A DNA stretch of 64,000 bases from Vampirovibrio chlorellavorus (lineage in GTDB: Bacteria > Cyanobacteriota > Vampirovibrionia > Vampirovibrionales > Vampirovibrionaceae), in assembly GCA_001858525.1 (NCBI GenBank), contig LAPX01000009.1:3922-67921 (forward strand), written 5' to 3'. Each line of letters opens with the position of its first letter. Position 1 is the first letter of the stretch. Below the pieces are notes generated by a model. It was not told the origin of the DNA. It saw only the letters and a program-made list of their open reading frames with translations, and ran no database searches. Shown piece by piece: positions 1 through 64,000 of the stretch. The position numbers and the translations under genes are program-made.

Positions 1-873
1 TCGGGTTTTGAGTCTGGATTCCATTTGCTCTAAAGCCCAATGCAGGTGATCTTTGGATTGGTGAGAATAGCGAAACACCATTTGAATGCTCCGATGCCCT
101 GAAAAGCGCTGTACGGTGGGTAAATCCACCCCAGCCTGAACCAGGTGGGTGATGGCGGTATGGCGGAGGGTATGACGGCAGACCTGGTATCGATCCAGCC
201 CAGCGGCGGTGACGACTCGATAAAAGGGTTTCTCAATTTCTTCTCGATGTCCACTGATAGAGCGATTGGCCGGAAAAAGATAGGTCTGTCCCGGCTTGGT
301 TTGATACTGGAGATAGTGGGTGAGATAAGTGGTTAATCCGGCGGTCATGGGTTGCATGCGGGCGCCGCATTTGGCTTTGGGAATAAAGATTTCCTGTCGG
401 GCGCAATTAATATCTTCAATTTTGATAGAAAGAATCTCGGTTCGCCGCATGGCCGTTCCCAAGGCGATGCGGATGAAAGGTTCAATGACAGGGCACTCGT
501 CTTTTTGAGCGGCTTCAAGTAAAGCCTCGATTTCCCCGGCGTCCAGATAGCGGGTGCGGATGTTGTTTTCCCCGTATTTCACCACCCGGCAAGGCACTTT
601 CACCAGCCAATCCCATTCCACTGCCTTGTGGAAGAGTTGCGAGATCACGGCCAAGTATCTGTTAACGGTCGATTCCTTCAGCCCTTGGGCTAACAGATGA
701 CGCTTGAACCGTTCGATTTCAAACCGGTTGATTTCTGAAAGCGGCATATCCCCGAAATACGGGACAATCTGCTGCTCCAGCTTCTTTTTCTTGTCCGGGA
801 TGTTGCGTCCGTTCTCAAGCTCCAGGTTCTCCAAGTATTGTTCCGCTGCGTCCGTAAAGGTGGTGGGATGCAT
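1..873 (-). CDS. Tyrosine-type site-specific recombinase/integrase (phage integrase family), 3' end runs off the window
   Basis: Reverse-strand translation from ATG at 873 gives about 290 aa with C-terminal 'HTLRHT...VQRFSGH...RYSH' (R-H-R-Y catalytic signature). Adjacent to tRNA-Phe. Not in the ORF track because it is open at the window edge. Confidence 0.8.
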   Translation of the reverse strand, partial: MHPTTFTDAAEQYLENLELENGRNIPDKKKKLEQQIVPYFGDMPLSEINRFEIERFKRHLLAQGLKESTVNRYLAVISQLFHKAVEWDWLVKVPCRVVKYGENNIRTRYLDAGEIEALLEAAQKDECPVIEPFIRIALGTAMRRTEILSIKIEDINCARQEIFIPKAKCGARMQPMTAGLTTYLTHYLQYQTKPGQTYLFPANRSISGHREEIEKPFYRVVTAAGLDRYQVCRHTLRHTAITHLVQAGVDLPTVQRFSGHRSIQMVFRYSHQSKDHLHWALEQMESRLKTR

Positions 874-1063
874 TTTCGAGTTTCCTCCGCTTGCTGACAT
901 GAGGAATCGTGGCGGAGCGGAGGATTTTACGGAGCTGATCCCGAAGCAATCCTTACAAATCCTTGCGCACTACGGGGATAGCGGGGAAAGTCAGGCATTA
1001 AAAAACCCGCTACCTTGATAGCGGGTCCAAATTTTTGAGCGATATACAAAATATGTAAAAAAG

Positions 1064-1139
<76 letters not shown>

Positions 1140-1345
1140 TTGCAATCGAGAACAAGGCTATTAACTCCTAAAGACGGATACCTGTCAAGTCGACCTGCTC
1201 ATCTGAACGGCCAACTGATTTCTAACCGAGCCTTTCGCGTTAAAAAGCGCTAACAATAGCCCCATAGGGCGCTTTCATCTGCTAGTTGTCTGTGTGGTAT
1301 AGTAATAAAAACGGTTGTGATGGGTAAAAAAACTTGGGGGACATA

Positions 1346-1555
1346 ATGGAAGTGATGATTCTGCTGGCTTTGCCGTTGATTTTTTTATACATGCTGCCAA
1401 CCTGGGTGGCGCTGAGTTTCCGGCACCGGCATTTACCAGCATTAGCCACCTTGAATTTTCTGGCAGGCTGGAGTGTGGCCGGTTGGTTAGTTGCGTTGAT
1501 CTGGGCGCTGTGCCCGATGGCGCATGACAAGTACCAGCTATCACTCCATAGTTAA
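1346..1555 (+). CDS. Small membrane protein, superinfection-immunity (Imm_superinfect)-like
   Basis: Motif 'LPTWVALSFRHRH...LNFLAGWSVAGWLVALIWAL' matches the conserved core of the superinfection immunity family. ATG at 1346 is preceded by GGGGGA; the track ORF begins at an upstream TTG. Confidence 0.55.
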   Translation: MEVMILLALPLIFLYMLPTWVALSFRHRHLPALATLNFLAGWSVAGWLVALIWALCPMAHDKYQLSLHS

Positions 1556-1568
1556 CTCGGTAATGCTT

Positions 1569-2609
1569 CTATGCCTCAGAAGATGACCCTGCGTCTTCCG
1601 GGTCTTCGTTGCTTGGCAAGGGGAAAAGCTTTCGTACCAGCGTGATTAGCAAAAAAGCCAGCAGGAACATAACTGCCAGCGAAGCGATATAAATGGGCAG
1701 GTAGTTCACATACCACACGGAAATCAGCCCACCGACCACGCACAAACTGTAAAGGTAGGTCACTGTGCGAATCTGTCCCATGCCTGCCTTTAAAAACTGA
1801 TGATGGATGTGATCGGCATCCGCCAAAAAGGGATTTTTACCCCGAAGCAGCCGCCGGAACACCGAATAGGTAATGTCCAGAATGGGGACACTCAACACGA
1901 AAATGGGCAGTAACATTACCGCTACTTTGGTTTTTAAAACCCCGGTAACGGCTATACAAGCCAGTAAAAATCCGCAAAACAAGGCCCCACTGTCACCCAT
2001 AAAAATACGGGCCGGATGAAAATTGTAAACCAGAAAGCCCAGGCTTGATCCAGCCAACAATGCTGCCAACAAAGCGGAGGAGGGCTGGTTGGTGAATAAA
2101 GCCACCACCGTCAGCGTTAAGGCTGATAACGTGGTGACTCCAGCGGCAAGCCCGTCGATACCATCAATAAAATTCATGGCGTTCATCAGGCCCACCAGCC
2201 AAATCACGGTCACCGGCAAACTGAGAGCATTGAGGACCAACAGTTGCGCGCCCGGTAAATCCAGATTGTTGATTTGAATCCCCAAAAAGAATGCGGTCAG
2301 AGCGGCAATGAACTGAATGGCCAGCTTCAGGTAAGGCGATAGATTGAAAAGATCATCCAGCAGCCCCAATAAAAAAACGATGGTACCCCCCGCCAGAATA
2401 CCGAGCAATGCGTTGTGCAGCTCCGGTCTCCAGCCCAGCATAACAATGGCCCCCAGAGACAACATAAAAGCTAGCCAGATGGCAATGCCGCCCAGTCGCG
2501 GGATTGGGTACTTGTGAATCTTTCTGGCCCCGGGCGCATCGTAGTAACCGGCCGAAATGGCCTGCTTCCGCACAATCGGAACCAGAATGAAGCTGACCAT
2601 TAAGGCCAC
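1569..2609 (-). CDS. Undecaprenyl-phosphate sugar-1-phosphate transferase, MraY/WecA (GT4 polyprenyl-P transferase) family
   Basis: Multi-TM protein with 'DD..N' and 'NAMNFIDGIDGLA' motifs typical of WecA/TagO/MraY. Confidence 0.8.
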   Translation of the reverse strand: MALMVSFILVPIVRKQAISAGYYDAPGARKIHKYPIPRLGGIAIWLAFMLSLGAIVMLGWRPELHNALLGILAGGTIVFLLGLLDDLFNLSPYLKLAIQFIAALTAFFLGIQINNLDLPGAQLLVLNALSLPVTVIWLVGLMNAMNFIDGIDGLAAGVTTLSALTLTVVALFTNQPSSALLAALLAGSSLGFLVYNFHPARIFMGDSGALFCGFLLACIAVTGVLKTKVAVMLLPIFVLSVPILDITYSVFRRLLRGKNPFLADADHIHHQFLKAGMGQIRTVTYLYSLCVVGGLISVWYVNYLPIYIASLAVMFLLAFLLITLVRKLFPLPSNEDPEDAGSSSEA

Positions 2610-2658
2610 GATAAAACCAATCGCATCGATTAAGAAGGGCGAGTTGGTATCTTCCAGC

Positions 2659-3939
2659 TTAATGATGGCTGAGCGCCTCCCGTTTCAGGTTTGTTCCCAG
2701 TTCCGGATACAGGGGAAACTGTTGACTCAAAGCCTGTACTTCCTTAACCAGAGTCTCTATATTTTCACCCTTTTTCAGCGCTTCGGCAATAATTTGTCCC
2801 AATTTGCGCATGGCTGCCTCATCAAAGCCCCGGCTGGTCAGGGCAGGCGTGCCCAAACGAATACCACTGGTGATGAAAGGCGACTGGGGATCGTTGGGAA
2901 TGGTGTTTTTATTGGCCGTGATATGAATCTCTTCCAGCAAGTTTTGTGCCGCTTTGCCCGTCAGGTTGACGTTGCGCAAATCCAGCATCATCAAGTGATT
3001 GTCGGTACCGCCGCTCACAATATTAATGCCGTTCCCCATCAGAGATTCGGCCAGAGCCTTGGCATTGGCGATGACTTGCTTGGAGTAGACCTTAAATTCA
3101 GGAGACAGTGCCTCTTTAAAGGCCACCGCCTTGGCCGCAATGACGTGCATCAGCGGACCACCTTGAATGCCGGGGAATACGGCCTTGTCCACGGCCTTGG
3201 CAAAGTCGGCCTGACACAAGATGAGGCCGCCACGAGGGCCACGCAGCGTCTTATGAGTGGTGGTGGTGACAAACTGGCAGTGCGGAATCGGGCTGGGATG
3301 CAAGCCACTGACCACCAAACCGGCGATGTGGGCAATATCGGCCAGCAACAGAGCGCCCACTTCATCGGCAATGGACCGGAATTTGGCAAAATCAATGACG
3401 CGGGAGTAAGCGCTGGCCCCGCAGATGATCAGTTTGGGTTTTTCCCGTAAGGCAATTTCCCGAACATTGTCGTAGTCAATCATCCCGGTATCAGGATTAA
3501 CGCCGTAAGCTACCACCCGGAAAAACAGCCCGGAGAAGTTGACGGGCGAACCGTGGGTCAAGTGCCCGCCGTGAGACAGGTCCATACCCATGATGGTGTC
3601 GCCAGATTTTAATCCTGCGGCCAGAAACACGGCCATGTTGGCTTGAGCGCCACTGTGCGGTTGCACATTGGCGTGATCGGCCCCAAACAATTCCTTGGCC
3701 CGGGCAATGGCGATTTCCTCAGCGGTATCCACATGCTCACAGCCGCCATAGTAGCGTTTGCCGGGCAAGCCTTCAGCGTATTTGTTGGTCAGCACACTGC
3801 CCATGGCCTGCATGACCGCCAGACTGGTAAAGTTTTCGCTGGCAATCATTTCCAGGGTATTTTGCTCCCGGTGCAGCTCGTCCACAACGGTTTGATAAAT
3901 CTCGGGGTCGGTCTGCTGCAGCAAGTCGAGGTTCAGCAT
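2659..3939 (-). CDS. glyA: Serine hydroxymethyltransferase
   Basis: Full-length match to the GlyA pattern (IASENFTS...[17 protein letters not shown]...[13 protein letters not shown]). Confidence 0.95.
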
Positions 3940-4460
3940 GATGGCATCTCCTTTGGAACGCTGTTAGAAGCGTTCATTCTCGTATTATCAAACTTTTTAA
4001 TATCAATCTGGGGGTCACTCATCATATCCACCCGTTTTTGATGACGGCCACCGTCAAAAGGCGTTTCCAGCCATTCATCGATGAGTGTAAAAGCCAATTC
4101 AGCGGCCAGAACCCGTGCGCCCAGGCAAAGCACGTTGCTATCATTGTGGCGACGGCTCAGAATAGCCGTATTATGGTCGTGGGCCTCAGTCGCCCGAATC
4201 CAGGGGTAACGGTTGGCGGCAATGCAGACCCCAATACCACTGCCACAGCACAAAATGCCGTAATGGGTCTGCTCAGGAGCCTCTTGCTGGATGCATTGCA
4301 CGGCCTGGGCCAGCTGGGCGGAAATGCTCGGGTAATCAACCGAGTCCCCATTGTGACAACCGATGTCAATAATCTCAAACCCTTTGCCGCGTAAATGTTC
4401 AGCGATTTTTTCCTTCAGGGGAAAGCCGGCATGATCGGAACCCAGAACCAGTTTTTTCAT
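3933..4460 (-). CDS. rpiB: Ribose-5-phosphate isomerase B (RpiB/LacAB family)
   Basis: N-terminus '[14 protein letters not shown]' and CGSGIG active-site region. The 3' end overlaps the glyA start by 7 nt. Confidence 0.85.
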
Positions 4461-4521
4461 GTAAATCTAGCGACCTTTATGTGCAACCGATGGCAATAGG
4501 TGGGGGAAACCTGAAACGCCG

Positions 4522-5100
4522 TTAGTCTAACACAATAGCCCCACTTCTTAAAAGTTGTATCTCATCATTGGGCTTAACCCAAACCACGGTAGGGGCCACA
4601 CTTTCCAGAATCTCCACGTCCCCATGCACCACAAAATCGACATCATCCCCAAAAGTGTTGTAAACCGCAGTGGCCTCTCTGGCCGGAGGGTCTGTGCCAC
4701 GAGCGGCTCCCAAAGTTAACAGCAATCCGGTGGGGTTGAGTGACAACAAGTCCAGTAGCATGGCATTGTCCGGTTGCATGATTTTGAGGGAGCACAACGG
4801 GCTGAATTCTTCCGGCAATTGTTTACATTTTTCCAGCAAAATAATCAGCGGTCCCGGCCAGTGCTGCCGGATGAGCCGCTCGGCCTCAGTGGGCAATGGC
4901 GCAATAAAGGGATCGAACGCTGGTAAATCCCATCCCATAAGTAATAAAGGTTCTGAGTGTCCCTTGAGGCGGTAAAGGCGTTCCAGGGCGGCCGGGCGAT
5001 CCGGCCTGACTGCCAGAATATAGCCCTCCGGGCCGGGCAGCGCAATCAGTCCGTCCGGCTTTTCCAAATAAGACAAGGCATTCAGCAAAGTCAAATCCAT
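4522..5100 (-). CDS. tsaC: L-threonylcarbamoyladenylate synthase (YrdC/Sua5/TsaC family)
   Basis: YrdC-domain-like sequence of about 190 aa; assignment by family resemblance. Confidence 0.65.
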   Translation of the reverse strand: MDLTLLNALSYLEKPDGLIALPGPEGYILAVRPDRPAALERLYRLKGHSEPLLLMGWDLPAFDPFIAPLPTEAERLIRQHWPGPLIILLEKCKQLPEEFSPLCSLKIMQPDNAMLLDLLSLNPTGLLLTLGAARGTDPPAREATAVYNTFGDDVDFVVHGDVEILESVAPTVVWVKPNDEIQLLRSGAIVLD

Positions 5101-5335
5101 ACTCTTATTTTACCCTTGTTGGGCAAAGCCAAACGGGTGAAGGGGCATGACATTTAATAGGAAATGAGTAGGTCGCACTAAATACGTGCTTTTCGGCGTT
5201 AAATGGGTTGGTGGCGGGTTGTTCCACACCCATTCTACGAACGGCCCTTAAAGGGCGGGGCTTAACAAAATCCCGATTTTTCCGTAGCATAGAGCTATTG
5301 ATTGTGATTATTACGCGTTGCGCAGAGAGTTCCCA

Positions 5336-6349
5336 ATGTCCGAGAAAACCAGGTTATTGATTACCGGCGGCTGTGGCTTTATTGGCAGCTGGTTGATTCG
5401 TCACTTGCTTCAACAGCATGCCGATATCCAGATTACCAACCTGGATTTACTGACCTATGCGGGCAATCCGGACAACCTGAAATCAGTGGCGTCCGATGAG
5501 CGGTACCGATTTGTGCAGGGTGATATTTGCGATGAAGCGTTGGTGTCTCGCCTGATGGCAGAGACCGATGTTTGCGTGAACGTGGCGGCCCAAACCCATG
5601 TGGACCGCAGTATTAGCGGGCCCAGCGAGTTTATTCGCACCAATGTGTGGGGCACACAAGTCCTCCTGGAAGCGGCCAGACTGCGGGCCGTCCAGAAGTT
5701 CGTGCAGGTTTCCACCGATGAGGTGTATGGCAGCATCGAAGGCACGGCCAAGTTTACCGAAGCCTCGCCGCTAGAGCCCAGCAGCCCTTACTCCTCCAGC
5801 AAGGCAGCCGCCGATCTCATCGCCCTTAGCTATTGGAAAACCTACCAGATGCCGGTTTGCGTGACCCGTTGTACCAACAACTACGGCCCCAACCAGTACC
5901 CGGAGAAGTTGATTCCCCTGTTTATCCTGAACGCCTCGGAGAACAAGCAGGTGCCCGTTTACGGGGATGGCTTGAACGTGCGGGACTGGATTCACGTCAA
6001 GGATCACAGCGCCGGGGTGGCCCGGGTGATTTGGGACGGTCGTCCCGGGGAAGTGTACAACCTTGGTTCGGGCAATGAACTGAACAACCTGCAAATCACG
6101 GGCCTCATTCTCAAGGCATTGGGCAAAGATGAGAGCCTGATTCGTTTTGTCACTGACCGACCGGGGCACGATCGGCGCTATGCGCTGGATTCTGGAAAAA
6201 TCGAGCGAGTGTTGGGCTGGAAAGCACAAATTCCTTTTGAGCAAGGTATGGCGGAAACAGTGCAATGGTACCTGGATAATCCCCAATGGGTGGCCAATGT
6301 GCGCCAGCGGGAACCGCAAAGTCCCTTTGCCAGCGCTGCTGCTCAGTAG
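5336..6349 (+). CDS. rfbB: dTDP-glucose 4,6-dehydratase
   Basis: Rossmann 'TGGCGFIGS', a YSSSK catalytic region and the typical RmlB C-terminus. ATG at 5336; the track ORF starts at an upstream TTG. Confidence 0.9.
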   Translation: MSEKTRLLITGGCGFIGSWLIRHLLQQHADIQITNLDLLTYAGNPDNLKSVASDERYRFVQGDICDEALVSRLMAETDVCVNVAAQTHVDRSISGPSEFIRTNVWGTQVLLEAARLRAVQKFVQVSTDEVYGSIEGTAKFTEASPLEPSSPYSSSKAAADLIALSYWKTYQMPVCVTRCTNNYGPNQYPEKLIPLFILNASENKQVPVYGDGLNVRDWIHVKDHSAGVARVIWDGRPGEVYNLGSGNELNNLQITGLILKALGKDESLIRFVTDRPGHDRRYALDSGKIERVLGWKAQIPFEQGMAETVQWYLDNPQWVANVRQREPQSPFASAAAQ

Positions 6350-6382
6350 CCGATGACCATTCTGTGAAGGAACTGATGCGTT

Positions 6383-7240
6383 ATGGGTTTTAAGAACATT
6401 GTGGTGGTTGGTGCTGCCGGGATGCTGGGCCAGGAATTGGTCACTCACCTGCGTGGGAAAGGCTATCAAGTGTTTCCCACCACCAGCGAGACCCTAAATT
6501 TGTTGGTCACCGAAGAGGAGATGAAGGAAAAGCTGGAGCCTTTCCAGCCGGAAGTGGTCATTCAATGTGCCGCCTTCACCAATGTGGACGCATGCGAAAG
6601 AGATCCAGACATGGCGATGGCTATCAATAAGGACGGAACAAACAAACTGGGCTTGGCCAGTCAGCATTTGGGCGCCATTTTCGCCTACATTAGCACCGAT
6701 TACGTGTTTGACGGCCTGAAGTCCGAGCCTTATTTACCGGGTGATCGACCCAACCCCATTAACACTTACGGCTTGTCCAAGTACTATGGCGAGTTACTGA
6801 CCTCTGAGCAACTGGAAGCGTATTACGTCATCCGCACCAGTTGGCTGTTTGGCATCCATCGCAACAACTTTGTGCAATGGGTGATGGATCAGGCACGTCA
6901 GGGGAAAGAAGTGAAGGCCGCCGAGGACTGGGTGGGCACTCCCACCTGGACTGGAAATCTGGCCGTGGCCATTGAAACCATCATCAATTCCGGGCAATAT
7001 GGCGTGCACCATGCCGCCGATGCCGGGGCCATTTCCCGGTACGAGCAAGCTTTGCACATTTGCCGGATGGCGGGCCTGCCCACCGATAGCATTCGTCGGG
7101 TCCATAGCAGTGAGCTTGGATTGCCTGCTAATCGTCCTCAGTACACCCCGCTGGCCTGTCCGGACTTGGCTGTTCCGTCCTGGGAAACCGGGTTTCAGGC
7201 TTATTTATCCCAGTATCAGCAACAAACAAGGGTATTGTGA
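6383..7240 (+). CDS. rfbD: dTDP-4-dehydrorhamnose reductase
   Basis: The RmlD pattern (VVGAAGMLG...YISTDYVFDG...YGLSK) is present. Confidence 0.85.
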   Translation: MGFKNIVVVGAAGMLGQELVTHLRGKGYQVFPTTSETLNLLVTEEEMKEKLEPFQPEVVIQCAAFTNVDACERDPDMAMAINKDGTNKLGLASQHLGAIFAYISTDYVFDGLKSEPYLPGDRPNPINTYGLSKYYGELLTSEQLEAYYVIRTSWLFGIHRNNFVQWVMDQARQGKEVKAAEDWVGTPTWTGNLAVAIETIINSGQYGVHHAADAGAISRYEQALHICRMAGLPTDSIRRVHSSELGLPANRPQYTPLACPDLAVPSWETGFQAYLSQYQQQTRVL

Positions 7241-7248
7241 ACCCCGCC

Positions 7249-8541
7249 ATGAAAAAACGCGCCTCCGCTTCTTCTAAATCCACCAGCAAATCCGCCAGTG
7301 CCTCGTCCAAAAAGAAAAAAAGTGCGGGTAAACCGGCGAAGGCGGTGTCGTCTAAAGCGTCTACCAAAGGAAAATCCGGGAAGGCCCCCAAGAAACCCTC
7401 GGATTTGACCCCCAGAGTCCTGATTTCTGGGTATTACGGCTTTGATAACCTGGGCGATGAGCTGATTTTAAAAGTGCTGGTGGATGAGTTAAAGGAACGA
7501 GGCGTTAAAATTACCGTTCTGTCCCAGAACCCCAAGAAAACCGCCGCCCAATACGGGGTGGATGCCATCAAGCGCACCAGTTTTATCGATATTGTGGATG
7601 CCCTGGCCTCGGCCAACCTGTTCATCAGCGGTGGCGGGGGATTGTTCCAGGATGCCACCGGACCCATGAGCACGCTTTATTATGGTGGCCTGATTCATCT
7701 GGCTCGTTTTTTCGATGTGCCGGTGGTGTTTTGGGCCCAAGGCGTTGGCCCCCTGCGAAAGTCGCTTTCCAGAAAGATGACCGCTTCCGCTTTGCGTAAA
7801 TGCGAAAAAATTGCGGTGCGCGATGAAAAGAGTGCCCTGCTGGTGGCGGAACTCACCGGAGAAAAACCGGAGATTACCGCTGATCCGGTGTGGTTGCTCA
7901 GAAACGCTTTTACCAAGAGCCTCCCTAGCTTGCCTCCAACGGGCAAGTCTAAAAAATCATCCGAAACCCAGAATGCTGCCAGCTCCTGCGACGCCACGTC
8001 CTCCAAGGTGTGGACGGTGGGTATTTCTCTGCGGCCTTGGCACGAGCTGACCGCTGAACGCTTGAGTGCTTTGGCCGACTGCTTAAATGCCTTGGCCCAG
8101 CAACATGAAGATTCGGTTTGCTTCAAGCTGCTGCCCTTCCAGAAAAAAGAAGATACCGAGTTATTGGAAAACTTTGCCAAACAGCTGAAAGCAACCAGCC
8201 GGGTTTCGGTGACCATAGTTTCCCCAGAGGAGGTTCTGGAAAGCCTGGCCGGCTGCGATGTGGTATTGGGCATGCGATTCCATAGCCTGATTTTGGGCCT
8301 GCTGTTTAATGTTCCCGTCTATGGGCTGGTCTACGATCCCAAAGTGGCCTCTCTGCTGAGCATGTTTAACCTAAAGGGAACCACCATTGCCGGGCTTAAA
8401 GCCATTAGCCCCGATGCGGTCAAAGCGGCCTTTGATGATTATCCAAAGATAGACTTGAAACCCTTTCAGCAGCAATCCAGAAAAAACCTGACCCTTCTGG
8501 AGCGCTTACTGGATATTCCAGCGGCCAAGCTGGCCCTCTAG
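7249..8541 (+). CDS. csaB: Polysaccharide pyruvyl transferase CsaB-like, with a roughly 55-aa Lys/Ser-rich N-terminal extension
   Basis: PS_pyruv_trans hallmarks are present ('ISGYYGFDNLGDELIL', 'FISGGGGLFQD', 'LGMRFHSLI'). The stop/start overlaps rfbD; ATG at 7249 (track ORF from GTG 7237). Confidence 0.7.
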   Translation: MKKRASASSKSTSKSASASSKKKKSAGKPAKAVSSKASTKGKSGKAPKKPSDLTPRVLISGYYGFDNLGDELILKVLVDELKERGVKITVLSQNPKKTAAQYGVDAIKRTSFIDIVDALASANLFISGGGGLFQDATGPMSTLYYGGLIHLARFFDVPVVFWAQGVGPLRKSLSRKMTASALRKCEKIAVRDEKSALLVAELTGEKPEITADPVWLLRNAFTKSLPSLPPTGKSKKSSETQNAASSCDATSSKVWTVGISLRPWHELTAERLSALADCLNALAQQHEDSVCFKLLPFQKKEDTELLENFAKQLKATSRVSVTIVSPEEVLESLAGCDVVLGMRFHSLILGLLFNVPVYGLVYDPKVASLLSMFNLKGTTIAGLKAISPDAVKAAFDDYPKIDLKPFQQQSRKNLTLLERLLDIPAAKLAL

Positions 8542-8736
8542 GTAGAAGCGTCGCTTAATCCGACCTGGATGGCTGGTTCAGGCGGCTTTGTTTTGCTCGC
8601 ATCAACCCGCATCAAAGGGATTTGCGCCTAAAATAATTGCACATTCTGTGATTTTGAATTAATTTGGTAATGTTTGGTTCGTCACTTTCGATTTTTGGTT
8701 TGATGGGTCCTAAATTTTAAACGGGAATTTTTTGAG

Positions 8737-9225
8737 ATGATGGATTTTACGGGAGTTTCACTCTACCCGGTTGCGGATACTGCCGAGAAAAGAAAATCAG
8801 AGACGGTTAAGTCAGAGATGATGAAGGCCGATGCGTCCTCCCCTTTTATGAATCGCCCTGCGGTGAGTGCCCCGCAGACGACTGCCGTCAATCCATTTCA
8901 ATTCTATCAACCCCTTCAGCAGGATGCTTCCACCTTTCGTTTCAAGGAACCCCTGGCTCCCCCGAATCCCAATTTGCCGCAATCGGCCCAGACCCAAGTG
9001 ACGCCCTTGGGTTTGCTGCCTGCCAATTTGTCTCAACTGGTCAATGCCAATATGGAAAAGCTGGCCGGACAGATTATGAGCTTCTTTAACGGCAATCGTA
9101 AGCAGAAACCCAGTGAGGAAGAGCAGTTGAACCGACAGCTCAACGACGCCTTTGGCCTGGGTTTGTTTGGAGAAGTGGTTAAAGTGGAAGAAACCAGCAA
9201 AGGTCAAATGCAGGAAGGCGAATAG
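8737..9225 (+). CDS. Hypothetical protein (Pro/Gln-rich, no recognised domain)
   Basis: Plain ORF with ordinary composition; no family recognised. Confidence 0.4.
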   Translation: MMDFTGVSLYPVADTAEKRKSETVKSEMMKADASSPFMNRPAVSAPQTTAVNPFQFYQPLQQDASTFRFKEPLAPPNPNLPQSAQTQVTPLGLLPANLSQLVNANMEKLAGQIMSFFNGNRKQKPSEEEQLNRQLNDAFGLGLFGEVVKVEETSKGQMQEGE

Positions 9226-9263
9226 CCCCCAGACGGCCCACTCCAGCGCGCATGGCTGATGAA

Positions 9264-9647
9264 CTAAAGCTTGGAGACCACAAAGAAGCTGGTCACGTAA
9301 TTTAAAAGGCGGCAGGCCAGAAATAACAGGCCCGCGTTCTTGTGGAAAACCCGGCTCACTTCCCGCCCTTTGGCCAAGCGTATGCCGGTGCCGATTTGAA
9401 CAAAGTACAAAACCAGCATGAAGGCGGACACCATAACGTGAAAGTAAAGCAGGCCTTCATCTGCGCCAGTGCTAATATTTTTTTGCAAGGTGGCAATGGC
9501 CTGTCGGCTTAATTCGATGTAGAGCAACAGCCCAAAATCAATGAGAAAGGCCAAACTCATCAGCGGGATATGAACGGCCCGCTGCTTCTTGAACTTCCAG
9601 CCAACCAAAATTAGCAGTACTGCCAGTGTGGAAATCGCTATCAACAT
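9264..9647 (-). CDS. DUF420 family membrane protein (YozB-like)
   Basis: Four predicted TM segments; the 'LIAIS..AVL...GWK.KK.R..H' N-terminal pattern matches Bacillus YozB/DUF420. Confidence 0.6.
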   Translation of the reverse strand: MLIAISTLAVLLILVGWKFKKQRAVHIPLMSLAFLIDFGLLLYIELSRQAIATLQKNISTGADEGLLYFHVMVSAFMLVLYFVQIGTGIRLAKGREVSRVFHKNAGLLFLACRLLNYVTSFFVVSKL

Positions 9648-9709
9648 AGTGGCATTCTAGGGGAAGCGTTGTATATCCGCAAGTCAGTCCGGGATTTTGC
9701 TTTTCAGGA

Positions 9710-10570
9710 TTACTTGGGCGCTCTTTTCAAGCAAAAAAACAGGCCCAGTAAGGCAAAGTGGGGGAGCATAAAGACTTTGCGCAAGGCACTGGGGCAGCTG
9801 ATTCTTTTCAAGAAGTTGTGGACTTTGGTGAATGGCCAGGCCAGATGACGCACCCAGCTTTTTTCCAGGGCGTTCTTGGCATCAACCAGCCGTTGCAATA
9901 GCTTATAGCCTCTGCTGTTCTTGGCCTTATCGCTGACCTGGAACCTGTTGTGCAATTTCAGGTTATTTTCATAATCATGAGCCCCTTCTTTCAAGGGAAA
10001 CAGGGAGCCGACAAAAGTGTTCCAACGGGAGGCTAGTTCATCGACCGAAACGGTTTTCTTGTTCCAGTGGTTGGCGATTTCTTCAGCCCGCACGGCAGGA
10101 TGTTGTTTGAGGCTGGCATCCTTGGTGTAGTTTTCCAGAGCCTTATCGCCTTTTTTGCTTAAATAGCCAGCCACCGGTATACCCAAAATGCCCAAGGCCC
10201 AGCCCACCACCGGAATGGTAAACAGGGCGGGGAAAATAACACCCGTGCCATATTTGTTGACGAAAGCCTTGGCCACCTGGGGGTTGTTTTCGTTGCTAAA
10301 GTGGCTGCGCAAGGTTTGCCAGGCCGTTTTAAAGGAGATGCCACTGGCGTTCCCTCCGCCAAACTGAACGGGTACTGGTCTGGCCGCTCCAGTCCGGACG
10401 GCTATGCCAGTCAGGTTGCGCGGCTGATACAGCGGTAGTGGAGGAATGCGAGTGGGTGTGGCTTTCACGAGGACCCTTCTGACCTGACAACGGACTTGAT
10501 GACATTCATACGATTGCATCGACTGTGGGTATAAAACCGGAAAATACACTTTGTTGACGTTAATTATCAC
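9710..10570 (-). CDS. Hypothetical protein with a central hydrophobic segment
   Basis: ORF only; the true start is probably internal. Confidence 0.4.
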   Translation of the reverse strand: MIINVNKVYFPVLYPQSMQSYECHQVRCQVRRVLVKATPTRIPPLPLYQPRNLTGIAVRTGAARPVPVQFGGGNASGISFKTAWQTLRSHFSNENNPQVAKAFVNKYGTGVIFPALFTIPVVGWALGILGIPVAGYLSKKGDKALENYTKDASLKQHPAVRAEEIANHWNKKTVSVDELASRWNTFVGSLFPLKEGAHDYENNLKLHNRFQVSDKAKNSRGYKLLQRLVDAKNALEKSWVRHLAWPFTKVHNFLKRISCPSALRKVFMLPHFALLGLFFCLKRAPK

Positions 10571-10728
10571 AAAATATTACAAAAGTTTTCGATTATTACG
10601 AATACCCTCAAGTTTTTGATCACTTTTTCGATAAGGAATTAATACCAATGGTGTATTCGATATATTTAGCATTTAAGTGAATTAGGAGTTTGTTTTCGTA
10701 GGAAGCGAGATACAACGAGGAACGAGAT

Positions 10729-11217
10729 ATGGTTGGATCAGTGATTAATTGTAAGCGTTGCAACAAAATTTTTCAGAAAGTCACTTCCAATGAACATTGT
10801 CCGGCCTGCATTCGGCTGGAGGAAGAGGAAGTCACCATACTATACCGTCGCTTGCAAAAAAGTTCGGCGGATGGGGGTATGACCATTGATGACTTATCGA
10901 CGGAATTGGAGATACCGGTGGAAACCATCGAGCGCTACTATCTGGAAGGCAAACTGACCACGGGTGTGATGTTTCTGAAGACCACTTGTCAGGGCTGTGG
11001 CGCTACCATTCGCGAAATTCAGAGAAAAGGTCGGTTTTGCGTGACCTGCAGCGAAGAAACCGCAAACAAGGCTGGTGTCGAAGTCAAACATATGCAGACC
11101 ATTCAGAAGGAAGAAGAGGCGGAGCGGAGGCGGCAGGAGCAACTACAGTTGCTGAAGAAGAATCAGCCCACCAAAACCCAGCCCCGTAAATTTGGATTCA
11201 GTCGCTCCGGGTCATAG
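10729..11217 (+). CDS. Zinc-ribbon protein resembling flagellar-operon protein YvyF (TIGR03826-like)
   Basis: Two CxxC pairs at the N-terminus ('CKRCNKIF...HCPACI..EEEE') and again centrally ('CQGCGATIRE..GRFCVTC'), the same architecture as B. subtilis YvyF. Confidence 0.5.
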   Translation: MVGSVINCKRCNKIFQKVTSNEHCPACIRLEEEEVTILYRRLQKSSADGGMTIDDLSTELEIPVETIERYYLEGKLTTGVMFLKTTCQGCGATIREIQRKGRFCVTCSEETANKAGVEVKHMQTIQKEEEAERRRQEQLQLLKKNQPTKTQPRKFGFSRSGS

Positions 11218-11368
11218 CGTTTTAGCCCTATGTGGGTATTGACTCAAAACAAGGTGAGAATCCGATCACCTTAAATAATGTTGAACTTCCAATGGTCAAC
11301 TCCGCAAAAAAGCGGGATAATAAGCTTGGGGAATTCGTGATGTTGATTCGGGAGGGGCCCAAGCGTTT

Positions 11369-12895
11369 ATGACCAATCCGGTAACGCCTGAAACAGAGGG
11401 CAATCAATCGCTTCAGGAGCCTGTGGCGACGGCTCAAAAAATTCAGGATGAAAAGCCCAAAACGCCCAAGGCGGTGAACGAGGAAACCGTGCACCGTCGC
11501 ACCAGCGTGGCCGATCCCATCCACGGGTTGATTCAGTTTGACCGTAACGATCCCTCTCAAAATCTGCTGCTCAGTGTTATGAACAGCAAGGCCTTCCAGC
11601 GCCTGCGGCGTGTGAAGCAAATGGGGCTGGCTGAATTTGTCTTTCCCGGGGCTACCCACTCCCGCTTTGTGCACAGTATCGGCTCGGCCTCCCTGATGAT
11701 GCAGGCCCTGGATCAGTTGAACCGCCATCCCAAAACCAGAGCACTGCTGGAAAGCCATTACCCAAATACCAATATCCCGCTCAGTCGGCTGTTGTTGCTG
11801 GGTATTTTGGTGCACGACATTGGGCACACCCCACTCTCCCATACCCTGGAAGACATTCTGGGGCTGGAAGAGCAAGGTTTGCTGCACGATAAGCACTGGA
11901 ACCGAAAAATTCTGACCGAAGACCCCGAACTGCAAAAAATCTGGAAGCGCTTTGGTCCGGACTTGCCCCAGGCCATGCTCAATTTTATGGGTGATGGGGC
12001 GCCCAAGCACTTTCTGGCCCAACTGATTTCCAGTCAGCTGGATATGGATCGCCTGGATTATTTGCAGCGAGATAGCCACTTTTTAGGCGTTCAGTATGGA
12101 CGCATTGAGGCGGCCCGCATCATCGCCAACCTGGAACTGGCCAAGCTGCCCAATGGCAAAGACGTGGTGGCGGTGCGAGAAGAGGCCGTTCCGGCCATTG
12201 AGCATTACCTGTTCGGGCGGCATCAGGCTTACAAAATGGCCTTGCACTCATTGGATAAAGCCTCTGAGGCCTTGTTGAAAAAGGTACTCATGCGCTTTCA
12301 GTGGGCCCGCCAGCAGGGTATTTCAACGGGGGCTCCGGCCGATGAACTGTATCAACTGATGACCGATGGCAAGACTCTGACTACTGAGCAGTATCTGCGC
12401 ATGGATGATTGCTACCTGTGGGAGAAGATTAACCAGTGGGCCAGCCACAGCGAGGATCAATTGCTCAGCGATTTGGCCAATCGCATGCTGCGTCATAACC
12501 TGCTCAAGTTTGTGGATTTGGCCAAGTACGGTTTCGGTGGGGCCAGTGTGCAGGAATTGGAACCGGTGTACGCCGCTTTAAAAGCCTATTATGAGAAGCG
12601 GGGCTTGCCCATGGAATTTTGCTTTGAGGAAACCGTAGTACATTCCAAGCCCATGTACCAGCCGCCCGATTGCCGGGAACCCATCTGGATTCGCACCACC
12701 CGGGGCAATGTGGTGGACCTGCGGGAGATTTCTTCTTTCTCCTTGTCCGTAAAGCCGGATACCAACCTCAAGCACCTGCTGTTCGTTTGGGATCGGGACG
12801 CCATGAAAGTGTTGATTCAAGCTTTGGAGCAACATTTACCCATTCCGGCCTTGCCCAAAGGGGAAGAGCATCTGGAAAACGAGGGCTGGTTGTAA
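11369..12895 (+). CDS. HD-domain phosphohydrolase, dGTPase/dNTP triphosphohydrolase-like
   Basis: Motifs 'HSRFVHSIG', 'HDIGHTPLSH' and 'DMDRLDYLQRD' are typical of the Dgt/SAMHD1-like HD family. Confidence 0.75.
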   Translation: MTNPVTPETEGNQSLQEPVATAQKIQDEKPKTPKAVNEETVHRRTSVADPIHGLIQFDRNDPSQNLLLSVMNSKAFQRLRRVKQMGLAEFVFPGATHSRFVHSIGSASLMMQALDQLNRHPKTRALLESHYPNTNIPLSRLLLLGILVHDIGHTPLSHTLEDILGLEEQGLLHDKHWNRKILTEDPELQKIWKRFGPDLPQAMLNFMGDGAPKHFLAQLISSQLDMDRLDYLQRDSHFLGVQYGRIEAARIIANLELAKLPNGKDVVAVREEAVPAIEHYLFGRHQAYKMALHSLDKASEALLKKVLMRFQWARQQGISTGAPADELYQLMTDGKTLTTEQYLRMDDCYLWEKINQWASHSEDQLLSDLANRMLRHNLLKFVDLAKYGFGGASVQELEPVYAALKAYYEKRGLPMEFCFEETVVHSKPMYQPPDCREPIWIRTTRGNVVDLREISSFSLSVKPDTNLKHLLFVWDRDAMKVLIQALEQHLPIPALPKGEEHLENEGWL

Positions 12896-13049
12896 TGCGT
12901 TCAGTTCTATGGGCAATCATTAAATCATCCTAAATATTCGGCGATTTGGTTGAGTGCAGGGTGATAATGGCAACAGTAAGGGTGCTTTCAAGGCCTATTT
13001 CATAAACCCGTCAGCGGCTTTGAGGCAATTTAAATAAGGGAAAGAACCC

Positions 13050-15749
13050 ATGATTGATATGGATAAGCTGACCACTCAGGCCCAGGATGCTTTTGTTGAT
13101 GCCCAAACCATTTTAAAGCGCTTTGAGCAAAACCAGCTGGATGCCGAGCACTTGCTGTTGGCTATGCTTGAAAATGATAAAGGGCTGGTGGCCCGTATTT
13201 TTCAACAACTGAACGTAGAAAAGCGTGATTTGAAGCTGGATTTGGAAGCGGCCTTGGCCAAACGCCCCAGAGCCACCATTCACTCTCTGGAATCCGGGCA
13301 GGTGTTCATCACTCCCCGGCTTAAAAAATTGCTGGATGAGGCCAATGGCGAAGCTGAGCGGTTGAAAGATTCTTATGTGAGTACCGAGCATATTTTGCTG
13401 GCTATGGTGGAAACCGGCGGGGAAGTCAGCGATCTGTTGCGCAAGCTGAATATCACCAAAAACAATATTTACGCCGTCCTCAAGCAAATTCGGGGTGGTC
13501 GCAAGGCGGATTCTCAAAACGCGGAAGGCAACTATCAGGCCTTGGAAAAATACGGAAAAGATCTGACTGAGGTGGCCCGCACCGGCAAGCTGGACCCGGT
13601 CATTGGCAGACAAGAAGAGATTCGGCGGGTGATTCAGGTCCTCAGCCGTCGCACCAAGAACAACCCGGTGCTGATTGGGGAACCCGGCGTGGGTAAAACC
13701 GCCATTGTGGAAGGCTTGGCCCTGCGCATCATCAACGGGGATGTGCCAGAGAGCCTGAAAAACCGTAAACTGATTTCTCTGGATATGGGTGCTTTAATTG
13801 CCGGGGCCAAATTTCGGGGCGAGTTTGAGGAGCGCTTGAAATCCGTCTTGAAAGAGGTTCAATCGGCGGAAGGCGATATCATCCTGTTCATCGATGAATT
13901 GCACACCGTAGTGGGCGCTGGGGCCACCGATGGGGCCATGGATGCCAGTAACCTGTTAAAGCCCATGCTGGCCCGTGGGGAACTGCATTGCATTGGCGCC
14001 ACCACCATCAACGAGTACCGCAAGTACATTGAGAAAGATGCTGCTCTGGAACGTCGTTTTCAGCCGGTCATGGTGGATGAACCCACCGTGGAAGACACCA
14101 TCAGCATTTTGCGAGGGCTGAAGGAGCGTTATGAGGTGCATCACGGGGTGCGTATCAAGGATTCCGCCATTATCGCCGCGGCCACCTTATCCCACCGCTA
14201 CATCAGCGATCGATTCCTGCCGGACAAGGCCATTGATTTGATCGATGAGGCTTCTTCTAAAATTCGCATGGAAATTGACAGCCTGCCTCAGGAGCTGGAC
14301 GAGATTTCCCGGAATCTCATGCAACTGGAAATTGAGGCCGAAGCACTGAAGAAGGAGCAGGACAGTGCATCTCAGGACCGTTTGAAACGGCTGGAGCAGG
14401 AAATCGCCACGCTACGGCAACAAAAGGAAAGCTTTGAAGCGGCCTGGAAAGCGGAAAAAAATGACATTCAGGCAGTTCAGCGCATTAAAGAGGCCATGGA
14501 GCAGACCCGGGTAGAAATCGATCGGGCTGAGCGGGAAACCGATTTGGCCAAGGCCGCTGAACTGAAATATGGCCGCCTGCGGGAACTGCAAACCCAGCTG
14601 GAAGCCGAAGAACGCAAACTGAATGCTGGGGTAAAAGCCGATGGCAAACCCCTGCTGAAAGAAGAAATCGACGAAGAGGACATTGCCGAGGTCATCAGCC
14701 GCTGGACGGGCATTCCGGTATCCAAGCTGATGGAAGGCGAAGTGGAAAAGCTGCTGAAAATGGAAGACTTTTTGCACAAGCGCATTGTGGGCCAAAATCT
14801 GGCGGTGCAGGTGGTCTCCGAAGCGGTGCGACGAGCTCGGGCGGGCTTGAAGGATGAAAACCGTCCCATTGGGGCCTTTCTGTTCCTGGGACCTACCGGG
14901 GTGGGCAAAACGGAGCTGACCAAGGCGCTGGCCGAGTATCTGTTCAACGATGACAACGCCGTGGTGCGCATTGATATGAGCGAGTACATGGAAAAGCACG
15001 CCGTGGCCCGGCTGATTGGGGCCCCTCCCGGTTATGTGGGCTACGATGAAGGCGGCCAGCTGACTGAAGCGGTGCGCCGCAAGCCCTATTCCGTGGTGCT
15101 GTTTGATGAAGTGGAAAAAGCCCACCCGGATGTCTTTAACGTGCTACTGCAAGTGATGGACGATGGCCGCCTGACTGACAGCAAGGGCCGCACCGTGGAT
15201 TTCCGCAACACGGTCATTATTCTGACCAGTAACATTGGCAGCCCCATTATTCTGGAAGCCCGCCTGAAGGGTACCATGGGTCAGGCTGGGGGGCAGGCTG
15301 GCAGTGATGAGGCCATGCGCGAGCGGGTCATGGAGGAAGTGCGGGCCAGTTTCCGCCCGGAATTCATCAATCGCCTGGATGACATTGTGTTCTTTGAAGC
15401 GTTGAAGCCCGAAGACCTGCGGCGCATTGTGGATATTCAGCTGAGTCGTTTGCACAAGCTGCTGGCGGGCCGTAATATCGCCATTGATCTGAGTGAAGAG
15501 GCTAAAGATTATCTGGGCCAGCTAGGCTACGACCCCATTTACGGGGCTCGCCCGTTGAAGCGGGTCATTCGCAAGTACCTGGAAAACCCCTTGGCCAATC
15601 AGTTGCTGGAAGGGCGTTTCAAGGACGGGGACTTTGTCTTTGCCGAGGTGGATCCGGTGAATGACAAGTTGTTATTCAGCCTGAAACCGGCCCCAGTGCA
15701 AGCCAGTCATAAAACCACAGAAACCGTAGCGGGGAGCCAGCGCCCATGA
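13050..15749 (+). CDS. clpB: ATP-dependent chaperone ClpB
   Basis: Clp_N repeats, two AAA+ modules ([16 protein letters not shown]) and a long middle coiled coil; 899 aa. Confidence 0.95.
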
Positions 15750-15964
15750 TTGAAGTGTCTCGATTAAACGGCAGTATTTATTTTCTGAATCCGGATTTGA
15801 TTTTGACCCTGGAAGCCACCCCGGATACGGTGATTACCCTGACCACTGGGGAGAAACTGATGGTGCGGGAATCTCCGCAGGCGCTGATTGATCGCTTTGT
15901 GGCCTTTAAGCGCCGCATTGTCTCAGAACTGCCAGAGGTCAAATCTCAGCAACCGGTCACTTGA
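15746..15964 (+). CDS. flbD: Flagellar FlbD-family protein (orphan copy)
   Basis: '[13 protein letters not shown]...[16 protein letters not shown]' matches FlbD. Its ATG overlaps the clpB TGA (ATGA). Confidence 0.7.
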
Positions 15965-15978
15965 GTCTTTCTGCCGGA

Positions 15979-16884
15979 TTACTGTATGACTCGGGAAAAT
16001 CCAGCCTGAATGGCCGACTCACTAAAGCCGTGCTGCTTCAGAATGATGGATAATTCCAGGGGGTGACCGCCCTGTTTTAAATTTTCATTCAGCCATACCT
16101 GCCAATGGTGCGGTAAGTCTTGGACATCCATGGGCATGTCTCTATCCAGCAAGTGCTTTGCCAGCACCGCATCCATTTGCCCCTGATCGATCAGATGCTG
16201 CACCACGGCGTGCCCGGATCGGGGGACCGGATATAAGGTGCAATTGGGCAAAGCGCCGTATCGATGAGCGTGCAACACATCCAGATTGACCGACTCTGGG
16301 GCGTTGCCATCCGGCTGGGTGCCGAAAATCACCCGCAAGTCACAAGTGGACTGGCGCTCTCGAGATAATTGGGGTAGATCCGCATACAGCGACGGCGGCG
16401 GATGGTCGTGCAAATCCAGCATAACCCGCAACCAGCGCCGATCGTGATACGTCAAGGCATGTTCCACATCCAGAAAGGACAACGGGCCAAAGGCTACAAT
16501 GCGCTTCACGTTCAGTAAAATTCCAAACAGAATGGCCGCATAAGCCCCCATGGACTGCCCGATGGTAATCACCGAGCTGGGCTGAATCCGAGTGATCAGT
16601 TGTTGAAGGGAATCGGCCACTTCATCCACATGGCTGCCCAAACCGGGAATTTCCCGGTGATACCAGCTATTGGTGCAATCTCGTACCAGAATGCGGTTAA
16701 AAACACTTTGCGTGGTGGCTTCCAGCTTTTTGACCCGACCGTAAAAGTCGAAAGCAGGCCGTTGCTCCCAATTCACAAACCCAAAGCTGATAATTAACGG
16801 CTGCCCCGAATGGATGGTATCCACCAATACGGAAGCCTCCGTGTTTTCAACCTGCGCATTGGTCAGTGGTGTTACGGGGATCAC
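15979..16884 (-). CDS. Alpha/beta-hydrolase-like protein (GQSMG nucleophile elbow)
   Basis: A GxSxG motif sits in an alpha/beta-type context; the C-terminal roughly 100 aa are of unknown function. Confidence 0.45.
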   Translation of the reverse strand: MIPVTPLTNAQVENTEASVLVDTIHSGQPLIISFGFVNWEQRPAFDFYGRVKKLEATTQSVFNRILVRDCTNSWYHREIPGLGSHVDEVADSLQQLITRIQPSSVITIGQSMGAYAAILFGILLNVKRIVAFGPLSFLDVEHALTYHDRRWLRVMLDLHDHPPPSLYADLPQLSRERQSTCDLRVIFGTQPDGNAPESVNLDVLHAHRYGALPNCTLYPVPRSGHAVVQHLIDQGQMDAVLAKHLLDRDMPMDVQDLPHHWQVWLNENLKQGGHPLELSIILKQHGFSESAIQAGFSRVIQ

Positions 16885-16891
16885 TGTTTAC

Positions 16892-17569
16892 TCACTTTAA
16901 TAAATCAGGACGCAGTCGCTGGGTCCGCTCCAAGGCTTGGGCCTTCCGCCATTGCTCAATGGCGGCGTGATTCCCACTCAGCAGCACGTCCGGCACTTTC
17001 AAGCCCTTGTATTCGGCGGGACGGGTGTAGTGGGGATAATCTAACAACCCGTCATAAAAAGAATCTGCCTGCACGGAGGTGAACTTTTGCACCGCACCGG
17101 GAATCAACCGGGTGATGGCGTCCATCATGCTGAGCGCTGGCAATTCGCCGCCGGTCAGCACGTAATCCCCAATGGAAACTTCCTCCATTTCAGGAATCAA
17201 CTGCTTGATCCGCTCATCAAAGCCCTCATAATGCCCACAGAAAATAACAATCTCCTGGGCTTGGGTCAGTTCCAGGGCGAAATGGTGATCAAATCGCCGC
17301 CCCGTGGGAGTGGTCATAAACACCCGGGCCGGTTGCTTGAGCGGCAACAGGCTTTCATAAGCACTTTCCAGCGGTTGACAGGTCAAGACCATCCCACTGC
17401 CTCCACCAAAGGGAGAATCATCCACCTTGCGGTGAGCATCCGTGCTGAAATCCCGGATATTGACCGCCTGCACTTCGATAACGCCCTTTTGGCGAGCCCT
17501 GCCCATAATGCTGGCCGAGGCATAGGTTTCAATGATTTCCGGGAACAGGGTCAGGATGCTGAATTTCAT
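16892..17569 (-). CDS. trmD: tRNA (guanine37-N1)-methyltransferase
   Basis: Full-length TrmD pattern (MKF.ILTLFPE...GGG.GMV). Confidence 0.95.
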   Translation of the reverse strand: MKFSILTLFPEIIETYASASIMGRARQKGVIEVQAVNIRDFSTDAHRKVDDSPFGGGSGMVLTCQPLESAYESLLPLKQPARVFMTTPTGRRFDHHFALELTQAQEIVIFCGHYEGFDERIKQLIPEMEEVSIGDYVLTGGELPALSMMDAITRLIPGAVQKFTSVQADSFYDGLLDYPHYTRPAEYKGLKVPDVLLSGNHAAIEQWRKAQALERTQRLRPDLLK

Positions 17570-17581
17570 GGGCTTGAGCGC

Positions 17582-18145
17582 TTACTGCTCCAGTCGGTCT
17601 GCGGTCACCGGGTCGGTGGACATGGCCAGAAAATCGCTGAGCAAATCAATGGCCACAGTCTGTTTTTCCAGGTTCACTTCCGGAAAAAAACGGTGAATGA
17701 AAGGAACCACCACTGTTTCCTCGCTATCCTCAATCTGGATTTCCAGAAAATCAGACCCACTGGAGGAAAGCAGATCTTTGACTTTCCCACGCGGACGGCC
17801 ATTTTGAGCATCCACCACGGTCAAGCCAATCAAATCATCCGCCCAAAACTCATCCGCATTGGGTTTTGGCAAGGCATCCCGATCCGCGAACACCATGCTG
17901 CCGACTAAGGGTTCGACCGTATTTCGATTATCGATCCCATCCAGGCTAATTACCAGTAAAGGACCTTGTTCTCGGACCGATTGAATGGAGTAATGCAGAT
18001 GCTCGCCGGTTTTGTGGTGTTTCAGGGTCAGTTGTTGCCGAGGCTTGGCCCACACCGGGTCGTCCGAGGCGGGGCGCACTTTTATATCGCCACGCACCCC
18101 GTGGCAGCCGATGATTTTACCAACACGAACCAGGCGATCGCTCAT
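17582..18145 (-). CDS. rimM: Ribosome maturation factor RimM
   Basis: 'VGKI.G.HGV.G..KV' N-terminus plus a PRC barrel. Confidence 0.9.
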   Translation of the reverse strand: MSDRLVRVGKIIGCHGVRGDIKVRPASDDPVWAKPRQQLTLKHHKTGEHLHYSIQSVREQGPLLVISLDGIDNRNTVEPLVGSMVFADRDALPKPNADEFWADDLIGLTVVDAQNGRPRGKVKDLLSSSGSDFLEIQIEDSEETVVVPFIHRFFPEVNLEKQTVAIDLLSDFLAMSTDPVTADRLEQ

Positions 18146-18640
18146 TTAACCGTTGATGGCTGTAATCAGGCCATCTTCCACTAAAATTTCAGCGTTTTGC
18201 AGATGATCGTACAAGTTATCGCCAACCCGCAGTTCCACGGTGTTTTCCAGCATGCCGGTCACAATGAACTGTCCGTTCTCAATATTGTCCAGATTGCCCA
18301 ATTCGGAGGAAATCTGCATTTTAACCGAAGCCATCTGGCTGCGTTTTTGCTGGGCTTCCTGATTCAGCTGTTGCAATTGGGCTTGCACGTTTTGGCCTTG
18401 CTGGGCCACTTTTTCCAGCTGTTGCAAGGAGTACTGGTACTGCGCTTCCAGTTGCTGCATTTGGGTGTCAATCAACTTGAGTTCGTTGTCCAGTTCGCTT
18501 TTGGCGCGGGTACGGAAGTTGTCGGTGACCTTGGTTTTTACGGTCACTTGGCGTTTGAGTTGAATGCTGGCTTGGGAAGTCATAGGGGCCTCTGTTGCTT
18601 TTTCCATAATGGACTGCATGGGGATAGAACCTTTCGACAT
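18146..18640 (-). CDS. YlqD-family protein; the track ORF extends upstream to 18868 but the coding part is probably only the C-terminal 130-165 aa
   Basis: A coiled-coil region then 'GQFIVTGMLENTVELRVGDNLYDH' matches the YlqD family. It lies immediately upstream of rimM as in Firmicutes. Confidence 0.5.
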   Translation of the reverse strand: MSKGSIPMQSIMEKATEAPMTSQASIQLKRQVTVKTKVTDNFRTRAKSELDNELKLIDTQMQQLEAQYQYSLQQLEKVAQQGQNVQAQLQQLNQEAQQKRSQMASVKMQISSELGNLDNIENGQFIVTGMLENTVELRVGDNLYDHLQNAEILVEDGLITAING

Positions 18641-18824
18641 TAATTGAGTCCATTCTAACAGAACCGGCTTTGAAAGTGGGATTCCTCGCACTGGAAATAA
18701 ACATGCGGGGCAGCGGTTGATGATGGCCGACCACTGTGCCAGAATAAACGCATTCCTCTCAAGTGCAAGATCCGATTCCAATCCCCTTCCACCCGTCGCC
18801 CTGACGCAATAAAGGTCCTCTGCC

Positions 18825-19202
18825 ATGACCCAGATTACCGTTCTGTATTCCAAAATCCACCGAGCCACCGTGACTGATGCCCAGCTGCACTACGAAGGCA
18901 GCCTGACCATTGATCATCATCTGATGCAACAGGCAGGATTGGTGGAGTATCAACAGATTGATGTGTACAATATTACCAATGGCGAGCGATTTACCACCTA
19001 CGCCATTGTAGGAGAACCGCATACCGGCATTATTCAGGTCAATGGCGCCGCGGCCCACAAGGCCCGCACCGGGGATCTTATTATCATTGCCTCCTACGCC
19101 AACATTCCTCAGGAGGAAGGCCCCTTGTGGAAACCCAAGTTGGTCTTTGTGGACCGGCAAAACAAGCCCTCCGCTGATAAACCGGCCATGTTACCGGTTT
19201 AA
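18825..19202 (+). CDS. panD: Aspartate 1-decarboxylase
   Basis: 'SKIHRATVTDA.LHYEGS.TID' with the pyruvoyl Ser25 context. Confidence 0.9.
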   Translation: MTQITVLYSKIHRATVTDAQLHYEGSLTIDHHLMQQAGLVEYQQIDVYNITNGERFTTYAIVGEPHTGIIQVNGAAAHKARTGDLIIIASYANIPQEEGPLWKPKLVFVDRQNKPSADKPAMLPV

Positions 19203-19215
19203 AAATTTACAAGAA

Positions 19216-19370
19216 GGTGTTACCCCAAACCAGCCCTCTGGCTGCTTTTTGTGGCTCGATTTCCCTCATAGAAATAGAGGAATGCTCAGTCCAAGGCTTC
19301 CCTCGCTTTTTCTATAATAAGCAAACTATTTAAACAAAAAACCGCCAGAGGGCTGGTTTGGGGTAACACC
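19216..19370. repeat. Perfect 27-bp inverted repeat (19216-19242 and 19344-19370) flanking a roughly 100-bp core; a MITE-like element or giant bidirectional terminator hairpin
   Basis: GGTGTTACCCCAAACCAGCCCTCTGGC and its exact reverse complement were read directly from the sequence, between the convergent panD and oxidoreductase genes. Confidence 0.6.
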
Positions 19371-19378
19371 GGCTCACA

Positions 19379-20926
19379 TTAGCAAGGAGCGGGGCTGCTG
19401 CTTTGACGAAGCGCTTCCACAATGGCCTCATCGGCTTTGAGTAGCGAACTGGTTTCAATTTGCGCTGCGCTCCACGTGGCTTTCCCTTCAATGCGCAATG
19501 CGCCGCCTTGGCGTTGGGCCAGGCAAGCTTGCACCTCAGCAATCCGCTGGGTGGCAACATCCAGTAGTGATTGACCAGATTGGCTGGCCAGTGCTGCGGC
19601 CACCCCCACGCCTTCGCCCAGCAGGGCATTGTGTTGCACGATGCGCCCTGCACCTTGCTCAATGGGAGAATATCCGGCTGAACGGCTGACAAAAGCAAAA
19701 TTCTGGAGGGCCTGAGTGGCCGGTAGAGCCACCCCTAAACCTACATTGAAGATAGGCTTTGGCAAATGCTCACCGGGGTATAGCTTCCACAACTGGGTAC
19801 CCCGCAGATCCAGCCAGTAAGAGAATGTGCCGATGGCCTTTTCGGGTGGGACGCCCCCTTCAATGGCTTGCCGGGCGGTCAGAGTCTCTAAGGAAAGCAG
19901 GTTGACGGTCTGGCGCACATAAAGCTCGGAGGGGGGGATGACAGAGACATGCGGAAACGGGCCTTTCTCTTTGAGGTAGCGTTCAAAGTGGCGCATTTCC
20001 TGTTGTAGCAATGCCGGGGTGGGGCCGCCTTGTGATAGGGCGATCAAGGCTCTCAATTCCAGATTCAGCGCATTAACCTGGGCCACCAGCCCATTAAAAC
20101 CCAGGCTGCCATCCCTGAGGCGAGAAACATTCCCCCCATCAATGAATATATCGGCGTTGGCGTAACTGGCCGCGGATCCGTGACGCCATAGGTGGTAATC
20201 AATCCCGATGACCGGGTTCAAAATATCCAAATAATCCTGATCCGGCGGGGCAAAGGTGGGTCGGGTGATGTATTCAGCCCGAAGCTCTGGGGGATGATAA
20301 GGTAAGGCCTCTTCTAAAATGCGGGGCAACTCTGGGTTTTGACGCAACCGGGCCTCAAAGGCCTGAAATTCGTCCACCGACAAGCCGGTGAGCCGAAATA
20401 CCGGAGAAACGCCTAAAAAGTTCTGGTCGGCTCCCAAAATCCCGCCCAAGCCTTCAATAAAGGGTAATTCCAGCGAACGGGCCACATCCGCATCGGGGGT
20501 GGCGTCAATCACCACCAAGGGATGTAATACTTCAGGATTCAGGGCGTCACAGGTGCCATTTGGGTGTGTGAGCACAGCTTGCTCTGGAAAGCCCTCCGGG
20601 TTCAGGATCAGTTGAACTTCCACCCCGCTGATCACCTTGATATGGGCCTCAGCCAGCATGGCTTCAAGCACGGCATCAGCCTTGTCCGGGTTTAAAGCCA
20701 CCCGAATAAAACCACAGCGGTTTAAAAACTCTTGAAACAGCCCGCAGAGGAGATCCGGGGTGATGTCCATGTATGATAAGCCCCCTCGAACGGAGAGCCC
20801 ACCCAAGGGGCCGGTGCTGCGTCTTGCCAAAATAGTTCTTGCTCCAGCCCGGCTGGCCGAAACGGCGGTCAAGATGCTTTCAACCTCATCTCCAACCACC
20901 AGCACCTGGCATTGTGTAGTGCTCAT
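19379..20926 (-). CDS. FAD-dependent oxidoreductase-like protein (PF12831-like) with a degenerate dinucleotide-binding motif
   Basis: The N-terminus 'VLVVGDEVESILTAVSASRAGARTILA' resembles a GxGxxG Rossmann start but the glycines are replaced. Confidence 0.45.
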   Translation of the reverse strand: MSTTQCQVLVVGDEVESILTAVSASRAGARTILARRSTGPLGGLSVRGGLSYMDITPDLLCGLFQEFLNRCGFIRVALNPDKADAVLEAMLAEAHIKVISGVEVQLILNPEGFPEQAVLTHPNGTCDALNPEVLHPLVVIDATPDADVARSLELPFIEGLGGILGADQNFLGVSPVFRLTGLSVDEFQAFEARLRQNPELPRILEEALPYHPPELRAEYITRPTFAPPDQDYLDILNPVIGIDYHLWRHGSAASYANADIFIDGGNVSRLRDGSLGFNGLVAQVNALNLELRALIALSQGGPTPALLQQEMRHFERYLKEKGPFPHVSVIPPSELYVRQTVNLLSLETLTARQAIEGGVPPEKAIGTFSYWLDLRGTQLWKLYPGEHLPKPIFNVGLGVALPATQALQNFAFVSRSAGYSPIEQGAGRIVQHNALLGEGVGVAAALASQSGQSLLDVATQRIAEVQACLAQRQGGALRIEGKATWSAAQIETSSLLKADEAIVEALRQSSSPAPC

Positions 20927-20937
20927 GACGGCCCTGC

Positions 20938-21462
20938 CTATTGCCCAGGGCTAGTCTGATTTTGCGGTTGTCGGGGCTGGTTCTTCAATTCGTCAATTTC
21001 TAGTAAAGGGGGGCCGCTGTTCACTTCCAGTTCCCCCCAGTATCCGGCCAAAAAGTAGGTGTCCCCTTGCTTGTAGAAGTAGTCAATGGCCCCGTAATCC
21101 ACGGTGCCTGAGGCTGGGTCGATATAGGGTTGAATACGACTCTGCCATTTGACTTGTTCCATATTGGGAAAGAAAATGCGGCCTCTACGGTAGCTGAACT
21201 TGGGGCTTTCTTCTTCCCCTTCCTTGCTCATGTCAAAGCCTTCTGGAATTTCACCTTCCTCATCATCCTGATCGTGTGATTCCAGCTTCACAGGGGCTTC
21301 CGGTGGGGTGTACAGCGGGTACTTCTCATTGATGGCCAACTCCAGCTGGAAATCGACAAAGCTCATGGTGGTTTTCAGGTTCAGCACAAAGCTCTCTTCC
21401 AGAACCACCGTATCAAAACCGCCCCCAAAGTCTGTGTAGTTGACCCGTTCCATCATCCGCAC
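20938..21462 (-). CDS. Hypothetical acidic protein
   Basis: ORF; a 12-nt gap to the downstream gene suggests an operon. Confidence 0.4.
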   Translation of the reverse strand: MRMMERVNYTDFGGGFDTVVLEESFVLNLKTTMSFVDFQLELAINEKYPLYTPPEAPVKLESHDQDDEEGEIPEGFDMSKEGEEESPKFSYRRGRIFFPNMEQVKWQSRIQPYIDPASGTVDYGAIDYFYKQGDTYFLAGYWGELEVNSGPPLLEIDELKNQPRQPQNQTSPGQ

Positions 21463-21555
21463 CTATATTCCGCAAAACAGTACCAATTATTATTATACGC
21501 ATTGCAGTCGGGTTATGGGGGATTCTGGAGACAAGCCGCTATGGGACTTGTGTTG

Positions 21556-22038
21556 TTAACCGTAGTACTTCAGGGTGAACTGTTTGTAGGCAATCATCCC
21601 GAAAATACCAACGGCCGGAAGGGCGTAGATGTAACTGTCCACATCGGTGGTCAGGAAGCGAGGCATAAAGCGGGAATACAATCCGCCAATGGTGTGAATG
21701 TCCTGGTATGACAACCATCCAAACAGCAGCAGGGAGATTAGACCCAGGGTAAACAATCCCAGTCCCCCGCTTTCATCTTCCATCTTTTGCCGTATTAATA
21801 CACCGGAAATAAACGTACTCAGTAACAGCAGGGTGGGAGCCATCCAGCTATCCGTGTAAAGGTTGTTTTGGGTGAAAAAGTAGACCGCCCAGTTCACCAC
21901 AATCAGGGTTAACATTGGCAGAATGGAAAAATAGATTAAGAGGAATAGTCCCTGGAAAAATGAGGCCAAAAAGCCTTTGGAAGTGTCTCTATCCGTCTGG
22001 TTGACTGCTGATTGTGACGTCCTAAACAAGCAAAGCAC
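21556..22038 (-). CDS. Hypothetical membrane protein (4 TM)
   Basis: ORF with hydrophobic segments. Confidence 0.4.
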   Translation of the reverse strand: MLCLFRTSQSAVNQTDRDTSKGFLASFFQGLFLLIYFSILPMLTLIVVNWAVYFFTQNNLYTDSWMAPTLLLLSTFISGVLIRQKMEDESGGLGLFTLGLISLLLFGWLSYQDIHTIGGLYSRFMPRFLTTDVDSYIYALPAVGIFGMIAYKQFTLKYYG

Positions 22039-22178
22039 TCCTTCGGAATAGCGGTTCTGTTGCAGGTATAATAATGGGCAAAGTGATCATAGCTGTTTTC
22101 TAAGTTCCTTTTTCGGCACTTTTTTAATCGACTTTAATTCATTTTTTCAGTTCCCTCTCTCAAGTCAGGAATCCGCTT

Positions 22179-23087
22179 ATGTTTCGTTCCGGTTTTGCCG
22201 CTCTGCTGGGTCGGCCCAATGTGGGAAAATCCACGCTGCTCAACCGTTTGGTGGGCCAAAAAATAGCCATCACCAGCCCGGTGGCCCAAACCACCCGTCA
22301 CCGCATCAAAGGCGTTGTGACTACTGAAAAAGGACAGGTCGTGTTTCTGGATACGCCGGGTTTTTCCAAGCCGCTGGATAAGCTGGGCACCTATTTGACC
22401 GATGAGAGTCTGGCCGCTTTATCGGAAGCGGATGTGTTCTTGATGGTGGTGGATGTCTCCCAGCCGCCTGGCAAAGGGGATGAGTGGGTGGCCACCCAGA
22501 TTCGGGAAACCGGCAAGTTCGTTCTCTTGGTACTGAACAAAAGCGATGTGCTGAAAAACAAGCCGGTGAAGCTGTTGGCGCATCGCAAGGCTTATAACGA
22601 GCTGTTTACCGGCTATCCCAAGATTAAAGCCTTGAGCGTTTCGGCCAAAACCGGCAAGAATATGAGCGAACTGATCGAAACCATCATCCGCAAACTGCCG
22701 GAAGGTCCTGCCTATTATCCGGAAGACGCGGTGACCGATCAGCGACTGCGGGAAATTACCGCTGAAATTATTCGGGAAAAAGTGCTGCTGAACACCCGGG
22801 AGGAGATCCCTCACAGTGTGGCGGTTGGGATTGAGAGCTTTAACGAGAGTGATCCCACCATTACCCACATTGAAGCCACGTTATACGTGGATCAAAAGTC
22901 CCAAAAAGGGATTTTGATTGGACATGCGGGCAGCATGATCAAGGAAATCGGAATCCAGGCCCGTGTGGAGATTGAAACGCTGCTGGAACAGAAAGTGCAT
23001 TTGGCCCTGAACGTGAAACTGAAGGAAAACTGGCGTAAGGATAAAATCTTCCTGAAATCCCTGGGACTGGCCCCACCAGAGCATTAG
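22179..23087 (+). CDS. era: GTPase Era
   Basis: G1 'GRPNVGKST', G3 'DTPG' and a C-terminal KH domain. Confidence 0.95.
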   Translation: MFRSGFAALLGRPNVGKSTLLNRLVGQKIAITSPVAQTTRHRIKGVVTTEKGQVVFLDTPGFSKPLDKLGTYLTDESLAALSEADVFLMVVDVSQPPGKGDEWVATQIRETGKFVLLVLNKSDVLKNKPVKLLAHRKAYNELFTGYPKIKALSVSAKTGKNMSELIETIIRKLPEGPAYYPEDAVTDQRLREITAEIIREKVLLNTREEIPHSVAVGIESFNESDPTITHIEATLYVDQKSQKGILIGHAGSMIKEIGIQARVEIETLLEQKVHLALNVKLKENWRKDKIFLKSLGLAPPEH

Positions 23088-23233
23088 GGCAGGTTTTCCC
23101 AACCGTGTTTTGATTGGCCCGCTCGTCTTTCAGTTAAAATAAACAAGTCTCGTACCGTACTTAGTGCTCTTACCGACAAACCCCAGGCATTAAATACTTT
23201 TCAGCCCCCAGGAACAGCAAAGGAACCAGCTTT

Positions 23234-24124
23234 ATGACCATTTTCCCCTCTCGATATTCTAAACGTTTTGTGGTACAGGCCTTATTGCTGGCGGGTTTGC
23301 TTGCAGGAATCGCTACGCCTTGGGCTTTGGCACAAAACTTACCGGGACAACCCACCGTGGCCCCGGCCATCAAAGCCGGTGGCATCATGGCTCTGGATTT
23401 ACCAGACAGTAGCGCTCAATCGGTTTCTCTGGACATTGTTAAAGGCCGCTTTTCGGATTATTCGGTGGGGCGCATTGTCCTGACCGGTTCCGGCATTGAC
23501 TTTCGCAACGGGACCTTACAGGGGCTAAAAGCCAACATTCTGGAAGGGGATTTTGATAACCTCTTGGTCGACAAACTATCGCTGGTCACACCGGCCTTTT
23601 CCTTTGACACCATGCAGTTGTTGAACAATCGGGCCTTTGTCTTGTCCCAGCCCGTTACCGCCCAAGTCAGTCTGGCCATTACAGAAGCCGGGATCAACCG
23701 CTTTTTGGCCAACCCCAAGACCTTGGGGAAAATTGAAAAATCCCTGCAAAAGCAAACCGGCGGCCTCAAGCTGATTACCTTCTCCAACCCCAGTTTCAGT
23801 TTGCTGGGTGGTAATAAGGTCAAACTGAACTTAACCGGCATAGTGGCCCAAGGGTTGGCTGTGCCGCTGGAAATGACCGGCAAGCTGGCCCTGCAAGACG
23901 GGCAACTCAGCTTGCAAAACTTGCAAATGGCCTCGGGGGGGAATGACTTGAACCTGCCCATGGATGTCTCTAAAACCTTTCAGGACAAAATCAACGAACT
24001 GATTGACCTGAAGCGTCTGGGAAAAAACAGCATGGTCATTTACGCCGATAGCATGAAGGTCAGTGGCAAAACCCTGAATATTGAAGGCCACGCCACCCTG
24101 ACCAAGCTGCAATTTGGGGCTTAA
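23234..24124 (+). CDS. Secreted protein, DUF2993/LmeA-like (tentative)
   Basis: N-terminal signal peptide and a beta-rich repetitive pattern; weak family resemblance only. Confidence 0.35.
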   Translation: MTIFPSRYSKRFVVQALLLAGLLAGIATPWALAQNLPGQPTVAPAIKAGGIMALDLPDSSAQSVSLDIVKGRFSDYSVGRIVLTGSGIDFRNGTLQGLKANILEGDFDNLLVDKLSLVTPAFSFDTMQLLNNRAFVLSQPVTAQVSLAITEAGINRFLANPKTLGKIEKSLQKQTGGLKLITFSNPSFSLLGGNKVKLNLTGIVAQGLAVPLEMTGKLALQDGQLSLQNLQMASGGNDLNLPMDVSKTFQDKINELIDLKRLGKNSMVIYADSMKVSGKTLNIEGHATLTKLQFGA

Positions 24125-24217
24125 TGAATACAATTCAAGGTGAGGTTACCATTACAAACGCCTTGTACCGGTAGTCTCACCCTAATTCTATAACTATTAC
24201 CAGTCCTCTAAAAAGTA

Positions 24218-24254
24218 CCCCCGCCAACCGAAGTTGACGGGGGCTTTTTTATGG
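24218..24254. terminator. Bidirectional rho-independent terminator
   Basis: Hairpin CCCCCGCCAACCGAAGTTGACGGGGG followed by CTTTTTTAT, with AAAAAG on the other side. It lies between convergent genes. Confidence 0.6.
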
Positions 24255-24267
24255 GCTGATGCGCTGG

Positions 24268-24390
24268 CTATTTGCAGCAGTCAGCGCCGGAACCACAGCA
24301 GGGTCCTGGGCAGCAGCCACTGTTTGCCAAGGCAGCCGCTCCGCCAAAGACGGTGGCCAGCACAATGAGGGTTGCGAATAATTTTTTCAT
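24268..24390 (-). CDS. 40-aa secreted cysteine-rich peptide (signal peptide plus an 18-aa core NSGCCPGPCCGSGADCCK), absent from the ORF track
   Basis: Reverse translation reads MKKLFATLIVLATVFGGAAALANSGCCPGPCCGSGADCCK-stop. AGGAG sits 7 nt upstream of the ATG and the terminator is immediately downstream. Confidence 0.55.
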   Translation of the reverse strand: MKKLFATLIVLATVFGGAAALANSGCCPGPCCGSGADCCK

Positions 24391-24505
24391 AATCGATACT
24401 CCTGAATAGTAATACTGTACTTTTAACGGGTGATCGTTGACAGTCTGCTAAGACTGAAAACGGACACCGGGCTCATTTTCTCCACCGTAAAAAGAGCCCC
24501 GCTTG

Positions 24506-24847
24506 TTAGTTCAGGAGTACACGCAGTTCCAGGTGTCGATTGGACTGATCTGGAATGAACGCCAGATCAGTTCGAGATTGCCCCAAAACGGGCTGCAGGC
24601 CAAGCAGTGCTTGATAATCAAAAGCTACACCCGAAAGGGCCAAATCCGGCAGGGGGCCACTAAAACCCGTCTGATCCAGTTGCGCTTGGGTGGCGGGTTG
24701 CACCACGCAACAAGCCGGCAACTCCTTTTGGACCGCATGCCCCCGACCTTGTTGACAACAGGCGTGAGAGGGTCCGGTAAACAGGCAAAGCGAGGTCAGC
24801 CAAGCGGCTAACGCGACGAAAATGACCAAAAACCGGTTTGATTTCAT
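24506..24847 (-). CDS. Secreted hypothetical protein with two CC doublets (start probably 'MKSNRF...')
   Basis: Signal peptide 'MKSNRFLVIFVALAAWLTSLCLF', then 'ACCQQG' and 'ACCVVQ'. Confidence 0.45.
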   Translation of the reverse strand: MKSNRFLVIFVALAAWLTSLCLFTGPSHACCQQGRGHAVQKELPACCVVQPATQAQLDQTGFSGPLPDLALSGVAFDYQALLGLQPVLGQSRTDLAFIPDQSNRHLELRVLLN

Positions 24848-24939
24848 GTACGATCTCAAGCTGCTAATTTCAGGTTAGCACTTTTCATCAAGACTTGCCA
24901 CAGACTGAAAAGTTTCCTGGGCACGCTGGCAAGAAAGGG

Positions 24940-25875
24940 CTACTTCAGCGATGGGCTCTTGATATCCACCAGGCTGCACCAGTGGCTGTACTTGGGCACT
25001 TTGTTGCGCACCACATCATAGTACAGATCCTGAAGGCGCTGGGTAATGGTGCCAATCTTGCCATCTCCCACCGGGCGATGCTCGATCATGGTCACTGGGG
25101 CAACTTGAGCAGCTGTACCCGTGAAGAAGATCTCCTCGGCCCGGTATAACTCAGTGCGATCCACCACCCGTTCTTCCACCACCAAGCCCAGTTCCTCCCG
25201 GGCCAAGGTCATGATGCTGTCACGGGTGACCCCTTCCAGAATGTTCTCGGTGGAAGGGGGGGTCACCAGCTTGCCTTTGCGCACCAGAAAGACGTTCATG
25301 GCGCTGCCTTCAGAGACATGCCCTTCATTGGTCAGGGAAATAACCTCATCAAAGCCCTTGCGCTTGGCATCGGTAATCATGATGGCGGTGTTCATGTAAG
25401 CCCCGCTGGCCTTGGCCGCAGGTGGAATGGCGTTGTCATCCACCCGGCGCCAGGCCGATACGCAGACGTGCAAGCCATCCCGGGTGTTAACATAGTCGCC
25501 CAGTGGCTGGGTCCAGGCACAGTAGTCGGTTTTCACTTTGTCCAGGAAAGGGCCAATGCTGGAGCCGGACTTATAGATGGTAAAGCGAATGTAGAAATCC
25601 TGTTGATGGGCATTTTTACGGGCCAATTCCTCCGTCATGGCCATCAGCTGCTCCAGGGAAGCTTCCGGGGTCATGTAGAAAATGCGGCTATTGGCCAAAA
25701 TGCGCTCGTAATGCTCTTTCATGCGAAAAATAGAGACTTGGCCGGTTTCCGGCAGCCAGTAGCCGCGGATGCCTTCAAATAGAGCCGTGCCATACAGGAA
25801 GGAATGGTTTTTAATGCCCAGATTGGCTTGCTCGGTGGGGATAAACTGCCCTTCAAAAAAAGAAATGTCACTCAT
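24940..25875 (-). CDS. ilvE: Branched-chain amino acid aminotransferase (class IV)
   Basis: IlvE pattern throughout (GTALFEG.RGY, 'E.GLVVEER'). Confidence 0.9.
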   Translation of the reverse strand: MSDISFFEGQFIPTEQANLGIKNHSFLYGTALFEGIRGYWLPETGQVSIFRMKEHYERILANSRIFYMTPEASLEQLMAMTEELARKNAHQQDFYIRFTIYKSGSSIGPFLDKVKTDYCAWTQPLGDYVNTRDGLHVCVSAWRRVDDNAIPPAAKASGAYMNTAIMITDAKRKGFDEVISLTNEGHVSEGSAMNVFLVRKGKLVTPPSTENILEGVTRDSIMTLAREELGLVVEERVVDRTELYRAEEIFFTGTAAQVAPVTMIEHRPVGDGKIGTITQRLQDLYYDVVRNKVPKYSHWCSLVDIKSPSLK

Positions 25876-26044
25876 GTTTACTGCTTTCCATGCTTGCGGT
25901 TTGAGTCAGACTCACTGGTTATGAACATACCACAAAGGCACAGGGATTGACCGCTCAGCGCCAGTCCTCAGGCCGGTGCAGAATCGACACAGAGTAAGTC
26001 CACTACCCACCTGCCCAATCGCTATTGACTCAAAATATCAAACG

Positions 26045-26455
26045 TTACTGAAGCAGCAGTTTCCCATTCTCCTGAGGGTAGGCCTTCACCGAAATCAGGC
26101 AGATTTCATTCAACAGGCTTCGGTAGGCCATCCGTTGAAGATTGCCGCAGGAATCCCGGGTGCTGGGCGGCGTTTCTTTCAAATGGATTTCCAGTATCGT
26201 ACCGGGGTCTAAATCCAGCATGCCAAAGGAACGTACTTCAATGCCGTCCAATATTTCGCCAATGGAACGGGTGTTCAGCTTTAGCCGATCTCGTTCTGCC
26301 CAGGCGCCCAGCAGATTATCACTAAAATCATCTTCATAAATCAGCAGAATGGTTTCATAGTCCCGGGCCGCTTCTACCAATCGACGAGTCGAATATCCCA
26401 AGGTATCCGACACAATAATCTCTGGTTTGGTGCTGGCTTCCAGTAAGCGCTCCAT
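26045..26455 (-). CDS. Hypothetical protein downstream of the ERF recombinase
   Basis: ORF; no domain recognised. Confidence 0.4.
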   Translation of the reverse strand: MERLLEASTKPEIIVSDTLGYSTRRLVEAARDYETILLIYEDDFSDNLLGAWAERDRLKLNTRSIGEILDGIEVRSFGMLDLDPGTILEIHLKETPPSTRDSCGNLQRMAYRSLLNEICLISVKAYPQENGKLLLQ

Positions 26456-26683
26456 AAAATAGTCTCGCTATATGACTTGATGGCATAAGCTCGGAACTGG
26501 ATAGTTCTGTTATCAATGAGGCGGATACAGTCGCTGAGGTCTATAAAACCACATCATTGCAATGCGTCACAAAAAATCTTTTAAAAGCCAGTTCCGTCAT
26601 ATTGAAGCTATTAGATGTCCTAGGGAGTGAAATGTTCCGGAATGGACTGTATTTTCTAAATCATTTTAAGCATTAGTTAGGGC

Positions 26684-27448
26684 TTAAGACTTAGGAAGGG
26701 CTTTTAAATGAAATTTCAGTTTTTGATAGGCGCTCTCCAAATCCTCTAGGCGTCCTGCTTCCGCCAGCGCTTTTATAGAAGGGATTTCTGCCCACTGCAA
26801 CACTTCTTCGTTACTTAACTGGTGTTCCCGTTGCAAAGCCAGAATTTGGTTGGCTTTGCTCAGCGCTTGGCCCCGGAGATCGGCATCATCACCCATGTTC
26901 TCGCTGACGGGTTCTCTGGCCTTGGTGGCCGCTGTCACTTGGCGTTCGTCTGCCGGTCGCCCTTTGCCTTCGGGAAGTGCCCTTTGCGCGGATGGCTGGG
27001 CTTTGCTTCCAGTGACAACCGGGTGACTGTCCTCTCGTTCCGGATCGTCTTCGGTGGCAATGCCAAAAAACTTCAGGTAGAAGTATTTGTTGGCCCCCGT
27101 GGTGGCCTTGTAAATAGCTTTATCAAAAGCGTCTTCGGCATAGCCGGTAAATTGGGAATCAATGACCTCGCCGGTTTCGGCATCCACCACCCGAAAGAGC
27201 AGGGTGACCGAGGCCCAGTTTTTCCCATCGGCTTTGGTGCCTATCGATTGTTCCAGGGTGGTTGGCAATACCATCAGGCCGTGGTCGTTAAGAATTTGCT
27301 TGACCGTTAAAATATCGGCTTCTGTGGCGTAGTGGTATTTGTGAAAAGCATTAAATCCCCGCTTGGGAACTGATTCGATGGCTTTTTGCACCGTTAGAAT
27401 CTTGGCGTATAGGCCGTGAGGTTTTGATTTTGTAGTGCTGGCGCTCAT
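26684..27448 (-). CDS. erf: ERF-family single-strand annealing recombinase (phage Erf-like)
   Basis: 'KAIESVPKRGFNAFHKYHYATEADIL..VKQIL...GL' and 'GYAEDAFDKAIYKATTGANKYFYLKFFGIATEDD' parallel the phage P22 Erf core. Confidence 0.8.
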   Translation of the reverse strand: MSASTTKSKPHGLYAKILTVQKAIESVPKRGFNAFHKYHYATEADILTVKQILNDHGLMVLPTTLEQSIGTKADGKNWASVTLLFRVVDAETGEVIDSQFTGYAEDAFDKAIYKATTGANKYFYLKFFGIATEDDPEREDSHPVVTGSKAQPSAQRALPEGKGRPADERQVTAATKAREPVSENMGDDADLRGQALSKANQILALQREHQLSNEEVLQWAEIPSIKALAEAGRLEDLESAYQKLKFHLKALPKS

Positions 27449-28170
27449 AATGGAAGGATCCCCCGATTTTTACAAGACAAACCTGGCGCCCAGCATAAGC
27501 TGAAGGCTGAAAGCACAGCATCCGCCTTGTATGGATTGGAGGTTCAATGTCGTGTGAGCGGAATAAATGTTCCAACTGGTAACTCAGCGGGATATAAAGA
27601 ACGCTGATGCCAGACCCCTCAAGTGTTGATTTCCAGAGAACTCGGGAAATACAAGCCTTTAAAGTTTAGAGGAAAAACAGGTAGAAGAAATCAGAAACAG
27701 CACCGCGAATCCGGGTGATTTCTCGCTGGAAACGAAAAACAGAGCGGGTTTTGGTGATCTGTTTGACCTGTTGGAGCAAGTTTGTCTGTGCCACTGTGCC
27801 ATCCTGTCGTGTGCTTATATACTCTAACTACCGTCAATTTAAAAAAGTGCTTAACTTAAACCATTAAGCAAAAACCAAAGTGGCTTTGAATTTAACCAAT
27901 CCCAATATCTAGAGCGGCGAAATTCGATCTGATTAGCGAGCAGTAACAAAAAAGTTAAAAATTGATTTTAGGCCGTCTTGTACTTTAATGTGCTCAAGTC
28001 GCTCAAACAATTGCCTTACTGGTTCATTATATATAACCTATCGGCAAAAATAAACGTTCCTGAAGGGTTTGAGGTTAAAGAATTTGTAAAGATCCTCCTT
28101 TTGATTGACGCTTTCGGGCTATCTTTTGGATTCCAGATCCTGGATGATCGGTGTTCGTTGTTGATACTTA

Positions 28171-29415
28171 TTGGGAATACAGGCTTTGTCTTACCGGGTA
28201 TTGTTCATTTGTCATGATGGCGATTTATACGGCTCTCAACGCAGTCTGAATCTAATGGTGGCTAATCTTCCGCCGTCGGAGTACCAGTGCCTGGTGTCTT
28301 TGGCCAGAACCGGCCCGTTGGCCCAGTTGTTGATGCAGTACCCCCATGTTCGGGTGCTGACTCACAAACGCCTGCAATGGGTCAAGCACGACCCCCGTAA
28401 CCTGTGGCAACGAATGGGGGACTGCCTGTCTTTGGCGGTTGCTGTCATTCCCAGAACCTGGTATTTGATCAATACCATCCGCCAGGAAAAAATAAACCTG
28501 GTGCATACTAATGTTACAGTTTCTTTGGAAGGGGCCTTGGCAGCTGCCGTAACCCGGCTTCCCCACGTTTGGCACATTCGGGAACTGTTCATGGAAAAAA
28601 GCCCCAAATTCCACATGGTGCTGGGGCGTCGTTTCAGTCGGTGGATCATTGACCGTTTCTCCGATCAGGTCATTTGTATCTCACAAGCAGTCCGGGCGCA
28701 GTTTGGCCCTTACCTGGCCCAGGACCCGGACAAATACCCCTTAATCTACAACGCCCTGCCCCTCAATCATTTGCCACCACTCTTGCTGTGGAACGATCCC
28801 CAGCGGATTATCCTGAAGGCCCTGGCTTTGGCTTCATTATCCTTGCCGGAAGGTCCCTGCTTTCGGGTGGGTTACATTGGGCGACTGTCGGAAGGAAAAG
28901 GGTTTCATGAGCTGCTGGAGGCCTTTATTGTGCTGAAGGCCCGCAATATGCCGGTGGAATTGCTGGTGGCCGGTAGTTTTGTGGATGCTGCCTATCAGCA
29001 GCGAATTCTTGATCGGGTGGCCGAGTGCGGCTGGCAGGGTTCGATTCATTTTTTGGGACAGCAAGCGGACTTGACCCCTTTGTATGAGGCTATTGACCTC
29101 TTGGTGATCCCGTCCGCCAATGAGCCTTTTGGCCGGGTGGTCATTGAAGCTATGGCCCAGGGCATTCCCTGCATTGGGTCCAACGCCGGGGGGATTCCGG
29201 AAATCATCACCGCCGATGAAACGGGCTGGTTATATCCGCCGGGCCAGGTGGAAGCGCTGGCCGAATTGATGGCGGACTTGAGCAGAAGCTTGTGGAAACT
29301 GGAAACAATTCGTCAAAACGCTAGACGGATGGTTTATGAACGGTTTAACATTGAAACTCAAATCAGGATGTTGCGAGCATGTTATCAGTCGGCGATGATG
29401 CGTCATCAGTTTTAA
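28171..29415 (+). CDS. Glycosyltransferase family 1 (GT4)
   Basis: C-terminal 'EGKGF..L..A' and 'PS..EPFGRVVIEAMA.G.P' EX7E region. Position 28171 is TTG; the true start is uncertain. Confidence 0.8.
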   Translation: MGIQALSYRVLFICHDGDLYGSQRSLNLMVANLPPSEYQCLVSLARTGPLAQLLMQYPHVRVLTHKRLQWVKHDPRNLWQRMGDCLSLAVAVIPRTWYLINTIRQEKINLVHTNVTVSLEGALAAAVTRLPHVWHIRELFMEKSPKFHMVLGRRFSRWIIDRFSDQVICISQAVRAQFGPYLAQDPDKYPLIYNALPLNHLPPLLLWNDPQRIILKALALASLSLPEGPCFRVGYIGRLSEGKGFHELLEAFIVLKARNMPVELLVAGSFVDAAYQQRILDRVAECGWQGSIHFLGQQADLTPLYEAIDLLVIPSANEPFGRVVIEAMAQGIPCIGSNAGGIPEIITADETGWLYPPGQVEALAELMADLSRSLWKLETIRQNARRMVYERFNIETQIRMLRACYQSAMMRHQF

Positions 29416-30722
29416 CCCCCTCTGCCCGTCAAAAAATACGGGTGGGTATGGTGCTGGATCAACCCTTCCCCCCGGATGCCCGAGTGGAGCGGGAAGCCAT
29501 GGCCTTGGTGGCTGCTGGGTTTGAAGTGCATTTGTTGTGCGCGGTCCATCCAGACGACTTGAATACGACGGGGCGCTTGCGGGATGAAGCCTATGAGGGG
29601 TTTTATATCCACCGGGTCAACCCCAAGGAAGTGAGCATTGAGATTCCGCTGGTGAAAAAGCCTTCCCGCTTTTTGTACAAGGGCGCTTTGAAAAATTACT
29701 TCCACCACTTTAAAAACATCGATACCGCCTGGCACACCCTTATTCACCGCTTTTGCAAGAACTACAATATCCAGATCCTGCACATTCACGATTTACGTCT
29801 GGTGGATACCGGGCTGAGCGTGTCCGCTCGCTATGGTCTGCCTCTGGTGGCCGATTTACACGAAAATTATCCGGCCCTGATGCAGATGATGAAGGGTCGC
29901 CACAATGCGGAGCATGGCCTGAAGCAGCGACAACGCTGGGAGGAAATTGAACTCAATTCCATTCAACGGGCCACCCACGTCATTACCGTGACTCAGGAGG
30001 CCAAAGATCGTTTGCTGGCCAAAGGCTTGCCGGATTCCAAGGTGCTGGTCGTAGAAAATACGGTGGATACTGAGAAATTTTTGGCCGCTTCGGTCAATCA
30101 GGATGTTATTCGCCACTTTAAACCCAATTTTGTGCTCACTTATGTTGGGCATTTAAACGACACTCACCGGGGGATTCAAACGGTCATTGAGGCCATGGGT
30201 CTGCTGAAAGAAGAAATCCCCGAGTTGCGATTTATTGGGGCCGGGGCCATGCGGGAACCCTATTACCAAAAGCTGGAACCGCTGATTCAGCAGTATGGCC
30301 TGCAGGATCGGGTGCATTTTACCGGCTGGCTGGATGAAACCGACTTTGTGACTTACATTGAGGCCAGTGATATCTGCCTGTGTCCGCACTTGGTGAACGA
30401 TCACACCAATGCCACTTTTCCGAATAAAGTGTATTTGTATCATTTATTCAAAAAGCCCATTATTACGAGCAATGCCGTTCCTTTACAGCGTTATATAGAG
30501 AGTACCGGTGGCGGACTGGTCTTTCAGTCAGGCGATGCCCAGATGCTGGCCGAGCTGATTCGTCTGCTGTACAGCCGTTCGGATGTACGTCGGGAAATGG
30601 CCTTGCGAGGATTCCAGGCGGTCATGGAGCACTACAACTGGCAACAATCGGCCCGCCAATTCACGGAACTTTACCAGCAACTATCCAATGGCCTGCGACC
30701 CGCCATAGCCTCCCACGGATAG
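29379..30722 (+). CDS. Glycosyltransferase family 1 (GT4-like), long form
   Basis: GT-B fold pattern; overlaps the upstream glycosyltransferase end, so the start is uncertain. Confidence 0.65.
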   Translation: MLSVGDDASSVLTPSARQKIRVGMVLDQPFPPDARVEREAMALVAAGFEVHLLCAVHPDDLNTTGRLRDEAYEGFYIHRVNPKEVSIEIPLVKKPSRFLYKGALKNYFHHFKNIDTAWHTLIHRFCKNYNIQILHIHDLRLVDTGLSVSARYGLPLVADLHENYPALMQMMKGRHNAEHGLKQRQRWEEIELNSIQRATHVITVTQEAKDRLLAKGLPDSKVLVVENTVDTEKFLAASVNQDVIRHFKPNFVLTYVGHLNDTHRGIQTVIEAMGLLKEEIPELRFIGAGAMREPYYQKLEPLIQQYGLQDRVHFTGWLDETDFVTYIEASDICLCPHLVNDHTNATFPNKVYLYHLFKKPIITSNAVPLQRYIESTGGGLVFQSGDAQMLAELIRLLYSRSDVRREMALRGFQAVMEHYNWQQSARQFTELYQQLSNGLRPAIASHG

Positions 30723-30770
30723 GCAATTTCCGCAGCCCCAATGCCCTTTTGAGATGGAAAACAACGCATC

Positions 30771-32057
30771 ATGAACCCCTCCCTGGATCTCTCTACAAAG
30801 GCCGCCATGCCGCTCAATGCGCCCATTCGGGAAGACCTGGAAGCGTTGGCCCTCTCCTACCGAAATATTTGCGTGGTGGGTTTGGGATACGTGGGTTTGC
30901 CCACCGCCCTGCTGTTTGCCTTGCACGATTTTTCGGTACAGGGCGTGGATGTGAGCGAGCGGGTGCTGTCGAATCTTCGGGATTCCAAAGTGGGACTGGT
31001 GTATCCAGAGCTGGCCGACTGGTGGGAGGAAGTACAAGCCGAAGGCAACTTCAGGGCCTCTTCCGCTCCTGAGCCCGCCGATGTGTTTTTGATTACCGTG
31101 CCCACCCCGGTGCACGAGGCCGATAAGACCTGTGATCTGTCCATGGTGCGGGCGGCTACTGAATCGATTCTGCCAGTGTTGCGGCCAGGCAATCTGGTGA
31201 TTCTGGAATCCACCGTGCCGCCGGGCACCACCCGACAGCTTTTGAAACCACTGATTGAAGAGAAAACCGGCTTACGCGTGGGACAGGATATCTACCTGTG
31301 CTTCTCTCCGGAGCGGGTCTTGCCCGGCAATACCACGTATGAGCTGATTCACAACCACCGGGTCATCGGAGGCACCACCCCGGAAGCGGCCATCATTGGG
31401 CGAACGTTGCTGGGGCAGGTCATGCAGGGCGAGTTGTTCATTACCACCGATGTGTCTGCTGAGTTCTGCAAGCTGGCCGAGAATACCTACCGGGATGTAA
31501 ACATTGCTCTAGCCAATGAGCTGTCCATTTTGGCCGATGAATACGGTGTGGATATGAACGAGGCTCGCCAACTGATTAACATGCACCCTCGGGTGAACTT
31601 GCTAAAACCGGGCATTGGGGTGGGCGGTCACTGTATTGCTGTGGACCCCTGGTTCTTTGTTGAGGCTTCTCCCATCAATACCCGCCTGATTGCCACTTCT
31701 CGACTGGTAAACGACCGCATGCCGGACTATACCGTGCAGAAAATCCTGCAAGCGGTGGCCGATATCGAGCGGCCTCGCATTGTGCTGGTGGGTTTGTCCT
31801 ACAAGCCGGATGTGGCTGACACCCGGGAAAGCCCGGCCATGCGGGTGGTGGAGCTGTTGCAAGCTCAAGCCACTGTGGATGTGGTCACGTACGATCCGCT
31901 ACTGGAAGAATATGCTGGATTGACCTTGCAAGCCGTAACCCAAGGGGCGGACTATGTGGCCGTGTTGGTTGGTCACACGGCTGTCTTGGAAGCGCTGGCA
32001 TTGCACGGCGAGCCGATTCGCCAGGCCATGCGTACCCCCCGCATTCAGGTGTTTTAA
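30771..32057 (+). CDS. Nucleotide-sugar dehydrogenase (UDP-ManNAc/UDP-glucose dehydrogenase family)
   Basis: 'ICVVGLGYVGLPTA' NAD-binding N-terminus, central catalytic Cys region and a UDPG_MGDP_dh C-terminal domain. Confidence 0.85.
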   Translation: MNPSLDLSTKAAMPLNAPIREDLEALALSYRNICVVGLGYVGLPTALLFALHDFSVQGVDVSERVLSNLRDSKVGLVYPELADWWEEVQAEGNFRASSAPEPADVFLITVPTPVHEADKTCDLSMVRAATESILPVLRPGNLVILESTVPPGTTRQLLKPLIEEKTGLRVGQDIYLCFSPERVLPGNTTYELIHNHRVIGGTTPEAAIIGRTLLGQVMQGELFITTDVSAEFCKLAENTYRDVNIALANELSILADEYGVDMNEARQLINMHPRVNLLKPGIGVGGHCIAVDPWFFVEASPINTRLIATSRLVNDRMPDYTVQKILQAVADIERPRIVLVGLSYKPDVADTRESPAMRVVELLQAQATVDVVTYDPLLEEYAGLTLQAVTQGADYVAVLVGHTAVLEALALHGEPIRQAMRTPRIQVF

Positions 32058-32113
32058 AGCTGCGCCTAACAGGAAAAACTACAGGGCAGGTACAGGCAGG
32101 AACGTTGGCGGGC

Positions 32114-32890
32114 TTAGCTCAGAGAGGTGACGCCCATCAACTCTTTAAGGGCCTTCGATTTGTCGGCATTGGGCGCATCATCGGTCATGGCCTTGGCAAA
32201 ATCCACCATCGCTTTATGGTGTAAGTTCGGGCCAAATCCCGCTGTTTCAAAAGCGTTGGCCAGTTTGGGGTTTCCTGCTTTGGCCGCCTGCGAGGTCAGG
32301 TTCCAGCCTTTGTCATTTTGGGTGGGCAAGTCCAAAACTTTGACCAACCGGCGCACGGTTTCCGGGTAATTGGCAGCCTTTTCAAACAGTAAATGCGGGT
32401 CTTTCTTGAAAACCGCATTTAACTTGTTTTTTAAATCGTTAAAAACCTCCGGTTTGTCCGCTGATTTTTCCAAGTCAGCCAGCATGCCTTTTGCAAAGTC
32501 ATTGATAAGGGTGAAATCATCATCTGGAGTGTTTTCAATTACTTTTTTAAATCTTGCTGTGAATACCGATTTGAGTTCTGTAAAATTGCTTGGTATAGCA
32601 ACGCCCGAGTCAATGGCGGTGTATATATCGGTTAATGTTTTTTCTAATAATGAATTTTTTGAAATGGTGTCTCCATTGGTTGAAATGCTTTGGAATTTAT
32701 CCAGTTTCTCCAACAGGCTCCAACAATTTTCAATACTCTCTGGCTGGGTTGAAAAATAGCCTTGCGTGTTAATTAGTTTTTCTTGAGTTTTAATGGGTGT
32801 TGCTGGAGTGTTAGCGGGTGTTGCTGGAGTGTTTCTAATGGTGCTTCTAATGGGGCGTTTAAAAAAGTCGTTTGGTAACTCAAACAACAT
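32114..32890 (-). CDS. Hypothetical protein in a low-GC island with TPATPAN repeats near the N-terminus
   Basis: ORF of about 38% GC over its 5' half versus roughly 53% for the window. It contains a tandem 21-bp repeat at 32796-32834. Confidence 0.45.
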   Translation of the reverse strand: MLFELPNDFFKRPIRSTIRNTPATPANTPATPIKTQEKLINTQGYFSTQPESIENCWSLLEKLDKFQSISTNGDTISKNSLLEKTLTDIYTAIDSGVAIPSNFTELKSVFTARFKKVIENTPDDDFTLINDFAKGMLADLEKSADKPEVFNDLKNKLNAVFKKDPHLLFEKAANYPETVRRLVKVLDLPTQNDKGWNLTSQAAKAGNPKLANAFETAGFGPNLHHKAMVDFAKAMTDDAPNADKSKALKELMGVTSLS

Positions 32891-32995
32891 AGTCAGTCAT
32901 CCTCAGTTTGGTATCCAGTGCAGTTGTTTATTTGGGCATATGAAAATTGGACACATCAAAATGATGCGCTTCTCAATTTTTTTCAAAATCATGCC

Positions 32996-33150
32996 CTGAC
33001 AGGCGGCTTATCATTCCCGCGCAGGCGAGAATCCCGGGAGTCCATCCTGGCACAAGACGTTGGGAGTAGAACCCAATAATCGTCGGTTTCAATTAAATAA
33101 AAGTAGTTCGCAAACTGGATTCCCACCTTCGTGGGGATGACAACCACCAG
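32996..33150. repeat. Pair of dRS3-like palindromes (ATTCCC-N8-GRGAAT type) bracketing about 85 bp; a REP/NIME-like intergenic element
   Basis: ATTCCCGCGCAGGCGAGAAT at 33013-33032 and ATTCCCACCTTCGTGGGGAT at 33118-33137. Confidence 0.35.
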
Positions 33151-33154
33151 TGGA

Positions 33155-34159
33155 TTAGACGTTATAGATGCCCGTTTTATAAAGCCCCAAGCTGGCTTCA
33201 ATGGCTTCAATGGTCTGGCTTAGCCCTTGGCGGAAATTTGTTTGGGACTGCCAGTTCAGCAATTCCTGGGCTTTGCGGTTGTCGGCCAATAAAAGTCCCA
33301 CTTCGCTTTTCTCAGGCCGAATCCGCTGGGCTTCCGTGATTACCGGAATATTCGGTTGCCCCAGAATATCCAGAATCAGGTTCAGCGTATCCCCGATGGT
33401 TTGGGTCTGCCCGCTGCCCACGTTGATCACCTGTCCCACGCTTTGATCACATTCAGCCACCCGAATAAAGCCCTGGGCGGTATCTTTCACAAAGGTGAAA
33501 TCCCGCTGGGGATCCAGAGAGCCGACCTTGATGGGTTGTCGGGTTTTGTCATAGGCCAGCGCTTGGCTAATGATAGTGGGAATGATGGCGCGGGCCGATT
33601 GACGGGGGCCGAAGGTGTTGAAGGGCCGAATGGTGGCCACCGGCAAATCGAAGGAGAGAAAGTAGCTTTCCGCCATTTTATCGGCGGCGATTTTGCTGGC
33701 AGAATAAGGGGATTGCCCTTGCAGCGGATGGGCCTCATCAATGGGCGTGTATAAGGCCGTCCCATATGTTTCGCTGGTGGAAGTGTGCACCAGTTTTTGC
33801 ACGCCCTCACTGCGGCAGGCTTCCAGCACGTTCAGGGTGCCCTGCACGTTTACGTTCACATAGTGTTGGGGGGCTACGTAAGAGTATGGAATCCCGATTA
33901 AAGCGGCCAAGTGAAACACAGCGGCACAGCCTTTGACCGCCTGACGCACCAGAAAGGGATCGGTGATATCGCCGCTGATAATGTCCAGTTGCGCTTGTAA
34001 CTCAGGGGGCAGTTGCTCTAAATTGCCCCAATCGTTGCGGGAGTTGTATTTGACCAGCGCTCGCACCCGACAGCCTTTGGCCAGCAGGGCTTCTACCAAA
34101 TGACTGCCAATAAAACCACCCGCCCCGGTGACCAAAACTGTTTGATTGCTTAAATCCAT
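33155..34159 (-). CDS. NAD-dependent epimerase/dehydratase (UDP-glucuronate decarboxylase / NDP-sugar 4,6-dehydratase-like SDR)
   Basis: 'VLVTGAGGFIGSHL', a YSASK catalytic motif and an extended-SDR fold. Confidence 0.8.
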   Translation of the reverse strand: MDLSNQTVLVTGAGGFIGSHLVEALLAKGCRVRALVKYNSRNDWGNLEQLPPELQAQLDIISGDITDPFLVRQAVKGCAAVFHLAALIGIPYSYVAPQHYVNVNVQGTLNVLEACRSEGVQKLVHTSTSETYGTALYTPIDEAHPLQGQSPYSASKIAADKMAESYFLSFDLPVATIRPFNTFGPRQSARAIIPTIISQALAYDKTRQPIKVGSLDPQRDFTFVKDTAQGFIRVAECDQSVGQVINVGSGQTQTIGDTLNLILDILGQPNIPVITEAQRIRPEKSEVGLLLADNRKAQELLNWQSQTNFRQGLSQTIEAIEASLGLYKTGIYNV

Positions 34160-34206
34160 GAGAACAAACCCCTAATACTCAATATATACAAATAAATCTC
34201 AATAAA

Positions 34207-35178
34207 TTATTGTGTGTGCGATTTTACCGAAGGCACTGATTCTCCGATGTGTTCCCGCCAGTATTCAAGCTCCTGTTTCAATCCAGTGTTCAAATCCACT
34301 TGTGGATGCCAACCGGTCTGTTCCTGAATTTTGTTAATATTTGCCCAGCTTCGGTCTTCCTGCTGTACGCCATGAAATTTTAATTGCACCTTCTCGCGCT
34401 GATCAGGGGTCAGCTTGGCATTAAACAATAACAGTTCCAAAATGTCTTTCAGGGCAGTGGACTGCCCGGAGGCGATGTTATACACCTGCCCGCTCAGTTC
34501 ATTTTGGGTGCGACTGTTGCTGAGAGCAGTCAGCGCCTTGACCACGTCATCAATGTGAATAAAATCGCGGTAACTTCTCAGGTTGAATACATGGACTTCG
34601 GCGGGGGACGGGGCGAGCGCTTCGGCTTGGGCAATTTGGGCAGCCAATGCGGCAATGGCCAAGTGCCTTGCGGTATGGCCATAAGCGTTAAACACCCGTG
34701 CGATGATCACCGGTAAATTGTAGCGCCGGGCAAAGCTTTGGGCAATTAGAGTCTGGGCCAGCTTGGCAATGCCGTACTCCCCTTCGGGCTGACAGGGGGT
34801 ATTTTCCTCCACAGGCTCATCCCGCAAGCCGTATTCCGCAGCGGAACCCACCACGATTACTTTGGGGTGCAGGCCCGTATCCACCACTGTTTGCAACAAG
34901 CGCCGGGTGCCTTCGGCATTGACCCGCAATTGATGCTCAAAGGGAGACTTCGGGCTGGTGCCAATACAGTGATAAATCACATCGGGTTTGACTTGCCCCA
35001 GCCAATGCAAAAGATCGGCCTCCAGCAGGTTTCCTTCCAGGCTGTTATTGGGGACCAGCTTGCTATCGTAGGTTTGGTTAAACCCAAACACCTCGGTATC
35101 GGGTAGCGAGAGCAAGTGCCGGGCCAGGTGTCCGCCAATATACCCGTTGCTGCCGGTAACCAGAATCCGCTGCGCCAT
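34207..35178 (-). CDS. NAD-dependent epimerase/reductase (GDP-6-deoxy-mannose reductase Rmd-like SDR)
   Basis: 'ILVTGSNGYIGGHL' and 'YGIAK' (YxxxK). Confidence 0.65.
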   Translation of the reverse strand: MAQRILVTGSNGYIGGHLARHLLSLPDTEVFGFNQTYDSKLVPNNSLEGNLLEADLLHWLGQVKPDVIYHCIGTSPKSPFEHQLRVNAEGTRRLLQTVVDTGLHPKVIVVGSAAEYGLRDEPVEENTPCQPEGEYGIAKLAQTLIAQSFARRYNLPVIIARVFNAYGHTARHLAIAALAAQIAQAEALAPSPAEVHVFNLRSYRDFIHIDDVVKALTALSNSRTQNELSGQVYNIASGQSTALKDILELLLFNAKLTPDQREKVQLKFHGVQQEDRSWANINKIQEQTGWHPQVDLNTGLKQELEYWREHIGESVPSVKSHTQ

Positions 35179-35181
35179 AGA

Positions 35182-35988
35182 CTAACTGGTGACCTCTGGT
35201 CGTTCTGTGGGGAGTAGCAGTTCCCGCTTGGTTTTGAAGTCATTGACGGCGGTTTCGTAATCATCCACCCGGCCAATGTCCAGCCAATAGCTATTAAACG
35301 GGTAGGCCTGAATGGCTTGCTGCTGTTGAATCAGTGTTTTCATCAGTTGATCGAAGCCAAAAAAGGTATTTTCAGGAATAAATTCCCGCACGGCCCGGTT
35401 GAACACGTAAATGCCCATGCTCACGGAATGTTCCAGCATGGGTTTTTCAATAAAGTTGTGAATGCGGTGGCTGAGGCTGTCGAACTCCAGCACCCCGAAA
35501 TCAATTTTGGAGGTGCGTCGGTACACGGCAATGGTGGCCAAATTGGGTGCTTGATCCGGGCGGGTTTGGCAGTGGAAATCAAACAAGGCCCGGAAGTTGA
35601 TATCGGAGACGATGTCGGCGTTCATCACCAGAAAGTTTTCCGGCAAGTCGTCCAGGGCCCGCAGGGGACCCGCGGTGCCTAGGGGCTGATCTTCCCGGGC
35701 GTAGGTTATGGAAATGCCCAGTTTGCGGCCATCTCCAAAGAAGGCTTCAATCAATTCGCTAAGGTGCCCAACGGCCAGCGTGATGTCAGTGAAGCCATGT
35801 GCTTTCAGCTGCCGTAACACCAGTTCCAGCACCGGCATTTCTTCCAGCGGCACCAAGGCTTTGGGAAAGAGGGTGGTATATGGCTTCAGGCGGGTTCCCT
35901 GACCACCGGCCAAAATAATGGCCCGACCGGGTTGCGGGTTCGCGCTAGATGAATTGGCGCTAGATGAGCTAGATGAAAAAGCCGACAT
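35182..35988 (-). CDS. Sugar-phosphate nucleotidyltransferase (NTP_transferase) with a Ser-rich N-terminus
   Basis: 'AIILAGGQGTRLKP.T...PK' nucleotide-binding motif. The N-terminus 'MSAFSSSSSSANSSSAN' is encoded by a tandem 15-bp repeat. Confidence 0.8.
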   Translation of the reverse strand: MSAFSSSSSSANSSSANPQPGRAIILAGGQGTRLKPYTTLFPKALVPLEEMPVLELVLRQLKAHGFTDITLAVGHLSELIEAFFGDGRKLGISITYAREDQPLGTAGPLRALDDLPENFLVMNADIVSDINFRALFDFHCQTRPDQAPNLATIAVYRRTSKIDFGVLEFDSLSHRIHNFIEKPMLEHSVSMGIYVFNRAVREFIPENTFFGFDQLMKTLIQQQQAIQAYPFNSYWLDIGRVDDYETAVNDFKTKRELLLPTERPEVTS

Positions 35989-36113
35989 GCCGAAATCCTT
36001 GGTTTGAGCGCACTTTGTGGCAGTGAAAGTGTGCCCAATATACCATAAACCAGCGCCCGTTCGGGGAGTCTCGAATGGCTATAGCCTGTCTTTGTTTACG
36101 TTATAGTAATGCA

Positions 36114-36608
36114 ATGACTACACTCCATCCCTCTGAGCGCCCCCAACCACCGTCCACCTTGGGCTGGCGACTGGCTCATGTTGGCGATCAGGCCCACCTG
36201 TGCCGCCTGATTACCGCCATGGCGCTGGAAAGTGAAAACCGCCAACTGCATGCGGAAACACTTTCCGCGGGGGTGGCGGCCGTATTTGAACAGCCCAGCC
36301 GGGGGACCTACTGGGTATTGTGCGCCGGGGAAGCGCCGGTGGGGTGCACCCTGATTACTCCGGAATGGAGTGACTGGAACAACGCCACTTACTGGTGGAT
36401 TCAGAGTTTGTACATCGAACCGGCCCATCGTGGGCTGGGGGGCTTTGAGTTGCTGTTGGTTGAACTCGAAAAGTCAGCCCCAGCGGGCCATGTCCCGGAA
36501 TTGCGGTTATACGTGGAACAGCACAACCAGCGAGCCCTGCGAGTCTATTTACGCAACGGGTTTGAAGGCCAGCATTATCACTGCATGACGAAAACTCTTT
36601 CTCACTAG
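36114..36608 (+). CDS. GNAT family N-acetyltransferase
   Basis: 'LYVEQHNQRALRVYLRNGFE' is a GNAT motif A/B region. Confidence 0.65.
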   Translation: MTTLHPSERPQPPSTLGWRLAHVGDQAHLCRLITAMALESENRQLHAETLSAGVAAVFEQPSRGTYWVLCAGEAPVGCTLITPEWSDWNNATYWWIQSLYIEPAHRGLGGFELLLVELEKSAPAGHVPELRLYVEQHNQRALRVYLRNGFEGQHYHCMTKTLSH

Positions 36609-36636
36609 CTTCTGGCTTGTAAGAGGAACGCTAACT

Positions 36637-38154
36637 TTAACAAGAAACGCCCTTACTGAGAACCCGGTCTACGCATTGCTGCCAGCCCGCTAATAAGCGT
36701 TCCCGCTCCTGAGCGGACATGCGGGGTTCAAAGCGTTGTACGGGTTCCGGCAAGGTTTTAATGGCCTCCGGGTTAGGCCAAAAGCCAACGGCCAAGCCCG
36801 CCAAGTACCCGGCTCCTTTGGCGGTCAACTCCGGATCATCGGTCCGCTCCACCGGTACGTTTAAAATATCGGCCAAAAACTGCATTAAAAAGTCGGATCG
36901 GGTCACCCCGCCATCGACGCGCAAGCGCTCCAGTGTCAGCCCTGCCTCCGATTGCATGGCGGCCAGAACTGCCTGGGTCTGATAGGCCATGGATTCCAGG
37001 GCGGCCCGCACAAAGTGGGCTTTTCCGGTGTCCTGGGTAATGCCAAACACGGCCCCCCGGGCGTTACTATCCCAGTAGGGGGCGCCCAAGCCGGCAAAGG
37101 CGGGTACCAGATACACCCCCTCATTGCTGGCAAGCCTGTGGGCCAGCACGTCGATTTCCCGCACATGGGCAAAGGCGTCCAGCTTTTTATTCAGCCATTC
37201 CAAAGTAGCCCCGGCGAAGAAGATGGCCCCCTCCAATGCGTAGGCGGGCTTACCGTGGGCCTCGGTGGCCAAGGTGGTCAGCAACCCTTGGGTGGAATGA
37301 ACCGGGGTTTGCCCGGTGTTCATGACCAAAAAGGCTCCGGTGCCGTAAGTGCTTTTGGCAGTGCCGGGCAGCCAGCATTTCTGGCCATGCAAGGCGGCCT
37401 GTTGATCGCCCACGATGCCCGCCAAGGGCACGGCCACGCCCTCGGTCAAGCGTGTGTCAATCATCCCGATGGGCTCAGAAGAGCCCACCACCTTGGGCAA
37501 AATAGCCGCCGGAATTTCAAACAGATCCAGCAGATCGGCGTCCCAGGCCCGTTGGTGAATGTTAAACACCATGGTGCGGGAGGCGTTGGTTAAATCAGTC
37601 ACATGGCACTCTCCGCCACTGAGTTTCCATAAAATGTAAGTGTCCACTGTGCCAAACCGCAACCGATGGTCGGCTAGCAACTGCTGGGCTTTTGGCACGT
37701 TTTGCAGCATCCAGCGGATTTTAGAGGCCGAAAAATAGGCGTCGATGACCAGCCCTGTTTTATCCTGAATCATGGGGCCGTGGCCCAGACGCTTGAGTTC
37801 CTCACAAAACTCTGCGGTGCGACGGCATTGCCACACAATGGCGTTGTAGATCGGTTGACCCGTTTGAGAATCCCACAAAATGACCGTTTCCCGCTGGTTG
37901 GTCAATCCGGCCACTGCCAGATTTTCCCAGCTTAGCCCAGCTTCCTGTAATGCGGCCCGGGCCACTTGCAGGGTAATGTCCCACAGTTCAGTGGGGTTGT
38001 GTTCTACCCAGCCGGGTTGAGGATAAATCTGCTCAAAGTTCTGCTGGTTGCGGGCAATAATGGTGCCATTGGCATCCATAATGCAGGCCCGAATGCTGGT
38101 GGTGCCGTGATCAAAAACCAAAACGTGAGAGCGGTTCACCGAATTAGACCTCAA
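36637..38154 (-). CDS. glpK: Glycerol kinase
   Basis: 'FDHGTTS.RA' N-terminus and an FGGY kinase over its full length. Confidence 0.9.
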   Translation of the reverse strand: MRSNSVNRSHVLVFDHGTTSIRACIMDANGTIIARNQQNFEQIYPQPGWVEHNPTELWDITLQVARAALQEAGLSWENLAVAGLTNQRETVILWDSQTGQPIYNAIVWQCRRTAEFCEELKRLGHGPMIQDKTGLVIDAYFSASKIRWMLQNVPKAQQLLADHRLRFGTVDTYILWKLSGGECHVTDLTNASRTMVFNIHQRAWDADLLDLFEIPAAILPKVVGSSEPIGMIDTRLTEGVAVPLAGIVGDQQAALHGQKCWLPGTAKSTYGTGAFLVMNTGQTPVHSTQGLLTTLATEAHGKPAYALEGAIFFAGATLEWLNKKLDAFAHVREIDVLAHRLASNEGVYLVPAFAGLGAPYWDSNARGAVFGITQDTGKAHFVRAALESMAYQTQAVLAAMQSEAGLTLERLRVDGGVTRSDFLMQFLADILNVPVERTDDPELTAKGAGYLAGLAVGFWPNPEAIKTLPEPVQRFEPRMSAQERERLLAGWQQCVDRVLSKGVSC

Positions 38155-38407
38155 AAGGACGGGTCACACTTTCCCCGTCTTCCTGCAAGGTTTTGACCAA
38201 CTCTTCCACCTTGCCCCGGGCTTCGTTCAGCTTGGTTTGGCAAACTTTAATGTGGCCCACCCCGTCTTCAAACAAGGTCAGGGCCTCTTCCAGAGGCAAC
38301 GATTCAGAGCGAAAGCGCTCCACGATTTCTTCCAGTGCCTGGGAGGATTCCGAGAATGTGGGTGTCTTGGCAGCCATGTGGGTTTGTCCTTGTTCGTAGT
38401 TGTTCAA
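38144..38407 (-). CDS. xseB: Exodeoxyribonuclease VII small subunit
   Basis: 'F.E.L.ELE.IV..LE...L.LEE.L..FE.G' pattern; about 80 aa. Confidence 0.85.
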   Translation of the reverse strand: MNNYEQGQTHMAAKTPTFSESSQALEEIVERFRSESLPLEEALTLFEDGVGHIKVCQTKLNEARGKVEELVKTLQEDGESVTRPFEV

Positions 38408-38415
38408 ATTAAAAT

Positions 38416-39732
38416 TTACGGAAGCTTCGGGGAGGGCAGTGTTTCCAGGGCTTGTACCTGTTTTACCAGTGCGGATACTGTGCCGTCCGCCAAACGCAGC
38501 TCGAAATTTTCACCGGCTTTCAGTTGCTGCACGGAGCGAACCACCTGACCTTGGGCCGTGCTGGCCACCCCATAGCCCCGGGCCAAGGTGGTCAGTGGGT
38601 TGTAGGCATTCAACACCGAGACCGACTCGGCCAAGCCCTGTTCTTTCTTTTGAAACAGCAAATCAAAGCGAGACAGCAAACGCTCTTTCTTTTGAACCAG
38701 CTGGTGGCCGCAACTTACCAGATAACTTTGGTGCAATTCCACCATGCGGGTGGCATTTAAATCCAGGGTTTGCTCGTGATAGAGAATGACCTCTGCCATG
38801 GATTCCATCAGTTCCCGGGCCATGTTGCTCTGATTCTCGATGATGGCCTGCAAGTCGGGCACGGCCCAATCAGCGGCCGCAGTCGGTGTGGAGGCGGAAT
38901 AATCGGCGGCGGCATCGGCCAGGGCGTAATCCGGCTCATGCCCAATGCCAGTGACGACTGGAATCTGGCTTTCAAAAATGGCTCGCACCACGGGCTCTTC
39001 GCTAAAGCAGAACAGGTCTTCAAAGGAGCCGCCCCCACGTCCCACAATTAATGTATCCAGCTGGTAATGGGGATGGTTCAATTCCCGGATGGCTGCGGCG
39101 ATTTCCTGAGCGGCCCCTTCCCCTTGGACTTTGACCGGATGCAGCAAGACATCCACCATGGGGTTTTTGCGGCGAATGACCCGTAGCATGTCGTGAATGA
39201 CCGCCCCGGTGGAAGAAGTGACAATGCCAATGCGCTGGGGAAATTCCGGAATTTCCTGCTTGTACTCTTCCATAAACAGCCCTTCGGCTTCCAGTCGGGC
39301 TTTAATTTGCTGGAAGGCCAGTTGCAATGCGCCCACGCCCACCGGTTCCATTTTGCTGCCCACAATGGAGTAGCTGCCACTGGGGCGATAAATTTCCAGA
39401 CGCCCGGTGAGGTAAACCTCCAGACCGTCTTGCAGGTCAAAGGTCAGCCGATTGGCCGTGCTGGCCCATAAAATGCCGTTGATAGAGGCCCCTTCGTCTT
39501 TGAGGGTGTAGTAGACGTGCCCCCGCGAAGAGCGTTTGACGTTGGAAATTTCCCCTTGAATGACCACGGCATGGCCAAGCACCGGATGCTCGCCAATGGC
39601 CTCTTCCAACAAAGTGGTAATTTCAGAGACTGAGTAACTGCTTTTTTCATTGGCAGGGTGACCGCCCAGCAGGGCTGAAAAATCAAGTTGCTGCTGGCTT
39701 ACACTGCCTATTTTGGCTTTTCGGGGTGACAT
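38416..39732 (-). CDS. xseA: Exodeoxyribonuclease VII large subunit
   Basis: OB-fold N-terminus 'YSVSEIT..L...IG....VVIQGEISN......GH.YYTLKD' and a catalytic domain. The track ORF extends to 39816; the start is probably the internal M at 39732. Confidence 0.85.
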   Translation of the reverse strand: MSPRKAKIGSVSQQQLDFSALLGGHPANEKSSYSVSEITTLLEEAIGEHPVLGHAVVIQGEISNVKRSSRGHVYYTLKDEGASINGILWASTANRLTFDLQDGLEVYLTGRLEIYRPSGSYSIVGSKMEPVGVGALQLAFQQIKARLEAEGLFMEEYKQEIPEFPQRIGIVTSSTGAVIHDMLRVIRRKNPMVDVLLHPVKVQGEGAAQEIAAAIRELNHPHYQLDTLIVGRGGGSFEDLFCFSEEPVVRAIFESQIPVVTGIGHEPDYALADAAADYSASTPTAAADWAVPDLQAIIENQSNMARELMESMAEVILYHEQTLDLNATRMVELHQSYLVSCGHQLVQKKERLLSRFDLLFQKKEQGLAESVSVLNAYNPLTTLARGYGVASTAQGQVVRSVQQLKAGENFELRLADGTVSALVKQVQALETLPSPKLP

Positions 39733-39882
39733 TACAGTTTCTCGTACTTCTTGAGCAACTTTATGAATAGACTGGCTCCACGCAATGGATGGATTAGGAG
39801 GGATTAAACCATCCAATATGAACAGAATACTATAAAGCAGAGCCGGGTTGCTCTTTCTATGTTCAGATAATCAAGCTGACTC

Positions 39883-40515
39883 TTAGTTGTTCCATGAGAA
39901 CCAGCTCGGAAGCTGAGCCGGGTCGGCACCATAGCACCAAGGGCCGCCCCCTGCCCATTTCTGACAAGCGTTAAGGCCTGCATCACCTCGGGATGCAATG
40001 CGACCGTTATAAAACAACCAAAATTCCAGTCCTTTACCTGGGCCGTTTGTAGTGCCATCGGTGATTCTTCCATCCGGGTCAATATGGAAGTAAACCGCCC
40101 CCGTATTTGTGAGGCTCCCAAATGTGGACGGCAGGCCATAATCGACCAGGGCACCATTATGCAAACGCATGCACACCCACACATTCCCATCACAGGTCAA
40201 AGTTCCCTGCCCGTGGACACTATCAAACGTCGTGCCGGTTTCAATACGAGAGTAATTCAAATAAGGCGTCAGATCTTTGATACCGAAGGTGTCTGTGACG
40301 GTATTGCTGGCTTTGTAATTCTGATAGGCCGCGGCAACGCTGCCTACAAACTCTTTGGCAATGGCGTTGTATCGTTGATTTTGCTGGGATGAAATCAGTT
40401 TTGGGATGGTAAAAGTGGCAATTTCACCCAATATCAACAAACTGATCAGGAGTTCGGCCAAACTAAAAGCCGAGAGCTTCTGCCCCCAAACTGGGGCATT
40501 GCTGGGCAGGTTCAT
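39883..40515 (-). CDS. Type IV prepilin-like protein (class III signal; pilin or pseudopilin paralog 1)
   Basis: 'AFSLAELLISLLILGEIATFTIPK' N-methylation/cleavage-type motif with Glu at +5, Cys pairs in the C-terminal half, and an ending 'PSWFSWNN'. Confidence 0.65.
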   Translation of the reverse strand: MNLPSNAPVWGQKLSAFSLAELLISLLILGEIATFTIPKLISSQQNQRYNAIAKEFVGSVAAAYQNYKASNTVTDTFGIKDLTPYLNYSRIETGTTFDSVHGQGTLTCDGNVWVCMRLHNGALVDYGLPSTFGSLTNTGAVYFHIDPDGRITDGTTNGPGKGLEFWLFYNGRIASRGDAGLNACQKWAGGGPWCYGADPAQLPSWFSWNN

Positions 40516-40632
40516 GAACTAAAAACTCCATGAATTTATTTCACCTTCTCATGGAAGTATCGTCAAAGAGTATAAAAACTTTAATATAAAGGGAAAGATC
40601 AGGTTCAATCGGCATATACGGGATGTAAAAAC

Positions 40633-41151
40633 TTACTGATCTGACTCGATTTCCCCTTCAAATTTGAAGTCAGATGCTTTTAAATTGGATAAGAAATTTT
40701 TAAATGCTTCTGCCTCGGCCTCATCCCGTTCCTGATCGGTGGAAATGGTGCCTTCGGCCATGACGTTGGCGGTGGCAAAAATCTGCACTTTCGCTTTCAA
40801 GGCCAAGGCAATGGCATCCGATGGCCGAGCGTCAATAATGTGCTGCGTCCCATCAGGATGGTTCAGGTAGATACTGGCAAAATAAGTGTCAGAGTTGATG
40901 TCGTTGATTTCAATTTTGGTAATGCTGTAGCCCAGGGTTTCTACAATATTCCCCAGCAAGTCATGGGTCATGGGCCTAGCCGATTTGATATCTTCCAACT
41001 GCCGAATGATGGCACTGGCTTCCGCTGTACCAATCCAGATGGGCAAGGCGCGACGGTTTTCCTGATCATTTAACACCACAATGGGTGTCCCCGTGCGAGT
41101 ATCCAATGCAATACCCATCACATACAATTCTACTAGTGGTAAACTCTCCAA
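40633..41151 (-). CDS. Bifunctional nuclease family protein (BFN/DUF151)
   Basis: 'VVL.D...R.LPIWIG..EA.AI.......RP.THDL' matches the BFN family; acidic C-terminal tail. Confidence 0.7.
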   Translation of the reverse strand: MESLPLVELYVMGIALDTRTGTPIVVLNDQENRRALPIWIGTAEASAIIRQLEDIKSARPMTHDLLGNIVETLGYSITKIEINDINSDTYFASIYLNHPDGTQHIIDARPSDAIALALKAKVQIFATANVMAEGTISTDQERDEAEAEAFKNFLSNLKASDFKFEGEIESDQ

Positions 41152-41248
41152 ATCCTAGTCCTCAACAGAAACGATAAAGCCCCTTTAGTCTATAGGCTTT
41201 ATTATACTGTATATTTACTAAAATTCGGAAGTGTTACGCACGAAACTG

Positions 41249-42373
41249 CTATTTGCCCACCTGGTAGGGGGCTGGTGGCAATGAACCTACTCGATTCAGC
41301 GGCCAAATCCGGAAAACAGCCCGGCCAATGACCCGTTCATCCCGTGCAAATCCCCAATAGCGACTATCCAGACTCTGATTTCGATTATCCCCCATCATGT
41401 AGTACTGACCTGCGGGGATTTTAATGGGACCACAATAAGGCTCCGGTTTAACCAGTGTACAGGTGGCTCCAATTTCATTGACATAGGGCTCATCCAGCTT
41501 TTTGCCGTTCACCCAGACACCTTCTCCAGGGATCACTTCCACCGTATCGCCGGGCAGTCCAACCAGGCGCTTGATGTAAGCCACATCAATGTAGTCATCT
41601 TTTTTGTAAAGCAGGCCCGAAAAACCAGTCCATCGCAGAAACAGGCTGACCGGATCTTTCTTCAGTTGACTCATGGGGGGATAAAAAACCAGAATATCGC
41701 CTCGCTGGTATGGACGCTTCCATCGGGTGACCCGCTCAATCACCAGGCGGTCATTGACTTGTAAGCCAGGCAACATGGATTCGGATGGAATGAGTCGAAG
41801 TTCGCCAATAAAACTTTTAATCACAATCAGGAAAAACAGGACAAAAGCCACCACTTCCATAAGCTCTTTGGCCAGAAACAATGCGGTGTTGCGACCCTGT
41901 TTCTGCCGAACCCGGATCAGGCTGTTGTCGATTTTCTCTGGGGAAATTTGAAATTTTTGGGTGGCCTGCACGAGGACTGGATCGCTGGAAAGGCAAAATG
42001 CTTTCAGCAAATGCTCTACATCCACCAGCACGTTTTTGGTGCCGGTAATCGCGGCATAACTTTTTGCCAGAGACTCGGCAGAGGCCAGCAGACTTTCGTT
42101 TTGGGCAGGAGAAGAGCCTGCAGCGGATTGCTTCAATACTTTGCCAAGTCCGCCGGGTGAAGCGTGCAATTCTTTCAGTAAGCTGTCCAGCCGATTGAAC
42201 GGACGATGGGTCATTAACAGGGCCTGAAAATAAAGGCGCTCGGTGGGCTTGGACAGTCCTGCTTTTTTGGCCAACTTGCTTGCCAGATGGATGGCGTCTT
42301 TCACGTCTTCGGAATAACGAACGGTTTCCAAGTAAAAATCCTCGTGAGGCCCAAAAAACAAGCTGCCACTCAA
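41249..42373 (-). CDS. lepB: Signal peptidase I (S26) fused in-frame to an N-terminal double Clp_N (Clp R) domain
   Basis: C-terminal half: TM segment, 'SESMLP' (SxSMxP) and 'GDNRNQSLDSRYWG'. N-terminal 180 aa: two Clp_N-like repeats ('VDVEHLLKAF...') alignable to the ClpB N-domain in this window. There is no stop codon between them. Confidence 0.65.
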   Translation of the reverse strand: MSGSLFFGPHEDFYLETVRYSEDVKDAIHLASKLAKKAGLSKPTERLYFQALLMTHRPFNRLDSLLKELHASPGGLGKVLKQSAAGSSPAQNESLLASAESLAKSYAAITGTKNVLVDVEHLLKAFCLSSDPVLVQATQKFQISPEKIDNSLIRVRQKQGRNTALFLAKELMEVVAFVLFFLIVIKSFIGELRLIPSESMLPGLQVNDRLVIERVTRWKRPYQRGDILVFYPPMSQLKKDPVSLFLRWTGFSGLLYKKDDYIDVAYIKRLVGLPGDTVEVIPGEGVWVNGKKLDEPYVNEIGATCTLVKPEPYCGPIKIPAGQYYMMGDNRNQSLDSRYWGFARDERVIGRAVFRIWPLNRVGSLPPAPYQVGK

Positions 42374-42400
42374 GTTGGTAGCAGCGTTCTCATTCTAATA

Positions 42401-43924
42401 TCAGTCTGTTGAAATCTCAATGCAATTTCCATCCCGACGACGCGCGGCACTCAGGGCATTTTCCGTAGCCCGAATGAGGGAGGACACCGAGGTATGTCTT
42501 TCGCTTAAAGGCACAACCCCGGCACAGACAGTCAGACTCAAGGTAGTGTCTTGCCACACCATGGATGATTTTTCCACGCGATCCCGAAACCGTTCCAATG
42601 CTACAAACGCTTGCTCTCTGGCGGTTTGTGGCAATAAAACAGCCAGACTTTTACTGCTGTAACGGGCCAGGAAATCAATGCCCCGGAAACTTTCTTCCAG
42701 AATGTGGGAGATATGTTGCAAGGCCTGATCGCCACAAGCATGGCCCCATTCTTCATTCAATTCCCGGAATCGATCCAGACCGTTCATGGCCAAGGCCAAA
42801 TTCTGCTCGTAGCGTTTGGCCGATTTAAACTCTCGTTGCAAGACAGTCATAAAGTGCTTGTGGTTGAACAAGCCGGTCAAACTGTCGGTAATGGCCCACA
42901 TTTGTGCCTGAGAGTACAAATGGCGCAGCTTCATCAACAGGCGTATCTCGTCTTCCACCAGGTGCACGGGGAAAATTTTAGCGTAATCCACCTTTTGCTT
43001 GGCGAAAAAGGCCACTGACCCAATCAGGCCCGCATCCAGATGAAAATCTTTGACATAAACCGTTTCATAATCGGTGGGGGGGGCTTCCTCGTCCAGTTGT
43101 CCGATCACCTGCGATTCCTGCAGTTCCAACTGGGCATCGGTCAAGCCGCGTGCTTTAAAGCGTTCAAAAAAACTTTCCATCAGTTGCTCTATATGAGTAC
43201 TCGGTTGCTTTTCCCCTTCCGGCAAGTGAAATGTCAGAATGCGTGGCCCTTTGTCGGTATCGTTGTAGAAAATGGCCGCCGCATCGTATTCCAAAATACT
43301 TTCCAGCAAGCTGAAAAACATGTAGTTCATCAAATCGGTGTCATGTACCAAATCAGACAAACTACGGAATTCCACCATCAACATGGATTCCACCAAGGAG
43401 GTGTCCAGTATCTGATTCAGGCGGGTGCGGATATTGAATGGATTCTGAGCGTTGTTGGCCTTCAGCAGCAACTTTTCCTGGATATTCATGCGGTCATAAA
43501 TTTCCAGTACCATCTGGGTTTTTTGCAGCAGTTTGGCTTCGACTTCGTCTTTGCCTAAAAAGTCATCGGCTCCGGCCTTCATTCCCCAGAAACGATCCAT
43601 CTTCAGTGCCTGCTCGGCAATTAGCAGGGTGGGGATCTTGCGCATGACCGGATCATTTTTGACCAGTCGGCAAATCTGATAACCATTTAATTCCGGGGTG
43701 GCGCTCCCGGCCAAAATCATGTCCGGAATGAGTCGATAGACTTTCTGGATGCCTTCAGTGCCATCCAGGGCGTAATCGATATCATAACCGTGCTTTTCCA
43801 GCGCCAGACGACAGGCATTGACCACCAATTCGTCCTGATGAATCACCAGAACCAGCGCTTTACCTTGTTGCGCGGGCTGATTTAACTGCTCTGGATTAGT
43901 ATTACTCTCTGAAAACACGTTCAC
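42401..43924 (-). CDS. Response-regulator receiver (REC) domain protein with a degenerate, probably inactive GGDEF domain
   Basis: REC 'LVLVIHQDE...' N-terminus. The GGDEF-domain core 'DSLTGLFNHKHF...' is present, but the signature reads 'RYSSKSLAVLLP' instead of RxGGEEF. Confidence 0.7.
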   Translation of the reverse strand: MNVFSESNTNPEQLNQPAQQGKALVLVIHQDELVVNACRLALEKHGYDIDYALDGTEGIQKVYRLIPDMILAGSATPELNGYQICRLVKNDPVMRKIPTLLIAEQALKMDRFWGMKAGADDFLGKDEVEAKLLQKTQMVLEIYDRMNIQEKLLLKANNAQNPFNIRTRLNQILDTSLVESMLMVEFRSLSDLVHDTDLMNYMFFSLLESILEYDAAAIFYNDTDKGPRILTFHLPEGEKQPSTHIEQLMESFFERFKARGLTDAQLELQESQVIGQLDEEAPPTDYETVYVKDFHLDAGLIGSVAFFAKQKVDYAKIFPVHLVEDEIRLLMKLRHLYSQAQMWAITDSLTGLFNHKHFMTVLQREFKSAKRYEQNLALAMNGLDRFRELNEEWGHACGDQALQHISHILEESFRGIDFLARYSSKSLAVLLPQTAREQAFVALERFRDRVEKSSMVWQDTTLSLTVCAGVVPLSERHTSVSSLIRATENALSAARRRDGNCIEISTD

Positions 43925-44226
43925 GCCGTTTGAAAACTCTAAATCGTATTAGCTATCGTATCCCAATATATCGTTTTTGCGGCTTTATTTGTCGAAATAT
44001 CAAGCAACACTTGAAAACGATTATGGGGAGACGTCAGTTGATAACCCAATATCCCATCTAAATCCCAAACTCCTCTAGCTGATGGAAGCCAAGAAGCCCT
44101 TTATTTTTTTATGATGCCATAAAAGGCACACGCTGCGTACGCAAATTTCAGTTAAACCAAATTCAGGGTTTCAAACCGATTTGGTGGTTTTCCAGGGCAA
44201 AGCGATAGGACGGACCCCAACAGTCA

Positions 44227-46896
44227 ATGGACAGCTTGGACACCCAGCCATTTGAAGAGTACCCGGTGTATGATTCCATACAAGGGCTAGTTTCCGTGGG
44301 GGAGCCTGAGGACGGGTTGAGTCCATTTGCCTCAGGAGCGCCGTCGGCACGACAGGCACCCGTTTCTAAAGCCCGTAATCTGTATGATCAAGGGGTGCTG
44401 TCTAATTTCAAAAAGAATACTGATGAGGCTTTGTCCTGTCTGGAACAAGCCTATGGTCTCTTTTTACAGGAACATCATTACCTGGGGGCCATTGAGTGTC
44501 TGGTGGAGCTGGCTTGGCTGAAGTATAACAGTGGTTCCTCGGATGCTGTGCATAAATCGGCCCGGCTCTTCTCGGAAGCCCTTAAGATGATCAACGTGCA
44601 CATGCACGAGGTCGGCATAAACGAGGTTCGGGCCCGCTTGCTTCACTATCAGGGGTTGGTCAAGTATCGGGAAAAGCGTTTTGGCGAGGCGGTCAAGCAT
44701 TTTATGTACGCCCGCACCTTCTGTCACCCGGATGGCATGGAGTCTGCCCGCATTCTGGATAGTCTAGCCGTTCATTATGAGCATACCAACGATTACTACC
44801 GGGCCATTCAGTGCCTGCAAAAGGCTTTGGAAATAAAGCAACAAGCGGGTTGCGAGTCTGAGCAGGCTGTCAGTTGCCAAATCATTGGTCGGATTTACAT
44901 CCTGCGGGAAGAGTATCCGCAGGCGGAACGATTTTTGAATCAGGCCCTGCAAATTTCAGTGACGCTTCAGGATGCTTATCGTTGCGCTCGGATTAAAAAC
45001 GATTTGGTCAGACTGAGCATTTATCAGGGGCATTTTGAACAAGCGCAAGGCTTGATTGCCCAGCTGGAAGCTGAATGTACGGACAAGCACATGCGAATTC
45101 CCTTTGGGAAGAGCCAGTTTTACAAGGCCTACATTTATTACAGCCAGCTTCGCTTTGGAGAGTCTCAACAATTACTGGAAACCGAGGTGCTGCCCATTTT
45201 TAAACGGCAGCGCTACCGCAAGGGCTTTGCTATGGCCAGCCGGTTATTGGCTTGTTTGCACTATCAGGGTGGGCAAGGGGCTCGTGCCATCGAAGAAATG
45301 AGTGAAGTGATCGCCATCTTTAAAGAAGAGGGTAGTATCACGGAACTGGCCAAGACTTACTTCGAGCTGGGCAAGATTTATTTGTCTTTAAATGAGCCCA
45401 AGCTGGCCTTGGCCAGTATGCTGGAGTCTCTGCGCATTGCCGAAAGCAACGGGCTCAGCTTTATTATCAGCCACATTGAAGATGAAATTTTCCGGCTGGA
45501 TGAGCGGAAATGGCAGGAAATTGTCGAGAAGCGGGCCAATCACGACCGGGTTTTTGAAAAAGATCTCAACCTGATGGATGCCCTGGAGGCTTTGTCAGAG
45601 CAACCGGAACAACCGGCGCAAAACCAGAGCCAAAATCCCAACCAACGGCTGGTTTCGCTGTTGCGGGTTGGGCAGGCCATGTCCGCCGAACGGGATTTGG
45701 AAAAGCTGCTGACCTTGATTAAAAGTGAAACCGAGCAGGCCCTGGATGCGGAGCGCTGTACGGTATTTTTGTACGATCGGGATAATAATGAGCTTTGGTC
45801 TAAAGTGGCTACCGGCCTGGAAACCAGCGAGGAAATCCGTTTTCCGGCCCATTTGGGATTGGCAGGCTATGTGGTCAAAACCGGAGAAGTCCTGAACATC
45901 AAGGATGCCTATGACGATCCCCGGTTTAACCAGGATATCGATAAAAAAACCGGGTATCGCACCCGAAATATTTTGTGTTTGCCCATGCGCAACCGCAAGA
46001 TGGAGATCATTGGGGTTTTTCAGGTTCTGAATAAAAGGGTTTCCCACTTTGATAAGGTGGATGAAGACCTGCTAACGGCTATTTCGACCAATGCCGGGGT
46101 GGCCCTGGAAAACGCCACACTAGCCAAAGAGATGAAAATCTCCTTTGACAGTTTTGTTAAAACGCTCTCCAGCACCATTGACGCCCGAGATCCCATCACG
46201 GCGGGTCATTCCGAGCGGGTGGCCGAGTACTCTGTACTGCTGGGCGAAGAAATGGAAATGCAGCAAGATGAGTTAGAGGCACTCAAGTACGCTTCGCTGC
46301 TGCATGACATCGGCAAAATTGGCATTCAGGAGGATATTCTGAAAAAAGACGGGCGCTTGACCGAGAAAGAGTACCGTCACATCCAGAAGCATGTGTACTA
46401 TACCCACGAGATCCTGAAAAACGTTCACTTTGAGCGCCATTTGCAACTGGTGCCAGAGATCGCCGCCTCTCATCATGAGAAAATGGATGGCAGTGGCTAT
46501 CACCGGGGCCTGCAGGGGCAGGAAATTTTATTGTCCGGGCGGATTTTGGCCATTTCCGATGTCTTTGACGCCATTACTTCCCGCCGGCATTACCGGAACC
46601 GGATGGCCTTCGACAAGGTGCTGACCATTATGAAACGGGATGCCGGAACCCACTTTGATCCAGAGTGTGTGGATGCCTTTTTTAATATCCCCTTGTCCCG
46701 ATTGGGTGTGGTCTTGCTCATGGATCGGGGGAACGGGGTGGATGAGGAGGGCATGATTCTGGTGGATCAGCTGGACTCTGTTATCACCGTCGGAGAGTAT
46801 TACAAATGCCTGAACAAAGAGGCCATGAGTAAAGGGGAAGCGGATGTGCATCGGGTTTTTAGCAACTTGTACCACTTCACCGGAAAAATAGACTAA
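44227..46896 (+). CDS. TPR-repeat, GAF and HD-GYP domain protein (c-di-GMP phosphodiesterase-like; GYP motif reads GYH)
   Basis: TPR-like helical N-terminal half, a central GAF domain, and a C-terminal 'HDIGKIGI...HHEKMDGSGYHRGL' HD-GYP domain. Confidence 0.8.
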   Translation: MDSLDTQPFEEYPVYDSIQGLVSVGEPEDGLSPFASGAPSARQAPVSKARNLYDQGVLSNFKKNTDEALSCLEQAYGLFLQEHHYLGAIECLVELAWLKYNSGSSDAVHKSARLFSEALKMINVHMHEVGINEVRARLLHYQGLVKYREKRFGEAVKHFMYARTFCHPDGMESARILDSLAVHYEHTNDYYRAIQCLQKALEIKQQAGCESEQAVSCQIIGRIYILREEYPQAERFLNQALQISVTLQDAYRCARIKNDLVRLSIYQGHFEQAQGLIAQLEAECTDKHMRIPFGKSQFYKAYIYYSQLRFGESQQLLETEVLPIFKRQRYRKGFAMASRLLACLHYQGGQGARAIEEMSEVIAIFKEEGSITELAKTYFELGKIYLSLNEPKLALASMLESLRIAESNGLSFIISHIEDEIFRLDERKWQEIVEKRANHDRVFEKDLNLMDALEALSEQPEQPAQNQSQNPNQRLVSLLRVGQAMSAERDLEKLLTLIKSETEQALDAERCTVFLYDRDNNELWSKVATGLETSEEIRFPAHLGLAGYVVKTGEVLNIKDAYDDPRFNQDIDKKTGYRTRNILCLPMRNRKMEIIGVFQVLNKRVSHFDKVDEDLLTAISTNAGVALENATLAKEMKISFDSFVKTLSSTIDARDPITAGHSERVAEYSVLLGEEMEMQQDELEALKYASLLHDIGKIGIQEDILKKDGRLTEKEYRHIQKHVYYTHEILKNVHFERHLQLVPEIAASHHEKMDGSGYHRGLQGQEILLSGRILAISDVFDAITSRRHYRNRMAFDKVLTIMKRDAGTHFDPECVDAFFNIPLSRLGVVLLMDRGNGVDEEGMILVDQLDSVITVGEYYKCLNKEAMSKGEADVHRVFSNLYHFTGKID

Positions 46897-47034
46897 AAAT
46901 CATGGCTCCTTCTAACCATCTCCCGGGAAGGCTTCATTTTGAGCGTTTTCAAGGCAAAAATCCGCTGACAGGCTCCCTGGCCTTTGGGCGCAGGTAAATC
47001 AGCGGACTTTTACGCGAAGCGTGTGAATATTGAC

Positions 47035-47286
47035 TTAGGTTGACTTGAACCGTCGGGACTTGTCGTTGGCTGGCGGGGTGTCAAGCGTGTCGGGCTTGTC
47101 TACCACTTGCAAATGCCGTTTGAATTCAACGTAAAAGCCACAGTTCTTGACCTGAACATCACCGTCCAAATGAGCGACCCCTACGGCCAGGGCTTCCAGC
47201 AGCGGACACATGACGCCTTTGAGAAAGTACTCGCAGGAGTAACACTGGTCTTCTTCTTCAATATGGACGTGACCATCGTAGTACAT
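47035..47286 (-). CDS. Hypothetical small Cys-containing protein
   Basis: ORF only; 'CYSCEY...C...C'. Confidence 0.3.
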   Translation of the reverse strand: MYYDGHVHIEEEDQCYSCEYFLKGVMCPLLEALAVGVAHLDGDVQVKNCGFYVEFKRHLQVVDKPDTLDTPPANDKSRRFKST

Positions 47287-47677
47287 GAGTCGTATGACTT
47301 CCTTTAAGTGGGAGTTTGGGTGAATTCCGATCCGGCAAGTGGCCTGCCGAGGGCATCGGGAGGGGTTTTGAAATATGCCTGTATACCTTGCCTTGCCACT
47401 TTAGTTCAAAATGTATACCGACCTTTTTATTATAGCCCCCCACCCTTTATAATTAAAGTGGCAAAGCTGAGCAATTAGACAACAAACACATGAGCTCTGG
47501 GGAAGCCGTGACCCTCAAAAGGATTTCCGTTTTCTTGAAAAAAAATCAGACTTTACATTGCGTTACAATTTGTCTGGGAGTCATCTTTTTGTTACAAACA
47601 GGTTAAGATAAAAAAAGCTGTGTTGGGCGATCGAGGGAATATTTGGCTTTTTTTGACAATCAGAACTTTTTATTTCG

Positions 47678-49354
47678 TTGTCAACACTGCTTTTTGGATA
47701 TAAACACAGGTTTAAGTTGAGGCAATCGAGGGTAGTCCCTGTCATGGATGTAATCAGTTCAGCCGTAAATACCGCATCGGTCTTGTTTCAGGAAAATGGG
47801 GAGGCCATGCAAGAGCAGGTGGAACTGCTTCGCCAGCGGATTCAAACGGCTCGGCTGGGAGGGGGGCAAGCCCTGATTGATAAACACACCCAGCGGGGCA
47901 AGTGGTTTGTGCGAGATCGCATTGAAGCCCTGCTGGATCCGGATACCCCGTTTCTGGAGTTTAGCGCCTTGGCCGCTTATGAGCTGTACGATAATGCCGC
48001 GCCGGGCGCCGGTTTGGTTACCGGCATTGGGCGAGTCCATGGCGTGGAATGCCTGATTGTGGCCAATGACGCCACCGTCAAAGGGGGCACTTATTTCCCC
48101 ATGACCGTAAAAAAGCACCTGCGGGCTCAGGAAATCGCCCAGGAGAATGGGCTGCCTTGTATTTATTTAGTGGATTCCGGCGGGGCCTTTTTGCCCATGC
48201 AGGATGAGGTCTTTCCGGATAAAGACCACTTCGGGCGTATTTTCTACAATCAGGCCCAAATGTCGGCGCAAGGGCTTCCCCAGATTGCCGTGGTCATGGG
48301 TTCTTGCACGGCCGGTGGGGCTTATATCCCCGCCATGTGCGATGAAAGTATCATCGTCAAGGGCCAAGGCACCATATTTCTGGGCGGACCACCCTTGGTG
48401 AAGGCGGCTACCGGAGAGGAAGTTTCTGCCGAGGATTTGGGCGGGGCGGATGTGCATTGCCGCACGTCGGGCGTGACCGATCACTACGCCCTGAATGATG
48501 AGGACGCTATTGGCATCACCCGCAACATTGTGCAGAATTTAAACCGGCGGCCCCAAGCCCGCTTGAATCAGGACCCGCCCGAAGCGCCCTTGTACGATCC
48601 GGCGGAAATTTACGGCATCATTAATAAAGATATTCGCAAACCGTATGATGTACGCGAAATCATTGCCCGGTTGGTGGATGGCAGCCGCTTCCACGAGTTC
48701 AAGGCCTTGTACGGGACTACTCTGGTGTGTGGCTTTGCCCGCATTCTGGGTTATCCGGTGGGCATTATCGCCAACAATGGGGTGCTATTTTCGGAAAGCG
48801 CCCTGAAGGCCGCTCACTTTGTGGAATTGTGCAATCAGCGGGGCATTCCCCTGGTCTTTTTGCAGAACATCACCGGCTTTATGGTGGGCCGTCAGTATGA
48901 GGCAGGCGGTATCGCCCGGGATGGGGCCAAAATGGTGATGGCCGTTTCCAACGCCTCGGTACCCAAGTTCACCGTGATCATCGGTGGCTCTTACGGGGCG
49001 GGCAATTACGGCATGTGTGGCCGGGCCTTTGGGGCCAGACAAGTGTGGATGTGGCCCAACGCCCGTATTTCGGTTATGGGCGGAGAGCAAGCGGCCAATG
49101 TGCTGCTCACGGTCAAGAAAGATCAGTTGGCCACCCAGGGCAAACCGGCCATGAGCTCTGATGACGAGGAAGCCTTCAAGGCCCCTACGCTGGAAAAGTA
49201 CGCCCGGGAAAGCAGCGCCTACTACAGTACGGCCCGGCTGTGGGATGACGGCATTATTGACCCGGTGGATACCCGTATGGTCTTGGGTCTGGGCATTGCC
49301 GCTGCTTTAAACGCGCCTTTCCCGGAACGCCAGCAAGGCGTATTCCGCTTTTAG
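47678..49354 (+). CDS. mccB: Methylcrotonyl-CoA carboxylase carboxyltransferase (beta) subunit
   Basis: Carboxyl-transferase domains resembling PCCB/MccB; placed in a leucine-catabolism cluster. Confidence 0.85.
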
Positions 49355-49377
49355 GCGGTTTTAGACAGTGTACAGGT

Positions 49378-50277
49378 TTGGGTCTTGCTGGTACGCTAGT
49401 GCATGCCAGCCAATTTACAGGCACACAACATCAATTGGCAGAGGAGAGGGACACAGGCGTGGGAGATTTCGTCCAGATTGCGGTAGAAGAGAAACCAACC
49501 GGGGCCATTGCCACCGTTACTCTGGGGCGGCCGGAACTGCACAACGCCTTTAACGCCCAGATGATCGCCGAGCTGCGAGAGGCCTTTGTGGGTTTCGGCA
49601 AAAATTCTCCGGTGCGGGCCATTGTGCTGCAGGGCGAGGGCAAGTCATTCTGTGCCGGGGCCGATCTCAACTGGATGCGGCAGATGGTGGACTTCAGTTT
49701 TACCCAAAATGTGGAGGATGCCCATGCCCTGGCCAGTATGTTCCGGGCCATTCAGCATTGCCCCAAGCCGGTGATTGCCCGGGTACATGGGGCGGCCTTT
49801 GGCGGCGGGGTGGGTTTGGTAGCCGCTTGTGATATGGCCTTTGCCACCGAATCCGCCAGCTTTTGCCTAAGTGAGGTGAAGCTGGGCTTGCTGCCTGCCG
49901 TGATTTCCCCGTTTGTGTTGAAGAAGATTGGGGAAGCGGAAGCTCGTCGTTACTTTTTAACCGCCGAGAAATTTACAGCCGCCGAGGCCCATCGCATTGG
50001 CCTGATTTCCGAGGTTTTGCCCGATGAAGCGACCTTGGATGGTCGCATTGAGGATATTGCAAAGGCCTTGTGCGCCAACGGGCCGGAGGCCATTGCCCAA
50101 AGTAAGGTGTTGATTGAACAGGTCTGCCACTTTGATTGGGAACGGGCCGTGGACATTACCACCAAGCTGATTGCAGAGCGTCGCATTTCCGCCGAAGGGC
50201 AAGAGGGCATGCAGGCCTTTCTGGAAAAACGCAGTCCGGCCTGGATGCAGAGAGAACAGCCAGAACATACAAAGTAA
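49378..50277 (+). CDS. liuC: Enoyl-CoA hydratase family (methylglutaconyl-CoA hydratase LiuC-like)
   Basis: Crotonase fold ('GRPELHNAF...ALQGEGKSFCAGADL'); sits between the mcc subunits. Confidence 0.75.
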   Translation: MGLAGTLVHASQFTGTQHQLAEERDTGVGDFVQIAVEEKPTGAIATVTLGRPELHNAFNAQMIAELREAFVGFGKNSPVRAIVLQGEGKSFCAGADLNWMRQMVDFSFTQNVEDAHALASMFRAIQHCPKPVIARVHGAAFGGGVGLVAACDMAFATESASFCLSEVKLGLLPAVISPFVLKKIGEAEARRYFLTAEKFTAAEAHRIGLISEVLPDEATLDGRIEDIAKALCANGPEAIAQSKVLIEQVCHFDWERAVDITTKLIAERRISAEGQEGMQAFLEKRSPAWMQREQPEHTK

Positions 50278-50327
50278 ACCGAACAATTTTAGTCATTTTT
50301 TCAGTCAAATAGTAGAGCGAGGGCACG

Positions 50328-51854
50328 GTGCAGCAGCGCTTATTTAACAAAATACTGGTGGCCAACCGGGGAGAAATCGCCGTTCGGGTCATGAAAACCA
50401 TTCAGGAAATGGGCATTCAGGCCGTGGCCTTAGCCTCCGATGCAGACTTGCAGGCGGAGCATGTGCGCCAGGCTGATGCGGTGATCCACCTGCCCGGCGA
50501 TAAGCCCGCCGACACGTACTTGCAGGGCGAAAAAATCGTTCAACTGGCCAAGGCAATTGGCGTGGATGCGGTGCATCCGGGGTATGGATTTTTATCGGAA
50601 AACGCCACGTTTGCGGAAGCGTGCCAAGCCGCTGGCATCACCTTTATTGGTCCCAGTCCCCAGGTCATTCGGGATATGGGCGATAAGATCATCGCCAAAG
50701 CGCTGATGCAACAAGCCGGTGTGCCCGTGGTGCCCGGTTGGGCCGGGGACTTGGAAACCGATTTTGCCCAGATTCTAAAAGAGGCCAATGCCATTGGCTA
50801 TCCCCTGTTGGTGAAGGCGGCTGCTGGGGGCGGGGGAAAGGGGATGCGTCTGGTGCATTCCGCGCAGGAATTAGAAAGCGCTTTTGGAGCAGCCGCTCGG
50901 GAAGCGCAAAGTGCCTTTGGCGATGCCCGGGTTTTTCTGGAGAAGTACATTACCAAGCCCCGCCATGTGGAGTTCCAGATTTTTGGCGATAGCCACGGCA
51001 ACGTGGTGCATTTGTTCGAGCGGGAATGCTCTATTCAACGCCGCCACCAAAAAATTATTGAAGAAAGCCCCTCTCCTGCATTGGACGCTGAATTGCGGGC
51101 CAAAATGGGCACTGCGGCGGTGAAAGCGGCTCAGGCCATGAGTTATACCAATGCGGGTACCGTGGAATTTATCGTCTCTGAACGCGGGGAATTTTACTTT
51201 TTGGAAGTGAATACCCGCTTACAAGTGGAACATCCGGTCACCGAGATGATTACCCAACTGGATTTGGTGCGCCTGCAAATTCAGGTGGCCGCAGGCTTGC
51301 CGTTGCCCTTTCAGCAGGCCGATTTGCGCCAAACCGGCCATGCGCTGGAATGTCGCATTTACGCCGAAGATCCGGCCCGGAATTTTATGCCCGGCATCGG
51401 CAAGCTGGCTTTTTATCGTCCTCCCAGTGGGCCGTTTATCCGGCTGGATAGCGGGGTGCGGGAAGGCTCTGAAGTGACCGTGCATTACGATCCCATGCTG
51501 GCCAAGTTGATCGTGTGGGGACCGGATCGGCAGGCGGCCCTGCAAAAAATGAGCTGGGCCCTGTCCCGCTTTGTGGTGCTGGGGGTGCCCAACAACGTGG
51601 AATATTTAAAGGCCATCGTGGATCACCCGGCATTTGTAGCCGGTCAGTTGCACACCCATTTTCTGGAGGAGCACGGGATTACCGCGCCCACCCCAGAACC
51701 ATCGGATGCGGTTTGGACCTTGGGGGCGCTCAGCGCCAGCCTGTTACAGGGTGGGTCTCAAACTAACGCGACGCAAACCGATCAGACCGGTCAGACAACT
51801 TTTTCCCCGTGGCAGCAAGGGGGCGCATGGAGGGCTTTGTCATGCCAAAAGTAA
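50328..51854 (+). CDS. mccA: Methylcrotonyl-CoA carboxylase alpha subunit, biotin carboxylase part (terminates prematurely after the SPW...AWR linker)
   Basis: Biotin carboxylase N-, ATP-grasp and C-domains; ends 'FSPWQQGGAWRALSCQK*'. Confidence 0.85.
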   Translation: MQQRLFNKILVANRGEIAVRVMKTIQEMGIQAVALASDADLQAEHVRQADAVIHLPGDKPADTYLQGEKIVQLAKAIGVDAVHPGYGFLSENATFAEACQAAGITFIGPSPQVIRDMGDKIIAKALMQQAGVPVVPGWAGDLETDFAQILKEANAIGYPLLVKAAAGGGGKGMRLVHSAQELESAFGAAAREAQSAFGDARVFLEKYITKPRHVEFQIFGDSHGNVVHLFERECSIQRRHQKIIEESPSPALDAELRAKMGTAAVKAAQAMSYTNAGTVEFIVSERGEFYFLEVNTRLQVEHPVTEMITQLDLVRLQIQVAAGLPLPFQQADLRQTGHALECRIYAEDPARNFMPGIGKLAFYRPPSGPFIRLDSGVREGSEVTVHYDPMLAKLIVWGPDRQAALQKMSWALSRFVVLGVPNNVEYLKAIVDHPAFVAGQLHTHFLEEHGITAPTPEPSDAVWTLGALSASLLQGGSQTNATQTDQTGQTTFSPWQQGGAWRALSCQK

Positions 51855-52375
51855 AACTGTCCGCACTGGGCAAAGCGCCGGAGTTGTTTGAATATCAGCT
51901 ACAGGGCAGCATTTTTTCCATTCAACGGGACGGCCAAACCCAAACCGGAACTGTAGTGCTGAGCGGGCCGGGGGAAGGCTGGCTGACACTGGACGGAGAG
52001 ATTCTGCCCTTTTTTATGACCCAGCAAGCAGACGGTCCGGTGGATCGTTTGAGCATTTGGCTGCAAGGGCAGGTGTACCATCTAGAGCGGCACAGTGCCA
52101 ATGTCCGGGCCGCCGGGGCCAAACCCTCTATGTTGTCGGATGGGGACATTAAGGCCCCCATGCCGGGCACTGTTTTAAAAATACTGGCGCAACCGGGAGA
52201 CAGCGTGGCAGCCAACCAGCCGCTGATCATTATGGAATCCATGAAAATGGAAATGACCCTGTCCGTGCCACAAGCGGGCACGGTGCAGGCAGTGCGTTGC
52301 GAGGAGGGTCAGTTGGTGGACATGGGCGCCATACTGATGCAATTGACCATCCCCCCGCCGGAGGGCAATGCTTAA
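51809..52375 (+). CDS. mccA: Methylcrotonyl-CoA carboxylase alpha subunit, C-terminal biotinyl (BCCP) fragment, -1 frame relative to the upstream part (frameshift or pseudogene)
   Basis: Biotinyl domain 'IMESMKMEM'. Its frame is shifted by one nucleotide relative to 50328-51854, with a 46-nt overlap. Confidence 0.65.
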   Translation: MAARGRMEGFVMPKVKLSALGKAPELFEYQLQGSIFSIQRDGQTQTGTVVLSGPGEGWLTLDGEILPFFMTQQADGPVDRLSIWLQGQVYHLERHSANVRAAGAKPSMLSDGDIKAPMPGTVLKILAQPGDSVAANQPLIIMESMKMEMTLSVPQAGTVQAVRCEEGQLVDMGAILMQLTIPPPEGNA

Positions 52376-52475
52376 CCCTGATTGCCATGCTTTAAGCAAG
52401 GTTTTGCCGGAAGGCTTGTTTTGACGGCCGAACGTTTTACAATTGAGGGCTAGCAGGCAAGGGAGGACAGGCGCT

Positions 52476-53447
52476 ATGGATACCCCGGTCAATGCAGTTG
52501 AGCCAGTCAAAGCGGTCAAACCCAAAACAGTTAAAATCGTGGAAGTGGGGCCTCGGGATGGGTTGCAGAACGAAAAGGCCCTGATCGATACGGCCACCAA
52601 GTGCCAATTTATCGAAAAACTGTCCGATGCCGGATTGAAATTCATTGAGGTCACTTCCTTTGTCAGTCCCAAGGCCGTGCCCCAATTGTCGGACGCCTTA
52701 GACGTGGTAAAGAGTTTGCCCGTGCGCCCGGGGGTGCATTATTCGGCCTTGGTGCCCAATATCAAAGGGCTGGAACGCGCTCTGGAATCTGGTATTCGGG
52801 AGATTGCCGTGTTCACGGCGGCTTCTAATAGCTTCACCCAAAATAATATCAACATGACCATTGAAGAATCGCTGGCCGCCTTTACCCCGGTGGTGGAGCG
52901 GGCCCGCCGGGAAGGCCTGTTTGTGCGGGGCTATATTTCCACCGCCTTTTATTGCCCCTTTGAAGGCAAAATTGAAAAAGAGCCGGTGTTGGCTATTTCC
53001 CAGCGCCTGCTGGATTTGGGGGTTCAGGAAATTTCCATTGGGGACACCATTGGGCAAGCCGTGCCGAAAGACGTGCACACCACCATGACCCATCTGCTGC
53101 AATATTTACCGTTGGCCCAAGTGGCCATGCACTTTCATGATACCAACGGCATGGCCATTGAGAATGTCAAAACTTCCTTGGATTTGGGCATTTCCATCTT
53201 CGATTCATCGGCCGGGGGGCTGGGGGGCTGCCCTTATGCCCCGGGGGCTTCCGGCAATTTATCCACCGATGCGCTGGTTCATTTCCTACACCAGCAAGGC
53301 ATTCAAACCGGGGTTGATGAAGCCAGATTGGCCGAAGCCTCCGCTCTGATTCGCCAGGTCATTCAGCAGACCGATGGCCTGGTAGAGGACATTGGCAATT
53401 TAGAGTATCTGGGGCAAGTGACTTACCCGCCCTCCAGTCCTTTGTAA
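52476..53447 (+). CDS. hmgL: Hydroxymethylglutaryl-CoA lyase
   Basis: 'VKIVEVGPRDGLQNE' and a TIM-barrel HMGL-like fold. The track ORF starts at 52443; the internal ATG is more likely. Confidence 0.9.
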   Translation: MDTPVNAVEPVKAVKPKTVKIVEVGPRDGLQNEKALIDTATKCQFIEKLSDAGLKFIEVTSFVSPKAVPQLSDALDVVKSLPVRPGVHYSALVPNIKGLERALESGIREIAVFTAASNSFTQNNINMTIEESLAAFTPVVERARREGLFVRGYISTAFYCPFEGKIEKEPVLAISQRLLDLGVQEISIGDTIGQAVPKDVHTTMTHLLQYLPLAQVAMHFHDTNGMAIENVKTSLDLGISIFDSSAGGLGGCPYAPGASGNLSTDALVHFLHQQGIQTGVDEARLAEASALIRQVIQQTDGLVEDIGNLEYLGQVTYPPSSPL

Positions 53448-53472
53448 TGCCATCGTAAGTAATGTCACCCTA

Positions 53473-54177
53473 ATGCTGCCGCAAAATTATTTTCAATATT
53501 TAGAAGCCCCTGAACTGGATTCCACCAATGAGGAGGCCAAGCGCTTGTTGCAGGCTGAGGCGTTTACAGGCCCTGCCATCATTCGGGCCCATCATCAAAC
53601 TGCCGGGCGGGGCACTCAGGGCCGACCGTGGATCTCTCCGGCCGGGGCGGGGCTGTATTTTTCGGTGGTGCATCCTTTTTCCTTTTGGGTGGATGTACCG
53701 CCCGCATTGGTGCCCATTACGCCGCTTTTTACCATTGCCGCCGGGGTGGCCTGCGCCGAAAGCATTCGGGAGTTGACCGGGCTGGATATTCAACTGAAAC
53801 CCATCAACGATTTGTACGTTCAACAGCAAAAGTTGGGCGGCATTCTGGTGGAAAGCCTGATTAGCCAGAACCAATGCCAAGCTCTGATTACCGGCATAGG
53901 CATTAACGTGTATGCGCATACCGCGACGGTAGATGCCTGTCTGCAAGAAGGGCGGGGGAATCGGCCCATTAGTCTGGAAGCCTGTATTCCGCCGCATCGT
54001 TTTGAACAGTTCCGTCGCTTGGATGGCGGGCAGGGGCAAGCCCTGATGCGGGAACTATGCGACGCCATTGCCGGCAATCTGGATGGCTTGTATCGGTCAT
54101 TGATTTTGGGAGAGAAACAAAGCATTCTATCCCGCTACAGTAATTTACAACTGCCCGGGACTGAATTGGAGTTATAA
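53473..54177 (+). CDS. birA: Biotin--[acetyl-CoA-carboxylase] ligase (BPL/BirA catalytic domain, no N-terminal HTH)
   Basis: 'Q.AGRGR.GR.W.SP.G.GLY.S' biotin-binding motif. Confidence 0.75.
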   Translation: MLPQNYFQYLEAPELDSTNEEAKRLLQAEAFTGPAIIRAHHQTAGRGTQGRPWISPAGAGLYFSVVHPFSFWVDVPPALVPITPLFTIAAGVACAESIRELTGLDIQLKPINDLYVQQQKLGGILVESLISQNQCQALITGIGINVYAHTATVDACLQEGRGNRPISLEACIPPHRFEQFRRLDGGQGQALMRELCDAIAGNLDGLYRSLILGEKQSILSRYSNLQLPGTELEL

Positions 54178-54286
54178 ACAACTTCTTTTGAGATAATAGT
54201 ATTAAGTTTTTTTAAGCAAATCGTTTTTTATCTAAAGTCTTTGTCTGGTTGGTCGATACTCAATTCGTAAGAACATTTTATCCACT

Positions 54287-54928
54287 TTGTTTGAGAGGAT
54301 TAGCATGAGAATTCGGAAAGCAAAAAACTTTTGGACGGGTTTTACCTTATCCGAATTATTGGTTTCTTTGCTGATTTTGGGAGAAATCGCCACCTTCACC
54401 ATTCCTAAAATCCTGAGTGCCCAGCAAAATGGTCAAAACAATGCCAGGGCCAAAGCGGTGGCCGCTATGCTTTCCGAGGCGTTTAATATTCACAAGCTGA
54501 ATGGCTTGGTGACCGCCAGCACCCGGACAACCGATTTAACCCCTTACATGAACTATCTCTCGTATGATACGACTTCCGGCAGGGCGGTAGACTATATTCC
54601 TCGGTATTCTTATTATTTCACATGTAGTAGTGCTTACCCCTGTCTGGATCTGCCGGGCGGAGGGGTTTTAATGTTGTTGAATAATTGCTTCTTGGGGGGG
54701 ACCAGTAGCCTGAATTATCTGGATTTTCTCTATGACCCAGATGGTACCTTCAACGGAGATTACACGGTCAATACTTTTAATGGCCAAGGTAAGTCCATCT
54801 ATTTTGCACTGTACGCTAATGGCTTTTTGACTACCCGGAACAATATGAAAAGTGGCAGTGTGCAAGGTGGTTGTGCCGGGACTACCGGACCTGGGACAGG
54901 CTTCGATCCGGGTTGGTTTGAGTGGTAA
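54287..54928 (+). CDS. Type IV prepilin-like protein (paralog 2)
   Basis: 'TGFTLSELLVSLLILGEIATFTIPK' with a canonical G-F-T-L-x-E. Ends 'GFDPGWFEW', similar to the paralog at 39883-40515. Confidence 0.65.
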   Translation: MFERISMRIRKAKNFWTGFTLSELLVSLLILGEIATFTIPKILSAQQNGQNNARAKAVAAMLSEAFNIHKLNGLVTASTRTTDLTPYMNYLSYDTTSGRAVDYIPRYSYYFTCSSAYPCLDLPGGGVLMLLNNCFLGGTSSLNYLDFLYDPDGTFNGDYTVNTFNGQGKSIYFALYANGFLTTRNNMKSGSVQGGCAGTTGPGTGFDPGWFEW

Positions 54929-55004
54929 ACGAAAAACGGACTCTCTTTCGGGGGGCTGTGCCCAGTCGGAGAGTCCGCAAAATTTTCGATTTCGATCGGT
55001 GGAT

Positions 55005-55907
55005 TTAAGTCACCACCCCGTTCAGGCGATCCGCTTCCAATCCGTTCCAGAAGGCGGCCAAGCCTTCCAGCATTTCTTTACCGCCTGCCAAAAACTTGGC
55101 CCGATCAAAGCGGGGATCATCAAAGATCTCTTTTAGCTCTTCCTGGGTGTGGGCAGCGTGTTGGGCTTCCAGCCGGTTATGCCAGGCAAAAAAGGCCAAC
55201 GATAAATCCGGGACCTGGGTTTTGCGAATTTTCAGCAGGCCATCTTCCAGTTCTTGCCAAAAACCAGCGGCGGCCCAATTCTCAATGGCAAAACTGGCCC
55301 CGGCGGCAATGCTGGCGTCTTCACTGCCATACAAGCGGGATAGTTCATCACAGAAAAACAGGGTGGAGGCGGTGCCGTGGCGGCGCTTGCCCAAATCATC
55401 GAAGCCCAGGTTTAGGGGCTTGCCGAATTTGAGCAACCATTCAAAGTGAGCGGCCCCAAAGCGGAAGGTGCCCCCTTCAATGGTGCCTTCGGTACTCACG
55501 AACTCCGGGTCGCCTTCCTGATCAGTGTTATTTCCGGACTGGGCTGGAGTGGCTTTCCCTTTGTGGTTGAAAATAACCCCTAACTCGTTGGCCAAAATCT
55601 CTTTGGCCTGATGCATGGATTCCAAAGAGTCGGCGTTCAGCATTTTTTTGAGCTGGGCGATTAAAAACAGGTTGGAAAAAACGGAAAACTGAATGGCAAA
55701 GTGCCGCAATTGGGGGATGGTCACATCGCCGTGGGCGAACCATTGGGTGAAGCGGTTATTAACCACAATGGGGTGCTGTAAAAATTCCTGCTCCACCAGC
55801 TTGGTAAAGCTCTGGTAGTCCATTTGATTCAAGTCCTGAATTGAATGCGCCATGGTTTTGCCCTCAATCCCAGTTGCTAATACAGTCATGTGCTTTCCCT
55901 CCTTCAC
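55005..55907 (-). CDS. Hypothetical protein, possibly heme-oxygenase-like fold (PqqC/TenA/CADD-like); very tentative
   Basis: All-helical composition with scattered His/Glu; no secure motif. Confidence 0.3.
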   Translation of the reverse strand: MKEGKHMTVLATGIEGKTMAHSIQDLNQMDYQSFTKLVEQEFLQHPIVVNNRFTQWFAHGDVTIPQLRHFAIQFSVFSNLFLIAQLKKMLNADSLESMHQAKEILANELGVIFNHKGKATPAQSGNNTDQEGDPEFVSTEGTIEGGTFRFGAAHFEWLLKFGKPLNLGFDDLGKRRHGTASTLFFCDELSRLYGSEDASIAAGASFAIENWAAAGFWQELEDGLLKIRKTQVPDLSLAFFAWHNRLEAQHAAHTQEELKEIFDDPRFDRAKFLAGGKEMLEGLAAFWNGLEADRLNGVVT

Positions 55908-55940
55908 TTTATACGATGTTGGCTAAAAACGGAATCCCGC

Positions 55941-56411
55941 CTATGTGGGGCTGTTGATAGCGGGCAGCGGCGGATGCCCCCGCTTCAGCATGTTCAAAAC
56001 GGTCATGGATTCCATCCGATCGATGCAACCCAGGGGCAATAGTTTCTGGTTGATGAACTGAGAGAGGGCCTGAATATCGGCAACCGCAATGTGGGCGATA
56101 AAATCAGCCTGACCCAGGGTTTGCGCACAGGTCAGCACTTCATCCATTTCCCGCACAATGGCCTCAAACCGCTCAATCTCCGCAGGATTTTGATTTTTAA
56201 GGGTGAATGTCATAAACAATTCCAGAGTCCGACCCACTTGGCTAGGTTCCACCTGAGCGCGGTACCCATGGATGATCCCCGACTCCTCCAGTCGCCGCAC
56301 CCGCTCCAGTGTGGCGGATTCTGACAGGCCAATATGCTTGGCCAGTTTGCTGTTGGTCAAACGGCCATCCAGCATTAAATGCCTCAAAATCGATTGATCG
56401 ATTGCGTTCAT
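55941..56411 (-). CDS. lrp: Lrp/AsnC family transcriptional regulator
   Basis: HTH 'LDGRLTNSKLAKHIGLSESATLERVRRLE' plus a RAM domain. Confidence 0.85.
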   Translation of the reverse strand: MNAIDQSILRHLMLDGRLTNSKLAKHIGLSESATLERVRRLEESGIIHGYRAQVEPSQVGRTLELFMTFTLKNQNPAEIERFEAIVREMDEVLTCAQTLGQADFIAHIAVADIQALSQFINQKLLPLGCIDRMESMTVLNMLKRGHPPLPAINSPT

Positions 56412-56491
56412 AAAATATTATTTAGAACAAAGGTGTTTTTTTAGCAATCTATTTTGAGAGCAGTGCTTGTTTCGAAATTTTCTGCGGTCTG

Positions 56492-57250
56492 TTAGGGGGC
56501 CGGTGGTTTAAGCACTAACAGGATGGCGATGAGCAACAACAATAATCCAAATCCTTGCTTTAAACGCCGCTGCCCTATTTTCAGGCTCAGGGCAAATCCC
56601 AGCAGACTGCCAATCACTGTGCTGAACATCAGGCCATAAAAAATAGGCTTATACCATGGCAGGGTAGACCAATAGCCCACTGTTCCGGATGCTGCGTTGA
56701 GGCAGATAATGAGCAATGAGGTGGCAATGGCCCGCCGTGGTTCCAGATCTTGAAATAGAATCAGGGCCGGAACAATGAGAAAGCCACCGCCCACCCCCAC
56801 CAGGCCCGTTAAAATACCGATGGCCAAACCCACGATTATTAATCGTAGGCTTTTAAGCCAGGCTGGCATGGGTGTTTTTACATGTTCGGTCACAGGGGCC
56901 GGTCGATACAAGCGCCAGACCGAAAGCAGAATTAAGCCGATGAGTAATTTCATCAAAAAGGCTTGGGGAATGAAGGCCGCAAACCGGCTCCCCAGAAGTG
57001 CTCCCAAACTGCCACTCAAGCCCATCCACAGTGCTGCAGGCAAGTCCACTTCTTGTTTGCGCCAATATAAAAGCAGACTCGGGAGCGCTCCCAGAGTCAC
57101 CAACAAAAGGCTGGCCCCAACGGCCTCCCGGAATGGAAAGTGGAACGCGTAGAGCAGAATAGGAATACTGACCAAGGCACCGCCGCCGCCCAACAGACCG
57201 AGAATCAGGCCAATGAATAGGCCCCAGACAATGGTGAGCATCCAGATCAT
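56492..57250 (-). CDS. Sulfite exporter TauE/SafE family membrane protein
   Basis: A polytopic protein with two internal repeats carrying Gly-rich 'GGGG' motifs. Confidence 0.8.
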   Translation of the reverse strand: MIWMLTIVWGLFIGLILGLLGGGGALVSIPILLYAFHFPFREAVGASLLLVTLGALPSLLLYWRKQEVDLPAALWMGLSGSLGALLGSRFAAFIPQAFLMKLLIGLILLSVWRLYRPAPVTEHVKTPMPAWLKSLRLIIVGLAIGILTGLVGVGGGFLIVPALILFQDLEPRRAIATSLLIICLNAASGTVGYWSTLPWYKPIFYGLMFSTVIGSLLGFALSLKIGQRRLKQGFGLLLLLIAILLVLKPPAP

Positions 57251-58035
57251 TGGGCGTTAAAGGCCACGTAGTACTCGAGATTATCCGGTTTTTCTTCTTG
57301 TGCGTAATGGGCAGTCATGAATGCCACAAACGCCTCTTGGGAAGAAATTTGTAATCGGTGGTTGTGCTGGCTGACTGCTGAAAGGGGACTGCTTATATGG
57401 TTGTTGTAATCGTGGCCGGGGTGAATGGTGTAATCATCCGGGAATTGGGCCAATTGATGGATGGAGCGGTACTGCTGCCCCGCATCGCCTCCGGGTAAAT
57501 CGGCCCGTCCGCAACTTTTGATAAACAGGCTATCCCCGGTGAATAAACGCTTGCCCAGGCGAATACTGGTCATATCCACGGTGTGACCGGGGGTGTGCAA
57601 AAACTGGAACGTCATACCGCCCAGGGTGCGCTCGTCACCGTCTTTGATCCGCTCAGTGACAAAGCGGGAGGGTGCCTGCTGGTGCATAATGTAGGGCACC
57701 TGCAAGAGTTGACTCAAAGTCGGGGCGGCAGTGGCGTGTTCGGCATGGGTGTGGGTATCTATAACTGCAACCAGACGCAGCTTGTTTTGATCCAACGTTA
57801 GCAGGTAAGCGCCCAGAATTTCCAGATCCGGATCGATCAAGACCACTTCTTTGGTTTGCGGGTTGAGGATGAAGTAGGACAAGTTGCCTTCCCCGCTCCA
57901 CAGGGGGTAAATTTCCGCCTGTTCCTCGAAAAAAATGTCAACCGCAAAATGCTGATAGTGCATGGGAATATAAGGGTGAATACTCGGTTGCTGTGTGGTT
58001 TTTGTGGAGGACATGGTGAGGTCTCCTTGTTTCAA
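57247..58035 (-). CDS. MBL-fold metallo-hydrolase (persulfide dioxygenase / Blh-like)
   Basis: 'IDTHTHAEH' (HxHxDH), 'HTPGHT' and a later 'HPGHDY'. Overlaps tauE by 4 nt. Confidence 0.7.
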   Translation of the reverse strand: MKQGDLTMSSTKTTQQPSIHPYIPMHYQHFAVDIFFEEQAEIYPLWSGEGNLSYFILNPQTKEVVLIDPDLEILGAYLLTLDQNKLRLVAVIDTHTHAEHATAAPTLSQLLQVPYIMHQQAPSRFVTERIKDGDERTLGGMTFQFLHTPGHTVDMTSIRLGKRLFTGDSLFIKSCGRADLPGGDAGQQYRSIHQLAQFPDDYTIHPGHDYNNHISSPLSAVSQHNHRLQISSQEAFVAFMTAHYAQEEKPDNLEYYVAFNAQ

Positions 58036-58089
58036 TCATTTATTTAATTTCAGACATTTACTCAAGATGAATACTGCATTAAAATCTAG

Positions 58090-58623
58090 TTAGCCAAGGC
58101 TACAATTTGTGGGTGGTTTTTGCTGATTTGGCAAACGATTCCAGGGCATTTTTCCTAAAATCACAGCCATCATGCAGGTGTTGGTCAGTCCGGCCACCAG
58201 CATGCCCGCACCGGCAATCAGGGCCAAAAACCACAAAGGTTTAAAAAGGACCCCGGTGAGTACCATCACTCCCACAATGATTTGGACTTGCTGCATAATG
58301 CTGTAGCCTTTTTTGAAGACGCGTGTTTCTCGCTGGGCAGCTTTCCAGCCTTGCAATCCGCCGTCTAAAAGCTGCAAGTTTTGAAAACCCAAAGCTTGCA
58401 ATTGTTGGCAAGCTTGACTGGCCCGGTTTCCGCTTCGGCAACTCACAATGATTTCGGGCAGGGCTTTCAACTGTTCAGCGGACGCTGATAGTGCCTGCAA
58501 GGGGATGTTCACGGAGCCGGGGATGTGCTCCTGGGCGAATTCATCCGGGCTGCGCACATCCACAATCAGTCCGGTTTTTTCGGCTGGAATTTGATCCGCT
58601 TTAAGGTGTTGAATCACGTTCAT
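58090..58623 (-). CDS. Rhodanese-domain protein fused to a DUF2892 (YgaP-like) membrane domain
   Basis: Active-site 'CRSGNRAS', then two C-terminal TM helices. Confidence 0.75.
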   Translation of the reverse strand: MNVIQHLKADQIPAEKTGLIVDVRSPDEFAQEHIPGSVNIPLQALSASAEQLKALPEIIVSCRSGNRASQACQQLQALGFQNLQLLDGGLQGWKAAQRETRVFKKGYSIMQQVQIIVGVMVLTGVLFKPLWFLALIAGAGMLVAGLTNTCMMAVILGKMPWNRLPNQQKPPTNCSLG

Positions 58624-58671
58624 TTTTGATGTGTCCTTTGCTTTGCTTGGGGGATGTCGTTGCGGTTAAGG

Positions 58672-58965
58672 CTACAGTTCCAGTTCCGGGCAGTAAATGC
58701 GCTGCAGTAAGAAAAGCAGCTCTAGCAGACGTTCGTCTTTCACCCGGTAAAACACCTGGGTTCCTTCACGACGGGCTACCAGAATGTCTTTATCTTTCAT
58801 GGTGGCTAAATGGGTGGACATGTTGGATTGAGAAGTTCCCACGGCTGCTTCCAGGGCTTGCACACTTTGCTCTCCGTCTTTCAGCACGCACAAAATAGCC
58901 AAGCGGATGGGGTTGGATAATGCTTTCAGGCAGCGTGTGGCTTTTTCTATTTTTTCTAAGTCCAT
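58672..58965 (-). CDS. ArsR/SmtB family regulator (BigR/SqrR-like)
   Basis: Winged HTH 'LSNPIRLAIL..L..GE.SV..L' with Cys residues at both ends. Confidence 0.8.
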   Translation of the reverse strand: MDLEKIEKATRCLKALSNPIRLAILCVLKDGEQSVQALEAAVGTSQSNMSTHLATMKDKDILVARREGTQVFYRVKDERLLELLFLLQRIYCPELEL

Positions 58966-58994
58966 AAAATCAAAGTCCTTTATCTAAACATCAT

Positions 58995-59008
58995 AATATC
59001 ATGATATT
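58995..59008. promoter_or_regulatory. Perfect 14-bp palindrome AATATCATGATATT about 30 bp upstream of the ArsR/BigR start; candidate operator
   Basis: Read directly from the sequence. ArsR-family repressors bind AT-rich inverted repeats overlapping their own promoters. Confidence 0.45.
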
Positions 59009-59259
59009 TAAATCTTTCAAGGTCAGAATCCCAAAACAAGGCAAACTATCATTAATGCCTGAAGTTGGCCCAAATTACCCAACCGGGTAATGCCAGAAAT
59101 TAGCCTTTACGCAATGAGCAGAAGTGTTAAAATCCAACACAACAGTCACCGTTGGGCAAATTTTTATTTGCCGATTGACTGGGGTAATTGTCGCAGTGAT
59201 GTCGTTGTTAGGGATATGGAACATCGGATTTATAGACAGGAGTAGGAGGGGAGTCATCA

Positions 59260-60114
59260 ATGATACCAATGAATGGGACCGGGTGCTGGCAAGGTGCTCT
59301 GAGTAAAGTGACTTATTTGTTCTTGGGGACATGTGTGTGCCTGGGTGTGCCATTGAGTCCTGATGCCTTGGCCGCAACTCCACCCGTCAAGGCGCCGGTA
59401 AAGACCGCCGCCAAGGCTGGGGAAACGGTCAATACGGTCAAGAAAACGGTTGAAACCGAAACGCATAAGGTACAGCAGACCATTCAAAACCCTGCCAGTC
59501 CTTCTGCTGCAACTGCAACCCCTGCGTCCCCTGCCAAAAAAATGCCGACGCAGCAGGTTTCTCAATGGGCCAACGATGCGGTTGAGAAAATAGAATCCGC
59601 ACAAACTTCCATTGAACATAACCAGTTGCCGGAGGCCAAGCATCAACTGACTGAGGCTCAATCTTTACTGGATCACATTCAGCAAAGCGAGCCCACGGGC
59701 AAAGCCATTAATCAGGTGGAATTGACCCGGAAGCAGCTTGAAACGGGGCAGATTAGCACAGCGGCGGATTTGGCCCCGCTGGATCAGGAAATCGTGGCGT
59801 TTGAAATGGTGACCCCGGCTCCTCAGGCCAAGCAGCATTTAAAGCTGGCCAAACAAAGCCTGCAGGAAAAGAACAAGTCCAATGCCACTGAGCACCTGGT
59901 GGATGTTGAAAGCCAGTTAATTTATGCTGAGGCCAATTTGCCGGTTTCCCGAACCAAGCAGGATGTGCTGGGGGCGCAAACTTTGCTGGAGCAAGGTAAG
60001 CCCAAAGAGGCCCACAAGTTGCTGACGGACTCCCTGAAGCACATTCAGGTTATGGCCGTGGAAACCGAGAAAGACACGCAGATGAAACTCCCTCAAAGCG
60101 TGCCGACTCACTAG
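59260..60114 (+). CDS. Secreted helical protein, YfdX-like (tentative)
   Basis: Signal peptide plus a Pro/Ala-rich linker; the C-terminal helical repeats faintly resemble YfdX. Confidence 0.3.
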   Translation: MIPMNGTGCWQGALSKVTYLFLGTCVCLGVPLSPDALAATPPVKAPVKTAAKAGETVNTVKKTVETETHKVQQTIQNPASPSAATATPASPAKKMPTQQVSQWANDAVEKIESAQTSIEHNQLPEAKHQLTEAQSLLDHIQQSEPTGKAINQVELTRKQLETGQISTAADLAPLDQEIVAFEMVTPAPQAKQHLKLAKQSLQEKNKSNATEHLVDVESQLIYAEANLPVSRTKQDVLGAQTLLEQGKPKEAHKLLTDSLKHIQVMAVETEKDTQMKLPQSVPTH

Positions 60115-60184
60115 CCGAAAGACGCCGATGAAAAGCTCTCAAAGTCAATCGATCCCCTGATTGGGCATCGGTTGGCTTTGACGT

Positions 60185-61411
60185 TTAGGGGGTGGTGCTG
60201 TCCAGATCTTTTTCCTTCATAAATTTGAAGAACTGTTCGCCCACGACCTCAAAATCAGCGTCCTTCAGTTTATGCTTCACGCCGGGCATGGTGGTTACCT
60301 GATTGAATTGGGTATGTCCGGGCATTGCCTTACTCATTTTTCGCACCAGCGATACGGGCGCAGAGCCGTCCTTTTCACCTTGCAGGAACAAAGTGGGAAT
60401 ATTGTCTATTTGGGTCAGATAGTCTTCGCAGTTGAGTCGGGTTTGCACCCGTTCCAGGGATTTTGGCCCAATTAGCCACTTCAGGAAGTAAAACCGTTTG
60501 TCCAGATTGTGCTGAATAACTTTTTTCAGGGAGGGAAAGCTGTTCACCAAGACTATTGCCTTGGGGGCTTGTCCTTGCTGTTGGAGCCAATAGGCCACCT
60601 TGGAGGTCACCGGCGCCCCCAAGGAATACCCCATATGCACCTGCTGTTCCACCGGAACCTGAAGACTTTCCAGTTTCTTGGTGGCGGCCAGCCCGGCCTT
60701 ATACATGGCTTCCTCACTGGCCCGTCCGGCACTTTTGCCGTAGCCGGGGTAATCGTAGACAAAAACGCCGTAACCCTTCTCTTCCAGGGTTTTCATAATG
60801 GGCCCCAGATAACTGATGTTGCTGGCCCGTTGCTGATGAAACAGTACCGTGGGTTTCCCTGCCTTTGCCGGGATGTGCCAGGCCCGCAAGCGAATGTTAT
60901 CGGTGTTGGCATCGATCCGGAGATTGCTGGTTATATCGGTCAATTTACCGCGAACGGTTTCGTACAGGTTAAAGCTCTGGTCACTGATTTTCTGCTGTAA
61001 AGTGTCGGCGTGTTTGAACGGCAAGTCTTTAACCTTGACCGGCGGGAAAACGGCCAGGCGTTCTACCCACTGGCGGGTGGTGTTTTTAAGGGGGAAAAAG
61101 GCAAAAACACCCAGAAACAGAAAGGCGGCTGTCTTGATTTGGCTGCCCAGATAGTTGAAAAAGGCCCCGGTCCGCTTTAGACCGTAAACAACACCGTGGC
61201 CAAAATTTTGCAAAAGGGTCCGAATTTTTCCGGGACGGGCCGCACCGGCAAATTGCACGGAGGAGGAAATTTTGTTCGGCTTTCGTTCAAAGGCATCAGC
61301 ACTGTTTTGTGGCGTTGTGGGCGCGCCCACCAGAGGCCGTTGGGCCCTTAGATTGAGATCTGGTTGACCGAGATCTGACTGAAAATGGATACTGGCTTGC
61401 CGAACGTTCAT
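60185..61411 (-). CDS. Membrane-anchored alpha/beta hydrolase
   Basis: 'HMGYSLGA' (GxSxG) and a C-terminal 'GEKDG'/'H' triad context. Confidence 0.55.
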   Translation of the reverse strand: MNVRQASIHFQSDLGQPDLNLRAQRPLVGAPTTPQNSADAFERKPNKISSSVQFAGAARPGKIRTLLQNFGHGVVYGLKRTGAFFNYLGSQIKTAAFLFLGVFAFFPLKNTTRQWVERLAVFPPVKVKDLPFKHADTLQQKISDQSFNLYETVRGKLTDITSNLRIDANTDNIRLRAWHIPAKAGKPTVLFHQQRASNISYLGPIMKTLEEKGYGVFVYDYPGYGKSAGRASEEAMYKAGLAATKKLESLQVPVEQQVHMGYSLGAPVTSKVAYWLQQQGQAPKAIVLVNSFPSLKKVIQHNLDKRFYFLKWLIGPKSLERVQTRLNCEDYLTQIDNIPTLFLQGEKDGSAPVSLVRKMSKAMPGHTQFNQVTTMPGVKHKLKDADFEVVGEQFFKFMKEKDLDSTTP

Positions 61412-61671
61412 GAAAGACCTGTGTCTGGCTGACGGTAATTGTTGGTTGAAGGTTCTGTATTAACGCTGGGCCAGCAATTTTTGTGCGCCTGTTCCTATCC
61501 TTTGCGTCGGGTTCATATTGCTTTAGGCGATTCTGCCCAATGACCGGGGGAAGCGCTTGCGGAATAACGCGTTTTCCAATAAAGTGAAGGGTATATCCAA
61601 TCGGATGGGCGAGAAGCCGTTTTTTTAGAGGCTTCATTGAGCGTCGAGACTGAGTTAGGAAGAGGGTCGCC

Positions 61672-62460
61672 ATGAAAATCGTGGTTTTTATCAAACAGGT
61701 TCTGGACAATACCAAGTTAAAGTTCAGTGATGGCAAGCCGGTGCTGGATGGGGTTCCCATGATGATCAACCCCTTCGATGAATACGCCCTGGAAACCGCT
61801 TTGCGTCTGAAGGAACAGGCCGGGGCCGAGGCCACTGTCACGGTTTTGACCCTGGGCAGCGCCAACGCCAAGGAAATTATTAAAAAGGCCATTGCCGCCG
61901 GTGCGGATGCCGCTTTCTTGTTGTCCGATGAAGCCCTGAATGAGGGTGATAGTCTTTCCACAGCCCGGGCTTTGGCCCAAGGGGTGCAAGCCTTTGTGCC
62001 CGATGCCCGCTTGCTGGTGTTTGGTCAGATGGCCCTGGATGATGCCGCCGGACAGGTGGGTCCCATGGTGGCCGAGCTGTTGAATTTCCCCAGTGTGACC
62101 AGTGGCAAGGATGCCAAGCTGGAAGGCGCCAGTTTGACCGTGCTGCGGGAAACCGAACGGGGCACGGAGACCGTTTCCCTTCAGTTGCCCGCCGTGGCCT
62201 GCATGATGAAGTGCGATTACGAATTGCGCAGTTCCAACATTAAAGGGGTGATGAAGGCCAATAAAACCGACATCCCCATTAAAACATTGACGGATTTAGG
62301 GTTGGAACCGGCCTTGGCAGGGGCTTCGGGTGCCACCACTCAGGTCTTGAAAACCTGGCAACGTCCGGCCAAAGCAGGCGGAAAAGTGGTGGATGGCAGT
62401 GATCCGGCAGTGGCCGTCAATCAGTTGCTTGATTATCTGAAAGAAGCCAAGGTGCTGTAA
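61672..62460 (+). CDS. etfB: Electron transfer flavoprotein beta subunit
   Basis: 'MKIVV.IKQV.D' N-terminus; full-length EtfB. Confidence 0.9.
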   Translation: MKIVVFIKQVLDNTKLKFSDGKPVLDGVPMMINPFDEYALETALRLKEQAGAEATVTVLTLGSANAKEIIKKAIAAGADAAFLLSDEALNEGDSLSTARALAQGVQAFVPDARLLVFGQMALDDAAGQVGPMVAELLNFPSVTSGKDAKLEGASLTVLRETERGTETVSLQLPAVACMMKCDYELRSSNIKGVMKANKTDIPIKTLTDLGLEPALAGASGATTQVLKTWQRPAKAGGKVVDGSDPAVAVNQLLDYLKEAKVL

Positions 62461-62519
62461 GCCTCGGTTGTTTAACAACCGTTTGAGTCCTGCATTTCAA
62501 TGAGACAGAGGATTGTGAA

Positions 62520-63536
62520 ATGAGTGAATTTCAAGGCGTATGGGTGGTTGCCGAATTAACCGCCGATGGTCAATTGACCGAAACCAGTCAGGAGCTTTTG
62601 ACCCCGGCCCGCCGTCTGGGGGACAAGCTGGGTCAACCGGTGACCGGGATTTTGATTTGCGGCGGTCAGGTTTGCCAGGATGCTCAGCGCATCTTGGGCC
62701 AATTGGGGGCCAATCAGGTCATTTGCCTGAACCATGAGCGTTTGGCCGAGTACAATGTGGACGCTTATACGGCCGCTTTGTCTACGCTCATTCAAGAGCG
62801 AAAGCCCAATGTGGTGTTGGCCGGGGTGTCTTCCAACGCCGTGGATTACTTGCCGCGGGTGGCGGTGCGCTGCGGTGGCAGTCTGATTACCCAGGCCAGC
62901 GATTTGGATTTGAACGCACAGGGCAAAGTGGAAGTGACCCGGGCTTGCTACGCAGAAGGCTTGTTGTCCAGCGTGAGCGCCAAGGTGTTTCCGCAACTGA
63001 TTACGGTGAAGAAGAAAGCGTTCCCCAAACCGGTGCCCAATGAAAGCGCAACCCCCAACGTGGAGAGTGTCACCGCCGATTTGAGCGCTGTGCCGGATCG
63101 GGTGAAATTGGTCAGTGTGGAACCGTCGGAAGCCAAAGGGGCCAAAAAACTGGAAGAGGCCGAAATCATTGTGTCCGGTGGTCGTGGCCTGAAAGAATCG
63201 AGCAATTTTCAGGTGGTGGAAGCACTGGCTGAAGCTTTGGGAGCCGCGGTGGGCGCTTCTCGTGCCGTGGTGGATGCCGGTTGGCGTCCGCACTCCGAGC
63301 AGGTGGGACAAACCGGTAAAACGGTTAGTCCTAAAGTCTACTTTGCCTTGGGCATTTCCGGGGCCATTCAGCATTTGGTTGGCATGAACACCAGTCAGCT
63401 GATTATTGCCATTAACCGGGATGAAAACGCGCCCATTTTTAAAACGGCCGACTTTGGCATTGTGGGCGATGCCCTGACCATTGTGCCGGAACTCACCCGG
63501 GTGATTAAGCAGCAGAATCTGAGTCTGCACGTTTAA
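62520..63536 (+). CDS. etfA: Electron transfer flavoprotein alpha subunit
   Basis: FAD-binding C-terminal '[16 protein letters not shown]'. Confidence 0.9.
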
Positions 63537-63718
63537 TTTATATTGCCATACTTACGCTCAAGCCCTTTCTGCCCTTGCGGAAGAGGGCTTTGAGCTGGTT
63601 CAAGAATACTCAGCTGACACAAAATCTCTCTAACCCTTTACAATGGATACAGGTGAGTTGTTATTTCAAGTCAATTTGGTTTGGGGCAGTACGAGCATGA
63701 TGAAAGTGAACGTTTGTT

Positions 63719-64000
63719 ATGGCCATTAAACAGTTTGCCGCTGGCGAAATCATTATTGCGGAAGGGACCTATGGTGCCCAAACTTTTTTGATTCAGGAAG
63801 GCCAGGTGCTGATCTGCAAAGAGACCGGTGGGAGCAACCGAATTCCCATTACGGTCTTGAAGACCGGTGAAGTTTTTGGGGAAATGTATCTGTTTGACGA
63901 TACAGGGTTCCGCACGGCGTCCGTGGTGGCCCAGACCGAGGTTACGTTGGAAGTGATTGCCCGAGAGGATATGGAAGTTTTTCTGAAGCAAACGCCACCC
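63719..64000 (+). CDS. Cyclic-nucleotide-binding domain protein (Crp/Fnr-like N-terminus), 3' end off the window
   Basis: 'GE.I..EG..G...F.I.EG.V.I......G.......L..GE.FGEM.L' cNMP-binding beta-roll pattern. Confidence 0.55.
   Translation, partial: MAIKQFAAGEIIIAEGTYGAQTFLIQEGQVLICKETGGSNRIPITVLKTGEVFGEMYLFDDTGFRTASVVAQTEVTLEVIAREDMEVFLKQTPP

What the first reader, a model, noticed from the sequence alone, without database searches (positions are those of the whole stretch)
39883..43924. Co-directional block: REC-degenerate GGDEF regulator, Clp_N-fused signal peptidase I, bifunctional nuclease and prepilin-like protein
Four minus-strand genes with short gaps look like an operon. It begins with a response regulator whose GGDEF signature is degraded to SSKSL. 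The second gene encodes a signal peptidase I whose N-terminal 180 aa form a double Clp_N (Clp R) domain alignable to the ClpB N-domain, an architecture I do not recognise as described. A BFN nuclease and a type IV prepilin-like protein follow. The combination suggests a dedicated secretion/processing or surface-filament module under c-di-GMP-type control.
Basis: partly seen in the sequence, partly recalled or inferred. Interest (0 to 1): 0.65.

Follow-up and report, generated by a model that had tools for sequence, protein, structure and literature searches.

The report
Signal peptidase carrying a Clp N-domain
A Vampirovibrio-type bacterium encodes a normal-looking secretion signal peptidase that carries, on its cytoplasmic side, the adaptor-docking domain otherwise known from Clp/Hsp100 chaperones; this undescribed fusion is kept throughout the order next to c-di-GMP signalling genes, while the neighbouring pilin-like gene is an unrelated insertion.

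Summary
All four minus-strand genes exist. The response regulator has SSKSL in place of GGDEF. The LepB gene encodes one continuous protein: a double-repeat Clp N-domain, one transmembrane helix, then an intact S26 catalytic domain.

The window's own N-domain is below Pfam's threshold. A homologue profile, an AlphaFold model (pLDDT 90) and Foldseek all point only to ClpC/ClpB/Hsp104 N-domains. dN/dS is about 0.17.

The fusion is the standard LepB of the order Vampirovibrionales. It is absent from other Vampirovibrionia orders and from photosynthetic cyanobacteria. No paper describing it was found.

Corrections:
- The true start is TTG 42331, giving 360 aa.
- The pilin-like gene is absent from all ten syntenic relatives. 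It belongs to a scattered multi-copy family and is not an SPase I substrate.
- A 12-nt promoter-like element conserved after the regulator's stop codon suggests lepB has its own promoter.

The conserved unit is HD-GYP (divergent), then pseudo-receiver/degenerate GGDEF with an intact I-site, then ClpN-LepB, then DUF151/BFN. The regulator pair and BFN are each present at 11 of 15 fusion loci.

The most likely role of the Clp N-domain is a cytoplasmic docking platform that ties signal-peptide processing to a partner. That mechanism is inferred, not shown.

The parts
42401..43924 (-). Pseudo-receiver / unknown ~190-aa middle domain / degenerate GGDEF protein. SSKSL replaces GGDEF; the I-site RGID is intact; the phospho-acceptor Asp is replaced by Gly.
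   Evidence: Pfam REC 25-135 and GGDEF 344-500. PleD is the best solved relative. Motif table for 10 orthologues.
42392..42420 (-). Promoter-like TTGAGA-17-TAGAAT overlapping the regulator's last codons. The 12-mer TGATATTAGAAT (stop codon plus a -10-like box, 42392-42403) is invariant in six relatives.
   Evidence: Function is inferred, not shown.
42352..42385 (-). Terminator-like hairpin (8 bp, 5 GC) followed by TTGTTTTTT, between the regulator gene and the real lepB start. It contains the spurious TTG 42373.
   Evidence: z = -1.8 in the window; not significant in relatives.
41870..42331 (-). lepB codons 1-154: cytoplasmic double-repeat Clp N-domain (8 helices).
41810..41869 (-). lepB codons ~155-174: single transmembrane helix, continuous with the last N-domain helix. 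A K/R-rich N-flank gives an N-in topology.
   Evidence: Full-length AF2 helix 145-188 in 374-aa numbering. Sequence.
41249..41809 (-). lepB codons 175-360 plus stop: periplasmic S26 catalytic domain. Ser185/Lys254 (360-aa numbering) and the GDNRNQSLDSRYWG box are intact.
40633..41151 (-). DUF151/BFN-domain protein, 172 aa, no UVR motif detected. It is the most persistent neighbour of ClpN-lepB.
   Evidence: Literature.
39883..40515 (-). Type IV prepilin-like gene. It is a lineage-specific insertion of ~750 nt and NOT part of the conserved unit.
44227..46896 (+). Divergently transcribed TPR-GAF-HD-GYP protein (predicted c-di-GMP phosphodiesterase). The GYP motif reads GYH.
   Evidence: HD_5 130 bits, GAF 67 bits. 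Synteny.
47035..47286 (-). 83-aa four-Cys protein of unknown family, tail-to-tail with the HD-GYP gene. Possible fifth member of the cluster; uncertain.

Best explanation
SHOWN.
- The window is from a Vampirovibrio-like genome (order Vampirovibrionales, non-photosynthetic Cyanobacteriota).
- Its lepB encodes one polypeptide: a ~150-residue double-repeat Clp N-domain, one transmembrane helix continuous with the last N-domain helix, and a type I signal peptidase domain with all catalytic boxes intact.
- This fusion is the order-wide form of LepB and is under purifying selection.
- In most members it sits in a fixed cluster: a TPR-GAF-HD-GYP gene (divergent), a pseudo-receiver/degenerate-GGDEF protein that keeps the RxxD I-site, ClpN-lepB, and a DUF151/BFN gene.

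INFERRED.
- The periplasmic domain cleaves Sec signal peptides as any SPase I does.
- The Clp N-domain stays in the cytoplasm, pressed against the membrane. As in ClpA/B/C, it acts as a docking platform for a protein partner rather than as part of an unfoldase.
- The best candidates for that partner are the two conserved cytosolic neighbours. One is the DUF151 protein, whose plant relatives co-purify with the Clp_N-bearing chaperone CLPC1. The other is the c-di-GMP-receptor-type GGDEF protein.
- Signal-peptide processing, or its location, would then be coupled to the cell's c-di-GMP state.

The pilin-like gene is an unrelated insertion. lepB probably has its own promoter.
For: - Domain content and catalytic residues: S199 and K268 invariant in 30 sequences; alignment to solved SPases.
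- Clp N-domain.
- Continuous helix into the membrane anchor.
- Translation and selection: N-domain dN/dS 0.16-0.17 at dS ~0.97, against 0.02-0.03 for the catalytic part.
- Distribution: 119 of 120 best homologues have both domains. Only ~20 of the 150 best 50%-identity clusters hit by the N-domain profile are fusions; the rest are stand-alone or multi-repeat Clp_N proteins.
- The fusion is present in Vampirovibrionales loci. It is absent from Obscuribacterales, Gastranaerophilales and photosynthetic cyanobacteria.
- Synteny: hd/rr upstream in 11 of 15 fusion loci and bfn downstream in 11 of 15. This includes loci at 42-52% LepB identity whose outer flanks differ.
- Receptor-type regulator: the GGDEF third-position acid is lost in 9 of 10 orthologues, RxxD is kept in 10 of 10, and the acceptor Asp is lost in 7 of 10.
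- DUF151-Clp link: Arabidopsis DUF151+UVR proteins UVR2/3/4 are selectively enriched on CLPC1-TRAP (PMC8889267).
- The only bacterial DUF151 protein tested, Mtb Cor, is a dimer without nuclease activity (PMC3870250).
Against: - No interaction, c-di-GMP binding or peptidase activity was tested; the whole docking step is inference.
- Four of 15 fusion loci lack the regulator pair, and four of 15 lack bfn as a neighbour (three loci lack both). The loci are not phylogenetically independent, so the synteny could be inherited gene order.
- CLPC1-TRAP enrichment may reflect substrates in the pore rather than N-domain binders, and the window's BFN protein lacks the UVR motif of the plant proteins.
- No Clp_N-BFN or Clp_N-GGDEF fusion turned up among the 258 proteins held.
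- The N-domain evolves 5-8 times faster than the catalytic domain.
- I could not check whether these genomes carry a second, plain LepB.
Confidence: 0.5

Rival explanations
1. The fusion is real, but the neighbourhood is only inherited gene order. The Clp N-domain works on its own, for example by binding cytosolic parts of preproteins or phospho-arginine, by mediating LepB oligomerisation or polar localisation, or by recruiting a Clp adaptor encoded elsewhere.
For: - In close relatives the synteny also covers clearly unrelated genes: accA-like, xseA, xseB, glpK.
- Three fusion loci (L004, L006, L011) have none of the neighbours.
- Clp_N is a promiscuous module found in many non-ATPase architectures.
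- A conserved promoter-like element separates lepB from the regulator gene.
Against: - The four-gene core survives where the outer flanks have been replaced (L005, L007, L012, L091).
- lepB-HD-GYP adjacency recurs in a second order with a different arrangement (17 loci).
- lepB-bfn persists in L014 at 42% identity.
Confidence: 0.3
2. This LepB is a specialised paralogue dedicated to a particular set of secreted (for example predation-related) substrates. A plain housekeeping LepB is encoded elsewhere in the genome.
For: Many bacteria carry several SPase I paralogues (established knowledge). Tandem lepB duplicates are seen in related Obscuribacterales-type and cyanobacterial loci.
Against: - The catalytic domain is very strongly conserved (dN/dS 0.02-0.03; 94-96% identity to close relatives).
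- Its closest non-fusion relatives are the ordinary LepBs of other Vampirovibrionia and cyanobacteria.
- No second S26 gene lies in the 64-kb window.
Confidence: 0.2
3. One reading: a four-gene operon forming a dedicated secretion or surface-filament module that includes the prepilin-like protein, under c-di-GMP control.
For: The genes are co-directional with 69-117 nt gaps. c-di-GMP genes are present. c-di-GMP is known to control type IV pili in other bacteria (established knowledge).
Against: - The pilin gene is absent at this position in all ten syntenic relatives.
- Its family is scattered, with solitary copies beside housekeeping genes, including a second copy at 54287-54928.
- Prepilins need a PilD-type peptidase, not SPase I.
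- No pilus or secretion genes are nearby.
Confidence: 0.05
4. The N-terminal 150-180 codons are an untranslated leader, or an artefact of a frameshift or misassembly, and LepB starts near MEVVAFVLFF.
For: A direct Pfam scan of the window protein finds no N-terminal domain.
Against: - The same continuous ORF occurs in independent assemblies.
- dN/dS is 0.16-0.17.
- The AF2 model has pLDDT 90 with a Clp N fold.
- A start at MEVV would leave the TM helix without its positively charged N-flank.
Confidence: 0.01

Closest known systems
Bacterial type I signal peptidase (S26A; E. coli LepB, S. aureus SpsB, Bacillus SipS-type)
   Same: Ser/Lys dyad boxes, the GDNR..S.DSR box, an N-in membrane anchor and a periplasmic catalytic domain. 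Scores are far above the family cut-offs.
   Different: About 150 residues of folded cytoplasmic Clp N-domain precede the anchor. Described LepBs have only short tails or extra TM segments there. Gastranaerophilales relatives instead carry a different ~230-aa extension with two more TM segments.
N-domain of ClpC/ClpB/ClpA/Hsp104 (double Clp repeat, PF02861)
   Same: The same eight-helix pseudo-dimeric fold (TM 0.53-0.71 across the top 50 Foldseek hits) and profile-level sequence homology across both repeats. In those chaperones it docks adaptors and substrates (established knowledge).
   Different: No AAA+ modules follow it. It is fused through a helix to a membrane anchor. It has family-specific invariant residues (R57, F59, D63 in ORF numbering) and is sub-threshold for Pfam in this genome.
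Stand-alone Clp_N proteins (plant ClpT1/T2; mycobacterial ClpC2; multi-repeat Clp_N proteins)
   Same: Clp_N used outside an unfoldase as a binding module. The ClpC2 C-domain is among the Foldseek hits. CLPT1/2 are listed with the CLP system. Multi-repeat, TIR- and UVR-linked forms also occur.
   Different: Those proteins are soluble and act with Clp proteases. Here the domain is tethered to a Sec-pathway peptidase.
Degenerate-GGDEF c-di-GMP receptors (Caulobacter PopA, Pseudomonas PelD); PleD as the closest solved structure
   Same: REC plus GGDEF architecture with a lost catalytic motif and a retained RxxD I-site. PopA is an adaptor for Clp-dependent proteolysis (from my own knowledge).
   Different: There is one pseudo-receiver plus an unassigned ~190-aa middle domain instead of REC-REC. 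c-di-GMP binding is untested. PopA works with ClpX, which has no Clp_N domain.
LapD-LapG inside-out control of a periplasmic protease by c-di-GMP (Pseudomonas)
   Same: Works-like analogy only: a degenerate c-di-GMP receptor on the cytoplasmic side governing a periplasmic protease (from my own knowledge).
   Different: No homology. LapD is itself the transmembrane protein and LapG is a cysteine protease. Here the protease carries its own cytoplasmic domain.
DUF151/BFN proteins (Mtb Cor/Rv1829; Arabidopsis UVR2-4/BBD1-2)
   Same: PF02577 domain at 130 bits. Small cytosolic protein.
   Different: No UVR motif. The nuclease label rests on plant proteins; Cor showed no nuclease activity. Adjacency to a Clp_N-bearing gene has not been reported.

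Membership tests
Type I signal peptidase (S26A) | Family HMM above the curated cut-off | tested here: met
   PF10502 136.1 bits (cut-off 22.9); TIGR02227 138.8 bits (cut-off 47).
Type I signal peptidase (S26A) | Nucleophile Ser (S-x-S-M box) and general-base Lys (Y-I-K-R..G.PGD box) | tested here: met
   IPSESM and YIKRLVGLPGD. S199 and K268 (ORF numbering) are invariant in 30 homologues and align to the same boxes of solved SPases.
Type I signal peptidase (S26A) | Box E GDNR..S.DSR | tested here: met
   GDNRNQSLDSRYWGF; invariant G328, D329, N330, R331, S334, D336, R338.
Type I signal peptidase (S26A) | Membrane anchor N-terminal to the catalytic domain, with the catalytic domain outside | tested here: met
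   Hydrophobic helix EVVAFVLFFLIVIKSFIG with a K/R-rich N-flank. AF2 gives a continuous helix 145-188. The topology itself is predicted, not measured.
Type I signal peptidase (S26A) | Cleaves Sec signal peptides | not testable with these tools
   Needs an enzyme assay or complementation of an E. coli lepB(ts) strain.
Clp N-domain (double Clp repeat, PF02861) | Pfam model above the gathering score | tested here: not met
   The window's N-domain gives 15.4 bits against 20.7 (E 0.021) and no hit in the full-protein scan. At family level, 20 of 24 homologues hit (best 1.3e-9), and about half of the top hits carry a precomputed PF02861.
Clp N-domain (double Clp repeat, PF02861) | Profile homology spanning both repeats to solved Clp N-domains | tested here: met
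   Profile A2 against the PDB: 4iod HSP101/ClpB2 N-domain E 1.3e-10, profile positions 15-143 on chain 21-146. Nearly all further hits are ClpC/ClpB/Hsp104/ClpA.
Clp N-domain (double Clp repeat, PF02861) | Eight-helix pseudo-twofold fold | tested here: met
   AF2 pLDDT 90.1 with 8 helices. The Foldseek top 50 are all Clp-family N-domains, TM 0.53-0.71.
Clp/Hsp100 AAA+ unfoldase | AAA+ nucleotide-binding module(s) after the N-domain | tested here: not met
   Only a TM helix and an S26 domain follow. This is not a Clp chaperone.
Diguanylate cyclase (GGDEF) | GG[DE]EF active-site motif | tested here: not met
   SSKSL in the window. Nine of 10 orthologues lack the third-position acid.
Degenerate-GGDEF c-di-GMP receptor | Intact RxxD I-site five residues before the motif | tested here: met
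   RGID in the window; R and D invariant in 10 of 10 orthologues.
Degenerate-GGDEF c-di-GMP receptor | Binds c-di-GMP | not testable with these tools
   Needs a DRaCALA or ITC assay.
Response-regulator receiver | Phospho-acceptor Asp and acidic Mg pocket | tested here: not met
   The acceptor position is Gly in 7 of 10 orthologues, including the window. The acidic pair is absent in 10 of 10. The fold-level Pfam hit is present at 46.9 bits.
HD-GYP phosphodiesterase | HD_5/HD domain with the HD and GYP motifs | tested here: inconclusive
   HD_5 129.9 bits. HD is present (LLHDIGK), but the GYP motif reads GYH (HHEKMDGSGYHRGL). Activity was not tested.
BFN/DUF151 (PF02577) | Family HMM above the cut-off | tested here: met
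   130.3 bits against 27.
BFN/DUF151 (PF02577) | DNase/RNase activity | not testable with these tools
   Plant BBD proteins are reported active, but Mtb Cor was inactive. The 'nuclease' name should not be taken as a function here.
Type IV pilin-like protein | Class III signal peptide: short leader, G/A at -1, F+1, E+5, hydrophobic helix | tested here: met
   MNLPSNAPVWGQKLSA|FSLAELLISLLILGEIATF, with Ala at -1. N_methyl is below the cut-off here (13.6 against 21.2), but many family members carry PF07963.
Operon RR-lepB-bfn-pilin | Single transcript | not testable with these tools
   Only consensus scans are available: a promoter-like and a terminator-like site lie between RR and lepB. RNA-seq or 5'-RACE is needed.
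Operon RR-lepB-bfn-pilin | Conserved gene order across relatives | tested here: not met
   RR-lepB-bfn is conserved in 10 of 15 fusion loci (RR in 11, bfn in 11). The pilin gene is present only in the window.

The most novel reading that the evidence does not exclude
The cytoplasmic Clp N-domain of LepB is the docking site for the adjacent DUF151/BFN dimer and/or the c-di-GMP-loaded degenerate GGDEF protein. Signal-peptide cleavage at the Sec translocon would then be switched or relocated by c-di-GMP. That would be an 'inside-out' control of a periplasmic protease built from parts never seen together. It would also assign DUF151 a general role as a Clp-N-domain ligand, in line with its enrichment on plastid CLPC1.
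Probability: 0.15. Interest if true: 0.8.

Novelty: new variant of a known kind. Interest (0 to 1): 0.58.

Why it matters
Type I signal peptidase is an essential, well-studied enzyme and an antibiotic target. It is thought of as an unregulated membrane-anchored protease.

A version with a folded cytoplasmic adaptor-docking domain, fixed across a whole order of predatory non-photosynthetic cyanobacteria and embedded in a c-di-GMP gene cluster, suggests that signal-peptide processing can be regulated or positioned from inside the cell.

It also offers a simple bacterial system for asking what Clp N-domains bind when no unfoldase is attached. The same system could test whether DUF151 'bifunctional nuclease' proteins, which are unexplained CLPC1 interactors in chloroplasts, are Clp-N ligands.

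Tried and rejected
- Direct Pfam and NCBIfam scans of the window LepB gave no Clp_N hit. Profile and fold evidence were needed instead.
- The listed TTG 42373 start was rejected in favour of TTG 42331.
- The hairpin after the regulator gene is not significantly stable in relatives, so I do not claim a conserved terminator. Only the 12-mer is conserved.
- The N-domain alignment was too variable for a metagenome pattern scan.
- The AFDB Foldseek library was unavailable.
- The exact-match look-up of the window's pilin protein found no contig on record.
- A search for Rosetta-stone fusions of Clp_N with BFN, GGDEF or HD-GYP among the 258 proteins held found none.
- The bfn-xseA intergenic alignment gave no clean insertion boundaries or flanking repeats for the pilin gene.
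- Three literature searches found no paper on the fusion.
- The DUF151 hits in bioRxiv 10.1101/072470 were all for DUF1513 and therefore irrelevant.
- I considered reading the conserved acidic residues (E45, E120) as ClpC-like phospho-arginine sites. I did not pursue it, because the same residue is common to Clp_N repeats generally and I could not superpose structures.

Full report
**What is there.** Between 39883 and 43924 the minus strand carries four ORFs.

- 42401-43924 (507 aa) has a receiver domain (E 3e-12) and a GGDEF domain (E 1e-31).
- 41249-42373 has Peptidase_S26 (136 bits) and NCBIfam signal peptidase I TIGR02227 (138.8 bits against a cut-off of 47).
- 40633-41151 (172 aa) is a BFN/DUF151 protein (130 bits).
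- 39883-40515 (210 aa) has a readable class III (prepilin) signal sequence. Its family hits are sub-threshold (N_methyl 13.6 bits; ComGE E 6e-7).

The co-directional run does not stop there. xseA, xseB and glpK follow on the same strand. Upstream, a TPR-GAF-HD-GYP gene (44227-46896) is transcribed divergently. The best homologues are signal peptidases of Vampirovibrio chlorellavorus and other Vampirovibrionales (85-87% identity).

**The Clp N-domain claim.** A direct Pfam scan of the window protein finds nothing N-terminal at E<=0.1. The isolated N-terminal piece reaches only 15.4 bits against a gathering score of 20.7. The claim is nevertheless right, on five lines of evidence.

- An alignment of 30 homologues shows a conserved ~150-residue N-terminal region in all of them.
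- 20 of 24 such N-domains hit Clp_N individually, the best at 1.3e-9.
- A profile of the region searched against all PDB sequences returns almost exclusively Clp/Hsp100 N-domains. It is led by Plasmodium HSP101/ClpB2 (E 1.3e-10) with an alignment covering both repeats.
- An AlphaFold model of the region has pLDDT 90.1 and eight helices.
- Its 50 best Foldseek matches in the PDB are all N-domains of ClpC, ClpC1, ClpB, Hsp104, HSP101, ClpC2 or ClpV, with TM 0.53-0.71.

In the full-length model the last N-domain helix runs without a break into the membrane helix, followed by the S26 fold. The K/R-rich segment before the hydrophobic helix places the N-domain in the cytoplasm (read from the sequence).

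**Not a leader, not a frameshift.** The same continuous ORF is found in 119 of the 120 best database homologues; the exception is a 220-aa fragment. It is also found in 14 further genomic loci. Against the two closest relatives the N-domain has dN/dS 0.16-0.17 at dS ~0.97. It is therefore translated and constrained, although it evolves 5-8 times faster than the catalytic part (0.02-0.03).

The start needs correcting. The first 14 codons of the listed ORF coincide with a hairpin and T-run. Homologues begin METVRY. A GAGGA sits 8 nt before TTG 42331. The protein is therefore 360 aa.

**The enzyme looks active.** The Ser and Lys boxes and the GDNR..S.DSR box are invariant in 30 homologues. They align to the corresponding boxes of solved signal peptidases.

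**Distribution.**
- With the N-domain profile, 962 cluster representatives score E<=0.001 among 1.84 billion. Of the best 150, about 20 are ClpN-S26 fusions. The others are stand-alone or multi-repeat Clp_N proteins, some fused to TIR or UVR.
- In one genome per species, full-length matches come from Vampirovibrionales MAGs. They also come from two contigs labelled as filamentous cyanobacteria that carry the whole Vampirovibrio-type cluster, which is probably mis-binning.
- One Vampirovibrionales LepB (L013) has a longer, very divergent extension with only a weak match.
- Obscuribacterales LepBs have short N-termini.
- Gastranaerophilales LepBs have a different ~230-aa extension with two extra membrane segments.
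- Photosynthetic cyanobacteria have plain LepBs.

The fusion is therefore an order-level character. Three literature searches found no description of it, and public records name the proteins simply 'signal peptidase I'.

**The neighbourhood.** Of 15 loci with the fusion (the window plus 14), 11 have the GGDEF regulator directly upstream and the HD-GYP gene divergent from it. Eleven have the BFN gene directly downstream.

- In close relatives the synteny also covers accA-like, xseA, xseB and glpK, which shows plain inherited order.
- At 42-52% LepB identity (L005, L007, L012, L091) the outer flanks are replaced while the core stays.
- In L014 only lepB-bfn remains.
- Three loci (L004, L006, L011) have none of the neighbours.
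- In Obscuribacterales-type genomes, a plain lepB is directly followed by a GAF-HD-GYP gene in 17 loci.

The lepB/HD-GYP association is therefore older than, and independent of, the fusion.

**The regulator.** Across 10 orthologues the GGDEF motif reads SSKSL (three times), GGK[NYSQ]L (four times), GGRSI, GSRSV and, once, GGEEL. The RxxD I-site is kept in all ten. The receiver's acceptor Asp is Gly in seven, and the acidic pocket is missing in all. PleD is the closest solved structure, and about 190 residues between the two domains match nothing. This is the signature of a c-di-GMP receptor rather than a cyclase or a phospho-relay protein, but binding is untested.

**The pilin-like gene is not part of the unit.**
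- It is absent between bfn and the next gene in all ten syntenic relatives. These include the two closest, where bfn and xseA are 146-190 nt apart against ~900 nt here.
- Apart from an identical record from the source genome, its best homologue is 53% identical.
- The family is Vampirovibrio-specific and multi-copy. In another genome its copies lie singly among housekeeping genes.
- A second copy lies in this window at 54287-54928, next to a biotin-ligase gene.
- No pilus or secretion machinery is encoded within about 10 kb on either side.
- Prepilins are matured by PilD-type peptidases, not by SPase I (established knowledge).

**Transcription.** A TTGAGA-17-TAGAAT match overlaps the end of the regulator gene. 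Its core, TGATATTAGAAT (stop codon plus a -10-like box), is identical in six relatives whose synonymous sites are saturated. It occurs nowhere else in the 170 loci held or in the window. In the window it is followed by an 8-bp hairpin and a T-run, but the hairpin is not significant in relatives. I read this as a probable lepB promoter, so the 'operon beginning with the regulator' is doubtful. Only transcript mapping can settle it.

**How it most likely works.** Shown: the architecture, intact catalytic boxes, selection, distribution and the conserved neighbours. Inferred: the periplasmic domain does ordinary signal-peptide cleavage, while the cytoplasmic Clp N-domain serves as a docking surface, which is the role of this fold in ClpA/B/C.

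Two cytosolic neighbours are the obvious candidates.
- The DUF151 protein is the most persistent neighbour. Three Arabidopsis DUF151+UVR proteins are among the most selectively enriched interactors of the Clp_N-bearing chaperone CLPC1 (PMC8889267). The only bacterial DUF151 protein tested, M. tuberculosis Cor, is a dimer with no nuclease activity (PMC3870250). The 'nuclease' label should therefore not guide interpretation.
- The degenerate GGDEF protein would bring c-di-GMP dependence. That resembles in logic, though not in homology, LapD-LapG control of a periplasmic protease, and PopA's adaptor role (both from my own knowledge).

Against this: nothing was tested biochemically. Synteny among related genomes is weak evidence. 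TRAP enrichment may mark substrates. The window's BFN lacks the UVR motif. No Clp_N-BFN or Clp_N-GGDEF fusions were found in the small set I could scan.

**Verdict.** The noteworthy item is a new variant of a known enzyme: a type I signal peptidase with a cytoplasmic Clp N-domain, fixed in Vampirovibrionales and embedded in a c-di-GMP/DUF151 cluster. The pilin and the four-gene 'module' should be dropped.

Noticed in passing
window 47035-47286 (-): An 83-aa protein with four invariant Cys and no family match. It is 100% identical to the V. chlorellavorus copy although the neighbouring LepB and regulator are only 85-89% identical. It stays tail-to-tail with the HD-GYP gene in L001, L002, L003, L007 and L008, even where the outer flank differs.
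   Followed up: partly
window 42392-42403 (-); L001 6931-6942, L002 6906-6917, L003 6922-6933, L008 6929-6940, L009 4147-4158, L010 7925-7936: The 12-mer TGATATTAGAAT sits directly at the regulator's stop codon. It is invariant in the window and six relatives and unique within 170 loci. It is probably the -10 region of a lepB promoter.
   Followed up: partly
window 54287-54928 (+): A second member of the same prepilin-like family: 35% identity, a near-identical N-terminal helix and a canonical Gly at -1. It lies alone after a biotin/lipoate ligase gene.
   Followed up: partly
L024, L026, L030, L044, L045, L054, L061, L071, L102, L103, L108, L109, L112, L114, L128, L129, L140: In Obscuribacterales-type genomes a plain lepB (no Clp_N) is directly followed by a GAF-HD-GYP gene orthologous to the C-terminal half of the window's HD-GYP protein (~450 bits). 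This is a second, differently arranged lepB/HD-GYP linkage.
   Followed up: partly
L020 7302-8696, L021 7281-8678, L022 7317-8681, L028 7281-8642: Gastranaerophilales LepBs carry a different ~230-aa N-terminal extension with two extra hydrophobic segments and no Clp_N similarity.
   Followed up: no
window 42401-43924 (-), residues ~150-340 of the regulator: A conserved ~190-residue middle domain between the pseudo-receiver and the GGDEF domain matches no Pfam family or solved structure by sequence.
   Followed up: no
window 44227-46896 (+): The HD-GYP protein has GYH instead of GYP (HHEKMDGSGYHRGL). In Xanthomonas RpfG the GYP motif is implicated in binding GGDEF proteins (from my own knowledge). 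I did not check relatives.
   Followed up: no
L009 (DATNQC010000368.1, 'Oculatellaceae') and L010 (DATNPJ010000040.1, 'Coleofasciculaceae'): Contigs in MAGs labelled as filamentous photosynthetic cyanobacteria carry the complete Vampirovibrio-type cluster at 61% LepB identity. This is probably mis-binned Vampirovibrionales DNA.
   Followed up: no
P0122, P0143 (proteins): Proteins built from four or more Clp N-domains fused to a C-terminal TIR domain; one also has an AAA lid. They resemble defence-type architectures.
   Followed up: no
window 38416-39816 (-): The listed xseA ORF is over-extended. Relatives and the alignment place the start at the ATG near 39732 (MSPRKAK...), about 28 codons downstream.
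   Followed up: partly

Follow-up and report, generated by a model that had tools for sequence, protein, structure and literature searches.

Type I signal peptidase is an essential and well-studied enzyme and an antibiotic target. Besides E. coli LepB and S. aureus SpsB, the type I enzymes include B. subtilis SipS and the cyanobacterial LepB1 and LepB2, and the Gram-positive members have a single N-terminal anchor. To our knowledge, the action of signal peptidase I is taken to be confined to the outer side of the membrane, without input from the cytoplasm. The signal peptidases familiar to us have a short cytoplasmic N-terminus or, in the case of LepB, a second transmembrane helix with a small loop, and we know of none with a folded cytoplasmic domain of ~145 residues.

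Clp_N domains usually form the N-terminal docking domain of Hsp100/Clp unfoldases, and they also occur elsewhere. Plastid ClpT1 and ClpT2 are stand-alone Clp_N proteins. The Hsp100 N-domain is a non-catalytic binding module: its hydrophobic groove receives unfolded substrates, two pockets take phospho-arginine (pArg), and adaptors and cyclic peptide antibiotics are bound as well; the pArg pocket positions of the ClpC N-domain include T7, E32 and E106 (PMC12583610). The mycobacterial repressor ClpC2 joins a Clp_N-like domain to a DNA-binding domain; there the Clp_N-like domain, attached to a partner outside the AAA+ group, works as a switch that responds to pArg and to antibiotics (PMC13345244). 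Conflict systems provide a further case, fusions of Clp_N repeats with vWA domains (PMC7159879).

The gene described here lies on the minus strand of a 64,000-nucleotide stretch of Vampirovibrio chlorellavorus DNA, which is called the window below. The Vampirovibrionales are predatory, non-photosynthetic relatives of cyanobacteria. In one frame the gene encodes a Clp_N domain, one transmembrane helix and an S26 signal peptidase I. A preliminary description of the window had proposed that the S26 motifs are preceded in frame by two Clp_N-type repeats. This proved correct: the repeats occupy ~147 residues upstream of the motifs, with no stop between them. The fusion is confirmed as real, and the interpretation offered in that description is supported.

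Reading frame, start codon and catalytic domain

The gene lies in a single uninterrupted ORF at 41249..42373, which encodes 374 amino acids when counted from the first possible TTG. The preliminary description placed the start at that codon, and this had to be corrected. Orthologs begin with M-E/D-x-V-R-Y-S-E-D, and the corresponding position in the window is the TTG at 42329..42331, 42 nt further in. The string ACGAGGATTTTTAC stands directly before this TTG and is the same in three related contigs (L081, L082 and L083). The 14 codons upstream contain an in-frame TAG in V. chlorellavorus (L083), and the corresponding stretches of L081 and L082 have no in-frame start. Two independent gene calls, on L081 and L083, use the same TTG, and an NCBI-derived protein collection contains the exact 360-aa product. 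Because of the conserved TTG, the GAGGA ahead of it, the ortholog starts and the gene calls, the gene was taken as 41249..42331 and residues were numbered in the 360-aa form (Table 1). Judging from these sequence comparisons, translation most likely begins at the conserved TTG (42331) and not at the TTG at 42373. An internal alternative start was rejected because no conserved internal Met precedes the transmembrane helix in the relatives compared, and the frame contains no stop. The preliminary description had entertained the case in which an internal start is the only conserved one; conservation points the other way.

The C-terminal part of the protein carries the S26 motifs IPSESM with Ser185, YIKR with Lys254, and GDNRNQSLDSRYWG. 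It matches Pfam Peptidase_S26 (PF10502) at E 1.5e-39 (136.1 bits against a cut-off of 22.9) and NCBIfam TIGR02227 at E 1.5e-40 (138.8 bits against a cut-off of 47). In box E, G-D-N-R-x-x-S-x-D-S-R, residues G314, D315, N316, R317, S320, D322 and R324 are invariant in 53 full-length orthologs. Ser185 and Lys254 align with a solved signal peptidase I (4nv4). Matches of the catalytic part to PDB sequences are Gram-positive signal peptidases (S. aureus SpsB, 4me8 and others) and E. coli LepB, and LepB was also found as a fold match with Foldseek. By its profile, Ser/Lys pair, box E and predicted membrane anchor the protein is a type I signal peptidase (MEROPS S26A), with activity predicted from sequence. 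Pfam and NCBIfam found no AAA+ modules in it, and its Clp_N domain is followed by the transmembrane helix and Peptidase_S26, so it is not a Clp ATPase. There is no second S26 gene within the window.

The gene is flanked by a response-regulator/GGDEF gene and a gene for a bifunctional-nuclease (BFN) domain. The order RR-GGDEF, lepB, BFN-domain gene is kept in fusion-bearing loci and missing elsewhere, and it was read as lineage synteny for this reason. The neighbouring genes gave no functional clue.

Table 1. Features of the fusion gene and its neighbours (nucleotide positions in the window; residues of the 360-aa form)
Feature	Position	Strand	Basis or remark
Response-regulator/GGDEF gene, upstream	42401..43924	-	Stop 27 nt from the first possible start, 69 nt from the conserved start
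14 extra codons of the preliminary description, probably 5' untranslated leader	42332..42373	-	Unconserved in relatives
Shine-Dalgarno-like GAGGA	42339..42343	-	7 nt upstream of the TTG start, read directly
Clp_N–TM–signal peptidase I fusion CDS, most likely extent	41249..42331	-	360 aa and stop; TTG at 42329..42331
Clp_N (Clp R) domain, predicted cytoplasmic, residues 1-147	41891..42331	-	Family profile, AF2 model, Foldseek, dN/dS
Clp_N repeat 1, residues ~4-70	42122..42322	-	AF2 helices 8-23, 31-40, 47-54, 59-70; in register with ClpB repeat 1
Clp_N repeat 2, residues ~78-145	41897..42100	-	AF2 helices 80-96, 105-113, 118-126, 131-145; in register with ClpB repeat 2
Single transmembrane helix, predicted N-in/C-out, residues ~151-175	41807..41881	-	Sole hydrophobic segment, flank charge, AF2 helix
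S26 signal peptidase I catalytic domain, predicted periplasmic, residues 179-357	41261..41797	-	PF10502, TIGR02227, PDB sequence and fold matches
Catalytic Ser185 codon (S-E-S-M)	41777..41779	-	Invariant in 53 aligned orthologs
General-base Lys254 codon (Y-I-K-R)	41570..41572	-	Invariant in 53 aligned orthologs
Bifunctional-nuclease-domain (BFN) gene, downstream	40633..41151	-	

The N-terminal domain and its predicted place at the membrane

On its own, the window protein scores 12.3 bits against Pfam Clp_N (PF02861), below the cut-off of 20.7 (E 0.2), and only repeat 2, which carries a V-E-H-L-L-K-A motif, is matched. The similarity emerges at the level of the family. Pfam Clp_N is matched by 32/56 orthologous N-domains on their own (E<=0.01, best E 1.5e-9), and no other Pfam family recurs among these 56. 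A family profile, made from the alignment of the 56 N-domains, was then compared with PDB sequences by hmmsearch. 48/49 matches are Clp/Hsp100 N-domains, with a best E of 1.5e-10; they include ClpB, ClpC, ClpC1, ClpC2, Hsp104 and HSP101, and several of the alignments cover both repeats. The Clp_N assignment of the preliminary description, which it would have given up had profile methods found no such similarity, is upheld for the family and falls short for the window protein alone.

The same description aligned the repeats with repeat 2 of the ClpB encoded in the window (13050..15749), a protein confirmed here as ClpB-type. The similarity to this ClpB reaches significance only by family profile: in hhalign the profile matches its residues 1-157 at E 6e-5 along 132 columns, each repeat pairing with its counterpart, 1 with 1 and 2 with 2, and a local HMM of the 56-N-domain alignment matches it at E 1.1e-5. 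Pairwise BLASTP of the N-domain against that of ClpB, the kind of comparison proposed in that description, gives a non-significant alignment of 33 residues (E 0.07) in which repeat 2 is paired with ClpB repeat 1. Because the two domains share under 20% identity, pairwise BLASTP was discarded as a test.

An AlphaFold2 model of the N-domain, based on the family alignment, has a mean pLDDT of 94.5 and eight helices arranged 4+4. In the model two tandem four-helix repeats of ~70 residues form one pseudo-symmetric globular domain. When it was compared with the PDB by Foldseek, the 50 best-ranked matches were all Clp/Hsp100 N-domains or Hsp100 chains, with TM-scores of 0.52-0.71 over ~134-151 columns and a sequence identity of 13-21%. 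Homology to solved Clp/Hsp100 N-domains runs along the entire domain in the profile search, in Foldseek and in hhalign. Profile, predicted fold and fold search together identify the N-terminal region as a genuine double-repeat Clp_N (Clp R) domain, and this assignment is secure at the family level.

The protein has exactly one hydrophobic segment, residues 149-182, where the Kyte-Doolittle mean is at least 1.6 in 19-residue windows starting at 149-164. Averaged over 53 sequences, the net charge is +2.4 in the 15 residues before the transmembrane helix and -1 in the 15 after it. A single N-in helix with this charge bias suggests that the Clp_N domain should be cytoplasmic. The full-length model (pLDDT 83) ends the Clp_N domain with helix 131-143 and continues directly with a long helix, 145-175, in which the membrane segment lies. 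Since the first of these helices runs almost straight into the second, the domain should sit directly on the cytoplasmic face. The domain is basic, with a median pI of 8.8. The charge bias and the model predict a cytoplasmic, membrane-proximal Clp_N domain and an N-in/C-out anchor, which is the orientation that a signal peptidase needs. Foldseek matches the full-length model to LepB and to Clp N-domain structures separately, and no solved PDB chain covers both folds. This architecture and topology are very probably right.

Distribution and constraint

The preliminary description looked to relatives for support of the fusion, and they provide it. The homologs listed in a full-length search number 120, with identities of 41-87%; they are 317-457 aa long apart from two fragments of 220 and 252 aa. 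The named homologs come from Vampirovibrio chlorellavorus, Vampirovibrio sp., Vampirovibrionales and bins labelled 'Melainabacteria/Cyanobacteria bacterium'. When the window protein and the 120 listed homologs were aligned, 116/121 sequences had 125-235 residues before the transmembrane helix, and the same continuous frame is present in more than 100 independently assembled orthologs.

Selection was estimated from two relatives whose proteins are 85-87% identical to that of the window gene. The dN/dS ratio is 0.13-0.19 in the Clp_N part, 0.04-0.05 in the membrane segment and 0.016-0.039 in the catalytic domain, and the rate of evolution is 5-10 times higher in the N-domain than in the catalytic domain. 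Clearly, as judged by these ratios, the N-domain is protein-coding and held by purifying selection, more loosely than the enzyme.

Conservation within the domain is concentrated in a loop between helices 2 and 3, R43-x-F45-x-R47-x-D49, where R43 is found in 113/116 orthologs, F45 in 106/116, R47 in 90/116 and D49 in 113/116. This R-x-F-x-R-x-D loop is specific to the family; it stands in place of the R-E-G-E-G of canonical ClpC/ClpB and is two residues longer. At the equivalent spot of repeat 2, S115-x-D117-P118 is conserved among the 116 orthologs. The generic Clp_N motif E106-H107 is also largely kept (E106 in 94/116, H107 in 104/116). Loop lengths between the repeats differ among orthologs.

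A scan of one genome per species with full-length alignment gave at least 80 loci; V. chlorellavorus itself is absent from the loci listed. Among these, the family profile found the N-domain in L001-L004 and L006, at E 1e-12 to 5e-50. Locus L005, labelled Vampirovibrionales, has a longer and strongly diverged extension with only partial similarity. Short N-termini are found among the loci listed in Obscuribacterales, Caenarcaniphilales, Sericytochromatia, photosynthetic Cyanobacteria and several Gastranaerophilales homologs, and one further Gastranaerophilales subgroup has an unrelated N-terminal extension. No signal peptidase with a Clp_N domain was found in the sister Melainabacteria and Cyanobacteria sampled among these loci. 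In the loci listed the fusion therefore looks restricted to Vampirovibrionales-type sequences, and we provisionally regard it as a feature of the order Vampirovibrionales.

The profile was also searched against 1.84 billion cluster representatives, where 1417 proteins matched at E<=1e-3. In the best 150 of these 1417, 19 join the N-domain to S26 (11 already among the listed homologs and 8 new, which were confirmed) and 5 look like fragments of Clp_N–S26 fusions. The non-fusion matches that were read are generic tandem Clp_N proteins, which score through several repeats. At 50% identity, the sequences that retain the fold fall into at least 19 clusters. A word-index homolog search with the N-terminal part alone or with the N-domain alignment gave essentially nothing, even though full-length orthologs exist, and this was put down to the index.

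The architecture is unusual, as the preliminary description had said: neither a solved chain with both folds nor, in the full-text literature searched, a paper describing Clp_N joined to signal peptidase was found. Precomputed annotations carry PF02861 and PF10502 together in 48/120 of the listed homologs, and the RefSeq name of the V. chlorellavorus ortholog WP_303674637.1 is simply 'signal peptidase I'. From this two-domain pattern, the data are public and apparently unremarked.

Proposed role and comparison with known systems

Taken together, these results are probably best explained by a signal peptidase that carries a cytoplasmic Clp_N docking or sensor module. The enzyme would work at the outer face of the cytoplasmic membrane through a dyad of Ser185 and Lys254, with the predicted activity of a type I signal peptidase. 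A single N-in anchor would hold it, with the folded Clp_N domain of ~145 residues ahead of the anchor on the cytoplasmic face. By analogy with Hsp100/Clp proteins and ClpC2, this domain would be a non-catalytic module that docks or senses a protein, a peptide or a small ligand, and it would act on the peptidase from the cytoplasm by tethering or regulating it. Partners might include a Sec-pathway or quality-control protein, or precursor proteins through the part that they expose to the cytoplasm. The best candidate for a contact site is the loop R43-x-F45-x-R47-x-D49, which is near-invariant and specific to the family. We lean slightly towards a domain that binds a ligand or partner and is not inert, and from the same analogy we infer that it may recognise substrates.

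In a more specific version, the Clp_N domain would couple Sec-dependent export to cytoplasmic quality control by catching unfolded or stalled precursors, or a Clp adaptor or degradation mark (ClpS-type, phospho-arginine), beneath the peptidase. This is unlikely as it stands. If it were true, one protein would coordinate the processing of precursors with the triage of export-incompetent proteins. A housekeeping signal peptidase would then be under a kind of regulation not described before, and the Clp N-domain would have a new task.

The main rival to a binding module is an evolutionary relic, in which the domain, without a specific ligand, would now have only a structural use on the cytoplasmic face, as a cap, a spacer or a means of dimerisation. 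The faster evolution of the N-domain, whose dN/dS is above that of the catalytic domain, would fit a looser structural role, as would the variable inter-repeat loops and the strongly diverged and expanded version in L005, a locus labelled Vampirovibrionales. A basic domain (median pI 8.8) would also suit simple membrane apposition. Such a role does not readily account for surface-loop positions that are near-invariant in the 116 orthologs (R43 and D49 each in 113, F45 in 106), for the conserved S115-x-D117-P118, for a dN/dS well below 1, or for a fold that 19 or more clusters (50% identity) have retained, and we consider the relic doubtful. Also weighed was a sensor of pArg, or of a similar small ligand, that would switch the activity or oligomeric state of the peptidase under cytoplasmic proteotoxic stress. 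ClpC2 provides the precedent, since there a Clp_N domain on a non-AAA+ partner can act as a pArg-responsive switch (PMC13345244). Residues aligned with the pocket are partly kept in the family, with Ser or Thr at position 7 in 101/116 orthologs, E106 in 94/116 and H107 in 104/116. Both the helix-capping Ser/Thr and the E-H motif, however, belong to Clp_N domains in general and also occur in the window ClpB, for which no pArg binding is known. At the place of ClpC E32 the window protein has Leu, in a region where the register is uncertain. We know of no arginine kinase in the Vampirovibrio lineage, which also counts against a pArg sensor. Because repeat 1 has two plausible registers in the mapping onto the ClpC pocket, no claim of a pArg pocket is made, and this sensor is quite improbable.

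The fusion itself could have been an artefact of annotation or assembly, whether two genes read as one, a peptidase that starts internally, or a helical region that resembles Clp_N by chance. The window protein alone stays under the Pfam Clp_N threshold, its pairwise BLASTP match to ClpB is non-significant, and the start codon is a TTG. Set against these points are the continuous frame in more than 100 independently assembled orthologs, the lack of a stop and of a conserved internal Met, purifying selection on the N-terminal part, the mere 69 nt between the conserved start and the upstream gene, and the strong profile and fold evidence for Clp_N. An artefact is extremely improbable, and we excluded it because of the conservation, the selection and the lack of a conserved internal start.

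The fusion appears to be a lineage-specific addition to an essential enzyme, and its function is proposed here from analogy. A conserved, folded cytoplasmic domain derived from a Clp/Hsp100 docking module suggests that signal peptidase may be regulated or tethered from the cytoplasm in one bacterial order. In practical terms the analysis yields a corrected start codon, a domain annotation that is missing from current records, and R43, F45 and D49 as candidate positions.

The peptidase half is conventional. Like E. coli LepB and S. aureus SpsB, the fusion protein has the Ser/Lys dyad motifs SxSM, YIKR and GDNRxxSxDSR and a catalytic domain outside the membrane, and it shares a single N-terminal anchor with the cyanobacterial loci sampled. 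The N-terminal half shares the two-repeat, eight-helix fold and the motif V-E-H-L-L-x-A-L with the N-domains of Hsp100/Clp proteins (ClpC, ClpB, ClpA, Hsp104 and Plasmodium HSP101). In those proteins Clp_N precedes AAA+ modules, whereas in the fusion it precedes a transmembrane helix and a serine peptidase.

Stand-alone and repeated Clp_N proteins resemble the fusion in that the fold serves as a mobile interaction module without AAA+ domains. The tandem Clp_N proteins P0122, P0126 and P0130 were among the profile-search matches. Stand-alone and tandem proteins differ from the fusion in having canonical ClpC-like repeats (G-T-E-H-L-L-L-G-L), and in the five read by eye no anchor or peptidase was noted. 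ClpC2, whose structures 8b9o and 8ad9 are among the weak PDB matches of the N-domain, is like the fusion in that a Clp_N-type domain was recruited outside an unfoldase, in its case for regulation and ligand sensing (PMC13345244). In ClpC2, a soluble oligomer with known ligands, the partner is a repressor, whereas the fusion has a membrane peptidase as partner and is known here from sequence and models. The fusion would thus be a membrane-anchored addition to the short list of Clp N-domains that work outside unfoldases, which includes ClpC2 and ClpT.

Genes flanking lepB

Two of the genes beside the fused signal peptidase gene lepB carry domains typical of c-di-GMP signalling (table): one encodes a GGDEF-domain response regulator, the other a TPR-GAF-HD_5 protein. 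Just downstream of lepB in Obscuribacterales loci (L016, L018, L022, L036 and L065) and in L037, from an unclassified 'bacterium' MAG, are ORFs that match 41–51% of the window's TPR-GAF-HD protein. The Clp_N domain is absent from these loci, L037 included.

On the downstream side of lepB, a prepilin-like ORF lies between the bifunctional nuclease (BFN) domain gene and xseA. Three close relatives (L081, L082 and L083) have BFN directly adjoining xseA, so the prepilin-like ORF appears to have been inserted in the window's genome alone.

Features in the window and in loci of lepB relatives
Feature	Location	Strand	Remark
Prepilin-like ORF, 210 aa, prepilin-type N-terminal motif	window 39883..40515	-	weak N_methyl match, E 0.05
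Response regulator with GGDEF domain	window 42401..43924	-	adjoins lepB
TPR-GAF-HD_5 protein	window 44227..46896	+	divergently oriented, near lepB
S26 ORF with enlarged pre-TM part	L005 5020..6600	+	Vampirovibrionales bin132
Stand-alone Clp_N-like ORF, 146 aa	L009 1840..2277	-	family profile E 4.5e-6

Variants and distribution of the fusion

The Clp_N-signal peptidase fusion is present on two contigs despite their cyanobacterial labels, L001 (DATNQC010000368.1, Oculatellaceae cyanobacterium MAG) and L002 (DATNPJ010000040.1, Coleofasciculaceae cyanobacterium MAG). Both are syntenic with the Vampirovibrio window over GGDEF, lepB and BFN at 59–84% protein identity, and in L002 the synteny extends to xseA and FGGY. 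These are probably Vampirovibrionales contigs binned with cyanobacterial neighbors or prey.

In L005 the open reading frame preceding the TM helix is approximately 330 residues long. Its likeness to the family is limited to 39 columns of repeat 1 (hhalign probability 50%), and a Y-P-E-H-L-L-A-A-F motif occurs beyond this stretch. The L005 N-terminal part looks like a degenerate, expanded Clp_N domain. Four other loci, L012, L013, L014 and L020 (L012 and L020 labelled Gastranaerophilales), have an S26 frame open over approximately 455–466 aa. Their N-terminal extension of approximately 260–270 residues, in which further hydrophobic segments are apparent from the sequence, was searched for Pfam and Clp_N similarity and none was found. 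Two readings are possible: signal peptidase I may have acquired a different N-terminal addition independently, or a gene boundary may have been missed.

Clp_N domains outside the fusion

Word-index homolog searches with the N-domain alone or with its alignment returned no homologs. Because the same database holds orthologs up to 87% identical over their full length, negatives from this method are not trustworthy for short, divergent helical domains.

A stand-alone Clp_N-like ORF was found in L009, labelled 'uncultured Gammaproteobacteria', approximately 4 kb from a short lepB without the N-domain. Despite that label, the L009 peptidase shares 49% identity with its Vampirovibrio counterpart.

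The profile search recovered many proteins of 300–1300 aa with 3–9 tandem canonical Clp_N units (e.g. P0122, P0126 and P0130) and a few larger still, such as P0196 (1762 aa). No AAA+ module was noticed by eye in the five tandem sequences that were read. Clp_N-repeat/vWA conflict systems are mentioned in PMC7159879, and the tandem Clp_N proteins may be related to them.
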